From Eledone cirrhosa (Eukaryota), in the NCBI GenBank assembly GCA_964016885.1, contig OZ024740.1, positions 121,086,001 through 121,150,000 of the forward strand: a stretch of DNA of 64,000 nt, given 5' to 3'. Positions 1 to 64,000 of this stretch are shown here, piece by piece. The notes beneath the pieces are model-generated. The model saw only the letters and a program-made list of their open reading frames with translations. It was not told where the DNA came from and did no database searches. The translations under genes and the position numbers were made by a program. The first letter of the stretch is position 1; every line of letters starts with the position of its first letter.

Positions 1-61
1 TACACAGCTAAGTATTCTATAAGTCTCTAGCTGTGTCATTCTCGATAAAAGCACTGGATAT

Positions 62-104
62 GTAGTCCTGATGATTTCTAACGAGAATGAAACGCGTAGA
101 TTAC
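62..104 (+). ncRNA. Type I minimal hammerhead ribozyme, unit 1
   Basis: Stem I GTAGTC/GATTAC; CTGATGA 68-74; stem II TTCT-AACG-AGAA; GAAA 89-92; palindromic stem III ACGCGT; GTA cleavage triplet ending at 98; enclosed by perfect 16-bp inverted repeat 38-53/111-126. Confidence 0.88.
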
Positions 105-371
105 TTCCCTTGCTTTTATCGAGAATCTAATTGTAATACGTGACGTATTCTATTCTATAGCGATTAGGTCTTCAAAATGTTTATTATAAACATACAGAAT
201 ATTTTCGAATATTCTATGTCTATATTCACATATATATCGCTATTTCAGAGCATTTATTCCAATTTCTAATTTCTGCCGGACCGGCAACCGCTCTTTCAAA
301 CCAGTTCCTGTACACAGCTAAGTATTCTATAAGTCTCTAGCTGTGTCATTCTCGATAAAAGCACTGGATAT

Positions 372-414
372 GTAGTCCTGATGATTTCTAACGAGAATGA
401 AACGCGTAGATTAC
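372..414 (+). ncRNA. Type I hammerhead ribozyme, unit 2
   Basis: Same sequence as 62-104 shifted by 310. Confidence 0.88.
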
Positions 415-681
415 TTCCCTTGCTTTTATCGAGAATCTAATTGTAATACGTGACGTATTCTATTCTATAGCGATTAGGTCTTCAAAATGTTTATTATAAA
501 CATACAGAATATTTTCGAATATTCTATGTCTATATTCACATATATATCGCTATTTCAGAGCATTTATTCCAATTTCTAATTTCTGCCGGACCGGCAACCG
601 CTCTTTCAAACCAGTTCCTGTACACAGCTAAGTATTCTATAAGTCTCTAGCTGTGTCATTCTCGATAAAAGCACTGGATAT

Positions 682-724
682 GTAGTCCTGATGATTTCTA
701 ACGAGAATGAAACGCGTAGATTAC
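682..724 (+). ncRNA. Type I hammerhead ribozyme, unit 3
   Basis: Same sequence as 62-104 shifted by 620. Confidence 0.88.
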
Positions 725-844
725 TTCCCTTGCTTTTATCGAGAATCTAATTGTAATACGTGACGTATTCTATTCTATAGCGATTAGGTCTTCAAAATGT
801 TTATTATAAACATACAGAATATTTTCGAATATTCTATGTCTATA

Positions 845-882
<38 letters not shown>

Positions 883-936
883 CACATATACACATTCTGC
901 CAGACTTGTCTGAAGGGAGAAAAATCTGCAAATCGC

Positions 937-3098
937 TTGCGTAAGCTCATGCAGCGCTCACGTAATGGAGATATAGCATGCTTTCAAACAGACAAGTCTG
1001 GCAGAATGTCGGTTGACAGCCTGCCAAACTACATCCAGGCAATGCAACCCCACATCACTAACACAAGAGAGGTAACACCACAGCATCATGAGGATACAGA
1101 AAAAGCCGTCAATGCTCATATGATGATGTGGACGAATATAATGCAGCCCAACAAAAGGACTGCCAACAACTTCCTGGAACAATGACGTGCCGGCGTTGTA
1201 TGGGCTTCTAAAAGACCATAAAACGGGCAGTGACCCTGTCACGGGACCACCAACACGGCCAGTCTGTGGGGCTAACATTGCTAGTAAATACAGACTGTCC
1301 TACTTCCTCTCCCTGATCATACGCCCCATCATTGAAATGTCCCCAGATGCATGTGACAGCACGGAGGACCTCCTCAGCAGGAATTGGCGAGGGTAACCGA
1401 TCTAGGGACCTAATAATCTGCATAATAGGTAGTATGGATGTTGTGTCCCTGTATCCATCTATTGCCGTGGATTTTGCTGCGGAGAAATGCGTAGAAATGA
1501 TCAGTGAGAGCAATGTTGAGTTCCGTGGGATTGATACCAGTGAGCTGGGACTCCTACTTAAACTTACCTATAGTAATAATTACCTAGACACATATGGCCT
1601 TAGCAACCTGTGTCCTACAAGACCAGCAAGAGGCAGACCACCTACCATTACCTCAATGGCCAAGAAAACCCACACAGATAGATGGAACGGGTGGACCAGA
1701 GCCATACGGACCCACGAAAACCACGATGAACTGAAGAAAATGATTGCACATGCGGTAGGGGCCAGCATAAAACTAACCCTTAAGGAACATATGTTCAAAT
1801 TTAATGGAAAAACATATGCCCAAGAGGAAGGAGTAGCCATTGGTGTTAGCATTGCAGGCGACATAGCTAACTTATTCATGGTATGGTGGGACAGTAGACT
1901 TAAACTTAAACTTAAAGAACAATTAGAAGACCCCTTAACCCTGATAATGTACTCCCGCTACGTTGACGATATAAACATCGTAGTTAAGACACCCCCACTA
2001 GAGAACAGTCAGGAACTAGAGAAAAACACAATGGAAAGCATCCAGCAAATACCTAACTCCATCCACCAGAGTATTAGAGTTACTATAGACTACCCAAGTA
2101 AACACCCCAACCATCGATTACCTGTACTAAACACAGAGCTCTGGTTAGATACCATTAATAACAAAAAAACAAATCCTCCATTCCCATTATGTCAAACCCA
2201 TGACTTCCAAACATCTGATTCACCGAAACTCGGCAGTTTCGGACCATACCAAAATCATCAACTTACTGATTGCGGATTTGGTACGGGTGATGAGAAACGT
2301 GTCCCGCATGTGCAACCCCGAAGAACTAGAGAGACACATACAACACTTCATCCACCGTATGCAGTTCTCTGTTTACAATCAGAGAGAAAGAATCAGAGTG
2401 TATAGAGGAGCCAGAACCAAATGGGAAAAAATGGTAAATAATGACACAAATAGGACCTGCCCCTTGTATAGGTGCAAATTTTGGAATAGAATAGAAAGAA
2501 CTATGAATAAGGCCAATATAATAAACTCATGGTATGATAGCAATAAATACCAGAGTGTAATGTTCATCGATACAACCCCTAGAGGTGAATTAGCTTACAC
2601 ATTTAGAAAGGCCCTAGATAAACATAAACTCAATATTAAGATAGTAGAAAGACCAGGTACCTCCGTAAAAACACTTATTAGCAAGACATACCCTTTCCTA
2701 AGACCCCCCCCCCCTGTATAGATAAGAAATGTATAACCTGTAAAATAAGCCCCCATATTAACTGTAAAACTAGAAATGTAGTGTATAGCATAAGATGTAC
2801 TGAAGGACAATGTAGAGACAAAAATATAGTGTACATAGTTGAAACAGCTCGTAGTGTAGGGGAACGGGTAAATGAACACTGGCGAGACCTTCAAGATAGT
2901 AAAGAATCAACTGTACTCTACCAACATGCTAAAATAGAACATAAGTGTAACTTAGAGTACATAGAAATAAAAATAGAATCTACACACAGAAAAGACGCAA
3001 TGTTTAGAGAAATCACAGAGGCAATAAACATAAAAGAATTACAACCAAAATTAAATAGAAAATATGAGTGGAACAGCAACATCACAACTTACAATTAA
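937..3098 (+). pseudogene. Frameshifted PLE reverse transcriptase / GIY-YIG endonuclease ORF
   Basis: Five consecutive ORF pieces carry TDKSG, LYGLLKDHK, SMDVVSLYPSI, GVAIG, YSRYVDDI and VYSIRC...YIVETARS; collinear with the intact ORF at 40903-43263. Confidence 0.92.
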
Positions 3099-3299
3099 GG
3101 ACAAAATGAAAACACACACACACATAGAACAAACAACCAACCGGTAACATGTAAATAAACAAATAAATAAACAAATATAAACACACACAGACACCCGGAT
3201 GTGGCGCATGCGCAGACTGACCACACAACACAAACACAGAAAAAAAATGGCGTAGGACAGAACAAAGGAGAGGCACAAAAACAAAGAAAAGAATCCCCA

Positions 3300-3342
3300 G
3301 TCACTGAAGAGGTCACATAATGTGTGACGAAAGAACTCTGAC
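3300..3342 (+). ncRNA. Minimal hammerhead ribozyme in family A pseudo-LTR
   Basis: GTCA-CTGAAGA-G-GTCACA(TAATG)TGTGAC-GAAAG-AA-CTC-TGAC. Confidence 0.75.
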
Positions 3343-3550
3343 AATATATAAACAAATATCTGGTTGTGGAACCAACCAACCAATCAGAAATGTATAAATT
3401 CCTAAATTTATAAATTTATAATAATAAATTGAATTGAAAGTTTCTGGTGCGTGTGTTTCTTATTGGCAACATGACCCTCCCAAAGTATAACAATATCAGT
3501 TTCAACACACGATCTCAGATAAAGAATCTTGCTAAACAAATTCAGAAACG

Positions 3551-5100
<1,550 letters not shown>

Positions 5101-5694
5101 ATATGGTGGCAACTAAAATATACCTTCTTTCACTACTGAAATATTTGGATCTTCAGGTTATTTATTATTCAGGTTAATCATTATTCAGGTTATTTATTAT
5201 AATTGAAAGAAAGGGGAGTAGGAAAATGATTGTAAAATGGTGAATGAGTGGAAGACAATTAAAGGAAACAAAAGGTAAGGGAAAATGGGACAAATGTTTG
5301 ATTTAACGAATTTTCGATTTAATTAATCTCATTCAAATTCGATGTTATCAAATCATATCGATTTTGCATTGCAACATGAGAAGCATATTTTGTTAAATCT
5401 GAAACCAAATATCTTAATAGACTGTATACAATATTAATTGAATATTTAACTAGAAAATGTTCTCAATATAAGATAAAAGTAGATGAAAATGATGTAATTA
5501 TTAATCGAGACCAGAAACAATGGGGAAAGTAATAGTAATTAATTACTGAAACGAAAAGTTAGGCTTCCAAAGAAGTACATAATACACCAATTGCTACCAT
5601 TTTTATGTTTGACTTCTACAAGACTTCAGAAGTTCTCTTCTCAATATTGGAAATTCCGATTGCACAATATATATATACATATATATATATAATG

Positions 5695-5725
<31 letters not shown>

Positions 5726-5726
5726 G

Positions 5727-5763
<37 letters not shown>

Positions 5764-6116
5764 GCACACGTACACGTACACGCACACGCACACAGACACG
5801 TACACGTACACGCACGCGCACACACGCACACATAGATACATACATACATACATACATACATACATACATACATACATACATACATACATACTTACATACA
5901 TATATACATATTTCTATATATTTATTTACTTAATACAACCATGCATGGCCTTAATGGACCTCTCTTCTTTCTCTGATTTGCCTTTCACACCCAATTCCTT
6001 ACAGAACCTCATCCAAGCTGACAAAATACTCATCCAACACAACAACAAAATACTCTAACACCTATGAATAGTCGAACATGTAGATAGGAACACATCGCAA
6101 CATACACACATACACA

Positions 6117-6186
<70 letters not shown>

Positions 6187-6351
6187 CACACACACATAGC
6201 ACACATACAGCACATAACCGCATTCCACTTTGTTGCCTTGACGACTGTAACTGACTTATCAAAATCAGTTTCCACCTCAGTTACAAGTCATCTTATCAAT
6301 ACATTTTAAATAGAATATATTTTCTCTATCTTTAAACTGTATCTCCCGGCG

Positions 6352-6392
<41 letters not shown>

Positions 6393-6681
6393 CAGTGAGG
6401 ACTGGCCATGTTGTCAGGTTACCCAATGGCAAGTGGGCTTCAAGGAGCCCACATCAGCACTGCAGGCGCCCACTCTAGTAATTTGAAAAAAAATCTTTAC
6501 AAAATGTCTCAAAGAGAGAATAGACTTTTTTTTGTTTTAAATAGATAAATAAAGAAGTAAAGCGTTTGGTCAAACAATTCCCTAAGGAATTGGTAGAAAC
6601 CAAAATATATGATGGTGCTAATAGTTAGAATCACTGTGTAACTGTATTCAACCATATATGAATACACACATATATATATAT

Positions 6682-6871
6682 AACGAAGGAAATGTGGTAA
6701 GGAACAGGGTGGACCATAACGCACCAAAGTACTCAATACTTAGGGTAGTAGAGTGGGTAATAGGAACGAGTAGGACCCCGACGGCTGAGCTCAAGCCGTT
6801 TCGACGGCTAATTATGAGTCCAGAATTTGCCGTCGAAACAACTTGAGCTCAGCCGTCGGGGTCCTACTCGT
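6682..6871 (+). mobile_element. Fold-back repeat family, copy 1 (hairpin 6766-6871)
   Basis: ACGAGTAGGACCCCGACGGCTGAGCTCAAG...CTTGAGCTCAGCCGTCGGGGTCCTACTCGT; homologous to 60111-60373 (reverse strand) and 44731-44775. Confidence 0.75.
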
Positions 6872-7041
6872 CTGATTTAGTCGTTTTATTTACAATCCTT
6901 TAAAATTTATAATGGTATTATAATGAAATAGTATGGTAGAATATTAAATATTAAGTGTTAATTGAACAAGTACTTTCATGCTTTCGCAATCTTCAGGTTC
7001 ATAATATATGGTGACAGTCAAGTTTGCAATTTTAAACTGTC

Positions 7042-7128
<87 letters not shown>

Positions 7129-7254
7129 GTAGGAGGTGAGTTTTATTGTAGTACAATAAAGCAATGCAGATATCGGATAAGAAGCACTCTATAGTTTGTA
7201 GGACTGGAGTATACATAATATATAAGATCAAAAGATGGTTAAAAGAGTTCCATG

Positions 7255-7325
7255 TATTTTATTATGCGCATTTCAAAAACAAATATCATCATGCAATAAC
7301 ATTTGTGTTTTCATCAGATAAAATA
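7255..7325 (-). ncRNA. Type I hammerhead ribozyme (left arm)
   Basis: Mirror of 7448-7518, with perfect stem I TATTTTAT/ATAAAATA. Confidence 0.88.
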
Positions 7326-7447
7326 GGAAGACATGATATGAAGGTTAAAAAACACTTGTGGATAGTGCAGTTTTAAATCAACATTGATATGTTGATTTAA
7401 AACTGCACTATCCACAAGTGTTTTTTAACCTTCATATCATGTCTTCC

Positions 7448-7518
7448 TATTTTATCTGATGAAAACACAAATGTTATTGCATGATGATATTTGTTTTTGA
7501 AATGCGCATAATAAATTA
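7448..7518 (+). ncRNA. Type I hammerhead ribozyme (right arm)
   Basis: CTGATGA 7456-7462; about 16-bp stem II with GCAT loop; GAAA 7499-7502; palindromic stem III ATGCGCAT; ATA triplet ending at 7510. Confidence 0.88.
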
Positions 7519-7548
7519 CATGGAACTCTTTTAACCATCTTTTGATAT

Positions 7549-7580
<32 letters not shown>

Positions 7581-7906
7581 TATATATGTATACACACACA
7601 TATATATAAATATATATATATATGTATGTATACTTACACATACACACGAGCTGCCTTGAGCTGCTGGCCAGATACATTTTTTTCCATATCAATAGGTTAA
7701 AGACATATGTTAAATATATTATTGGTCAGTTCTTCAGTCTAAAGTCCCTCAGGAGAATGAGTCTAATAATGTTTGTACAAATTGAAAATATGTATGTGTA
7801 CATATCTATAAATCTATATATATATATACATGTACATGTCCACATTTACACGCGCTCCCAGATATATATTGAGTGAGTGTAAAAGACCAAACGTCATTAT
7901 TGAAAG

Positions 7907-8073
7907 GTTGCTGGATTGGCAGTATCGGTAGAGGGACGGATGCCATATTTGCAGCACAGGCTGAGTTCAAATCCCACCGAGGTTAACTTTGCCTTTCATC
8001 CTTACGGGTTCGATAAAATAATGCACCAGTAATGTACTGGATAACTTCTGGCCTTGTGCCAAAAGTAGAAACA
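7907..8073 (+). mobile_element. tRNA-derived SINE with 11-bp target-site duplication
   Basis: B-box-like GAGTTCAAATCC; core GCCTTTCATCCTTACGGG(G/T)TCGATAAAAT; ATTATTGAAAG duplicated at 7896-7906 and 8074-8084; many copies in window. Confidence 0.88.
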
Positions 8074-8446
8074 ATTATTGAAAGCCTCTGGATGTTTATT
8101 CTTTTTATTGGAGAGGGTAAGACAGTATGCTATAGAGTATACTATACATTCACAATTATTTAAAAATGTAATCGTAACATTCTGTATTAACATTTGTTAT
8201 TACTGTATACTGCCAATGTAATATGTACAGTATATATACAGTATAATTAATAAAAAAATACACATTTTGCCCCGCAAAAATTTCATTGCACTGTTTTGTT
8301 TTCTTTTTTGTATTTTTTGAAAATGTTATTTATTCATTATAAAAATTAAACGATAGTATTTTTATTATGGATGGGCCCAATTTATCACCTGACCAGCAAT
8401 ATTTTTACACCCAGTCCGCCACTGTGTGTGTATATATATATATGTA

Positions 8447-8701
8447 TACCAAAAACGTGGATTTGTCTTTGCGTGTAATTGTTCTCACGCATCACATAAC
8501 GACATACTATCTTCGTTTTTTCCGTTCATTGCCAGGGAACCTCTTCACGAACCAAAGTATCGTCTTCTTGTTTTCCTTCCCTCGCAACGGTTTTCGAAAT
8601 ATTTACTTCTGCGTTCACAGATTGTTTTTTTTTAGTTTCAGAAGATCGCGTGAATGGTGAAGGCAACAATTCTTTGCTTCAACTTTAATCTGTTATTTTA
8701 A
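8447..8701 (+). mobile_element. Solo pseudo-LTR fragment homologous to 62048-62300, with degenerate CAGAAGA-type HHR (8617-8693)
   Basis: Shares ACGAACCAAAGTATCGTCTTC and TAGTTTCAGAAGATC...ACTTTAATCTGTTATTTTAA; GAAA changed to GAAG. Confidence 0.8.
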
Positions 8702-10079
8702 GACACACACACGCATATATATATATATATTTTTTGTTTAAAGTAAAATGGCAGGAGCCCAAATAGGTTGAATTTCCTTAATTATTCATTTATGCAAATA
8801 CTATGCACACTTCAGTGATCAGGTTGCGTAAGAACCCAGTGTCATCTTCAGGTGTAAATTGTATAATAGATGTATACCAACGAAATGATGGTAAACAACT
8901 TCGAAAAGGCTTTAATGAAAAAGCAAAAAACAGACGATAAAAAAAGTGTGTTTATGTTTTTGACCCAGAGACGATCGAAGCAGTATGTCGAGTGTTTTCT
9001 CATATTACGTCATGCCTAACATTGCAGAATCACCAATTCTACCCAATGGTGTGTGTGTTTGTGTGTGTATGTGTTTGTGTGTGTGCATGTGTTTGTGTGT
9101 GTGTGTTTATGTGTGTGTGTGTGTATGAGATAGAGAGAGAGACAGACAGAGAGACAGACAGAGAGACAGACAGTAAGAGAGCCGAATCGCATCTTCGTTG
9201 CTGAAGGTCATTGACCATGGATACTAGCTACTCTTCTTACATTATATCGCATGAGGTGGAAAGTTTCGTGGATTGATCTTTTTTGGAATGGCGCATAACT
9301 GCTCCGCACCTTCTAGACCATCACAAGCACCAACCTTCTCACTAACACCTTTGTCAAAGTTTTCAACTATGCATATAACAACGTTATGGCCATAAAATTG
9401 TCGATCTCGTGCCCTTAGTTTGGGCCCGGTGTGCGCCCGGCCACCACACCTCGGTTTACAAAGCTAGGAATTGTTTCGTTCTGTTGACACTTCGCGGAGA
9501 CGTCTTCTATAGTATCACCGAACAGGTTTGGCATATTTTCGTAACGCTCGTATGGCAGACCTTCCAGAGTAAGGTGATTTTCCTCTCGTGCTATTACACA
9601 TCATGTATCATATTTCATCGAGTGTTATTTCACAAAAATCTTCGTCTCCCTCGCCAAGAACCGCCCAGGTCATCTAGTAGTCAATAATCTTCTTCTTCCA
9701 ATCCGGCTGATCACCACTCCTGAACAGATAAGTGAAAACACTCTGAAAAACCGACCACTTATTTTTGTAACATGGAACCATCATGGTTCACCAACGAGCG
9801 GTTGAGCCTTTGTTGCCACACGACGCATCTACCAAACGGGCCAATTGTACGGCGTTCATTCATTCCTGTCAACAGCATGCTTCCTAGCTCTGGCGCCGCA
9901 GTGTTTGTGCATAGCATTGAAGAATCGGTCAAGGGCCTATCTCAGCACGTGCAAGTTGGTTGCGAGAAGATTGCTAACTGTCTTTCTAGCTTTCTAATTA
10001 GCTCTCCCTCAAGTATACTCTATTTTTTTCTATCGCTATAGCATTAATACTTCTTATCGATTCTATTTGATTTTGAGCA

Positions 10080-10670
10080 TTTGATTTTGACGTTTGTACC
10101 CGCCAACACCCACTTAACTACATCAGTAAACCTTGTGCGCTAGAAAGACTCTTTCAGTTTCCAGTAACCTGGTCACTGCCTATAGTTTAAGTCGATTGTA
10201 TAGATCACAAATATGTGGGCTGTGTAGTCAACTACTTGACATTGAGGTAAACTTATGCTATTCTTATCTAATTCCTTCCAGGATTCCATAATTAGATACT
10301 GTCTGGATGACCCAGCATTCATTTAACATTTCTCTCCCGCCGTTCACTTACAGTAAAGAGTGGAAAGTTCCCAGAAAGGTTTCCAGGTGCCTGAAGAAAT
10401 CTGGTCGTCTTTTTCCCGTCGATACATAGACGTCAACTAACCTAAAAATATGTCTATCGTTGACGGTCAGATCATGCACAACCGACTTATATTCTTGATC
10501 CAGGAAGATGGTCTGTTTCACAAGATCCAGGCTCTTACGAAAAATCACGGTGCCTCTAGCTCCTGCTGCTGGATCAGATCACTTGGAGAAATATACAAGT
10601 CATAACCTCCGAAAATGGGCGCTAAATCTCGTGGCTTGGAAATTGTGGTTTAGCTAATGCCCACTACATC
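10080..10670 (-). pseudogene. Degenerate L1/Tx1-type APE endonuclease fragment
   Basis: ORF 10348-10548 ...IFRLVDVYVSTGKRRPDFFRHLETFL resembles the LINE endonuclease FRLV(A)VYAP...FF..L motif; boundaries approximate. Confidence 0.55.
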
Positions 10671-12369
10671 TATTTTAATTGCCTGTGGTTATTGAGCAGG
10701 TGACTCTGTTTCCATGGCGCCCCCAGGCCATGTCCATTCACACACCCTATTCTGCGCCAGACCATGTCATCGAGAAAAGAAGAAAAGTGAGAAAGAACAC
10801 TTACTTGGTTTGTGTGGATGGCGTTTTGTCCGACCTTCCGGTTGTTTTGGGATGTTTCCACCTACAGATCATCAACTATACGTTTGGTTATGTTCTCTCG
10901 GAAATCATCGATTTCCTTTGGTAATTTAGTTCTTGTATATGAGTCTTGCATTGTCTGAATGATTTTCATGTGTTTAAGTATGGAGATAATGTGCGTTGCG
11001 AAATCCCTAGATTTGATGGTTGTGTCTGGTCTCTTTATATTTCATTAGTTCTGTATTGTTTGTGTTTATAATCATGTAGTTTTTAAATGTTTGTTACTTT
11101 GCCTTGTTTGCTTTTGTATTTTATGTTGTCGTGTCAGGGCATGGGGATGTGTTTGTGGTGATGGTACGTGTGGGAGTGTTTGTTACGACATTTGGCTGTG
11201 GCTAAAATGGAATGATTAAAACAAAAAAGTTTACAATGAAATTATGAATTGTATGGAGTCCAATTTGTTGCACTCATTCAGGCCAGACCACCAGTTCCAA
11301 GATACTCTTTTTTCTATCTCTTACCGGTCTGGATTTTTAGATTAAGCAGAAAAGAAGAACAATGTGACTAAATGAAGAACAATGGGACAAATCTTGGTGT
11401 GTAAATTCTCACTTAACCGCAACCCAAGAAGCAATTCCCCGTATTGACTCTTTCATTTGCATAGTTGGAAGAGAATGAAAATCTCAATGGCCCATATTAT
11501 TTCCATATTATCCATTTTTTTTTTTCGATAAAATGCAATGCATGATTTTGTTCGTGATTCCATCTATTTCTATATTTTAGACATGCATATTATTGTAATG
11601 TACAGTATTACGAAATGTCTGATCATATCTCTTTTTTCTGTGCCGTTTTAAATAATTAGGTAGATTAGCCGTTAGGAAATTGCAGGATAAAAATAACTTT
11701 GTTGCTGATTACGAAACTAACCTGCCAAGCTTTTTAAGTAATCATCGATTCTGAACTGTTCTTTAGCTAATTATTATACATAGTTTGCTTCAGAAAATAG
11801 TTATTCTGTATATTTATTTTTAGTATGCTGTTGATGAGCAGTCACCCCCTTTTTATATGGTGATAATTATTTGCTTTTTGTTTTCAGTTATTTTTTTCTC
11901 TTGGTGTATTAAACTTTGTCCTTCTTTCTTGATATTCCTAATTGTCCCTGTTTGAGTGTCACCGTTGTAATTTCGAAGTTATCTCAATATTTGCATTAAC
12001 GCTATACATTTATGCTTGTATTCGTAGAGGTTTCTGTACTATTTTCTTCACCGTACATTATTGCCACTAATTTTCCCAATATATTTCCCCTTCGGAGAAA
12101 TGTTTCTTCTAGTATACTTCAATTTTCATTTTCATTTTATTTGTTTACCTTTTCTCTCTAAATTTTACTGTGGTGTTATGAATGTATACCGTGACAATAT
12201 GAAAGAAAAAAACAAAGCTAAAATCTTTCGTTCACATTCTCAAACCGACAGTGTATTTCAATTTCTTAGGTTATTTAATGATTATTTCTGAGTGTATCTA
12301 ATGTATTATATCATATTTCAGTGTTTCTTGTAGTTTGTTGAAGATGTTCTACAAACTAGAAACAATAAT

Positions 12370-12554
12370 TGTTTCTACTTTTGGCACAAGGCCAGCAATT
12401 ATCCCAGTGCGTTACTGGTACTTTGTTTTATCGACCTCGTAAGGATGAAAGGCAAAGTTAACCTCGGCGGGATTTGAACTCAGAATGGCAAGGGCCGCAA
12501 CTCTATGTGTCAAATCATGGCGTCCGATCCTCTACTGATACTGCCAATCCACCA
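12370..12554 (-). mobile_element. SINE copy with 12-bp TSD
   Basis: Reverse complement of the 7907 family; AGAAACAATAAT at 12358-12369 and 12555-12566. Confidence 0.88.
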
Positions 12555-13644
12555 AGAAACAATAATATATTTTACATATGTCCGTTTTATCTTTGGTTAA
12601 CGTAATTGGTGATATGAAACTGGTTTCAGGATAAAGAAAAAAACTTGTAAAGAATGTAAAAAATGAAATTAAAGAAACATGTATTACATTTGGACTTGGC
12701 ATTTTTTAAATATGAGTTGAAATCCAATAGAACATGTGAAACTGCATATTTCCATATTGTGTAAACGACGTAAAATTGTACCTAACAAATTATCATGATA
12801 AATTTGGAACATTTTCATTAGTGCTTATTCCGTTTAAATAATGGAGATGTACAGGTAAATATTAAATATGTTAACTATTCAGGATCAGTAGTAAACATTA
12901 TTACTTAATTAACGACATTTAATTAGAACTTTTAAAACAAACTTCCCAAGAATGTTAGTGACATATATCAGGAGCAAACTAACCCTTTCCACGATGGAAA
13001 ATCAACTGTAGGCGTGGCCCATTATATATGTACAAACTCGTGCAACCCCAGGGACCATGAACATCTAATGGAGCCGGAGGTGAACCGTCGTTATATATGT
13101 TATACAGGTCTGAGCGCCGCCGATTCCTTTAAGTGAAAGAGATGGGAAATTGAGAGAGAGAGAGAGAGATGAAGGGATGTGGCAGAAGGGCTATTAGTTT
13201 ATGTATCAACCTCGAGTGTGTGACTGGCAAATGTCAGATGGGTGGGATCGGATCTGAAGCGAATACCAAAGTGAAATTTATCGGACATTCTAAGGATTGC
13301 CAATTTACCGCATTTGTATAATTATAAAGTAGCAAATCTGATTAAAATGAAAATTAACTTAAACACTTAAATAAAGAGACATCGGGTATTAGTTTGTAAG
13401 AGATATACCAACATGTTCACAGAATAATTACATACCTAGGCGGAAGTGTTTTCATATGTAAAATTGAAATGAATTTTGGACTATATTATTATTTTTATTC
13501 AGATGAAATATAAAGATAATAGAGTAAATGAAAGTGCAGATTAAATGAATTAAGAGTTGTACTCCACCCATTTACTTACTGAATGTTATCTTTGCTCTTT
13601 AAACTAGTCCACGACAATAAATTAGATACCATTATTATACCGTT

Positions 13645-13950
13645 ATTCTGAGTTCAAATCTCGCCGAGGTTAACTTTGCCTTTCATCCTTACGGGGTCGA
13701 TAAAATAAAGCACTAATAATGTACTGGATAATTGCTGGCCTTGTGCCAAAAGTAGAAACAATTATTATACCGTTATTGGCAGTATCGGTAGAGAGTCGGA
13801 TGCCATGCATTGACGCATAGTTACGGCACTTGCTATTCTGAGTTCAAATCCCACCGAAGTTAACTTTGCCTTTCATCCTTACGGGGTCGATAAAATAAAG
13901 TACCAGTAATGCACTGGGTAATTGTTAGCATTGTGCCAAAAGTAGAAACA
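13645..13950 (+). mobile_element. Two tandem SINE copies (13645-13760 truncated, 13775-13950)
   Basis: Same family; ATTATTATACCGTT at 13631, 13761 and 13951. Confidence 0.88.
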
Positions 13951-14959
13951 ATTATTATACCGTTGTCGATGCCGTCAGCTATATCTCTTCTATACAGAAA
14001 TTAATGGTCTTGTGATAAAGAAAACACTATTTAGATTTATTCTATCAGGAAGAATGGTATAGTGTGACCTGAGCAATATTATACTTATTGTATCGATATC
14101 TGGAAGAGTAAAGTAAGTAATCATTATAATAGTACATTACTATATATCGTTCAACATTTAGCCCGATTGCTAATCGATTCCCTATCGTTCGTGAGCTGAA
14201 CATATTGATGTAAAGAAATCGACTGCGTTGCAGAAAATAAGAATATGCGATTAAATATCATTTGATATTTTGTTCATCATTCTGAGTTCAAAATCCCGCT
14301 GGGATGTCCTTTGCCTTTTATTAGCTGTGATCGATAATATAAAGCATATTTTGGATCGATTTAATTGACTATAAAACTCTCCAACAAACTCGTGACTTTG
14401 TGGTAATCTTAGAAATCACTACTATTCAAAGATATTAGAAATTAAAAATAAGAAACATGTTTCCAGAAAATCCGTAACAATTTGAATCTGAGATTCAATT
14501 ACGGTTCCCATTTGATCTTCAAAACTAACCACTCGATGCTAATCTCCGATCATGAAAAGTTACACGATTAACTGTTTATTCTGATTGTATAGCTCTATAT
14601 ACGTATTTATTCGGTGTTTAATTTTCTTCAGGTTCATGACCCGATACCTGATGTAATTTTACATAGGTACACTTGATTATACTCCCTCATCTTATTATAT
14701 GGTACATTAGGGAAATATATTTCTAAAGTAAGGTGTCATATATTGACATACCCGCTTCACGAATTATGTATTTACTCCTGTTAGATCATTTCAAATCTTA
14801 GTGATAGAAATGGCCAGAAAATGGCCAGTATTTTATTAAGGCCAAAATAGGTTTAAGGGCTTTAATACATCTAACGTGGTCTAAACTCGTAACGGCAATG
14901 AAAGAGTAATACACACTGTTCGAAGTATTCGAAGAGAAATACATATTGGTTGAAGGATT

Positions 14960-16130
14960 CAAATGCCATATATACTTTTGCCCATTGGTTAAACGCGTTG
15001 CTAGATTGTTCATATATTTGAATCTCCTTATATGCCATGAATAAATTGACGTAAGTCTTTTGTATCCATCGCGTTTGGGGATATTTGTAAATGCTGTTAT
15101 TTAATGTAAAAAATGTTATTCTGTAGGACGAATTTTAAATATTCGGTATATAATTTTTTTCTATTCTGTCTAGAATTAGATTAGGAAATCTTTCGAACCA
15201 GAAGCCTCTTGTCCATATTGGTATGGGATCGTAGTATAGAGTTGAACTGTATCAAATATTAAAATAATTGTCTCTCTGTTAACGATTTTAGGGCGGTTGT
15301 CTAACTGATCCAGTTCGTCTCCCATGGGACTTGGTTTGTATTTTAAAATAGTATATCTATAATCTTGCTGAGTCTGTGTGTTTTACAGTTTAGGCCTGCT
15401 ACAATTGGTCTTAATTTAAGATCCTTGGGGTGCTGCATGTTTATACAGGCTGATGTTGATTCTTTACAGACATCGTTAATTGATTTGTTCTTCTGTATTT
15501 CTAGGAGACTGCAGATATTACTAGTTTTTCAGTCAAAATAAACTAAGTAGTGAAATTCGTTCATTCTTAAAACATTTTTGATGTCGGTGAATAAGTGTAA
15601 TTACTTTTTTCATCACCATTGATTGTTTGGAAATTGTTTACCTATGCATTATAGGTATTATGTTGTAGTAGAGTTAATATAGAAGGTTTGTACTGTTTAA
15701 CATCCATAATGACAACAACACCTATCTTATCCGCTGCCTTAATAACCATGTTGATATTGTTTTTGAGTTCACGGATAATTTCCCATTCCTTTCTACTGGT
15801 AATGGGTTTGGATTTAGACTGTGGTAGTCCTTTATATGGAAAGGGAGATATAAACACAATTTCTCTACTGTTTCATTCTCACGTTTCGTTGGATTGTAAC
15901 TACTTTTAATTATAAAAAAATTATTAGACGGTGTTTTTCTTATTAAATGATTTTTTTTTAGGCGTAATTTTCTACAGAATTTTGAAATGTCATCTTGTAT
16001 TTCATTGTAGTTAGGATGCTGTGGTACTAGAGGATGGCTTAGGCCTTTTGAGAGAATTTTAATTTGTTGTATTGAGAGAATTTTAATTTGTTCTTTGGTG
16101 TTGGTTAATTATATTTGGTTTTTCATTTTT
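14960..16130 (-). pseudogene. Heavily decayed PLE RT remnant (Neptune-like)
   Basis: EWEIIRELKNNINMVIKAADKIGVVVIMD (ORF 15642-15857) and AMDTK..YVNLFMAYKEIQIY near 15070-15010; boundaries approximate. Confidence 0.6.
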
Positions 16131-16473
16131 GGCTTGTAACAGCAGGCGTCGTGAATTAAGTCGACTGCGTTTAAAAAGAAATCCTTCAAATTAGTCATTG
16201 CACTGCTATTTCTGAATCCGTAAATATTTTACCTTTTATAATATACTCATCTATAATATTCTCTAACAAGTTGTTGAGAGCCTTTTTAACTGTGTTCTTT
16301 TCCCGATTCCCCTCGGAAATCTACTCTTAATCACTATATACATACACACACACACACACACATGTATATACACACACACAAACGCACACACACACATACA
16401 CACATACACACACACACATATATATATATGTGTGTGTGTGTGTGTGTATACACACACACAGACACACACACAC

Positions 16474-16551
<78 letters not shown>

Positions 16552-16553
<2 letters not shown>

Positions 16554-17649
16554 CAGAGGATGTCTATCTGTTTGTCTGTGTAAATCCCTAAAACTCTAGA
16601 AGTACCAGACTGATTTTTTTTAAACTTTACACATGCGTTACGTATATTTTTTGACGTACAATGGGCTAAACTACATTAGGCGAAAAACTTTATTTTGTAG
16701 GCATATTTAGGCTTTTATGAGGCGTAACTTACAGATAATCCAGCCAATTTCCTCGAAATTTGCAGCACACATTAGGTAGTCCCCTCGCATTGCTGTGGAC
16801 AAAAAATTTCCGATTCCATTAATGCTATTTTCATTTTCAATATAAACGCTACTTAAACATCGTAAGTAGCGTATAATATTTCGTTAAAAATTTGGTTTAT
16901 TTAACAGAGGACACAACACTTACTTACTTTTAAGCAAGACTATTTTCGGGGGATTGAGGAAATGAGGAGGACCTTAAAATCTTTGTCGGCGACCTGCTGA
17001 CGCTTCATGCTTTCATCACACGTAAATCCGGGCCCTGTGTGCGCTGTCGTGTTATTGACACCGTAAAACTCACGTCTGTACAACTTGTACTAAAACCCCT
17101 TTTGTTGTACCTACACCACAGTATGAACGCCCTGCGCAAGTACACCGAACAGCGCTTGTGCTAATTCCGCGGCGACCCACACTTGAAATTGTTGATGTTA
17201 CCCCAATAGTAATTCCGAAGCGTTCGGCATGCGATATAACAGTTCGATCTATATCAGATTGGGTAGATTTACGAAGAGGCTATGGTTTCTGTGGGGAAGG
17301 CTCAGCATGCTATGTGGTTGCATGACATGTCTTACTCAGGCATTGCAGGATCTACTCTGTATAGTATACATGCAAGTGCAATAGACATAACTGATGATGT
17401 ATGTCCGGATGACTGGGTGCGAATTTATAAAACTCGAAAATTACCTAACCGATTTTCTCCAGATTTTGCACATGCATGCAGATGTTTCACTATTCGGGCC
17501 TGCTGGTGTTCTACGATTCCAGTCGATGAACAATCATTCCCTGAGAATAAGGGAATTCAAAAAGTACACAGTTACATTCCTCAATCTTTGCATATGCGTG
17601 TTGCTATTTCACGTTTCCTAACCCGTGCAACGCTGGGTCCTGCTGCTAG
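16552..17649 (+). mobile_element. Probable non-autonomous Helitron-like element
   Basis: 3' end CCCGTGCAACGCTGGG imperfect hairpin followed by CTAG|T at 17646-17650; 5' region GTTTGTCTGT...AAACTC...GATTTT motif repeated internally near 17430. Confidence 0.55.
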
Positions 17650-20600
17650 TACATATATATATATATATATAATGTGTGTGTGTGTGTGTGTGTTTGTGTT
17701 CCCTTTCGTTGCCTTGTCCTCACTTATTGCAATGGCTTATTTACTCGATATCTTACTGTCTTCTTGCTTTTTGTTTTGTTTCCTTTTTCTTTCTTTGTTT
17801 TCTTTGATTAATTCATGTCTCTTGTACTATAAGAGGCACCACCCTCTTTCCCTTGACCGATGAATAGGTTGGGTAAAGTAAGCCCTTGAAACAAAAAAAA
17901 AGTGGATATATATTCCTGCGCAATGGTTAAAAGCGCATTCATTGTTATCAAATATCATTATAGTTATCTGCATTGTGGCAGCTATATTTTCAATTTTCAA
18001 TCCTCCCACTTATATGTTGCGCATACACACTTATATATGAGTATTAAGGATTTTTTCTTAAGGCTACTTAAAGCGATTGAGATGTATGTTTTGTTATTCC
18101 TTGCAGGATTTATAAGTTGGTGGCTGAATGATTAAATGATTTAGTTACAATTTAGATAGTTTGTTTTCTGAAATGTCCAACGATTAGTCTAACAGGCACA
18201 TATATCTGTTGATCTGATGGAAATAAGCTGTATCAGGTCAAATTAGCCGTACACAGAATTCACTGAATATAAGCTAATATTCTCTACTTGAAGTAGTTTG
18301 TTACAATTTACACCTAATCCAACATCATTTAAATTGTCAGTAATGGAAAATGTTCCACTGATCGATACCCCAAGTAGTTATTTTTATATATCTGCATATT
18401 TATATCTTCTAATACAGTATTAATTCTCCTAAGATTTTAAAATCACAGATCTTTAAAAATTGCTGTGAAGAACTATAAGAAGCGAGTATGTCACACTAGT
18501 GAGAGGAATAGGAAGTAATTGTAGTGTTTAAAAAATCCATTTTGAAATATTAATTGCCTTTAGTTCGCCATGTAATAAAATCAGGAACCAATAGTTAATA
18601 GCCTTTAGATAAATGTTTCATGATGCCTCAATCACTTTAATCATTGGAAAAAAAAAAGCGAATTAAAACATAGATCCATGTATTAAACATATTGAAATTC
18701 CTGACATTTGAGGACATTATCAATAACTGTGGCTCTTCTGATTGAAATAGCATAGAAAATAAATGGGATACTTTTGGCAAAGGTATATTGAATAAAATCA
18801 TGATTTATAACATAGGTGGAAGGTGAGAAGTTTTGAAGGGAGGGTTAACTCGATTCAATCGAAACTAGTTCGTATGTCGATCCCAGAAGGAGAAAATGGA
18901 AATTTTACTTTCGTTGGATTTGGAACCAAAATGTAGAAGCCGTAACGAAATACTGCACCGCATTTCATATGATGCACTAACGGTTCTCCAAATTCAATGC
19001 CCTTAAATTAATAAAATAATACATTCATTTTAACAAGAATACTCATATACTGTGAATTTATGTTACGTTACTGGTCGAATAAAACTCCTAAAAGTAGATT
19101 ACTAAATAACGTTCAACATATAGCACATTTTCCAAGAAAACCTGCGAACTAAACTTCTTAAGAAAAGAAGAGGACATTGAGCAATGTAGTGCTTCATATA
19201 AAACAACGTCTTGATAAACACAAACAAACCAAAGCAGAAAAAGCAAAATGCCTGTCAGCATAGGCCTACTTGATCATAGTTGATCTAGATCTAAACAATA
19301 ACAACAAGCTGTAGTTCATTAGTTTAAAGAGATTGCAAACGAAATGGCATATATTTAAGTTGCACGTATGGTGACAGCTAATGAGATATATATGCAAAAG
19401 ATTGAGTGCATTGTAATGAAACAAGTAGTTTTAAGCAGAACAGCGAGACATATAGTAAGAGTAAAACAACGTATCTTTAACTCCTGATGGAATTTCCTGA
19501 GCATTTTAATCTTGGCAGAATACATTCCTCTCCAGGTCGGAACATAATTGCTTTCTATCAGAGAAAGAAGGATCGTGAGAGGGGAAAAAGTCGAGCCCTC
19601 GTACTGGTTTATGCCAATGTTAATGGATTACTGAATAATGAAAGATTAAATTGACTTTTGTGGTATTTGAACACAGAGAGCAATAGCTGTGAATAACTAA
19701 CGATACATTTTTAATTGACCGCTCTGCCAATTCTTCATCTTATATAAAGTGTAGAATATAGGTAGTAAGAGATGGAACACTCGGTACTGGTTTCCATTGT
19801 AATATGGGGCCCAGTAACTGTATTGTCAACGAGACCGGAATTGGGAATTTGATTATTTTAAGCAACCAATATTTATTTCGTATTACAATAGGCCTGTAAG
19901 GAATTAACATTGTTAAGTTGAAGTTAAGAAAGTTTCAAGAATTACAATTTGGAAATATTTCTGATAATATATTCCATACACGTAAGATAAACCAACTTGG
20001 GGGAGATGTTTTGTTATAATTGTTTAACCCACAGCAGATTGCACTGTGCTAATCTAAGCCGATTAAATGCTGACTGGTCGGTTTTATATTCGGGCGTAAT
20101 GTATCTTAACTTACTTTGTCCTAAATATACATATATTTTCTTATCTTTCAAGACGGTAGAGTTTGATTCGACGCAGATTTGGGTGATATTTTTAGCAAGT
20201 TTAATGACCTCACAAATGTTCACAGAGCAACTTGGTATTTTTATATATTTGGAAGTTTACATTACTGTCTGCTGTGATGTAAAAGAAGCAATGATCATTT
20301 CTATCAAAAGTTCAAAGATCTCCACAGGATTGAAAAATAATTTACCCTCTATTAGATATAAATGTTGTAGGCTAATATATTGTTGTTTCTTGAGAATTCA
20401 GAACTTTATTTAGAGAATAAGCTACCTTACATTAAATAACACTGGCTTGACATCGAAATAGTAACCAAATTTTCCTCATTTACCAAACAGATGGTAACTT
20501 ATTCTCCAAATAAAGATCTAAATTCTTATGAAATTTAGATGTATTAGTCCAGAATAGTTAAACTTAGCGAAGACGTGTGGCTTGGTGATTAGAGAATTAT

Positions 20601-23433
20601 ATTTGCTATCGTCACGTTGCGAATTCGATTCCTGTATTTGACATTTCATTTCACGTTGCACCTTTCGACAGGAGTTGCAACCGGTAGATAATATGATTAA
20701 TTGAAAAACCAATGAAAAAAGTTTGGTCAGATATGACGTGTTCCACGCCACCAGATAAGTGAATGAGTTCTTGGATCTTGTCAATCATTAAGAAAGACAA
20801 AAAAGACAAACGTTAAACCTAATACATAATTCAATAAATCTGTTTTAGTTGTCCAAAGTAATAGTTTATCATGTAGAGATATTTATATAAAGAAGAATAC
20901 ACCAAATGAGAGTAGACTCTGATAAATAAAAAAAGACGGGATAGATAATATTGGAATGCCTTCCATCATAGATATGAGCGATCACAAGGGTCCTGGAGCT
21001 AAACAACAGTAACAACAATAACCTGTTTCACGATTCAGTTCAATAACTAAAATATCCATGACCCTAACCTTAACCAACCTTAAAATTATATTTTGATGAT
21101 AACATTTAAACATTATTAATACACCAATAGATTTGTTCTCTCGTACTGTTTAAGATAAATGGTATATGGATATATACATTTTCCTGTTTTTGCTTCTCAA
21201 AATACAATATCTTACTTTGAAAAATAAAAGAAGGAAAAGCAAAACGAAAATTCAAACAAAGCAGCAAAAATATTTTCACTGTTTTTAGTATTTATTCTCT
21301 TGTTTTATTTCTTAAATGTTTGTCTTTATTTCATTCTCAATACAATTTAGATTCGTGATCGTAATAAATACCTGACGATAAAATCTATTACCGGAAATAA
21401 ATTACATATTGTATTAGTTTATATAATACATTTTCTCCCTTTGGGGTAATTTTCAATGTTGTTATTGTTATTTTCACGTTACTTTTTGTAGTAGTAGTAA
21501 AAGAAGTGGTAGTTGTTGATATTTCTCTCTCTTTCTAGTACTTGCTAACATCCGTGTATCTGAGAGTTTTTTACTGAAAAAAAAAAATAGTATGAAAAAA
21601 AACCTTATTCATATATTCACTGTTATTTTGATTTTTAATCCATCATTCTTTCTATCTTCTTTTATCGATTAGATAACAAAAACAATCAAACAAATAAAGA
21701 AGCAAGGAAAAACACAAAATAAACTAACATATATAATAATAGTAGCAATAAATAACAACACAGACCATTTTTCGGTTAGAGCAATAATATTTAAGAGAAC
21801 TACGGAATAACAGGTTTAAGATATATTTCGAAATAGAAGTACAGGAAAAACTGAAAATTATATATCACTATTCAGAAAAAGAAAATGTCTGAATGAAAAA
21901 AAGATTAAAAAATATAACAATAGAATGCTAGTGTGCAGCTCAATCTGAAATAATAGAATCAATTACAACACCTTTACATAATAAATATAATTTCCCGGCA
22001 AAAACTATGAATGGGGATTTATTGTTGAATTTTGTTTTTGAATTGAGCTCTTGTTTATTATTTACACAACTGTTTTGTAAATTGACTCTAGTAAAATATA
22101 ACCATATAAAAGAAGTGGAACGAATATGTTATGTATGCGGCTATGGTTATTTATTTAATAGTTATATTTTTATCATTTGCATTATTTTATAATTTACAAT
22201 TCTTGATCAGGCAGTTTTATGAGGGTAGGTTTAAAATCTTGAAGTGCAGATTTTCTAGAAAAGACAGATCAATTTTTGTTTTTCAGTAAAAAAAACACAC
22301 AGACGAGATAATACATTCAAACTATCAAGTTTATAAATTCTATTATTCATTTATTGGTTTTAATCATTAAAGTGCGGGTATGCTGGCGCATGGTTTGAAT
22401 TTCGTCGGTCATATTGACCTTAGTACTTATATCTTAATCTCTGGCACTCACTCTATTGATCTCACTCCTTTTGTTGAAACCCTATGCGACATAACCATAA
22501 GCAGAGACCCAAGCGTAAACCAAGAGACACACCTAATTCAGTAATTCAGTAGAGAATTTAATTTAACAATTAAATCATATATATAAGTGTATGCGTGGTG
22601 TGTATGTGTGTGTGTTTATGTGTGTATGTGTGTGTGGGGGGGTGTATGTGTGTGTGTGTGTGTGACTGTCTTCTGCAGTTTTCGTCTGCCAAATCCCCTC
22701 ACAAAATATTGAGCAACCCGGGCTTATAGTAGACGAGAGAAGATTACTGACCAAGATGCAGTGCATCGGGTCGGAATTCAGAACCACGACGATTTGAATC
22801 AAACTAATTAAACAGCCATAGCTGCGCTAAATATGGTGTCTACAAATTACATCATAATAAGAATGAAATCTTACATGGGGAATGGAAAGCCTTAAATCGC
22901 TTGTTGCTATTCATGTAATCACTATGTCAACTCTGATTTTAATTAAACATATTTCAGCCCATATGATCTCGTGTTCTTTCTTTCGTGTATAGTGTATATA
23001 CCGCTCAATTATGGTAATTTCTTACAAGGTTGGTTGTTTTGTGAGAAAGATTTAGATGTTACTTTCACTAACACAATATCTCTCATCAAAATCATTCAAT
23101 CACTCATAAACATTATTTGGCTGTTAACTTTAGCACGTCGAATAGCAATGAAGAATCTTGTTGATTGAATAATTCTATATATACAATATATTATTCAGTA
23201 ATTCAATAGAGAATTCAATTGAACGATTAAATCATGTTTGAGAAGGAAAGTCAAATTTGTGTTTTCTTAAAATTCTCGAGGTTTTTATACTCAATCTGGT
23301 AGTTCCCTATACGTTCATGAGGATCAGTGAGTTCATTGTCATTCCATATACTATATATATATATATATATATAAAATATTAAAAAAATAATGAATAAAAC
23401 AATGAAACAGTTCCTTATATTAAACAAAAAAAG

Positions 23434-23586
23434 TTCATTATTTAACGATCGTTTCTAGGACTTATATGTGTTAGAATTGGCACGCATATTCAACAGATCT
23501 ATGTACAACATTATACAAAATTATACAAACTATCAAATATAATATACATACCAACACATACATATGCCGTCTTCAGAAATAATGAA
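23434..23586 (-). ncRNA. Type I hammerhead ribozyme with long stem II region
   Basis: Perfect 10-bp stem I TTCATTATTT/AAATAATGAA; CTGAAGA; about 115-nt domain II; GAAACGATCGTT palindromic stem III; about 60 bp from (TA)n. Confidence 0.75.
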
Positions 23587-24196
23587 ATATATTTATTGAT
23601 AATAACAACAATTCAAAATTACAGGTCTGTTTGGGAACAGAGTTCAAATTGACCAATGAAATACACAAAAATATATCAAGAAAATACAGTTAGGTGTGTG
23701 TATATATGTAAGTAACTTCGTTCACAGATATGCATAAAAATATATGTTCACATGCATACGCATGTCGAACAAATGTATGTAAATACAAAAATTCAGGGCT
23801 AATGTCTCTGTATGTTTATAATCTACAGATAAAATACACATACGTATATAAACATATATACATTCATATATACACACATATACATACATTCACACACACA
23901 CGCGCATATACACATAAGCATACACATACCCACGAACATACACACACACACACACATCCACACACACACACACACACATATGTATATACTATTATTATAA
24001 CTATATGGATATTAAGGCGCACACATAAGCACTGCCACATATATTTACATCTAGATGCAGAAGTAGGTGAAGGGGGTCAGTAATTACTAAGGGTGTCAGA
24101 CAACTGCCTATTTATAAAATGTATCTATAAATTTAGAAATAAAAAGAAATATATTAAAAAAAACAAGTAAAATATAAAATACACATCGATATACAC

Positions 24197-24229
<33 letters not shown>

Positions 24230-24598
24230 CATATATATACATATATATACATACACATATATATAAAGACACATACATATACATATATAAATACATAGAC
24301 ACATATACATACACACATATATATATACACATATTCACAACACACATATATATATATACACACATATATATATATATACATACACACACAAATATATATA
24401 CACACACACACATACATATACGTATATATACACACACATACACATATCCATGTATGTATATACACATACAACCACACGCTCACACAACTCAGACATACAT
24501 AAATAAAGAGATATACATACACACATATACATATATATATATATAGAGATATATACATACACATAAATATATGTACACACACACACACACATATACAT

Positions 24599-24661
<63 letters not shown>

Positions 24662-24870
24662 AATATACATATATATATATGTATATATAAATAAATAAAT
24701 AAATAAATAAATACACATAGTCAGACAATTATACACACATATATATATATATACTTACATACATCTCTACAAATATATATACACATACACACGCACACAT
24801 ACATATATACATACACACATATATATATAGACATATATATACACATATATATACATATATATACATATAT

Positions 24871-24919
<49 letters not shown>

Positions 24920-25050
24920 CATACACACTTATTTACATGCGCACATATGTATTTTTATACTCACATACAAACACCCAAACATACATACCTACTTACATAC
25001 ACATACATACATCCATATAAAGAACTCAGGAAAAATTATAAAAAATAGAT

Positions 25051-25143
<93 letters not shown>

Positions 25144-25245
25144 TATTGAAGTTTCCCTTGAAAATAGAAAAAAAGTCATGGGAGTGAAGAGTGCTCTATG
25201 TAAGTACCAGAGCAAAATTTTATGTATAATAAACAATACAATATA

Positions 25246-25323
25246 ATTACCTCATTACCAGAGGTTTCCCGAATAAGACGAATACGAAAAAAACGTCCTC
25301 ATTCGTTCGTCGGACAAGGTAAT
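25246..25323 (-). ncRNA. Type I hammerhead-like motif with CCGACGA core
   Basis: 10-bp stem I ATTACCTTGT/ATGAGGTAAT; CCGACGA-A; stem II CGAATGAGGACG/CGTCTTATTCG; G-GAAA; stem III ACC-TCT-GGT; GTA triplet. Confidence 0.72.
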
Positions 25324-25746
25324 ATAAAACATAGTGAAATATTTGGAAAGTCTCCCCAAGAAATGCAAAAAATATATAAATAAAAGTAATGCAAGAGATA
25401 TATAAAAAAATATATAAAAAATATAAGGAAATATAGTTAGGTATGTGTATATGTATGTATATAGACTCACAAATGTACATATGTATGTATGTACAAATGC
25501 ATGTGTATGGTGAAAATGTGTGCGTAAGTATATATAAGAGGGCAAGTATATTTGTGTATATGTGACCACAAATACTGATATAATATGAGTTGAAAAAGAA
25601 AATGATAATATAGTTGACACGCATCCAGATACAGGTATTAAATACACATACGAGTATGAAAGCACGCGTATAAACACACACACACGCGCGGTCACATATA
25701 TGCGGAAGATAAAGAGGGAAGGGAGTGTAATAGTAAAAGGAAGTGT

Positions 25747-25817
25747 ACGGGGTCGATAAAATAAAGTACCAGTAATGCACTGGATAATTGCTGGCCTTGT
25801 GCCTAAAGTAGAAACAA
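25747..25817 (+). mobile_element. SINE 3' fragment nested in the PLE pseudo-LTR
   Basis: GGGGTCGATAAAATAAAGTACCAG...AGTAGAAACAA; absent from the inverted copy near 29835. Confidence 0.8.
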
Positions 25818-25995
25818 GTATATGAGAATGAAAAACATTTTTAAATGAAAGAGAAAGTAATCAATTAACGCTAGAGAAAAGAAAACAAACATAGGTACGC
25901 ACGTACATACACAGATATCTATAAAAAAATATTTATACACACAAATACGTACAGACAAAAGCGCATGCATGCGTACATATATACACACGAGACAC

Positions 25996-26033
<38 letters not shown>

Positions 26034-26633
26034 CCCCATGTATATCTAATCACACGTACGTACGCGACTATATATATATGTATATACACATACACATACA
26101 CACCCATACATACATATACATATAAACACACATACATATACATTCACGTACATTCACCCGCTTACACATACACGTGAAAATAAGAATGTAAAAACATAGA
26201 TGTAAAAACAGATATAAAAACACACATACACACACATATATATACACGTACGCACGCGCACATACGGAGGCGTTCTTATACATATACAGAACGTATACGC
26301 GCATAAGCACACTCAGACACATAGATACAGAGTATAAAGCAGCCTTATGAATAAATGAGTACAAATATAAAATCGGCTGCGAAACAACAGAATATATCTG
26401 GAGTGGAAAACGCAAGTGAATTAGGGAAATCAGGTAGTGAAAGAAAATGGGGAAGTAAAATGTGGTAAATGAAGATATTAGGTAAGTAAATCGAAGAGTA
26501 GGGGCGGGGGGGGGGGTACTTGTGGATGTGAAGTAAAAATAAAAATAAAATTAAAAATAAAGTTAAAAATGAAAGTATATCAGAAAGCGAAGTCTGTAAA
26601 GAGAATAATTTAAGGGAAGTGAAGAATAAGAGC

Positions 26634-28733
26634 TTATGGAGGATAAGTATCTGAAAGTGAGTTAAGTTTATATGAGCTGGAAGGCATATGTGATTTCATG
26701 TGTGGGCAACTGGTGAAAATTTCTGTTTTTGTATTTAGGCAGGTTTTTGGTGATTTAAGGTTTTGTAAAATCCAATATTTTTCACTTATGCAGAGTGTGC
26801 ATCTTCTTGTTCCTCTTGCATATTCTTTAGATTGGTTCAAAATTGACCAATCCAATTTATATTGGATACCTTGGTCTTTCAAATCCCATATTCTGCTAGC
26901 CAGAGCTGTTGTGAATATTTTTTTGGATGTCGGAAATATGCGACATCTGAGTAATAACGTGTTTTTAATTTGTCTTGTGTCATACCCACATATCGTTCGC
27001 TGGTGGCTGGTTGGTTGTTGCTGATGGTTGTCACTTTAGCCGCATATACAATGGCTTTGGTGTTGCATTTATCTTGTAATGGGCATTCCCTTTTGACTCT
27101 ACAGGAGCAATTTTAATGTTCTCTGGGTGATTTCTTATTGATGATATAAGATTTAATAGGGGGACCGCAGGAGTAGCTAATTTTGACACAGTTTCTATTG
27201 AAGATCTTATAGTATCTATGTGTTCTAGGGAAATGTTTATCTAAGAGCTCTAGGAATGTTTTGCCTACATTAGTTTTAACTGCTAGAGAGTAGGAGGGTG
27301 TGAACCAGATTATTTTTCTTTTCCTATTATTATGTTTAAAAGAGTTAGTATTGTTGGGTATGTACTTAATCGGTTCGCTAAATCCACTATTTTGAAGGGC
27401 TTTATTATAGTAGGGGGATGCCTTATTGAAAATAGCTTCTACGGCTAATATTAGGGATAAGGTTTTTAAAAACTATAGGAGGATGGCAAGAGCCTTTATT
27501 TATATATTTTAAATTTTCATTAGGTTTATGGTATGGTTTATAAGAAGCAGTAGGCAAATCTAGGTTTATATCTAGAAAATTAACATTGGAAAGTTTAGTG
27601 TCAATAGTAATTTTAAAATTAAAACTAGCAAACGTTTTTATTAAGTCTTTCCTTAATCTATCTAAGATATGGCCTATGGTGGTATGGGAAAGTATTAGAC
27701 CATCGTCGCGATAAAGCCCAAAAATGTGGTTAGGGAATTTTTCTTTAAGTGTGTGTAGGAGGAATAGGTCGACTAAATCACACACATCAGCACTGTAAAA
27801 AGAGCCCATTGAGACATCGAATGGGCTCTCTGGGTTAGATATGTTTACCCAAGTGTCATTATCAGTAAATAGTAGAGTGTTTCTAGCGTGCAAGATGACA
27901 TTCTCTTCAATATCAGAGATATTGGTAAACTTTCTAGCGAAATTTAAGGCTTTCGCTAAAAGAGTCTGAGTGATAGACGGGTAGAAATCTACAATGCCAA
28001 ATTGGGTGAATCTAGAACTATTTTTATCTTTAATTTTATTTAACCAATGTACTACGGAAGAGCTATTTATCCATTGGAGGAATTTAGACTTACTTCTAAT
28101 GTGTGTGTTTATATTATTTAAAAATTGTTTGCTGGCAAGACCGATATCAGTCTTAGCAGGGTTGATTAATCTACAACTAGGACGATTAATAAAGTCAGGT
28201 TTGTGATCTTTAAGGGTGATATATTCATTACGTATAGCAACTTTTTCTGTCCTATTATCTATTTTTAAAGAACAAGCTAATTCTTTAGCTTCCTTATTTA
28301 TATTATGATACGTGTTTATATTAGCTATTTGGTATTTAGAGGTGATGTTATCTATTAAGAGTTGGTCATGTAAATTATTATTAACTTCATATAAGTTTTT
28401 AGTTTTGTCGGAGAAGATGAACTTATTTTTAGAAGATTTGAATATTGAAATATCATTAGATAGTTTAGATTGAAAAGGGTTAGAGTACTTACGAAAATTG
28501 ATATTGTTGATTAGATTAACTAAGTCTAGTTCAAAAGCGGTCATATCTTTTACTCTTTGCGGGTATTTATGAGTTTTGATATCAAAATGTTCCGTAGAAT
28601 CCGTGTTAAAGTGTCCATCGAGAATCAGAGCTTTCCATCTCATTCTTTTAACAACCTTCTCTACTTTGTCTATCAGCATTTTCGTGTAGGAAGTGTTAGA
28701 AGGTGTTGGGATATTCTTGATAGAGTAATCCAA
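26634..28733 (-). pseudogene. Frameshifted PLE RT / GIY-YIG ORF (436-aa open RT part 27423-28733)
   Basis: YSIKNIP..MRWKA, SDKT, LKDHK, DFYPSI, GLYRDDGL, VNFLD; downstream C..CPLQDKC and CTLCISEK...SCPH endonuclease motifs. Confidence 0.9.
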
Positions 28734-28967
28734 AGGGTATTTATCAATGTTCAGTATTGGTTTAAAATCCTATTGACTGAAGAGTGCTCGACTTTAAAAG
28801 GGCTGGAAGGTGCCAATCTCATAAACATGTAGAATCTGCTGCGATCATTCCCTTCGGAGCTGTATAAGTATTGAAGTTTCCGTTGAAAATTGAAAAGTCA
28901 TAGGAGTGAAGAGTGATCTATGTAAGTACCAGAGCAAAATTTAATGTATAATAAACAATACAATATA

Positions 28968-29046
28968 ATTACCTCATTACCAGAGGTTTTCCGAATAAGA
29001 CGAATACGAAAAAAAACGTCCTCATTCGTTCGTCGGACAAGGTAAT
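28968..29046 (-). ncRNA. Second copy of the CCGACGA hammerhead-like motif (upstream pseudo-LTR)
   Basis: As 25246-25323 but GGGAAA reads GGAAAA. Confidence 0.6.
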
Positions 29047-29949
29047 ATAAAACATAGTGAAATATTTGGAAAATCTCCTCAAGAAATGCAACTTTATTTT
29101 TAATTTTATTTTTATTTTTACTTCACATCCACCAGTAACCCCCCCCCCCCCCCCCTACTCTTCGATTCACTTACCTAATATCTTCACATTCCACATTTTA
29201 CTTCCCCATTTTCTTTCACTACCTGATTTCCCTAATTCACTTGCGTTTTCCACTCCATATATTCTGTTGTTTCGCAGCCGATTTTATATTTGTACTCATT
29301 TATTCATAAGGCTGCTTTATACTCTGTATCTATGTGTCTGAGTGTGCTTATGCGCGTATACGTTCTGTATATGTATACGAACGCCTCCGTATGTGCGCGT
29401 GCGTACGTGTATATATATGTGTGTGTATGTGTGTTTTTATATCTATGTTTTTACATCTATGTTTTTTACATTCTTATTTTCACGTGTGTGTGTAAGCGGG
29501 TGAATGTACGCGAATGTGTATGTATGTGTGTATATATGTATATGTATGTATGGGTGTGTATGTGTATGTGTATATATATATATATAGTCACGTACGTACG
29601 TGTGATTAGATATACATTGGGTGATATATATATATATACGTGCCTCTTGTGTATGTATGTACGCATGCATGCGCTTTTGTCTGTACGTATTTGTGTGTAT
29701 AAATATTTTTTTATAGATATATGTTTTTTATTGATATCTGTGTATGTACGTGCGTACCTATGTTTGTTTTCTTTTCTCTAGTGTTAATTGATTACTTTCT
29801 CTTTCATTTAAAAATGTTTTTCATTCTCATATACTGTTCAATTTGTATACATATATCGAGAATGACATTTCTTTTTACTATTACACTCCCTTCCCTCTTT
29901 ATTTTCCACATATAATGCGTGTGTGAGTGTGTATATATATATATTCACA

Positions 29950-30071
<122 letters not shown>

Positions 30072-30111
30072 TATGTGTGTGTGTTTCAAATAAAGGAAAT
30101 TTAGGTATTGG

Positions 30112-30234
30112 CTATGTACGTATGCGAATGAGGGGTAGAGTGAACGTTGACATTGCCTTCTTAATGAGGAGTGACCTTTGATCAGAATCACATAAAGATG
30201 CATAACGCTGACAGCTGAATTGACCACCTATTCT
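30112..30234 (-). CDS. Candidate host coding exon ([18 protein letters not shown]...LIRIRT*)
   Basis: TCTTGTTTTCAG acceptor, open phase-0 frame, non-repetitive sequence. Confidence 0.3.
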
Positions 30235-30435
30235 CTGAAAACAAGACCGACAATAGGGCATAGTATAACAGACACAAAGTATTTGATGTAATGTCCGTCA
30301 TATGGCTACTGTATGCTGGAATCTGACTTCAACATAGCTTTACAATGAGTATTATTACTCGTAAGACTTTGATCCGTCCCATTACATGTATGAATGTGAT
30401 GTATGTATGTATATATATATGTATGTATATATGTA

Positions 30436-30506
<71 letters not shown>

Positions 30507-30522
30507 ATATATATATAAGTGC

Positions 30523-30553
<31 letters not shown>

Positions 30554-31985
30554 TGTGTGTATACTTGGGTGTGTGCGCCCCTGTGTGAGCGTGTGTGTGG
30601 AGTGAGAGAAAGAGAGACGGGATAGAAATATAGAACAGAATCTAAACAGGCACACAAAGTGGAAAATATATATGTCCGTATGAAATATGAATACCTATAT
30701 TGACTATATTACTAATAAAGAGTTGTTATCAGAGGTAAATAAATATATATGTATAAATGTATTAAAAATATTAAACATTCACTACTTCTGTATTTGATTA
30801 AACGATTCAATCTATTGGTCTCGCTCGAACACTACAAGTTTAATATGAAATAAAGCTGTGATATGAGAAGGGGCCAAAGAGAGAAGAAATTTATATTTAT
30901 ATATATATTTATTTCATTTGACAAAGTTAATGAAGAAAATATGAAGACGAAACATTAAACTTTGTACAAACGACATAAATAGATGACATTTACTCATTTG
31001 TGTGTATGCATATATGTGTTTATAAGTAAATGTATATATACATATTTATGTGTTTGACTTTAGCGTTCGTTGTTTGCCTCACGATCTCTTTCACACTTTA
31101 CCTGCCATTTGGCGTGATATGTACACTCTACCGTCACACTGTTCTTTAATACTCTCTGTCTTGATCGTACTGTCTCTCGCTTCCCCCTCTCTATAATTGA
31201 TATCAAACCTGTCATCTGACGGCACACCACCCTCCCAAACCAACAAATAATCGACCAACGAATACATTAGGTATTTTATATAAAATACGTGACTAATTAT
31301 CAAGGACATCCAGTTATATTTGCAACAATTTGTACATTTTGTGGGGATGAACCAAACATCAGTATATCAAATCAGATATTTGTCTTTGTATCATTGAGAA
31401 CATCAACACAAAGAACAGACACTGAATTAGCTTACAGGATACTATTTGTTATCAGAATCATTATATCACAAAAGTGCGGCAAATTAGCATAATCGTTAGG
31501 ACGTAAGGATATCATGTTTCACGTCATTCGTTCCAGCATTATGAATTCCAATTCAGCATTTCTTCCTTTTGAGATCGATAAACAAAATCCTCTCTATGAC
31601 TTCCTCATTCCCCACTCTCTGTTCCATACCCACGATCACTATTAAAGAAATTGCATGTGTTCAGACATGAAGAGAGATGGGTTCCACCATGTTTAAATGC
31701 CCAAAACATGCTGTATATTTCTACGACACCGTTATGATTACGGTGGGAGATAATGGCCCATTAGGAGTGAAATAATATATACGTTTCCTCAATGGATTAT
31801 GTCGGTATACACCCGATGTATTAGTGAGATGAGTTTAATTCTAACACATTGTATTACAGACTTCACACTATGGAACTTTGGAACATGATCTCTGTCACGC
31901 TCTGCTTTATGTTACCACAAAAATCGGACGTCTGTCCTTTTTGCACTACTGAGGTGTCAATAATCAGGTTAATTAATAGCTTCAA

Positions 31986-32420
31986 TTATGCAACTGGCCA
32001 AGCACGGTGAGTACGGCTACACCTTTTGGAAGGTTTAACCTCTATGGCAATAACGCATGCGATCATCGTAAATGTCGTATTCTCTTGCCTTAGTTTATCA
32101 CGGGATGGTATGGGTGCTATGTGTGTAGGACAAGCACGTAACATTGCCATCTTTATGCGCAGATATTTCATCACGTCTCACAGCAGTGGTGGAGTGACAC
32201 GAACGGCTAGACGCACATGTTCACAAATCTACACTTGGGTGGTTCGAGTTTTATCTTAACGTCGCTGCACTGTTAACATTAACAGCAACATGCTTGGCCG
32301 CAGGTTTGAGCGCCTGATCAGCTCTTTTTGGTGAGGCCTCTTCTCTAATATATCAAATGGGAAGAGTCTGGAAATGTTGACCTAAAAAAACCATGTTCCG
32401 TCATCAAACAGGCCAGCAGA
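31986..32420 (-). mobile_element. Possible decayed Tc1/mariner transposase N-terminal remnant
   Basis: Weak resemblance to the Tc1 R(S)GRPRVT motif across frameshifts; no TIR confirmed. Confidence 0.25.
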
Positions 32421-32754
32421 TTGCAGTTGGTGGTAGTTCATAATAGCAGGGAATTTGTTGAAGAGTTGGCTCTGTATATATGTATGTTCTCTCTGGTTTC
32501 ATATTTTTATAAAGTGTTACCAATAGAGAATCAGTTTCTAACATAGACACAAGACTGTCTCATTGGGATTTAGAAAAAATCAACTAGGTAGATAGTTATG
32601 CATGTCTGTATGTGTGCATACGTGAGTAAGTATGGATGTTATTGTATGAGTGGATGTGGATATTTTGAGTCACATATCTGCATGTGCATGTTTTGTATCT
32701 GTAAATGTGTTCATGCAGTTATTAGATACAGAAACTTTGGAATGTTTAACATAC

Positions 32755-32875
32755 TTTTACTGTTCCAATGAAGAATCTTGCTGATTGTACTTGTAATTTC
32801 CTAAAAGCCCAGCTTTTTAAGATTCGTGCTGAGGTAGTAACATATCCCAGTGACCCAATATTCACAGGTACAAAT
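32755..32875 (-). CDS. Candidate host coding exon (FVPVNIGSLGYVTTSARILKSWAFRKLQVQSARFFIGTVK)
   Basis: CCTTCAG acceptor, GTATGT donor, 121 nt open in phase 2 to 0. Confidence 0.35.
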
Positions 32876-33566
32876 CTGAAGGTATAGTCTATTACGCATG
32901 TATGTATGTATGTATGTATGTATGTATGTATGTATGTATGTATGTATGTATGTATGTATGTATGTATGTATGTATGTATGTATGTGACCTTCCCTTTACC
33001 AGGGGAGTATACATATCAAATCATCACAAATGAATTAATAAATGTTGACTTCATTTCAAATGAATATCGTTATGTTGAAGAACTTCTAAAAACTGTAATC
33101 TACTGATTAAATAAATAATGCCTACAGGTCAAGTATCAATAGACGGAACTAAAATATCTAGTCGTAAGCGTCGATATATTAAATGTTTTTGACTAGTGTT
33201 TATGACACCTAAAGAGGTGGCAAATCATTTTAATAATATATTGCTTAATTGTAAATAGACTATATATTAAGTGCCCGTGATTCCTTTTTAGAGATAATTA
33301 GTACTTCATTTTTTTTTCAATACAACAACATAGGCCATTACTAATAGAAAACTGACACCCATATTATTTTATTCATTTCATTTATCTGAAACAAAATATA
33401 TATAAGGCTAATAAGGCTAATGGGTTTAGGTTTAGAAAAAACGAACTGTTTATTTAACAAAAGGTGGGTGACATCATACAGCAGTAATTATTGGTCGTGC
33501 CAGCTGTATTTGATATCTGTCAGCGTGATGTGATAGGACTCACACAAATTCACATACTACTACTAT

Positions 33567-33597
<31 letters not shown>

Positions 33598-33667
33598 GCT
33601 GCTGTTGCTGTTGCTGCTGCTGCTGCTGCTGCTAATAATAATAATAATAGTAATCATAATAATAATA

Positions 33668-33780
33668 ATTGTTTGTACTTTTGGCACAAGGCCAGCAATT
33701 ACGCAGTACATTACTGGTACTTTAATTTATCGACCCCGTAAGGATGAAAGGTAAAGTTAACCTTGGCGGGATTTGAACTC
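33668..33780 (-). mobile_element. Truncated SINE copy in a (TAA)n tract
   Basis: Same SINE family, reverse strand. Confidence 0.8.
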
Positions 33781-33796
33781 ATAATAATAATAATGA

Positions 33797-34392
33797 TTTC
33801 ATTTATTAGCCACAAGGGCCGACATGTAGGGGACAATACAAAGACAGGGACCGTGGAGGTTTACAATAAGGTCGAGTAAAAGTGCACAATGGCAAGACCA
33901 ATTCAACAATGAAGATATAAAAAATATTAAATAAACTATGCATAAATATAACAAAATAAATTCCCCTATATGGGGTGGAAGAACCAGGGTGACTCAGGTA
34001 CCCCACCAATCCTGAACCACCCTGCGCTTCTTGGGCACCCAGGGAGAGCACCCCTCTCCTCAAGTTAGCTAGCCTATAGGCGCATGGTCAGAGTAGGCCC
34101 ATTCACACGGGCCATTCTCGCCACATTCATCCACCTTTTAGCAAATGTAATGGGAGGCAGCACTTCTCTCTCCACGCTCACCTTCCTTTCCAGGTGAAAC
34201 TTGAAGAAGTTGATGAGGGATTGGCCGAAGAGAAAAGTGTCTGCCTTCAGTCTTTTCAATCTGGTCCACAATATAACCTCTTTCGCAACAGCCACCAGAC
34301 AGAGGAAAATGTCCTGCTCTTCCTGACCAAAGAAAGGTGGCGGGTCGATCTTCACTATGGACTCGGCCGATAGCCGGATCCGTTCCACATGT
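33797..34392 (-). mobile_element. 3' end of a Tx1/L1-type LINE
   Basis: ORF 34074-34388 is homologous to 36488-36964 (AKEV..WTRLK...ARMARVNGP); similar 3' UTR ending in AATAAA. Confidence 0.8.
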
Positions 34393-35410
34393 GACAGTAG
34401 CAGTTAAAAATAATACTACCATTGCTGCTGCTATGAACTAGCTGACTTTATATCCTTATATCTGAAATGGTGTACTGAGACTGATATAAAATAATGTAAT
34501 CATATAAGTTTGCGCTGCATAGAGATCAAATGGAACCACCGGAACTGCTTTCACTTTGAATTCAGTTTGCACAAGAAAATGTTGTGAAAATTCGATTGTT
34601 TAGTTACAGTAATATTGAAAGAATGATTAAAGATGATAGATAAATTGATTAAGAGAAGAGAAATGCTATTATATTTCTTTTTCTTCTTAATAGTGTGGTT
34701 GGAAAACCACAAGAATATGGTTCTTTCGGATGTTAAATGTTTTGAAGAATTTTGAAACTATGTTTGCTGGCAACGTGTCAAGAATATTTTGATTGATGAT
34801 AAACTAGTTTTCACGCGGAGAAATCCAATTCATTTTGCACGGCCGTTCGTTAAGATCACTTGTGTAAAGGTAGTAGTCTTAAGTTGGGTTCGACATCCTT
34901 TTCCATGCGAGATAAATGTGTTATCCCCCATTACTCAACTGATTGAATTAAGTGTATATCTCAGACATTCTCTCATCTATGATGTCTTAGCATGCGGCAG
35001 CCATCTTGTTTTCGCCTATTTTCACTTTCGCTAGTCTGTCTATTTGATAAGGCGATTATACGATATCTGACGTAAATGTTAAAATGTTTTCCATCAAACA
35101 CATCAAGATTCCCTTTCACTTTGATTTATCAGAAATTAGAAAAGGTATTGCATTCTCCACAATTCTGATTCCTCTCTTGCATATGTGACGTGTAAGTCAA
35201 GTATATTTTATTAGAAAGGAAGATATTTCCCAGTTAATTTATACATATAAAGATATAATTTATCTATCTATATAAATATCTATCTATTATCTATTTCTCT
35301 GCCTGTCTATCTGTGTCGCTTTTTGTCCTCCGTCTGTCCGCCCTTCTCTCTATTTGTCTACATATTTATCTCTCTACCTCCCTATCTATCCTTCTATCTA
35401 TCTATCTATG

Positions 35411-35490
<80 letters not shown>

Positions 35491-35584
35491 ATAATATTTA
35501 TTATCTATCAATCTATTTACCTGCCAATCTGTCTGTCTGATTATTTCTGTCGTTCTGCCTGTTTATCTATCTATTTAGTTATCC

Positions 35585-37227
35585 GGCTTTGGTGGGGCCC
35601 TGATCAACTTGGATCAATCTAAGGCATTCGATAGGGTCGACCATGGTTACCTGGATGCGGTGCTAGCGGCGGCAGGCTTCGGACCCGTTTCCAGGGGCTG
35701 GATCAATGCCATGCACAGTAGCCGGCATGTGCTCTAGGGTCAAGGTGAACGGCTACCTCTCGGAGCCGTTTGAAATCGCGCGGTCCATCCGACAGGGGTG
35801 CCCTCTCTCCTCCCTTCTGTATGTAATGACTCTAGAGCCACTGCTGCGGAAGTTGGAATTGTTGCAGGGCATCCCGTTGGAACCGGGATTGCGGAAAGCG
35901 GTGTCGGCCTACGCCGACGACGTAACAGTAATGGTGTCTACGGCCTCGGAAATCGGGGCGATCGGCACCTTACTGGAGGAGTACGAAAGGTTTACAGGGG
36001 CTAAGCTGAACCGGGACAAGTCGATCGGTCTACAACTCGGCACGTGGAGGGGCAGATCGATGCCCTCCGATGGCGTCGTCTGGCGCTGGACGGAGGGCCC
36101 GGTGAAGTTGCTCGGGGTCTGGTTCGGACCAGACCTCCAGGTGGAGAAGAACTGGGGTGAGGTAACGAACAGGGTGTTTGCACTGACCCAGAAGTGGGCC
36201 GAGTGCAAACTGTCCCTGAAAGGTCGGGCGAAGGTGGCGAACACTTATATAGCGTCCGTCATCTACTATCGCCTGACCCTTGTGCCTTCCCCAAGGGAAA
36301 CGCTCGCCAAAATGGAGCGCACACTCATCCAATTCCTTTGGAAGAAGCGGGCTCCTATGGTGAGGAGATCCATCTGCTGTCAACACCCTTCGAAAGGAGG
36401 GCTGGGGTTGCCCTGGCTAATGATACGTAAACACGCATTAAGGCTACGGCACCTCCAGGTATTCCTCTCCGGTCAACCGGTTATCAGGTGCGACGACGCC
36501 CTCGGCCAACCTGTTCGGTAGGACATTCAGCCCGGGACCCATGGATAACTTCCAGAGGTCCCTGGCCTGGCAGTGCTACAGAAGGGCTCTGCCCGTTCGA
36601 GAAAGGCTCTACAGACACGGGCACCCGGGTCGAACAACTGCTGTCAAGTGTGGGACCGATCTGGTTGACCACCGAGTCTATTGTAACGATCAAGCCGCCT
36701 CCCCTCTTCAAAAACGAAGGAGAGGCGGTGTTTCTGTGCGTAATAGCCATGGCGAAAGAGGTTGTATGGTGGACGCGTCTGAAAGGACTGAGGTCAGACA
36801 CCTTTCTCTCTGGCCAACAACTGGTCCGTTTCTTCCGATATCATTTCGGTAGAAGGATCAGGATGGTGAGAGAGGTGCTGCACTCCAGCCGTTTTTACGA
36901 AAGATGGGTGAAAGTGGCGAGAATGGCTCGTGTGAATGGGCCTTCACTCTACATCAGACTATAGGTGAGGAAGATGAAAGACCAAGGGAGCACCCCTTCT
37001 CTGTGCTCCTGAGGAAAAGGGTTGCCATCTTTTTTTCGGGGGTGTGTGCGACCCCCCAAGGCGCCTCCTCTCTATTGAGGATTTTGTTATAAATTTTATT
37101 CTGTTATATTTTATTTTATTTTTATATTTTGTTATTGCCTCCTCCTTATTGAGGGCGCCTTGTTTTGTAAACTCCCCCCATTGTACTTGTCCCACTTTTG
37201 ATGCCCTGGTGGCAAATAAAAGAAACA
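35585..37227 (+). mobile_element. 5'-truncated, internally deleted Tx1/L1-type LINE with 17-bp TSD
   Basis: LDQSKAFDRV, RQGCPLS, AYADDV, LSLKGR, GGLGLP motifs; AATAAA at 3' end; TATCTATTTAGTTATCC at 35568-35584 and 37228-37244. Confidence 0.92.
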
Positions 37228-37262
37228 TATCTATTTAGTTATCCCTCTCCCACCGCTCTCTG

Positions 37263-37296
<34 letters not shown>

Positions 37297-37895
37297 GCAT
37301 GAGAAAATGCGAAGTAGTTTTCAGATGTTAAAGTCCTTTATTGGTAATATTGGGATACATATTTCAATGACGACAATGGCCGAACGATTCCCTGTACCCA
37401 GTGCCGTGACATCATCAGACAGCTTCTTATATAATAAGGTTACGTTCAAAAGGTAATCCAAACAGAAACTAGAAGGGAACGGACAAGGCGTGTGTTCTTG
37501 AATCGCCTGTCCGTTCCGCTGTTGTCAACAATTCACCTCCACAATTCTGCGCAGACGCAAACATAAGCTGACTATCCACTACACCAAACTCACCAAAATC
37601 TAGCCTAGACATCTCCCCCGCCCACAACCAAATGACCACACCGTTGAGGTTTGTAATATGACTCTGGTAAATTATACTGCGAGTGACAGCTAGCTGAAAT
37701 CTAGTGGTGGTGGCAGACTATGAGGTTCTAGAGGCCATAATACTACCCCTATTCTACGCCTGGACAATGGGTTTGACCATCCCCGCTATGATAATATAAA
37801 CTTATTTCTAGATATTATGCTTTCACAGTGGAAATTAAAAATTACACGTTGAAAAAATGCGTCGAGTGCTCATGAGATTTGCATCAATATTTGCC

Positions 37896-37962
<67 letters not shown>

Positions 37963-38207
37963 TTGCGAGGTTTTTTATATGAAATCGTGTGTCGAAACAG
38001 ATATTGTTATATTTGGGGAGGGTCATATTTGCGTAATATTGCCAGAATTAATAACAGAACACACTCACTGTTTGGTTGGTTTTCGCTTCTCGCTGTCTTT
38101 TATATATATATATCTGCGATCTAACTTACTCGGTCCTCAATGTTGCCATTGACTGACCGGTGGTCAAAAATAATACAGATACAATATAGACAAACACATA
38201 TATATAT

Positions 38208-38256
38208 AGTTTACATAAATCTTTCGTTGCACATCTGCAACATCGTCAGTGGTGTT
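38208..38256 (-). ncRNA. Minimal hammerhead motif in left-arm pseudo-LTR
   Basis: Mirror of 43532-43580. Confidence 0.65.
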
Positions 38257-38524
38257 ATATTCATTGTTCCTCCTGTTGTGTTGTATGTCTACGCCATTTT
38301 TTTGTTCAGTCTGTCTATATATTTATTTATTTATTTATTTGCTTGTTTGTTTATCTTATTTTATTTTGTCTTCTTTGCGCATGCGTTTGCGTGTGTGTAT
38401 AGTGTTATGTGTGATGTGTGACTAGTGTGTATAGTGTTGTGTCTGCTGGGTGACTAGTGTGTGTTTATGTGCTTGTGTATGTATTTATTTATCTTATTTT
38501 ATTTAATTTAATTTACTTATTTAT

Positions 38525-40897
38525 TTATACTTCTCTTAGGTCAGTGTTGTTTGTTTGGGTGTTGTTGTTGTTCCACTCATTCTTTCTGTTTAGCTTTGGT
38601 CTTCTAATTTCTATTTCACTGGCCTCTCTGATTTGCCTATCTGCTGGGTCATTCCTATGTTTAGATATTATTCTAATTTCTATGTTGTCTATGTTACCGT
38701 CATGATGTTGTCTAGCATGTTCGTATAGTACTGACCCGTTTTTTCGTCCTTTTAGTTCCCCCCAGTGTTGGTCTATCCTTTCACCTATGCTACGAGCTGT
38801 CTCACCTATGTATGTTGTTGTCGTGTTTCTGCAAGTACCCTCTGTACATCTTATGCTATAGACTACGTTTCTAGTTTTACAGTTTATCCGGGGGTTCACC
38901 TTACATATGATACATTTCCTATTGGTACAGTGGGTTTTCTTAAAAGGGTAGGTTTTGCTGATCAGGGATTTTATGGTGGTTCCTGGCTTTTCTACCACCT
39001 TTATTTTTAAGTGGGTCTTTCTCAGGGCCTTTCTACACTGGTTAGCTAATTTCCCTCCAGGGGTGGCGTCCACAAACATGACACTCTGATATCTCTGGTT
39101 GTCGTACCATGATGTGGCCTTCCCTATCTTATGTCTAGCCCTATCTAAGCTATTCCATGATTTGCTCCTGTATAGTGGGCAAATTCCTTTCATGTCCAGT
39201 TCTATGAGGGTCTTATACTTTTCCATGGCTCCTTCGTATACTCTGACTCTGTCTCTTTGGTTGTAGCCAGAGAACTGCATGCGGTTGATGAAGTGTTGGA
39301 TGTGTCCTTCCATTTCTGTTGGGTCGCACATGCTGGACACATTCTTCATCACTCGTACCAAATCTGCGATCAGAATATTAAACTTAGCACTACTGGACAT
39401 TGCTGAGTTTTTGAGTATCAGGTATTTGGAGGCCATGGGTTTAGCATAGTGTGAGTGGAGAATTTGGGCTCTCTCGTCTATAGTGTTAATCCAGAGTTCT
39501 GTGTCTAATACAGGTAGTCTATTGTTAGGGTGTTTGGAAGGGAAGTCTATAGTTACAGTTATACTCTGGTGTATGGAATTAGCTATCTGCTGGATGCTTT
39601 CCATCGTGCTACGTTCTAAATCAAACTTGTTAGTGCTCTCTAGTGGGGGTGTTCTTATAACTATATTGATATCGTCTACATAACGAGAGTACATGATGAG
39701 GTCTATGGAGCTTTCATTAAGGAGATCTTTAAGTCTCCTTTCCCACCATACCATGAAAAGGTTGGCAACATCGCCAGCTATGCTGACGCCGATGGCTGCT
39801 CCCTCATTTTGGGTGTAGATTTTCTCATTGAACTTAAATATGTGGCCCTTTAGGGTAGTTTTGATACTAGCCCCTATTGCATGTGCGACCATTTTTCTTA
39901 CCTGATCAGTGTTTTGGGGGGTCCGTATAGCTTTGGTCCACCCAATCCACCTTCCTATGGGAGTCTTTTTAGCCATTGAGGTTATGGTGGGGGGTCTACC
40001 TCTTATAGGTCTACTAGGGCAGAAACATCTAAGGTCATGGCTGTCTAGGTAGTCAGTGTCGTAGGTAAGTCTAAGTAGGAGGCCCAGTTCGTCTGTGTCG
40101 ACGTCGCAGAACTCCACCTCACTCTCAATGATCATCTCCACACATCTTTTCACAGCAAAATCAATGTTAATGGATGGGTACAGTGACACCACATCCATGC
40201 TGCCTATTATGCAGTTGGATAGGCTCCTGTTTTTGTTGCACTCACTGATTCTGCTGAGGAGGTCCTCTGTACTTTCACATACATCTGGGGACATCTTGAT
40301 TATGGGGCGTATAACCATTGAGAGGAAGTAGGAGATCCTGTAGTTGCTAGCTATATTAGCTCCGCATACAGGTCTTGTTGGTGGTCCTATTGTCGGGTCG
40401 TCGACTGTCTTGTGGTCTTTGCGGAGCCCATACAAGGGTGGTATGCCATTGTTAGACGCCTGGAAGTTGTTGGCAGTGCGTCTGCTTGGCTTTAGGATGT
40501 CAGTCCACATCATCATGTGAGCGTTGAGGATTTTTTCTCTCCCATCGTGTGTTAGTTGTGCAACTTCGCTCGTGTTGGTGATGTGGGGTTGCATTGCCTC
40601 GATGTAGTTCGGCATGCTATCTATTGACATCCTACCAGACTTATCTGTGGGTAGACACACTACCTCACCATCCCTTGTGCGCTGCTTGAGGCTAACCAAG
40701 CCTTCTACAGGTTTTATCCCAAGTTGTTGGGCCTCTGGTCTGCTCTGTCTCATAGTGTACCTGTCTACTACTTGTCTAATCTTATTTCTAGCTATGGTGA
40801 ACTGTGCCTCCGTCTCGTCATCTATTTGTTGTGGTATGCAAACTCTTTTATTAAAGGGTAACCTCGTAGGATAGATATTACCCATCTGACAAAACAT
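38525..40897 (-). CDS. PLE reverse transcriptase / GIY-YIG endonuclease, uninterrupted but N-terminally truncated (790 aa)
   Basis: DKSG, KDHK, DVVSLYPSI, GAAIG, YSRYVDD, LPVLD, CTNRKCIIC linker, VVY..C...C...YIGET...R...H...H. Confidence 0.93.
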   Translation of the reverse strand: MFCQMGNIYPTRLPFNKRVCIPQQIDDETEAQFTIARNKIRQVVDRYTMRQSRPEAQQLGIKPVEGLVSLKQRTRDGEVVCLPTDKSGRMSIDSMPNYIEAMQPHITNTSEVAQLTHDGREKILNAHMMMWTDILKPSRRTANNFQASNNGIPPLYGLRKDHKTVDDPTIGPPTRPVCGANIASNYRISYFLSMVIRPIIKMSPDVCESTEDLLSRISECNKNRSLSNCIIGSMDVVSLYPSINIDFAVKRCVEMIIESEVEFCDVDTDELGLLLRLTYDTDYLDSHDLRCFCPSRPIRGRPPTITSMAKKTPIGRWIGWTKAIRTPQNTDQVRKMVAHAIGASIKTTLKGHIFKFNEKIYTQNEGAAIGVSIAGDVANLFMVWWERRLKDLLNESSIDLIMYSRYVDDINIVIRTPPLESTNKFDLERSTMESIQQIANSIHQSITVTIDFPSKHPNNRLPVLDTELWINTIDERAQILHSHYAKPMASKYLILKNSAMSSSAKFNILIADLVRVMKNVSSMCDPTEMEGHIQHFINRMQFSGYNQRDRVRVYEGAMEKYKTLIELDMKGICPLYRSKSWNSLDRARHKIGKATSWYDNQRYQSVMFVDATPGGKLANQCRKALRKTHLKIKVVEKPGTTIKSLISKTYPFKKTHCTNRKCIICKVNPRINCKTRNVVYSIRCTEGTCRNTTTTYIGETARSIGERIDQHWGELKGRKNGSVLYEHARQHHDGNIDNIEIRIISKHRNDPADRQIREASEIEIRRPKLNRKNEWNNNNTQTNNTDLREV

Positions 40898-40902
40898 ATA
40901 AG

Positions 40903-43263
40903 ATGGGTAATATCTATCCTACGAGGTTACCCTTTAATAAAAGAGTTTGCATACCACAACAAATAGATGACGAGACGGAGGCACAGTTCACCATAGCTAG
41001 AAATAAGATTAGACAAGTAGTAGATAGGTACACTATGAGACAGAGCAGACCAGAGGCCCAACAACTTGGGATAAAACCTGTAGAAGGCTTGGTTAGCCTC
41101 AAGCAGCGCACAAGGGATGGTGAGGTAGTGTGTCTACCCACAGATAAGTCTGGTAGGATGTCAATAGATAGCATGCCGAACTACATCGAGGCAATGCAAC
41201 CCCACATCACCAACACGAGCGAAGTTGCACAACTAACACACGATGGGAGAGAAAAAATCCTCAACGCTCACATGATGATGTGGACTGACATCCTAAAGCC
41301 AAGCAGACGCACTGCCAACAACTTCCAGGCGTCTAACAATGGCATACCACCCTTGTATGGGCTCCGCAAAGACCACAAGACAGTCGACGACCCGACAATA
41401 GGACCACCAACAAGACCTGTATGCGGAGCTAATATAGCTAGCAACTACAGGATCTCCTACTTCCTCTCAATGGTTATACGCCCCATAATCAAGATGTCCC
41501 CAGATGTATGTGAAAGTACAGAGGACCTCCTCAGCAGAATCAGTGAGTGCAACAAAAACAGGAGCCTATCCAACTGCATAATAGGCAGCATGGATGTGGT
41601 GTCACTGTACCCATCCATTAACATTGATTTTGCTGTGAAAAGATGTGTGGAGATGATCATTGAGAGTGAGGTGGAGTTCTGCGACGTCGACACAGACGAA
41701 CTGGGCCTCCTACTTAGACTTACCTACGACACTGACTACCTAGACAGCCATGACCTTAGATGTTTCTGCCCTAGTAGACCTATAAGAGGTAGACCCCCCA
41801 CCATAACCTCAATGGCTAAAAAGACTCCCATAGGAAGGTGGATTGGGTGGACCAAAGCTATACGGACCCCCCAAAACACTGATCAGGTAAGAAAAATGGT
41901 CGCACATGCAATAGGGGCTAGTATCAAAACTACCCTAAAGGGCCACATATTTAAGTTCAATGAGAAAATCTACACCCAAAATGAGGGAGCAGCCATCGGC
42001 GTCAGCATAGCTGGCGATGTTGCCAACCTTTTCATGGTATGGTGGGAAAGGAGACTTAAAGATCTCCTTAATGAAAGCTCCATAGACCTCATCATGTACT
42101 CTCGTTATGTAGACGATATCAATATAGTTATAAGAACACCTCCACTAGAGAGCACTAACAAGTTTGATTTAGAACGTAGCACGATGGAAAGCATCCAGCA
42201 GATAGCTAATTCCATACACCAGAGTATAACTGTAACTATAGACTTCCCTTCCAAACACCCTAACAATAGACTACCTGTATTAGACACAGAACTCTGGATT
42301 AACACTATAGACGAGAGAGCCCAAATTCTCCACTCACACTATGCTAAACCCATGGCCTCCAAATACCTGATACTCAAAAACTCAGCAATGTCCAGTAGTG
42401 CTAAGTTTAATATTCTGATCGCAGATTTGGTACGAGTGATGAAGAATGTGTCCAGCATGTGCGACCCAACAGAAATGGAAGGACACATCCAACACTTCAT
42501 CAACCGCATGCAGTTCTCTGGCTACAACCAAAGAGACAGAGTCAGAGTATACGAAGGAGCCATGGAAAAGTATAAGACCCTCATAGAACTGGACATGAAA
42601 GGAATTTGCCCACTATACAGGAGCAAATCATGGAATAGCTTAGATAGGGCTAGACATAAGATAGGGAAGGCCACATCATGGTACGACAACCAGAGATATC
42701 AGAGTGTCATGTTTGTGGACGCCACCCCTGGAGGGAAATTAGCTAACCAGTGTAGAAAGGCCCTGAGAAAGACCCACTTAAAAATAAAGGTGGTAGAAAA
42801 GCCAGGAACCACCATAAAATCCCTGATCAGCAAAACCTACCCTTTTAAGAAAACCCACTGTACCAATAGGAAATGTATCATATGTAAGGTGAACCCCCGG
42901 ATAAACTGTAAAACTAGAAACGTAGTCTATAGCATAAGATGTACAGAGGGTACTTGCAGAAACACGACAACAACATACATAGGTGAGACAGCTCGTAGCA
43001 TAGGTGAAAGGATAGACCAACACTGGGGGGAACTAAAAGGACGAAAAAACGGGTCAGTACTATACGAACATGCTAGACAACATCATGACGGTAACATAGA
43101 CAACATAGAAATTAGAATAATATCTAAACATAGGAATGACCCAGCAGATAGGCAAATCAGAGAGGCCAGTGAAATAGAAATTAGAAGACCAAAGCTAAAC
43201 AGAAAGAATGAGTGGAACAACAACAACACCCAAACAAACAACACTGACCTAAGAGAAGTATAA
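40903..43263 (+). CDS. PLE reverse transcriptase / GIY-YIG endonuclease, mirror copy (786 aa)
   Basis: Same motifs; frame stays open upstream through the spacer (DKTYK-MGNIYP). Confidence 0.93.
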   Translation: MGNIYPTRLPFNKRVCIPQQIDDETEAQFTIARNKIRQVVDRYTMRQSRPEAQQLGIKPVEGLVSLKQRTRDGEVVCLPTDKSGRMSIDSMPNYIEAMQPHITNTSEVAQLTHDGREKILNAHMMMWTDILKPSRRTANNFQASNNGIPPLYGLRKDHKTVDDPTIGPPTRPVCGANIASNYRISYFLSMVIRPIIKMSPDVCESTEDLLSRISECNKNRSLSNCIIGSMDVVSLYPSINIDFAVKRCVEMIIESEVEFCDVDTDELGLLLRLTYDTDYLDSHDLRCFCPSRPIRGRPPTITSMAKKTPIGRWIGWTKAIRTPQNTDQVRKMVAHAIGASIKTTLKGHIFKFNEKIYTQNEGAAIGVSIAGDVANLFMVWWERRLKDLLNESSIDLIMYSRYVDDINIVIRTPPLESTNKFDLERSTMESIQQIANSIHQSITVTIDFPSKHPNNRLPVLDTELWINTIDERAQILHSHYAKPMASKYLILKNSAMSSSAKFNILIADLVRVMKNVSSMCDPTEMEGHIQHFINRMQFSGYNQRDRVRVYEGAMEKYKTLIELDMKGICPLYRSKSWNSLDRARHKIGKATSWYDNQRYQSVMFVDATPGGKLANQCRKALRKTHLKIKVVEKPGTTIKSLISKTYPFKKTHCTNRKCIICKVNPRINCKTRNVVYSIRCTEGTCRNTTTTYIGETARSIGERIDQHWGELKGRKNGSVLYEHARQHHDGNIDNIEIRIISKHRNDPADRQIREASEIEIRRPKLNRKNEWNNNNTQTNNTDLREV

Positions 43264-43531
43264 ATAAATAAGTAAATTAAATTAAATAAAATAAGATAAA
43301 TAAATACATACACAAGCACATAAACACACACTAGTCACCCAGCAGACACAACACTATACACACTAGTCACACATCACACATAACACTATACACACACGCA
43401 AACGCATGCGCAAAGAAGACAAAATAAAATAAGATAAACAAACAAGCAAATAAATAAATAAATAAATATATAGACAGACTGAACAAAAAAATGGCGTAGA
43501 CATACAACACAACAGGAGGAACAATGAATAT

Positions 43532-43580
43532 AACACCACTGACGATGTTGCAGATGTGCAACGAAAGATTTATGTAAACT
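43532..43580 (+). ncRNA. Minimal hammerhead motif in right-arm pseudo-LTR
   Basis: CTGACGA 43539-43545; T; stem II GTTGCA/TGCAAC; GAAAGATTTA; stem I weak (CA/TG then internal loop); same position as the family A HHR. Confidence 0.65.
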
Positions 43581-43887
43581 ATATATATATGTGTTTGTCT
43601 ATATTGTATCTGTATTATTTTTGACCACCGGTCAGTCAATGGCAACATTGAGGACCGAGTAAGTTAGATCGCAGATATATATATATAAAAGACAGCGAGA
43701 AGCGAAAACCAACCAAACAGTGAGTGTGTTCTGTTATTAATTCTGGCAATATTACGCAAATATGACCCTCCCCAAATATAACAATATATATATATACATA
43801 CATACATATCAATCTGGCTGTCTATTCTTATCAATCCACCTCTCTCTTCATATATATACATATACATATATATATACATACACACAC

Positions 43888-43994
<107 letters not shown>

Positions 43995-44776
43995 TATATG
44001 CGTGCGTGCATGTGTGTGTGTGTGCGTATATGCGTGCGTGCATGTGTGTGTGAGTGTGTGTGTGCGTGTGTGTGTTATACATATATAAGAAGCGCATGTG
44101 TTTAGGAAACGGCGAGAGAAATTTGGAAACTGAATGGATTTTGCCATCACGAGCATTTCGAACTTACGCCTCTTGTTTGTTAGACAACTGTGCTGATTCT
44201 TATCTTGTTCCGTTCAGTGAGCTTGTACGCCCCATGATTAAACTATGTTATTAGTAATATATAGACCGAAATCTAATTTTATATGCTCTCTACACCTTAC
44301 ATCTACTACGATTTTATTACTCCCTGAACTGACTTTATTTCCAGATATATATTTCCCCCCCCTTATCTCCCCTTATATTTAAACTTTTTCCCTTGTTATT
44401 TATTTTCCTTATTCCCCATTACTTTCTACCTTAACCTTTACATACCCACCTTTTTCATTTATAGATATTTATTTCTGTGTGTATGAATGTGTTGTGTATA
44501 TGTTTATATATGTATATATATATGTGTATATCATGATATATATCTGTATGTATATGTATGTGTATATATATATGTGTGCGTGTGTGTGTGTGTTTATATG
44601 TGCGTGTGTATTTTTATTAAAATGGTGAAGTAGCTTTTTGTATATATGTGTGTGTGTATATTAGTGTGTGTGTGTGTGTATATGTGTATTTATATATATA
44701 TATATATGTTTATATATGTATATATATAATAGCCGTTGAAACGGCTCGAGCTCTGCCGTCGGCGTCATACTTTTTC

Positions 44777-44814
<38 letters not shown>

Positions 44815-45050
44815 GTGTGTATTTGTATGGTTGTGTGTGTGTAGATATAAGTGTATGTATATGCATAATTGCATACAGAGTGTTTTAATGTTTATTTTCT
44901 TTGATTATTTGCTCCAGGAATTTGTTGAGTGCTCTAAATCAGCTATAAACATTTATAGCCTTATCTATTTATTTATTTATTTATTATTTGTCGTATTTGT
45001 TTACCCCTTCCGCCTATTTATTTTTATATATACATAATATTTATGTATTT

Positions 45051-45180
<130 letters not shown>

Positions 45181-45290
45181 GTTTATGTGTGTGTATGTGT
45201 GTCTGTATGTATATATTCATATGTATGTATGTGTATGTGTAAACGTGTGTATGTATGTGCGTGTATGTACGTCTGTATATATGTATGATC

Positions 45291-45335
<45 letters not shown>

Positions 45336-45372
45336 TGTGTGTGTGTGTTTGCGTATTTATCTGTATGTATGG

Positions 45373-45454
<82 letters not shown>

Positions 45455-45483
45455 GTATATATGAGTGTATGTATATATATATA

Positions 45484-46361
45484 TTTCGTTTCTGAATTTG
45501 TTTAGCAAGATTCTTTATCTGGAATCGTGTGTTGAAACCGATATTGTTATACTTTGGGAGGGTCATGTTGCCAATAAGAAACACACGCACCAGTTGCTTT
45601 CACTTCAATTTATTATATATTTATAAATTTATAAATTTACAAATCTACAAACTTATAAATTTCTGGTTGGTTGGTTGGTTCCACAACCAGATAGTTGTTT
45701 ATATATAGTCATAGTCCTTTCGTCACACACTCTGTGACCTCTTCAGTGACTGGGGATTCCTTTCCTTTGTTTCTGTGCCTTTCCTTTCTTCTATCCTACG
45801 CCATTTTGTTTCTGTGTGTATGTTGTGTGCTCAGTTTGCGCATGCGCCACATCCGTTTGCGCATGCGCCAATTAAGGACAAAATGAAAACACACACAGGA
45901 CAAAATGAAAACACACACACACATAGAACAAACAACTTACAATTCAGGACAAAATGAAAACACACACAGGACAAAATGAAAACACACACACACATAGAAC
46001 AAACAACCAACCAACAATAAATAAATTAAATAAATAAACAAATAGATAAATGAACACAAACACACACAGACACCCGGATGTGGCACATGCGCAAACTGAG
46101 CACACAACACACACACAGAAACAAAATGGCGTAGGATAGAAGAAAGGAAAGGCACAGAAACAAAGGAAAGGAATCCCCAGTCACTGAAGAGGTCACAGAG
46201 TGTGTGACGAAAGGACTATCTGGTTGTGGAACCAACCAACCAACCAGAAATTTATAAGTTTGTAGATTTGTAAATTTATAAATTTATCAATATATAATAA
46301 ATTGAAGTGAAAGCAACTGGTGCGTGTGTTTCTTATTGGCAACATGACCCTCCCAAAGTAT

Positions 46362-46369
<8 letters not shown>
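45484..46369. mobile_element. Inverted pair of family A pseudo-LTRs without ORF body
   Basis: 45484-45870 is the reverse complement and 45871-46369 the direct homolog of 3094-3553; right arm ends at AACAATAT|(AT)n, left arm has a 57-bp tail. Confidence 0.92.
45707..45751 (-). ncRNA. Minimal hammerhead ribozyme (family A)
   Basis: AGTCA-CTGAAGA-G-GTCACA..TGTGAC-GAAAGGACTA-TGACT. Confidence 0.78.
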
Positions 46370-46408
<39 letters not shown>

Positions 46409-46596
46409 GTGCGTATGTATATGTGTGTGCGTGTGTGTATGTGTGTGCTTGTTTGTTTATCTACTTTTATATTTATTCTTTTTCCTTTCGTTCTTCCTTT
46501 TTTTTTTTTTATTTCATTCTTCCTTTTCCAGCCTCACTTTCATATAAATTATATTTTTGTTGTTAAAATCCACTGTCAATAAATATACCAGGAATT

Positions 46597-46657
46597 TTTC
46601 ATTCTGATGACTGAAAGCAAATTTTGTTTGCTTTCAAGAAACCACTGCTAAATGAAA
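46597..46657 (+). ncRNA. Type I hammerhead motif in a solo pseudo-LTR-like fragment
   Basis: TTTCATT/AATGAAA stem I; CTGATGA; 10-bp stem II TGAAAGCAAA/TTTGCTTTCA; GAAACCACTGCTA (one mismatch in stem III); (TA)n about 30 bp downstream. Confidence 0.75.
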
Positions 46658-46704
46658 TAATTATCTTATGTTGTTTATTACATAACTATATATATATATA
46701 TATA

Positions 46705-46890
46705 AATAATTGTTTCTATTTTTGGCACAATGCCTGCAAATACCGAGTACAATACTGGTACTTTACTTTATCGATCCCTTCAGGCTGAAAGGCAAAGTTA
46801 ACACGGGCGGGATTTTAACTAAAATCATAAAGGGACGTAACACTATGCTTCAAAGCATGGTTCCGACTCTCTACCGTAACTGCCAATCCA
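46705..46890 (-). mobile_element. SINE copy
   Basis: Same SINE family, more diverged. Confidence 0.75.
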
Positions 46891-47505
46891 TAATGGAAGC
46901 ATGAAGTATGTATAAGTGATACGTAGATACGCTCAGTGACCATTACCTACATCAAAAGAAATAAAAGTAAGGGTGCTACATAAATTTTAGAAATACATCA
47001 ACCATAATGAATGAGGTGAACACTCTAATTTGTGAAAAGACATAGGATGGTTTTAGTTTTTATTTATTTTCATCTTATAAACACTTTTTATAACTGCGTT
47101 GTTTAAAAGCATTAGCTCTTAAATTTTGTATGTGCTTCAATTGTTTTCAGAAATAATTAGGAAAAATAAAACAAACAAACAATTGTTGCCTCATTCTGTT
47201 TATAAACGTGTGGTTTTCCCTTAAGAATATTCCTCTATGTTGATGCAATAGGAAACTGCAATATGTGTTGTTCACGCGATGCATTCTGAAAGCTTTAAAT
47301 AGTTATATTCTATTCATATTTCTGGCGCTATATGTGTTAACATGGGGCGCCTAAGTCAGCCATTAACTGATGAGTTTTAAAAGTTGGATATATTACTGAT
47401 TTTTGGGGGAATATAGAGAGAAACAGAACTAAACATATATAAATATGTGTGTTGTCAACATACATTCATACGCACACGCATACACAAATATACACGCCCA
47501 CCCCC

Positions 47506-47538
<33 letters not shown>

Positions 47539-47562
47539 TAGAGAGATAGAGTGAGAGAGATG

Positions 47563-47593
<31 letters not shown>

Positions 47594-48566
47594 GGGAGAG
47601 AAAGAGAGAGGGGGAAGAGATGATTGATAAATTTCTTAAACATTTCATTACATTATCATCTTACTAGATATGACATCAAGATAGAGATGCTTATCTTAAG
47701 ATAACTAATTTCATTTCTGCACCTTCATCTTCCTCATATGTATTTCATTGGTGAAAACAGTAAGCTTCTTAAAATTGGCCTTCGGGTTACGATCATTAAG
47801 TCCTGTGTTCATTTCGCGCCAACGCGTGTTCACCTTGAGCAAGACACTATATATCACATTGCTCCTGTCAGGGTAGCTGGAAACAATTGAGTCACAATTG
47901 TCACAAACTGCGTTACGTTGCATTTCCCCTTAGAACCATGTTATGTTTAGACGTGTCTGGCGAATTCTCAGCAACGTGGATGTTAATTACATGAGTAGGT
48001 TGTTCAGTTGTTCGAGTCAACTATGATACTGTTTATCGAAACCAATCAATGTGAAAACACACTTAAACCTCATCCACATGTGATGCATATCTTTCATTAA
48101 ATGAACAGATATAACATGAAAACACATTTAAAAAACATTTTCAAATAGAGAGTTAACCAAATTTGTTATATTAAAAATCCCTACTTCATAAATCTCTTGG
48201 AATGAACATATGTCAAAATAATTTTGTGTTTCAACATTCTTCGATTATTGTAAACAGTAAAGTTTATCGTTCTCAATATTTGTCGTAGTTTTCAAATCAC
48301 ACTCTGATGTCGTATCCTGGAATACACAATCACCGGTATCTCACTTCCTACATGGAGTTTAAAATAATTTACTTTATTCTTCTTCCTCTCAGTCGTTTAA
48401 CTGTTGATAATTAGCTACATATGCCCAACATTGGTTTACTAAATCCTCACTAAGATTTATAAACATAAATACAATACATATCTATCGAGCTCTTTGTTAA
48501 AACACTTTACAAGAAAAAAGGCATCTTCGTAATATTTATTTCTATTATAACTATTGTGTAAGTGCG

Positions 48567-48730
48567 GTGGATTGCCAGTATCGGTAGACCACCGCGCAAC
48601 ATGTTTTGCGGCATTTAGGTAAAAGGTCTTTCAGTTCTGGGTTCAAATCTCACCGAGATTACCCTTGCTTTTCACTTTTACGGGGTCGATAATAAAATGT
48701 AAGTGTAACGTACTGGAGTCGATAAAATCT
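48567..48730 (+). mobile_element. SINE copy
   Basis: GGATTGCCAGTATCGGTAGA...GGGTTCAAATC...GGGGTCGATAA. Confidence 0.7.
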
Positions 48731-51260
48731 ACTTTCTCCTCCTCCAAATGATTAATGTCCCCGAACCGTATGTGTCACTACCACTGGTTTCCAACCACGC
48801 ACGTGAATTAGATTATGTACAAGCACATCCCTCTGCGTAGTTTTCGTTCAGGCAACTATAAACAAAGATGGTTGACATTCTTAACATTATGTCTCGTTTG
48901 TTGTATGTGGGATTACACTACGTCTTAATTAAAAGTGTTTGTTTCCTAATGCAGGAGGAACACATCTTGTTAATATTATCCTTATTCTATTAGTTTATTT
49001 CTAATTCAGAGGGAATGACTCTTGCTAATATTATGGCCATTATCCTATAATATGGTGTTTATTGGAGTTATATTATCAGTGAGTGTATGCTTGCGAGTGT
49101 ATGCATTTATACTTATCGGTGCGTCGTTATCTAAGGTGGCTGTGGGTGTATGACATTACTGTGACGTCGATTGTTAAGCTTATTGTCGTATGTTAAGTAT
49201 TATTTGGGATACATACTATATGTGTCTGTCTATTGGACACAACAAAACAGTTAGAGAAAATTATGTCTTTAGGCAAATTACACAAATATAGAAGAAACAT
49301 CATCTTGTGCATCATCCGACAAAGAAGGGAGACAATAGTGCACGAGGGCTTAGTCAAAGAACAACAAATATATCGAATTATATAAAACAAAAGAGAAAAA
49401 AAAAATATTTTCTCCTTTGGTTAACCCCCCGGCTAGTGTTGCTTTGTGCAAAGATAGCGACGATAAATTCATATTATGTTAATTTTTAATTTTTTTTGTA
49501 AGTTGTAAATTAATCGAGTGCCGAGGTGCGAAGTTATCATTAGCTTTTCAAACTGTGGAGTTTGTATAGAAATCTACTAAAATAATAGCCACACCCAAAC
49601 ACATAGATACCCGTACACACATACATAAAGCTATATAGAGGTGCGTGTATGCACGTGTACGATATAATATATTAGTCAAAGTCCACAGCGGGTATAGTCA
49701 CTTTACCTGTCTGAGTTGAGAGTTGATAAGTAGTTCGCTTTGTAAATATAATGTCTGGAGATTAATCCTACCTCCTGCTGTGTTGGTCAACCCAAGCACT
49801 GTGGGAGAACTTTGTCCGACGGGAATCTGTTGAAACCTCTCTGATGGGTTGTGCCTGTATTATCACAAATTGTGTTATACAGATACACATGTTTCAGTGG
49901 ATTACTTAGTCCGTTAAGCAAACACACCTCTGCGGGATATACAACTACTTACACGTTATTTCACGGGTTAGACATACCATTTGTATTCAGTCATTTTCCT
50001 TCTGTGAATGTGTGTTATGGACTTTACTTTATTGAAAAGAAAGACAAAAACAATATTTTTTTTTATATTTCCTTAATAGGTTACATTCTCAACAAAATAT
50101 AAATTCTGTAGTTTCCTCGATATATGTCGGTTGTACCTGCTGGAGAAAAACATGCAGTGACAAGGTTTGTATTGTTGCCTTTATTGCAGGTAGAAATTCG
50201 GCATATTTTCTCTGAGTCTCCTGGGTTCAACTTAACTAAGTGTTATCTGAAGTAAGTCCCTTTACCACTGCCTTGGGTGGACTTAATTATTGCGTATGAG
50301 ACTGGGTAGCTGGAAACTATAAAAATACATGCCGGATATATTGTACTTGAAATTCAAAGAACCATCTTTGTCACATATTGTGTCCCACTAATTCGAATCT
50401 GGAATTAGAAGAACAGTACACGTGTCTGTAGATACTTAACAGCTACTTACACGTTAATTTGCTAGTTAGACCTTCATTCGATCAAACAAATGAATGCTCA
50501 TCCATCATCGAAATCAAGGAAGAATAAATAAACATCATCATCATCACCATGACTAACAGTCCCACCCCACCATCACTAGGAGCTGCCTCACCTACCTCCT
50601 CCATGATTACCATAATCATCATCATCGGGCAAGTAGAATAAAATTAACTCTGTCTTATCTGGTGTGCATCTTTCTCATTTGTTATCCCAAACTTTATATA
50701 TATGATGACCATTAATGTCATGTTCCATTTAACAATAATTGAAATCATGAAATAACGTGATGTTAATTTGGTTACTAGAATGTACTACCTACTAGATTAA
50801 TTCTGTGTGGTATTTCACCAGTAATACTTCTATAACTAATGATCTAGTAGTTGTTGCTGTGTGTTTATTTTCTTTGTCGTATTTGTGTAGACAATTGGTT
50901 TTTATAAATAGTTATGTTCTGTTTCGTGTTATAATGTGTTGTAATAGATCCTTGCTGTAAATGCTTACTCAAATCGTTTATCACATCTATAATAGGTACA
51001 AGTTTCATGGTTTGGGTTGCGACTAATTTTGTGCATTATATTACAATGCATTACATTACATTAGCCTTCTGAAATATATCATTTTCCAGCATGCAAGTGT
51101 GTGGCTTTTTGAAAGGGACGGAGTTTTCCCATATCTATAAACACACACACATGTACACCAACATCTACATATAAATAACCCCGACTTATATATCTATGTA
51201 TAAGCATATATCTGTCTATCTGTCTGCATGTATATCGGTTTGTCTCTCCCCAACACCCCC

Positions 51261-51344
<84 letters not shown>

Positions 51345-51535
51345 AAAATGGAACGGGAACAAAACAGAGAAGCAGTACGAACAAAGGTTTTTGGTGTAAG
51401 ATGTGTTGTCACCAATTTGTTTGAAGATGTAAATTCCAATTTAGCGGAGAAGTATATTTCAGAAGTTGTAATGTTGCCACGAGGAACCACGTTTGGTAGA
51501 AAGATATGATAGGAATATCAAAAACGACTTTTGCT

Positions 51536-51969
51536 TGGTTTTACATTATTTATTAACAGAGGTTGAGCTGGCATGCCAAGAGAAATAAAATAAACGAATT
51601 AAGATTCCAGAAAGACATGGGCTACAGGCTGAGAGAAGCCTTGCCAGGCCGTGGTTAAATTGTTGTTACATATTGTTTGTGCTGGCGTAGCAAAAGAACA
51701 AGCGGTGTTTACTTAGCATGGTCAAGCCTGGAAGTCTGGTTTTACATTATTTATTAACAGAGGTTGAGAAGTGAATTAGGCTGGCATGCCAAGAGAAATG
51801 AAATAATTCAATTAAGATTAGAAGAGAAAATACGGGCGACTGCCTGAAGGCGTTTGGCCAGGCTCGTAGGTAATGTTTTGTCGTTACATATTGTTTGTGC
51901 TTACGGAGCAAAAGAACAAGCGTGTTTTACCTTAGCATGGTCCAGCTGCGAGTGATCTAGCCTGGAAGT
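51536..51969. repeat. Diverged two-unit tandem repeat (units about 200 and 230 bp)
   Basis: TGGTTTTACATTATTTATTAACAGAGGTTGAG...GCCTGGAAGT occurs twice. Confidence 0.8.
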
Positions 51970-52150
51970 GGTGGCGTCCTCAAATCTTTGCGGGCTATTT
52001 CTCCCTCAGAATGCGTAGGGATACATCCTCTTCTACTGGCGCTGATTGGCTGAGCTGAGCCAAATCACGCACAGAGAATGTATGTGAGCCCGCGGAATTT
52101 AGGTCACTACAGGTTTATTAGTTTCACGCTCTTGAGAGTGGGGGGGGGGC

Positions 52151-55100
52151 GCATAAGCCCTTCTTCAGGCGAAAAGTGGGTGGGAAGAGAGTTCCGAGGG
52201 TGTGTAGGGGAGTGGAAGAGAGACATGTAGAAAAAAGGGGTGGAGAGGAAAGGGAGGAAAAACGTTGGAAGGGGTACACATAAAAATAAAAAAAATAAAA
52301 ATAAACATGAAGATAAACAAGTGGTGGAAGGATGTGGGGCGTGTAGGTGTGGTGGCGCGTGGAGTGGGTAGAGGGAGGTGGGGTGTTCGAGCGGGGAGGG
52401 GTTAGTGGAGTGGGGAGGGGGATGGCATTCCGGAGGCTGAGTGTGTATATATGTGGGGGTACGCACGTGTGTGTGGTGCTTATACCTTTTGTGGATGTAC
52501 GTGGCGTGGTTCGAAAAACATTTTTTTCAGTGTATGTCCGTGGGTAAGTTCCTAAGGTAGTTCCGTCGAGGGTGTGAAGAGCTGCCGGATATTTTCCATG
52601 TGAGGGAGTAGATAGTGGGAACGATGGCCAATGGTGTGTAATCCGTGGTTGTGTTGGTCGGAAGAGGGGAGATGTGGGGTGCGCGCGCAACAGGAAGTGG
52701 TCAGAGGATCAAGGCAGGATGAGAGTAGAGGAGAATGACAGGTGGAGAGGGCTGTGTGTCTGTGTGTGCGGAGAAGTGGTCAGATGGTCAAGGCATAGCA
52801 GCAGTAGAGGAGGTTGGCAGGTGGAGGTTGGCAGTGTGTCAGTGTGTGGGGAGGTGCGGTGGACAGGGGAGAGGATGGGTAGGTGTGAACGGTGGAGCGG
52901 GGAAGGGGTCATGCGGGGAGAAGGGTGTGTATTAGTAGAGATGTTAGTGGGATGTGTGTGTGTGTGTGAGAAGGGGTATAGGTGGAGCGGGGAGAGGGGA
53001 GAGGGAGAGATAATGTGTGGGGGGAGGTGGAGGGAGTGTAGTGTAGTGGTGAGTGTGTGCGTGTTTGGATGAGTGTTTGTGTGTGGTGAAGGGGGTGTTA
53101 GTGGGTGTTAGTATACTGGTGGTGGGCAAAGGGTTGAATGCGGGTGTGTTATTGGGGGTCAGTGGTGGTAAGGTGTGTAGAGTTGGTGGTGTAAGTGGGT
53201 GTGGGGGTGGGGCGTGGGGTGGGGGTGTTCGTGTGCGTGGGTTCTGGGGGATGTTAGTGGTATTAGTTGTGGGGTGGTGGGAGTTGATGTGTAGGTGAGG
53301 GTTAGTGGTGGTAGTAGTGTATGTGGATAGTGGGAGTGCGTGTATATATGTACCGGTGGGTCTGTGCGTCATAGGGGGAGGGGTGGGGATGTTAGTATTG
53401 CTTGTTGGGGGAGGGTAGTCGGGGGTGGGGTGGGTTTTTAGTATTGTTAGTTGTGGGGTGGTCCAAGGGGGTGGGCGGTGAAAAGGAGGAGTGTGTTAGT
53501 GGTGTTAGTGGGGGATATGTGTGTGTAGGGGGTGGCAGGGCGGTCGAAGGCTAAAGGAACAGGGTTGGGGAGTTCAGGCCAGGGGGAGTGTGGGTCTGTA
53601 GGGTGAAGATGGTGCGTTGTTCGACCCTGAGGCGGGTGGTGGGTGTTGCGTGGCATTGGAGTAGGCCACAGACTGTGAGGTGGTGCGCGGGATGTCCAGG
53701 GGATCCAAAGTGGCGGGCGATGGGGGAACTCCCGCGGAGACGAATATCCCGGAGGTGTTCTGTGAAACGGTCCGCCAGGCGACGTCCAGTCTGTCGGACG
53801 TAGGTTGCGCTGCACACCGTGCATTGAAATCGATAGACTAGGTTGGAGGAGGTGCAGCGGAAAGCGTGCCGGACAGAGAGGGAGTGGCCGTTGGGACCCT
53901 GGAAGGTGGTGGTGTTGGTGATGTGGGCGCAGGTGTTGCAACGAGGCCTGGAACAGGGAAGGAAACCGGGGAGGAAAGAAGAGCGTGGGTTGGGGTGTAG
54001 GGAGCTGCGGACGAGGAGGTTGCGGAGATGGCATGCGCGTTTGAAGGAGGGGAGTTGTGGGGATAGGAAGATGTGGGATGCGGGGGGGGGGTCGGACTGG
54101 AGGCGTCGGAAGGAGTGGAGGATGGTACGGTGGAGGGGTAGGGTGGAGGTGTTATATGTGCTGGGGAAGGGGATAGGGTGGGTGGGCGTGCGGTCGCGTG
54201 GTGTGAGGGTGGTGGAGCGGTGGACAGCACGGGCGCGAGTGAGGGCGCTGTGGACGAGGGAGGGGAGAGGGAGTAACTTCTGCGGATGAAATCGCTGACT
54301 ATGGAAAGGGCTTGGGACTCAAAGTCAGCATCTCGGCTTCAGAGGCGGCGGATCCTGAGGAGTTGGGAGTTGGGAATAGTGTTTAGTGTGTATAGGGTGG
54401 GAGGAGGTGAAGTCGAGGTAGGAGTAGCAGTCGGTAGGTTTGAAGAAGGCGAAGGTGACGAGGGAGTGATGGGAGGGATCGATAGCGACGGAAAGGTCTA
54501 AGAAGTGGACATGGGTGGTGGAGATAGAGGTGGTGAAGTAGAGGGAGGGGTGGAAGGAGCAGAAGAATGATTGAAACGAGACGAGCTATTCTAGGGTGAG
54601 GGTCGTAGCTCCGATACAGTCTTGATGTAACGACCATACAGTTCGGGTGTGGGGCCGGTGTACTGGGCAAAGATTTGGGTCTCAACATGGCCAACGAAAA
54701 CGTGGCATAGTTTGGGCACATTCTTGTGCTCATCGCTACCCCCGTGACCTGTTGGTAAAACTCAGCCGAGAAGGAGAAACAGTTGAGGGTGAGGACCAGC
54801 TCGGTGAAGCGAAGGAGGGTGCGGACGATGAGGTGGGAAGCGGTGGCGCGGAGGAGGGAGGAGGAGACAAGGTGTTGGATGGTGGAGGAAACTTGTTGTT
54901 GGTAGAGTGGTGTGGGACCGGAGGGTAGAGGGCGGTAGAAGAGCGGGTTACGGAGCTGCCTGAGGGCTTCAGCCGTGTAGAGGTCAGCGCGCCACACCAC
55001 CACGGCGTCTCCCTTGTCCGCCGGTTTGATGACGATGTCATCTCGGCTACGGAGGGAGCGGAGAGCGAGGAGTTCGCTCTGTGAGAGGTTATAGCGTTTT

Positions 55101-55509
55101 GAATGGTGGCGGAAGTCGAAGTGATTTACTGTGCTACGCCAGGCGTCGACGAACGCGTCCAGGGTGCTAAATTGCCCTGGAGCCGGCGTCCAAGACGATG
55201 GTCGTAGGCCCAGAGCGAGAAACGGGTCTGGCGCATTCGGAGCCGGTGGGTGGAGGGGGAAGCGGAGGTGGAGGTGTGGAAGTGTAGTCGGATGCCGAGG
55301 GGGATGAGGTGGAGGTGGAGGCAGCGGCTGAGGAAATGCATGTGGCTGGAGTGCCCGGTTTTGGCGAAGAGATGGTAGGAGAGTTAAGAATAAACATGAA
55401 GATAAACAAGTGGTGGAAGGGTGCGGAGCGTGTAGGGGTGGTGGCGGGTGGAGTGGGGAGAGGGAGGCGGAGTGTAGGTCGGTGTGTGTGTGCGTGTAGA
55501 TGGGGAGGG
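52151..55509 (-). mobile_element. Decayed GC-rich PLE (Neptune-like): RT and GIY-YIG remnants, long C/A-rich 3' region, truncated HHR
   Basis: HFLSRCL..LIP.G, IKPADKGDAVVVW, GVAM.TRM.P.YA, PCSRPRCNTC, YVRQTGRRLADRFTEH..PIARHF; about 80-bp direct repeat 52300-52380 / 55389-55468; CTGAAGAAGGGCTTATGC cut off at 52151. Confidence 0.88.
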
Positions 55510-55971
55510 ATATATATATATATATATAAGTCTTCTCAACTCTCCCCGACCGGCAGGATATCTACCACACACTTTTGGGTGGGTGACTGATGTCTTCTCT
55601 TGTGAAAATGGGTATAGCTTCCATTATGTAAAATCTCCCCATTTTGTCTCATTTCTCCCCCTTTTGGGGCACGCTTTTTCATGGTACTCCCCGTTTGGGA
55701 TTTAGAGGTTGGCAGGTCTGATATATATCCATCCAAATATCACGCACACACACAAACACATCACACACCCACACACACAGACACACATACAGATACACAT
55801 ACGCACATGCACACACACACAGAGACGCACGGACACACACACATACACAACTCCAAGTTGTACGCCACTTGATTCCATCATTTCCTCAACTAATTGTTGA
55901 TAATTTAAAAATCATATATAATGAGTATATTTGTTCGTTTGTACAGAAAAATACATACACACACACATAAA

Positions 55972-56100
55972 TCGAGGGGGTTTAAAATATTCCTGACTTG
56001 ATAGCTGCTACACGGACCTGGTTGGGGCCCAATATTCCGAGTTCTTTTAAAAGGGCTTAGAAAAACCGAAGGAGCGCTCCAATAAGAGTGTGAATGAGGG
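55972..56100 (+). mobile_element. Internally deleted mariner-like remnant
   Basis: CGAGGGGG..AAA..TTCCTG TIR-like start; KGLEK.KER.NK.V resembles a mariner transposase C-terminus. Confidence 0.4.
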
Positions 56101-56365
56101 TTTTTTTGTAAAAATTGTCTAATTTAATAATTTCTTGAATAAAATATTCTATATAAAAAGGTTTGAATCCTCGAGTTTCGACTTCTCATTCCGACATTCA
56201 CTGTCTTTCATTTTACATTTAATTTAATCGCAACAATTTATTTCAGAGTTTTCTTTAATCATTATCGAACATACCAACATACGTTATCCAGCCATTATGT
56301 TCGTGGCCTACCTGGGGTGTTCGGCCGCTTCACTTGGCCAATATAATCTGTCCTGCTATTCTTAC

Positions 56366-56424
56366 CTTAAAGATTTTAGCCACACAAATTTCCTCGATAT
56401 TTTCTTCAATACAAAACATATCGT
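56366..56424 (-). CDS. Candidate 59-nt host exon
   Basis: TTTAG acceptor and strong AG|GTAAGA donor; two open frames. Confidence 0.35.
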
Positions 56425-56590
56425 CTAAATTATGATGATTTCCCCCACATATATATCTCTCTATCTATAGTCAGATGATTCGTATTTTTTTTCTTTTTTG
56501 TTCATATCGTTGTTCATGTCCAAAACAGAAATATATCTATATGGGTCAGCAGATAGGTAAGTAGATAGATAGATAGAAAGTTGGTTATAC

Positions 56591-56623
<33 letters not shown>

Positions 56624-56626
56624 GAT

Positions 56627-56706
<80 letters not shown>

Positions 56707-56761
56707 TCATTAAAATTTTGTACACTTAACACAAGCCCAACATACACATGCATACACATAT

Positions 56762-56804
<43 letters not shown>

Positions 56805-57809
56805 TAGTGAGAAATACACAGTTATATACATAGATATACTTTTTGAGGTGGTGAGATGAAACATAATAACTTAATATCTAGGCTTTTGTCTTAACATTAA
56901 CTTGTCATACTTTTCTACAACATTATTAATGATTCAATTAAATTGAAAAAAGTCACGAAAAGAATAATTCTGGAAAGTGTTCATAGTTATTCTCATTAAT
57001 ATTAATGAAAACAGCAGGAAGGACATTAATGGGTGTCGGTGACTTCCATATAGAAAGTAAATATAACAAGTGGAAATTGGCGTGAACAGTTTCAAATAAA
57101 CGGGAATAACTCAATATGAAGAGAAAGTTAGAGATAGACAGATTAAGAGATACAGCGAAGAGAGCAACTGAGATGACACAAAGAAAGAGAGTGATACACA
57201 CACATACACACACATACATACACACACAAACAAACACACACTCACGCGCATACACACACACAAACACATGCACAGACACATACACATATCATTTTTCTTT
57301 TTACATAATTGTACTCCAAAAATACAAACACAAACTTGCCAAAAAAAGAAAACCAACCCTAAAATCACAATTATGCTCCTCCAAATATGCAATTACTAAG
57401 AAGGCGAATCCACCAGGCCATGATAGACTTTGATATATTATGCCTTTCCAGTTGTGTCTACCAGATAAATTTGAATTATATAATGCACTGAATACTTTAA
57501 TCCTATCTTCAGAAGAACACTTCGTCAACGGGAATTTACTGTATGCATTAACACAGACATGATGCGTTTTATATAATTTTTCTCCTTTCGCAACTCCACA
57601 CAACAGCTGTATACAATAAAACTAAACTAGGCAAACACATTCTCTACAAAATGCAATTACTCAATGAATTCAAAATGCAATCCCATCCACTGCCTAGATA
57701 CTAAAAACACGTATACAAACACACACATGTATATATATATATATATGTATATATATATAATATATATATATGTATGTATGTATATTTCACAGAATGATAC
57801 TCAACGTAC

Positions 57810-57997
57810 AACGTCATGGTCCGCCATGTTGGGAGAATAAACTTGAACTTCCGACTAAATAGCAAGACTATCCCATCAAAATCCTTTGCGGTTAGAGCCT
57901 GTTTCCACGATAACATATAGGGAAAGTCACCAACAGCAGAACAAGCTGATAAAGACGCAACGACTAAGAAGGAGTGCAGTTGGTTGAACTGGCCCTG
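57810..57997 (-). CDS. Candidate exon with 5' UTR and start codon (ATG at 57827, MADHDV)
   Basis: TTTTTCCTTCAG|CAG acceptor, AACATGGCG Kozak-like context, GTACGT donor. Confidence 0.4.
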
Positions 57998-58980
57998 CTG
58001 AAGGAAAAATATATGAAAGCAATGACAATTTCTACGAGATGTAAATTGAAAAACTGAGACGAATGTAAATGATGTAAGATCTATTTATTCGGGCTGGATT
58101 CTGCTGCTGCAACACAGCCACCTTGAATAATAAGAATATTGACAAAACTCTGGCGATCACTATGGATAATCGTACTTCTGAAAGACGTTGCAATAACGGT
58201 TATATACCCATCAATTCCTTGAGGAATCCTGGTTCAATGTATAATACAATATATATTACTAATTAGTAATTATTTATTCAAAATATTTACCATATAAGTC
58301 TTCGTTGTTGATATGCTCCAGTATATCATTAATACTTATTTTATTGTCTAAAGTCTATAGTGTCTCTCGAACCCTGACTTTCATCTAGCCGGTGTTTATC
58401 CCATTTTCCGTGTCATTATGGGAGTGAGAGTACAAGACACACCAAAGAACAGGATGCCAGTTTATCGTAGGGTTAAACCCCCAGCAATTGTTAGTGCTCA
58501 TTTTCAGCTGACTATATGTAGCACCGTGAAATGAAATGTTTTGCTGAAGAACAAAACACACAAACCAGCCGAGAAATTGAATCCACAACATTATGATCAT
58601 ACGTCAAACGATTTACTACAGTGGAACAAAAGGCGAAACTGTGTCACATGGTATTTGATCTTAGAAGAAAAAGAAGAATCTATCTACTATCACTATCCTT
58701 TCTTGCAGTCAGTGGTTTTATCCTATCGACAGTCTCAACAATAATCTATTGGTGGTTAAGGTGGTGGTTGTTAGTGGGGGTTGTGATGTATAAGAAGAAG
58801 GGGAAGTAAAGAAGTGAAGATGGAAGAGGCGAATAAGGAAAAGGAGAAAAATAGTAAAATGAGAGAGGAATGAAAATGTGAAAAGAAAGAGACTGACGAA
58901 AAAGAAAAAAAGGAAAATTCATTAGAAGTGGAAAAAAAAAAAAGAGTGCAGGAGGCAGAGGAGGTCAGGGGAAAAATAAT

Positions 58981-59088
58981 AGAAGAAGAAGAAGAAGAAG
59001 AAGAAGAAGAAGAAGAAGAAGAAGAAGAAGAAGAAGAAGAAGAAGAAGAAGAAGAAGAAGAAGAAGAAGAAGAAGAAGAAGAAGAAGA
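58981..59088 (+). repeat. (GAA)n microsatellite
   Basis: Directly visible. Confidence 0.97.
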
Positions 59089-59476
59089 AAAAAGATAGAG
59101 ATAAAGAAGAAATAATATCACTTGGGTATCACACGGCTATTAAATATCTGACATTTCAGAAGGGTGGTTTGCAAAAGCAAATAAAAAAGTAAGAATGAAT
59201 GAAAGAATACATAAATAAAAGTACAAAAATGCCAATAAGGTACAAACTTTCAAAATATATGTTTATGCGAAAAGGTTCATCGTACTCGGCTGTCAATCAT
59301 CCGAAGAATTGATTTCAAAGTGGCCACAGTTCAGCACTTGTTGGTGAAAGATGCTATACAGAAATTTGGATATTGAGAAAACGTTATAAATAAATAAATA
59401 AACGTTAATGAATAACAAAAACGACTCTCTTATATGTATATATATATACATATATATGTATATATATATATATATA

Positions 59477-59602
<126 letters not shown>

Positions 59603-60028
59603 TATGTGTGTGTGTACATCTATATACACACACGCACGCACACATACACATATATGTATATAATAAAATCCACATTGAAAGCAATCATTAAATATCTGAC
59701 TGACGCTCGACATTTATTTTAAGTGCTACATCATACCCACTGTTAATGTGGTAGTTGTGTGAAGCCTTGTGGAAAACTTTTTTTTTTCCTCAATGGGAGC
59801 GAACGGGGTGAATAAATCAGGAAATTATGGACAAGATTTATATCGCAACTATTGACAGAGAAATGATATCTCGAATAGCGTAAATAATTTTAGAGCTTTG
59901 CTCTCCATAGATAGAATTGTCAAGCCGGAAGTTCTGTGTGTTATAAAGAAATTGTAGTGAACACAAACACACCCACACCAACAGGTTCATTTATATATTT
60001 GTATATATATATATAATATATATATATA

Positions 60029-60110
<82 letters not shown>

Positions 60111-60115
<5 letters not shown>

Positions 60116-60370
60116 AACAAGTATGACCCCGACGGCAGAGCTCAAGCGGTTTCGACGGCTATTATTGGATTTAATAAGAATTTTTAGCCTGGTAAATAGA
60201 TAGCTATTTATTTAACAGGCTAAAGATTCTTATTTAGTCCGGAAATAGCCGTCGAAACGGCTTGAGCTCTGCGTCAGGTTCATACTTGTTCCTATTACCC
60301 ATTCTACTACCCTAAGTATTGAGTACTTTGGTGCGTTATGATCCATCTGGTTACTTACCATAATGCCTTC

Positions 60371-60373
<3 letters not shown>
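60111..60373 (-). mobile_element. Fold-back repeat family, copy 2: 185-bp imperfect hairpin 60111-60295 plus unique arm, between (TA)n tracts
   Basis: ATAGGAACAAGTATGA...TCATACTTGTTCCTAT; arm matches 6682-6765. Confidence 0.8.
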
Positions 60374-60447
<74 letters not shown>

Positions 60448-60619
60448 TAATAATAAGAAACTTGAAGACGAAAATCCAAAGAGGACTCGATAAGGATAAA
60501 TATATATCAAATATATAAGAATCATAGAGCATAACGACCATTCCACTTATTACAATGAAGCTCTTGCTCGAAGTTAATTTGTCGATAAGGTAGCATATAC
60601 AGAGCACGAAAATAGACCT

Positions 60620-62300
60620 AGAAGAAATAGATCCCGTCGCATTTGTTTATATAACCCACCATATAATATGGAGGTGGCCACATCATTAACTAAGATCTTT
60701 CTTTCCCTTATTACGAAGCATTTTCCCCCTACACATAAATATAGTAACATTTTTAATAGAAATACTATTAAAATGTCTTACTCTACGACTCCTAACCTTG
60801 CACATAACATCACAGCTTCAAATTTAGCTAAACTACCTAGCCGTAGGAACACGTGCAACCCTGTAGTTAGTACTAACTGTAATTGTAGGAATCGGGCTGA
60901 TTGCCCCCTATCCGGGAAATGCCTCTCTAGTAACATTGTGTACAAATGTAAGGTTGTAACACCCACGTCCCATAGGGTTAACCGCCAATAGTTTCAAGCA
61001 GCGTCTTTACATGCATACCCATTCTTTTCGTTACCCTCTAAGAAGGAATATGACGTCACTTTCAGCTTATATCTGGAGTCTAAAAGACAACCACACCCAT
61101 TATAAGTTACACTGGGAGATCCTAGCTAGGGCTAGATCGTATAACGGAAATAAAAGACCATGTGACCTCTGCGCCGCTGAGGCCCTGGAAATACTCTACG
61201 CCACAGACCACATCTTAAACAAAAAATCTGAGGCAATTTCGGCTTGTAAACATAAATTGCACAAAATTTTCCTGTATTACAGCCCCACGTTATACCCTAA
61301 CGGATAGTACGATCTATACGTGGATATTTTACGTCTTGATGTGGGAGATAAGTATATGTTTTGTTTATTCCTTTACTTATTTGCATAGGTAAGTATATAT
61401 TACCCGTATGTTTTGTGAAGATGCGTATACCTTCTCGTACGTATATTTGCTTGTTATGGCGTATACTTTTATATTTCTGGTACATAGGGTTTGGCTATGT
61501 GTATACGGGAGTTTTGCGTCTGTGTGAGTATGCAGGTTCGTACGTATGGTGGGTGTGTGTATATGTGTACTTCTTGTTTTAGTTGACTTACGTCTCCGAA
61601 CGTATGTGTATTTATATGTAGGTATGTGTGTGCGCTTGTTATATACGTATTTATTTATTCTTATACGTTTATATAATTATTTATTTATTTGTATACACGC
61701 ATACACACACACACATATTTATATGTGCGGGGTTTTGTATACCTATGGTAAGGTTTTGTGTATGCTTGTGTATGTACGTATTTGTTTGCGTGTATGTATT
61801 TATTTATTTCAATTACTTCTGTATTGTATTTATTTACTTTGTTCTTAACTCTGTAGCGGAGATTCATTTGGTCTCCTAGTCAGAATTTTAGTCTACGACT
61901 TCTGCTATACCATTTACGTGGTTTTGTCTTGGCGTGCTATTGTTCCCCACACTCCACATATGACGTATTATCTTCGTTTTTTCGTTCATTGCCAGAGAAC
62001 GTCTCTATGCACCACCTAAGAGAACATTAGTCTACGACCTCTTTTATACCATAAACGTAGTTCTGTCTTTCGCGTAATTGTTTTTCACCGCTCCTATTAA
62101 TGACGTATTATTCGTTTTTTCCCGTTCTTTGCCAGCGAACGTTACCACGAACCAAAGTATCGTCTTCCTGTCTTCCTCCAGTTGCATCGTTTTTTGAAAT
62201 ATCCAGTTCTGCGTTTACAGATTGACTTCGTTAGTTTCAGAAGATCCCGTTAAGGGTGAAAGCAGCGATTCTTTGCTTAAACTTTAATCTGTTATTTTAA
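60620..62300 (+). mobile_element. 5'-truncated PLE (same lineage as the 25-29 kb element): frameshifted GIY-YIG region 60620-61307 plus pseudo-LTR
   Basis: KHFP..HKY..IFNRNTIKMSYS, CNCRNRADCPLSGKC, TSLSAYIWSLK, CDLC..E, CKH; about 139-bp tandem duplication 61889-62143. Confidence 0.88.
62217..62292 (+). ncRNA. Type I hammerhead-like motif with CAGAAGA core
   Basis: AGTTT/AAACT plus ACAGATTGA/TTAATCTGT stem I; CAGAAGA 62238-62244; CCC/GGG stem II; GAAA 62258-62261; stem III AGCAG/TTGCT. Confidence 0.68.
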
Positions 62301-62340
62301 TAAATATAGTTTAACTATATAAAGTTTTAACTATATATAT

Positions 62341-62384
62341 ATATTGTTATACTTTGGGAGGGTCATGTTGCCAATTCAGAAACG

Positions 62385-62387
<3 letters not shown>
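62341..62387. mobile_element. 47-bp minimal family A insertion: inverted terminus fused to tail terminus
   Basis: ATATTGTTATACTTTGGGAGGGTCATGTTGCC (matches 45541-45572) joined through AAT to TCAGAAACGAAA (matches 3542-3553). Confidence 0.85.
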
Positions 62388-62420
<33 letters not shown>

Positions 62421-62421
62421 T

Positions 62422-62459
<38 letters not shown>

Positions 62460-62460
62460 G

Positions 62461-62558
<98 letters not shown>

Positions 62559-62580
62559 GGAGGTCATATAACTGTCCATG

Positions 62581-62646
62581 CATTAATAAATTGCTCCGAA
62601 GAATCCAAACCTCGGTTTGGAGGAAACAGCTGTAAGCACAATAATG
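62581..62646 (+). ncRNA. Type I hammerhead-like motif with CCGAAGA core upstream of an intact PLE ORF
   Basis: TGCT/AGCA stem I; CCGAAGA-A; stem II TCCAAAC/GTTTGGA; G-GAAA; palindromic stem III ACAGCTGT; GTA triplet ending at 62634. Confidence 0.78.
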
Positions 62647-62887
62647 TTTTGAACAGTTCTTTGATTCTTATATTTCATATAACTGCTCTGTAAATCATCT
62701 GATGTTTTTACATTGAGCTACTTAACTTACTGGTAATAAGGTAGTAATACATTACTGCCTACCACTATTTAGGGTGTGTGTAAAATACTTACAACTGCTT
62801 AAGGTTTTGTGTTTACATAACCATAAATAGTATAACTAATACTATTAACTGCTCCATATCGTTGAGCTGACATATAATATTGCCAAT

Positions 62888-64000
62888 ATGCTAATCAAAG
62901 ACCAACTCCCCATGTCAACCAAGAACATACCAATACCATCCAGGAATACATATGAGAAATTGCTGATCAACAGTGTAAATTCATTTATCAATAGAGTGAG
63001 ATGGAGGACATTCCATTATGATAGAAACAAATCTAACAACTTGAATAATACTAACAATTTTGACTCCTTCGGCTTTAAAACCTTTAAAAGCCCCCCTCAT
63101 AACACTCTACTTAACTCCTTTGAAAATGACCTAGTTAAACTAGTTAAGAACATTAAATACAATAAGCACCATATTAGAAGCAACACCTTCTTAAACAAAC
63201 TTAACACTTCTATTAGTGGATTCAAAACTAGTAATAAAATTATTGTACACGCAGATAAAACTAATAACATATACAGCCTAGATTATATTACTTATAGAAA
63301 GTTTATATATAATGAACTACATAAAAGCTACAAAAAAACCACCTTGAAAAACTTAGAAGATATTAATGTAGAGGGTTATAATATAGTGTCTAAACTAGGA
63401 CTACAGAGGCATACACAACCTTTCACTCCGAACCCCCCTAGATTCTCTCTGAAGGACCATAAGGAGAACTTCATCAGCAACCCCACGATAAGACTTATCT
63501 GCCCTTCCAAGTCCGACATTGGTATTATCAGCAAGAAGATTTTGGATAAAATCATCCCACAAATTAAACACAAGATACACCTTAAACAATGGGGAAATAC
63601 GGGTGAAGTAATTGAATGGTTTAAGGATATCAAGAATAATAAGAACAACAAATTTATTCAATTTGATATCAATTCATACTACACCTCTATTTCCCCTATC
63701 CTATTAAATAAGGCACTTATCATGGCCATGACCAATAGCGACCTGACTAGAGCCCAGGTTGATGTCATCCTTGCGGCCCGTAAAACCATAATCACCTTCG
63801 AGGACCAACTATGGACACGCAAGGATACGCACAACAACTTCGACATAACCATGGGATCTAGTGACTCGGCGCAGGTCACTGATTTGGTCGGCCTATACCT
63901 CCTCAATGAAATCCATAAAGACCTCCCTTACCTCAACGGTGGTTTGTACCGCGATGATGCACTTCTACTCATAGAATATAAAAAATTTAATATAGAAAGA
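62888..64000 (+). CDS. PLE reverse transcriptase, open to window end (371 codons; absent from ORF track, probably because no stop lies in the window)
   Basis: Manual translation MLIKDQLPMSTKNIPIPS...RVRWRT...ADKT...LKDHK...QFDINSYYTSI...TMGSSDSA...GGLYRDDAL with no stop; homologous to 27423-28733. Confidence 0.92.
   Translation, partial: MLIKDQLPMSTKNIPIPSRNTYEKLLINSVNSFINRVRWRTFHYDRNKSNNLNNTNNFDSFGFKTFKSPPHNTLLNSFENDLVKLVKNIKYNKHHIRSNTFLNKLNTSISGFKTSNKIIVHADKTNNIYSLDYITYRKFIYNELHKSYKKTTLKNLEDINVEGYNIVSKLGLQRHTQPFTPNPPRFSLKDHKENFISNPTIRLICPSKSDIGIISKKILDKIIPQIKHKIHLKQWGNTGEVIEWFKDIKNNKNNKFIQFDINSYYTSISPILLNKALIMAMTNSDLTRAQVDVILAARKTIITFEDQLWTRKDTHNNFDITMGSSDSAQVTDLVGLYLLNEIHKDLPYLNGGLYRDDALLLIEYKKFNIER

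What the first reader, a model, noticed from the sequence alone, without database searches (positions are those of the whole stretch)
25246..25323. Non-canonical CCGANGA core paired with an A.G mismatch, shared by two divergent PLE families
Seen: CCGACGA-A...G-GAAA here (CCGACGA also in the 28968 copy) and CCGAAGA-A...G-GAAA at 62596, in pseudo-LTRs with no other evident similarity. Both elements encode the same GLYRDD-type RT. Established: U4 belongs to the conserved CUGANGA core, and 10.1-11.1 is usually a Watson-Crick pair. Inference: a lineage-specific ribozyme variant with co-occurring substitutions rather than decay.
Basis: partly seen in the sequence, partly recalled or inferred. Interest (0 to 1): 0.75.

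Follow-up and report, generated by a model that had tools for sequence, protein, structure and literature searches.

The report
Transposon hammerheads with relaxed core U4
Three families of Penelope-type jumping genes in this animal genome carry hammerhead (self-cutting RNA) motifs in which one normally fixed core letter became C or A and was copied into thousands of places; the A.G mismatch does not travel with the C, so these are likely slowed, tolerated ribozymes rather than one compensated variant, and cutting is untested.

Summary
The motifs are real: type I hammerheads in pseudo-LTRs of Hydra-clade Penelope-like elements. C4 is inherited, not decay, but the proposed C4 + A.G lineage variant fails. 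In the 25313 family, 2,138 genome matches have U4 and 1,348 have C4, and A10.1/G11.1 is kept with either letter. In the 62596 family C4 is near-fixed (95 of 100 listed) while 10.1/11.1 varies (U-A, C.A, A.A, A.G). The two RTs are 35% identical and not sisters (AU p = 2e-7); each has a U4 sister family. A third Hydra family in this window (62238) has A4 in about 16,000 matches. So position 4 left U separately at least twice, likely three times, while the other core letters stayed. Best reading: slowed, tolerated ribozymes in elements likely copied from uncut RNA. U4C is known from a viroid; I found no paper on family-wide C4 or A4 in these elements, but one key paper was not held. No RNA evidence. 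The scan has noted C4 and A4 cores before, in this and other genomes. New variant of a known kind.

The parts
25246..25323 (-). Family 1 type I hammerhead in the 3' pseudo-LTR: C3 25313, C4 25312, A10.1 25306, G11.1 25269, G12 25268, A17 25256; predicted cut between 25256 and 25255
25142..25360 (-). 3' pseudo-LTR of the family 1 element, ending in (TA)n
   Evidence: 94.5% identical to 28867-29083
26640..28769 (-). Family 1 Hydra-clade RT/endonuclease ORF; open for 448 codons (27426-28769), then broken by frameshifts
   Evidence: 89% DNA identity to full-length copy L303
28867..29083 (-). 5' pseudo-LTR of the family 1 element; its hammerhead (28968-29046) has C4 and a private G12A change at 28990
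60533..62321 (+). 5'-truncated family 3 Hydra-clade element (end of ORF, 3' UTR, pseudo-LTR)
   Evidence: 94.7% identical to full-length copy L294
62233..62283 (+). Family 3 type I hammerhead fold with A4: C3 62238, core CAGAAGA, U10.1.U11.1, 3-bp stem II, 5-bp stem III, CUU site
62556..62845 (+). 5' pseudo-LTR of the family 2 element
   Evidence: 100% identical over 290 bp to the 3' copy just beyond the window in L086
62592..62638 (+). Family 2 type I hammerhead: C3 62596, C4 62597, A10.1 62603, G11.1 62622, palindromic stem III, A17 62634
62849..64000 (+). Family 2 Hydra-clade ORF, open; continues beyond the window (858 codons stop to stop)

Best explanation
These are hammerhead motifs in the pseudo-LTRs of Hydra-clade Penelope-like elements whose core position 4 reads C or A in whole subfamilies while the other core letters and the stems are kept, and they likely still cut, but slowly. 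Shown: C4 or A4 was inherited by thousands of copies; it is not tied to A10.1.G11.1; families 1 and 2 are not sisters and each has a U4 sister family. Inferred: fast self-cleavage is not needed to copy the element, so a change that slows cutting costs little and can fix in a master copy, or revert, as in the youngest family 1 subfamilies. Inferred: weak selection for some cutting (family 2 likely as a dimer through its palindromic stem III, and probably helped by the element's protein) keeps C3, G5, A6, G8, A9 and GAAA. The A.G pair is likely one more tolerated state of a position that is often mismatched in this clade.
For: Family counts: family 1 U4 2,138 / C4 1,348; family 2 6,495 matches with the core left free, first 100: C4 95, U4 5, A6 and A9 100, C3 and G5 98, G8 95, while N7 and 10.1 vary by subfamily (my tally); family 3 16,113 matches, A4 in 100 of 100 listed, 227 non-A4 matches with a similar pattern. 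Sisters with U4: family 4 (3,915 matches, 100 of 100 listed U4), families 5 and 8. Tree: fam1+fam4 100/99, fam2+fam5/7 100/100, fam1+fam2 rejected, p-AU 1.7e-7. Outgroup: 56 of 58 distinct motifs in 51 of 77 metagenome loci have U4. Family 3 copies fetched for other reasons differ at 33 recurrent sites in about 250 nt upstream and at none within the hammerhead. U4C lowers in vitro activity yet allows viroid infectivity (PMC3088659). Hammerhead mutants did not block insertion by a purified PLE protein, and cleavage needed the protein (PMC11167929).
Against: No cleavage or RNA data; no run on record as RNA was listed. In a type III hammerhead all U-turn single and double mutants other than the C3/G8 swap had low activity (PMC9901934), so A4 in particular may be dead, not slow. 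Covariation within family 2 does not exceed shuffles (245 of 500). Conservation of the family 3 motif could come from another function of the pseudo-LTR end or from homogenisation, since the 100 nt downstream are about as conserved (1.8% against 1.3-1.5%). A few family 2 copies carry G8C (3 of 100, two of them one inverted pair). ViennaRNA gives family 3 stem I a probability near 0 with either letter at position 4. The fam3+fam8 pairing is weak (83/52).
Confidence: 0.6

Rival explanations
1. The fold is kept but no longer cuts; it serves as a handle for the element's own protein or as part of the reverse-transcription start region.
For: U-turn mutants have low activity and no second-site rescue (PMC9901934); hammerhead cleavage was dispensable for PLE insertion in vitro and no reads ended at the cut site (PMC11167929); family 3 combines A4, U.U, a 3-bp stem II and a CUU site and is the most abundant family counted here; loops are as conserved as stems in family 3.
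Against: A mere handle would not need G5, G8, G12 and U16.1 in seven divergent host families whose stems differ completely; family 1 went back to U4 in its youngest, intact subfamilies; U4C keeps activity in a viroid.
Confidence: 0.22
2. Slowing is selected: C4 or A4 tunes cleavage down so that full-length RNA survives, in family 3 through an alternative fold in which position 4 pairs with 11.1.
For: Repeated changes at the same position; family 2 kept C4 (a CpG site) while its protein diverged to roughly 60-86% identity by segment; in family 3 the A4-U11.1/C3-G12 pairing has probability 0.23-0.71 and vanishes with U4.
Against: A U4 family is as abundant as families 1 and 2 (3,915); family 1 expanded most with U4; the 4-11.1 pairing has probability at most 0.07 in families 1 and 2 and cannot form in old family 2 subfamilies (C4 with A11.1).
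Confidence: 0.11
3. One reading: one lineage-specific, fully active variant in which C4 and A10.1.G11.1 compensate each other.
For: Both window motifs and the youngest family 2 subfamily carry both changes; no A.G was seen in 58 metagenome motifs or 26 published Hydra rows.
Against: A.G with U4 in 36 of 105 family 1 scanner hits, C4 with U-A in 688 matches and with C.A in family 2; families not sisters; C4 with G-C or U.U in two metagenome loci; no rescue of U-turn mutants in a pairwise scan.
Confidence: 0.05
4. Decay of dead copies after insertion.
For: The family 1 window copy is frameshifted and its 5' hammerhead has G12A.
Against: C4 and A4 are shared by thousands of dispersed copies and by intact, very young elements; mutation pressure at CpG runs C to T, the other way.
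Confidence: 0.02

Closest known systems
Hydra-clade Penelope-like elements and their hammerheads (Craig et al. 2021, PMC8557442; passages, section 11, File S1 Hydra sheet and File S2 read)
   Same: RW[KR], DKT and CxCX5C motifs, GLYRDD, C-terminal endonuclease region, (TA)n insertion, type I hammerhead in the pseudo-LTR, frequent mismatch at 10.1/11.1, short palindromic stem III.
   Different: All 26 Hydra rows in File S2 have U4 and none has A.G; their core descriptor was cuganga, so such variants may have been missed. Five probe strings from these families were absent from the supplement.
Minimal hammerheads of metazoan PLEs (Cervera and De la Pena 2014, PMC4209133; parts 1-2 of 4 read, supplements not seen)
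   Same: Position in pseudo-LTRs, long stem II, unstable stem III, low expected activity, known family-wide core variant (U3-A8).
   Different: They report conserved G10.1-C11.1 with an extra base; no position 4 variant in the text read.
Natural U4C hammerhead of a viroid (Ambros and Flores 1998; not held, known only through PMC3088659, section 8 and passages)
   Same: Same substitution; reduced in vitro activity but enough in vivo.
   Different: One viroid variant, not fixed in thousands of genomic copies; no A4 equivalent in the text read.
CYGANGA-descriptor hammerhead candidates from deep-sea viromes (PMC13481778; passages)
   Same: C accepted and observed at position 4.
   Different: Descriptor demands G10.1-C11.1, excludes A4, no retroelement context; I saw no test of C4 forms in the passages.

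Membership tests
Hydra clade of PLEs | RWK-type N-terminal motif | tested here: met
   RWK in family 1, RWR in families 2 and 3
Hydra clade of PLEs | DKG changed to DKT | tested here: met
   DKT in all three
Hydra clade of PLEs | CxCX5C linker before a C-terminal GIY-YIG-type endonuclease | tested here: met
   Linker followed by a Y[VI]G motif in all three; Pfam gave no family hit
Hydra clade of PLEs | Insertion into (TA)n, pseudo-LTRs, inverted or tandem arrangement | tested here: met
Hydra clade of PLEs | Groups with published Hydra RTs in a tree; CCHH motif absent | not tested
   Published sequences were only read (GLYRDD in Hydra-1_Amil, Hydra-2_Amil), not aligned
Type I hammerhead ribozyme | Three stems around C3, G5, A6, G8, A9, G12-A14, A15.1-U16.1, H17 | tested here: met
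Type I hammerhead ribozyme | U4 in the CUGANGA core | tested here: not met
   C4 at 25312 and 62597, A4 at 62239; U4 in 61% of family 1 matches
Type I hammerhead ribozyme | Watson-Crick pair at 10.1-11.1 | tested here: not met
   A.G in families 1 and 2, U.U in family 3; mismatch common in the clade
Type I hammerhead ribozyme | Site-specific self-cleavage | not testable with these tools
   No kinetics; only contig data available

The most novel reading that the evidence does not exclude
Penelope-like elements repeatedly evolve hammerheads that are tuned down or switched off at U4 (C4, A4) because uncut RNA is the transposition template; the 16,000-match A4 family either cuts with a core thought unworkable, through help from the element's protein, or is a ribozyme turned into a non-catalytic protein handle.
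Probability: 0.25. Interest if true: 0.72.

Novelty: new variant of a known kind. Interest (0 to 1): 0.45.

Why it matters
What PLE hammerheads are for is open: one in vitro study found cleavage dispensable for insertion. This genome offers matched natural pairs, U4 and C4 subfamilies of one family with the same A.G pair, and C4 or A4 families beside U4 sister families, that make the question directly testable. It also shows that CUGANGA-based searches miss well over 20,000 motifs in one genome. It is not a new kind of system, and the coupled variant first proposed is not there.

Tried and rejected
Rfam: no hammerhead hit among the 150 listed window matches or in four elements. First metagenome scan with a single protein found no relative. 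No RNA holder listed; contig layings cannot show ends or expression. A general switch pairing position 4 with 11.1, suggested by short-fragment folds, was rejected for families 1 and 2 and stays possible only for family 3. 'Non-U4 gives more copies' rejected by family 4 and by family 1. Reading the A as the known extra base before a C-G pair rejected: it breaks stem II in family 1, and the A.G columns align with U-A and C.A in family 2. Within-family covariation test not significant. My first family 1 pattern (97 of 100 C4) selected one subfamily and was misleading. The invariance figure is partly built in by the search patterns and its U4 clusters by my choosing U4 loci, so I rely. The idea that G11.1-G12-A13 opposite G8-A9-A10.1 forms three sheared G.A pairs is recalled, only search listings were seen, and it is not used. 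The AU test for families 1+2+3 together did not finish. No hammerhead was found in 23 of 77 metagenome loci or for host families 7 and 9.

Full report
Observation. The flagged stretch is a type I hammerhead fold on the minus strand with core CCGACGA and A10.1 opposite G11.1. A second copy 3.7 kb away has the same core and a private G12A change. The motif at 62596 has CCGAAGA and A.G. The two pseudo-LTRs show no BLAST similarity; their RTs share GLYRDD and 35% identity. My scanner gives 9 motifs in the window against 1 in 30 shuffles in total.

What the elements are. All three families discussed here have RW[KR], DKT and CxCX5C, the marks of the Hydra clade of Penelope-like elements (PMC8557442, section 11). 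The genome has 3.0 Gb; an octopus-like host is my inference from the likeness to the listed Hydra-1_Obim protein and was not pursued. The family 1 copy in the window is frameshifted. The family 2 copy has an open 858-codon frame and identical pseudo-LTRs, so it is very recent.

Family 1. A narrow pattern gave 97 of 100 listed copies with C4, but it picked one subfamily. Broader patterns give 2,138 matches with U4 and 1,348 with C4. With the core left free, the first 100 of 2,646 matches are 50 C, 49 U, 1 A at position 4 and A at 10.1 in all 100 (my tally). All 105 scanner hits in fetched loci have A.G, 36 with U4 and 69 with C4 (loci were chosen by pattern and overlapping loci count twice). 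U4 and C4 form discrete subfamilies: the most diverged group has U4 (6.5% from its majority, 15 copies), C4 groups 4-5%, and the two least diverged groups have U4 (2.8-3.8%) and lie nearest a C4 group (crude ages from small samples). The copies with the longest open frames (687-719 codons) carry U4. The likely history is U to C to U with A.G throughout. Contigs of independent runs show both letters at 25312 (24-63% of summed depth with the U form in three runs; the fourth run gave no cover). Matches are not element counts, since one insertion can hold two or more motifs.

Family 2. 3,280 matches to the first pattern, 99 of 100 listed C4. With the core free, 6,495 matches; first 100: C4 95, U4 5; 10.1 A 65, C 18, U 17; N7 A 78, U 17, G 3, C 2 (my tally). 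U4 totals 183 scattered matches, as CpG decay would give. Older subfamilies have C4 with a U-A pair (688 matches with U10.1; U-A read); others have C.A, A.A or U.G. So C4 likely came before A.G here, the reverse of family 1. Stem III stays self-complementary across subfamilies (59 of 60 cells paired), but covariation does not beat shuffles.

Family 3, not in the finding. 357 bases upstream of the family 2 motif lies a hammerhead fold with core CAGAAGA. It has 16,113 matches, A4 in 100 of 100 listed; 227 matches to a similar pattern carry C, G or U about evenly. Among copies fetched for other reasons, 33 sites vary recurrently in about 250 nt upstream and none within the motif, though the downstream 100 nt are about as conserved.

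Origins. In an RT tree of 27 rows (12 host, 15 of 77 metagenome loci chosen to span the 89-row tree; two host rows dropped for short cover), family 1 groups with family 4 (100/99), family 2 with families 5 and 7 (100/100), family 3 weakly with family 8 (83/52); families 1+2 as one clade are rejected (p-AU 1.7e-7). Family 4 has U4 in 100 of 100 listed of 3,915 matches; families 5 and 8 have U4 in all but one copy read. Of 24 motif clusters printed from 1.07 Mb of host DNA, only those of families 1, 2 and 3 have non-U4. In 77 metagenome loci with related RTs, 51 held a motif; 56 of 58 distinct motifs have U4, 23 have U.U and none A.G. The two C4 cases have G-C plus an extra A (L175, behind a DKG-type Penelope RT) and U.U (L223). 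Position 4 therefore left U separately in families 1 and 2, and likely again in family 3.

Mechanism. U4C lowers activity in vitro yet supports viroid infection (PMC3088659, citing a paper not held). U10.1.U11.1 is a known natural mismatch and 14 of 26 published Hydra rows have it. A pairwise scan of a type III hammerhead found low activity for U-turn mutants and no rescue but the C3/G8 swap (PMC9901934, passages). A purified PLE protein inserted RNA with dead hammerheads, and cutting needed the protein (PMC11167929, passages). Together these fit slowed ribozymes under weak selection (0.6), ahead of a non-cutting handle (0.22), selected slowing (0.11), a compensated variant (0.05) and decay (0.02). 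The family 2 stem III cofolds as a dimer (-13.1 kcal/mol); the family 1 one does not.

Novelty. Eight literature searches showed no report of family-wide C4 or A4 hammerheads in PLEs; C4 appears in a viroid variant and in a CYGANGA descriptor (PMC13481778, passages). Lunse et al. 2017, the paper most likely to list such variants, was not held (seen only through passages of PMC6765202), and supplements of PMC4209133 and PMC3088659 were not seen; both bear on this claim. Also consulted without effect: bioRxiv 10.64898/2026.07.22.740005 (part 1 of 5), PMC10085705, PMC7151607, PMC6155905, PMC3376415 (passages). Earlier unreviewed notes of this scan report C4 and A4 cores in this genome and C4 in others; I saw them after reaching my reading, and they are not independent support.

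Verdict. Real, inherited core variants of known PLE hammerheads; the coupling claim is refuted; the relaxed position 4, and A4 above all, deserves a cleavage assay. Interest 0.45.

Noticed in passing
window 37987-43801: Perfect inverted repeat, arms of 2,901 nt with 13 nt between, each holding a 797-codon open RT/endonuclease frame of another PLE-type family (YVDD); the two frames start head to head.
   Followed up: no
window 1-857 and L088: 310-bp tandem retrozyme-like array with canonical CUGAUGA core and a U10.1.U11.1 mismatch; continues upstream of the window.
   Followed up: partly
window 3304 (+), 45746 (-), 6996 (-), 7456 (+), 7317 (-): Further hammerhead motifs with U4; those at 3304 and 45746 lie near relatives of the 797-codon family.
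   Followed up: partly
window 8445-8701: Old, decayed family 3 end that still reads A at position 4.
   Followed up: partly
L351 (G000:C1:154825000-154832000): Five family 2 hammerheads (C4, U10.1.G11.1) spaced about 1 kb apart with no ORF hit, like a retrozyme array derived from a C4 element.
   Followed up: no
L343:3304-4501 and L313: Another Hydra-type family whose U4 hammerhead has, by eye, a stem II region of about 95 nt.
   Followed up: no
G000:C1:9979137, 9979637, 26463021: Family 2 copies with G8C, possibly a small subfamily that spread with a broken C3-G8 pair.
   Followed up: no
L174:2399 and L208:2102: Metagenome Hydra-type elements with the U3-A8 core swap.
   Followed up: no
L175:2167: C4 hammerhead at the end of a DKG-type Penelope element in another organism, so C4 is not limited to the Hydra clade.
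   Followed up: partly
window 53551-55561 (-) and 35667-36521 (-): Remnants of a DKG-type Penelope-like element and of a LINE-type RT.
   Followed up: no
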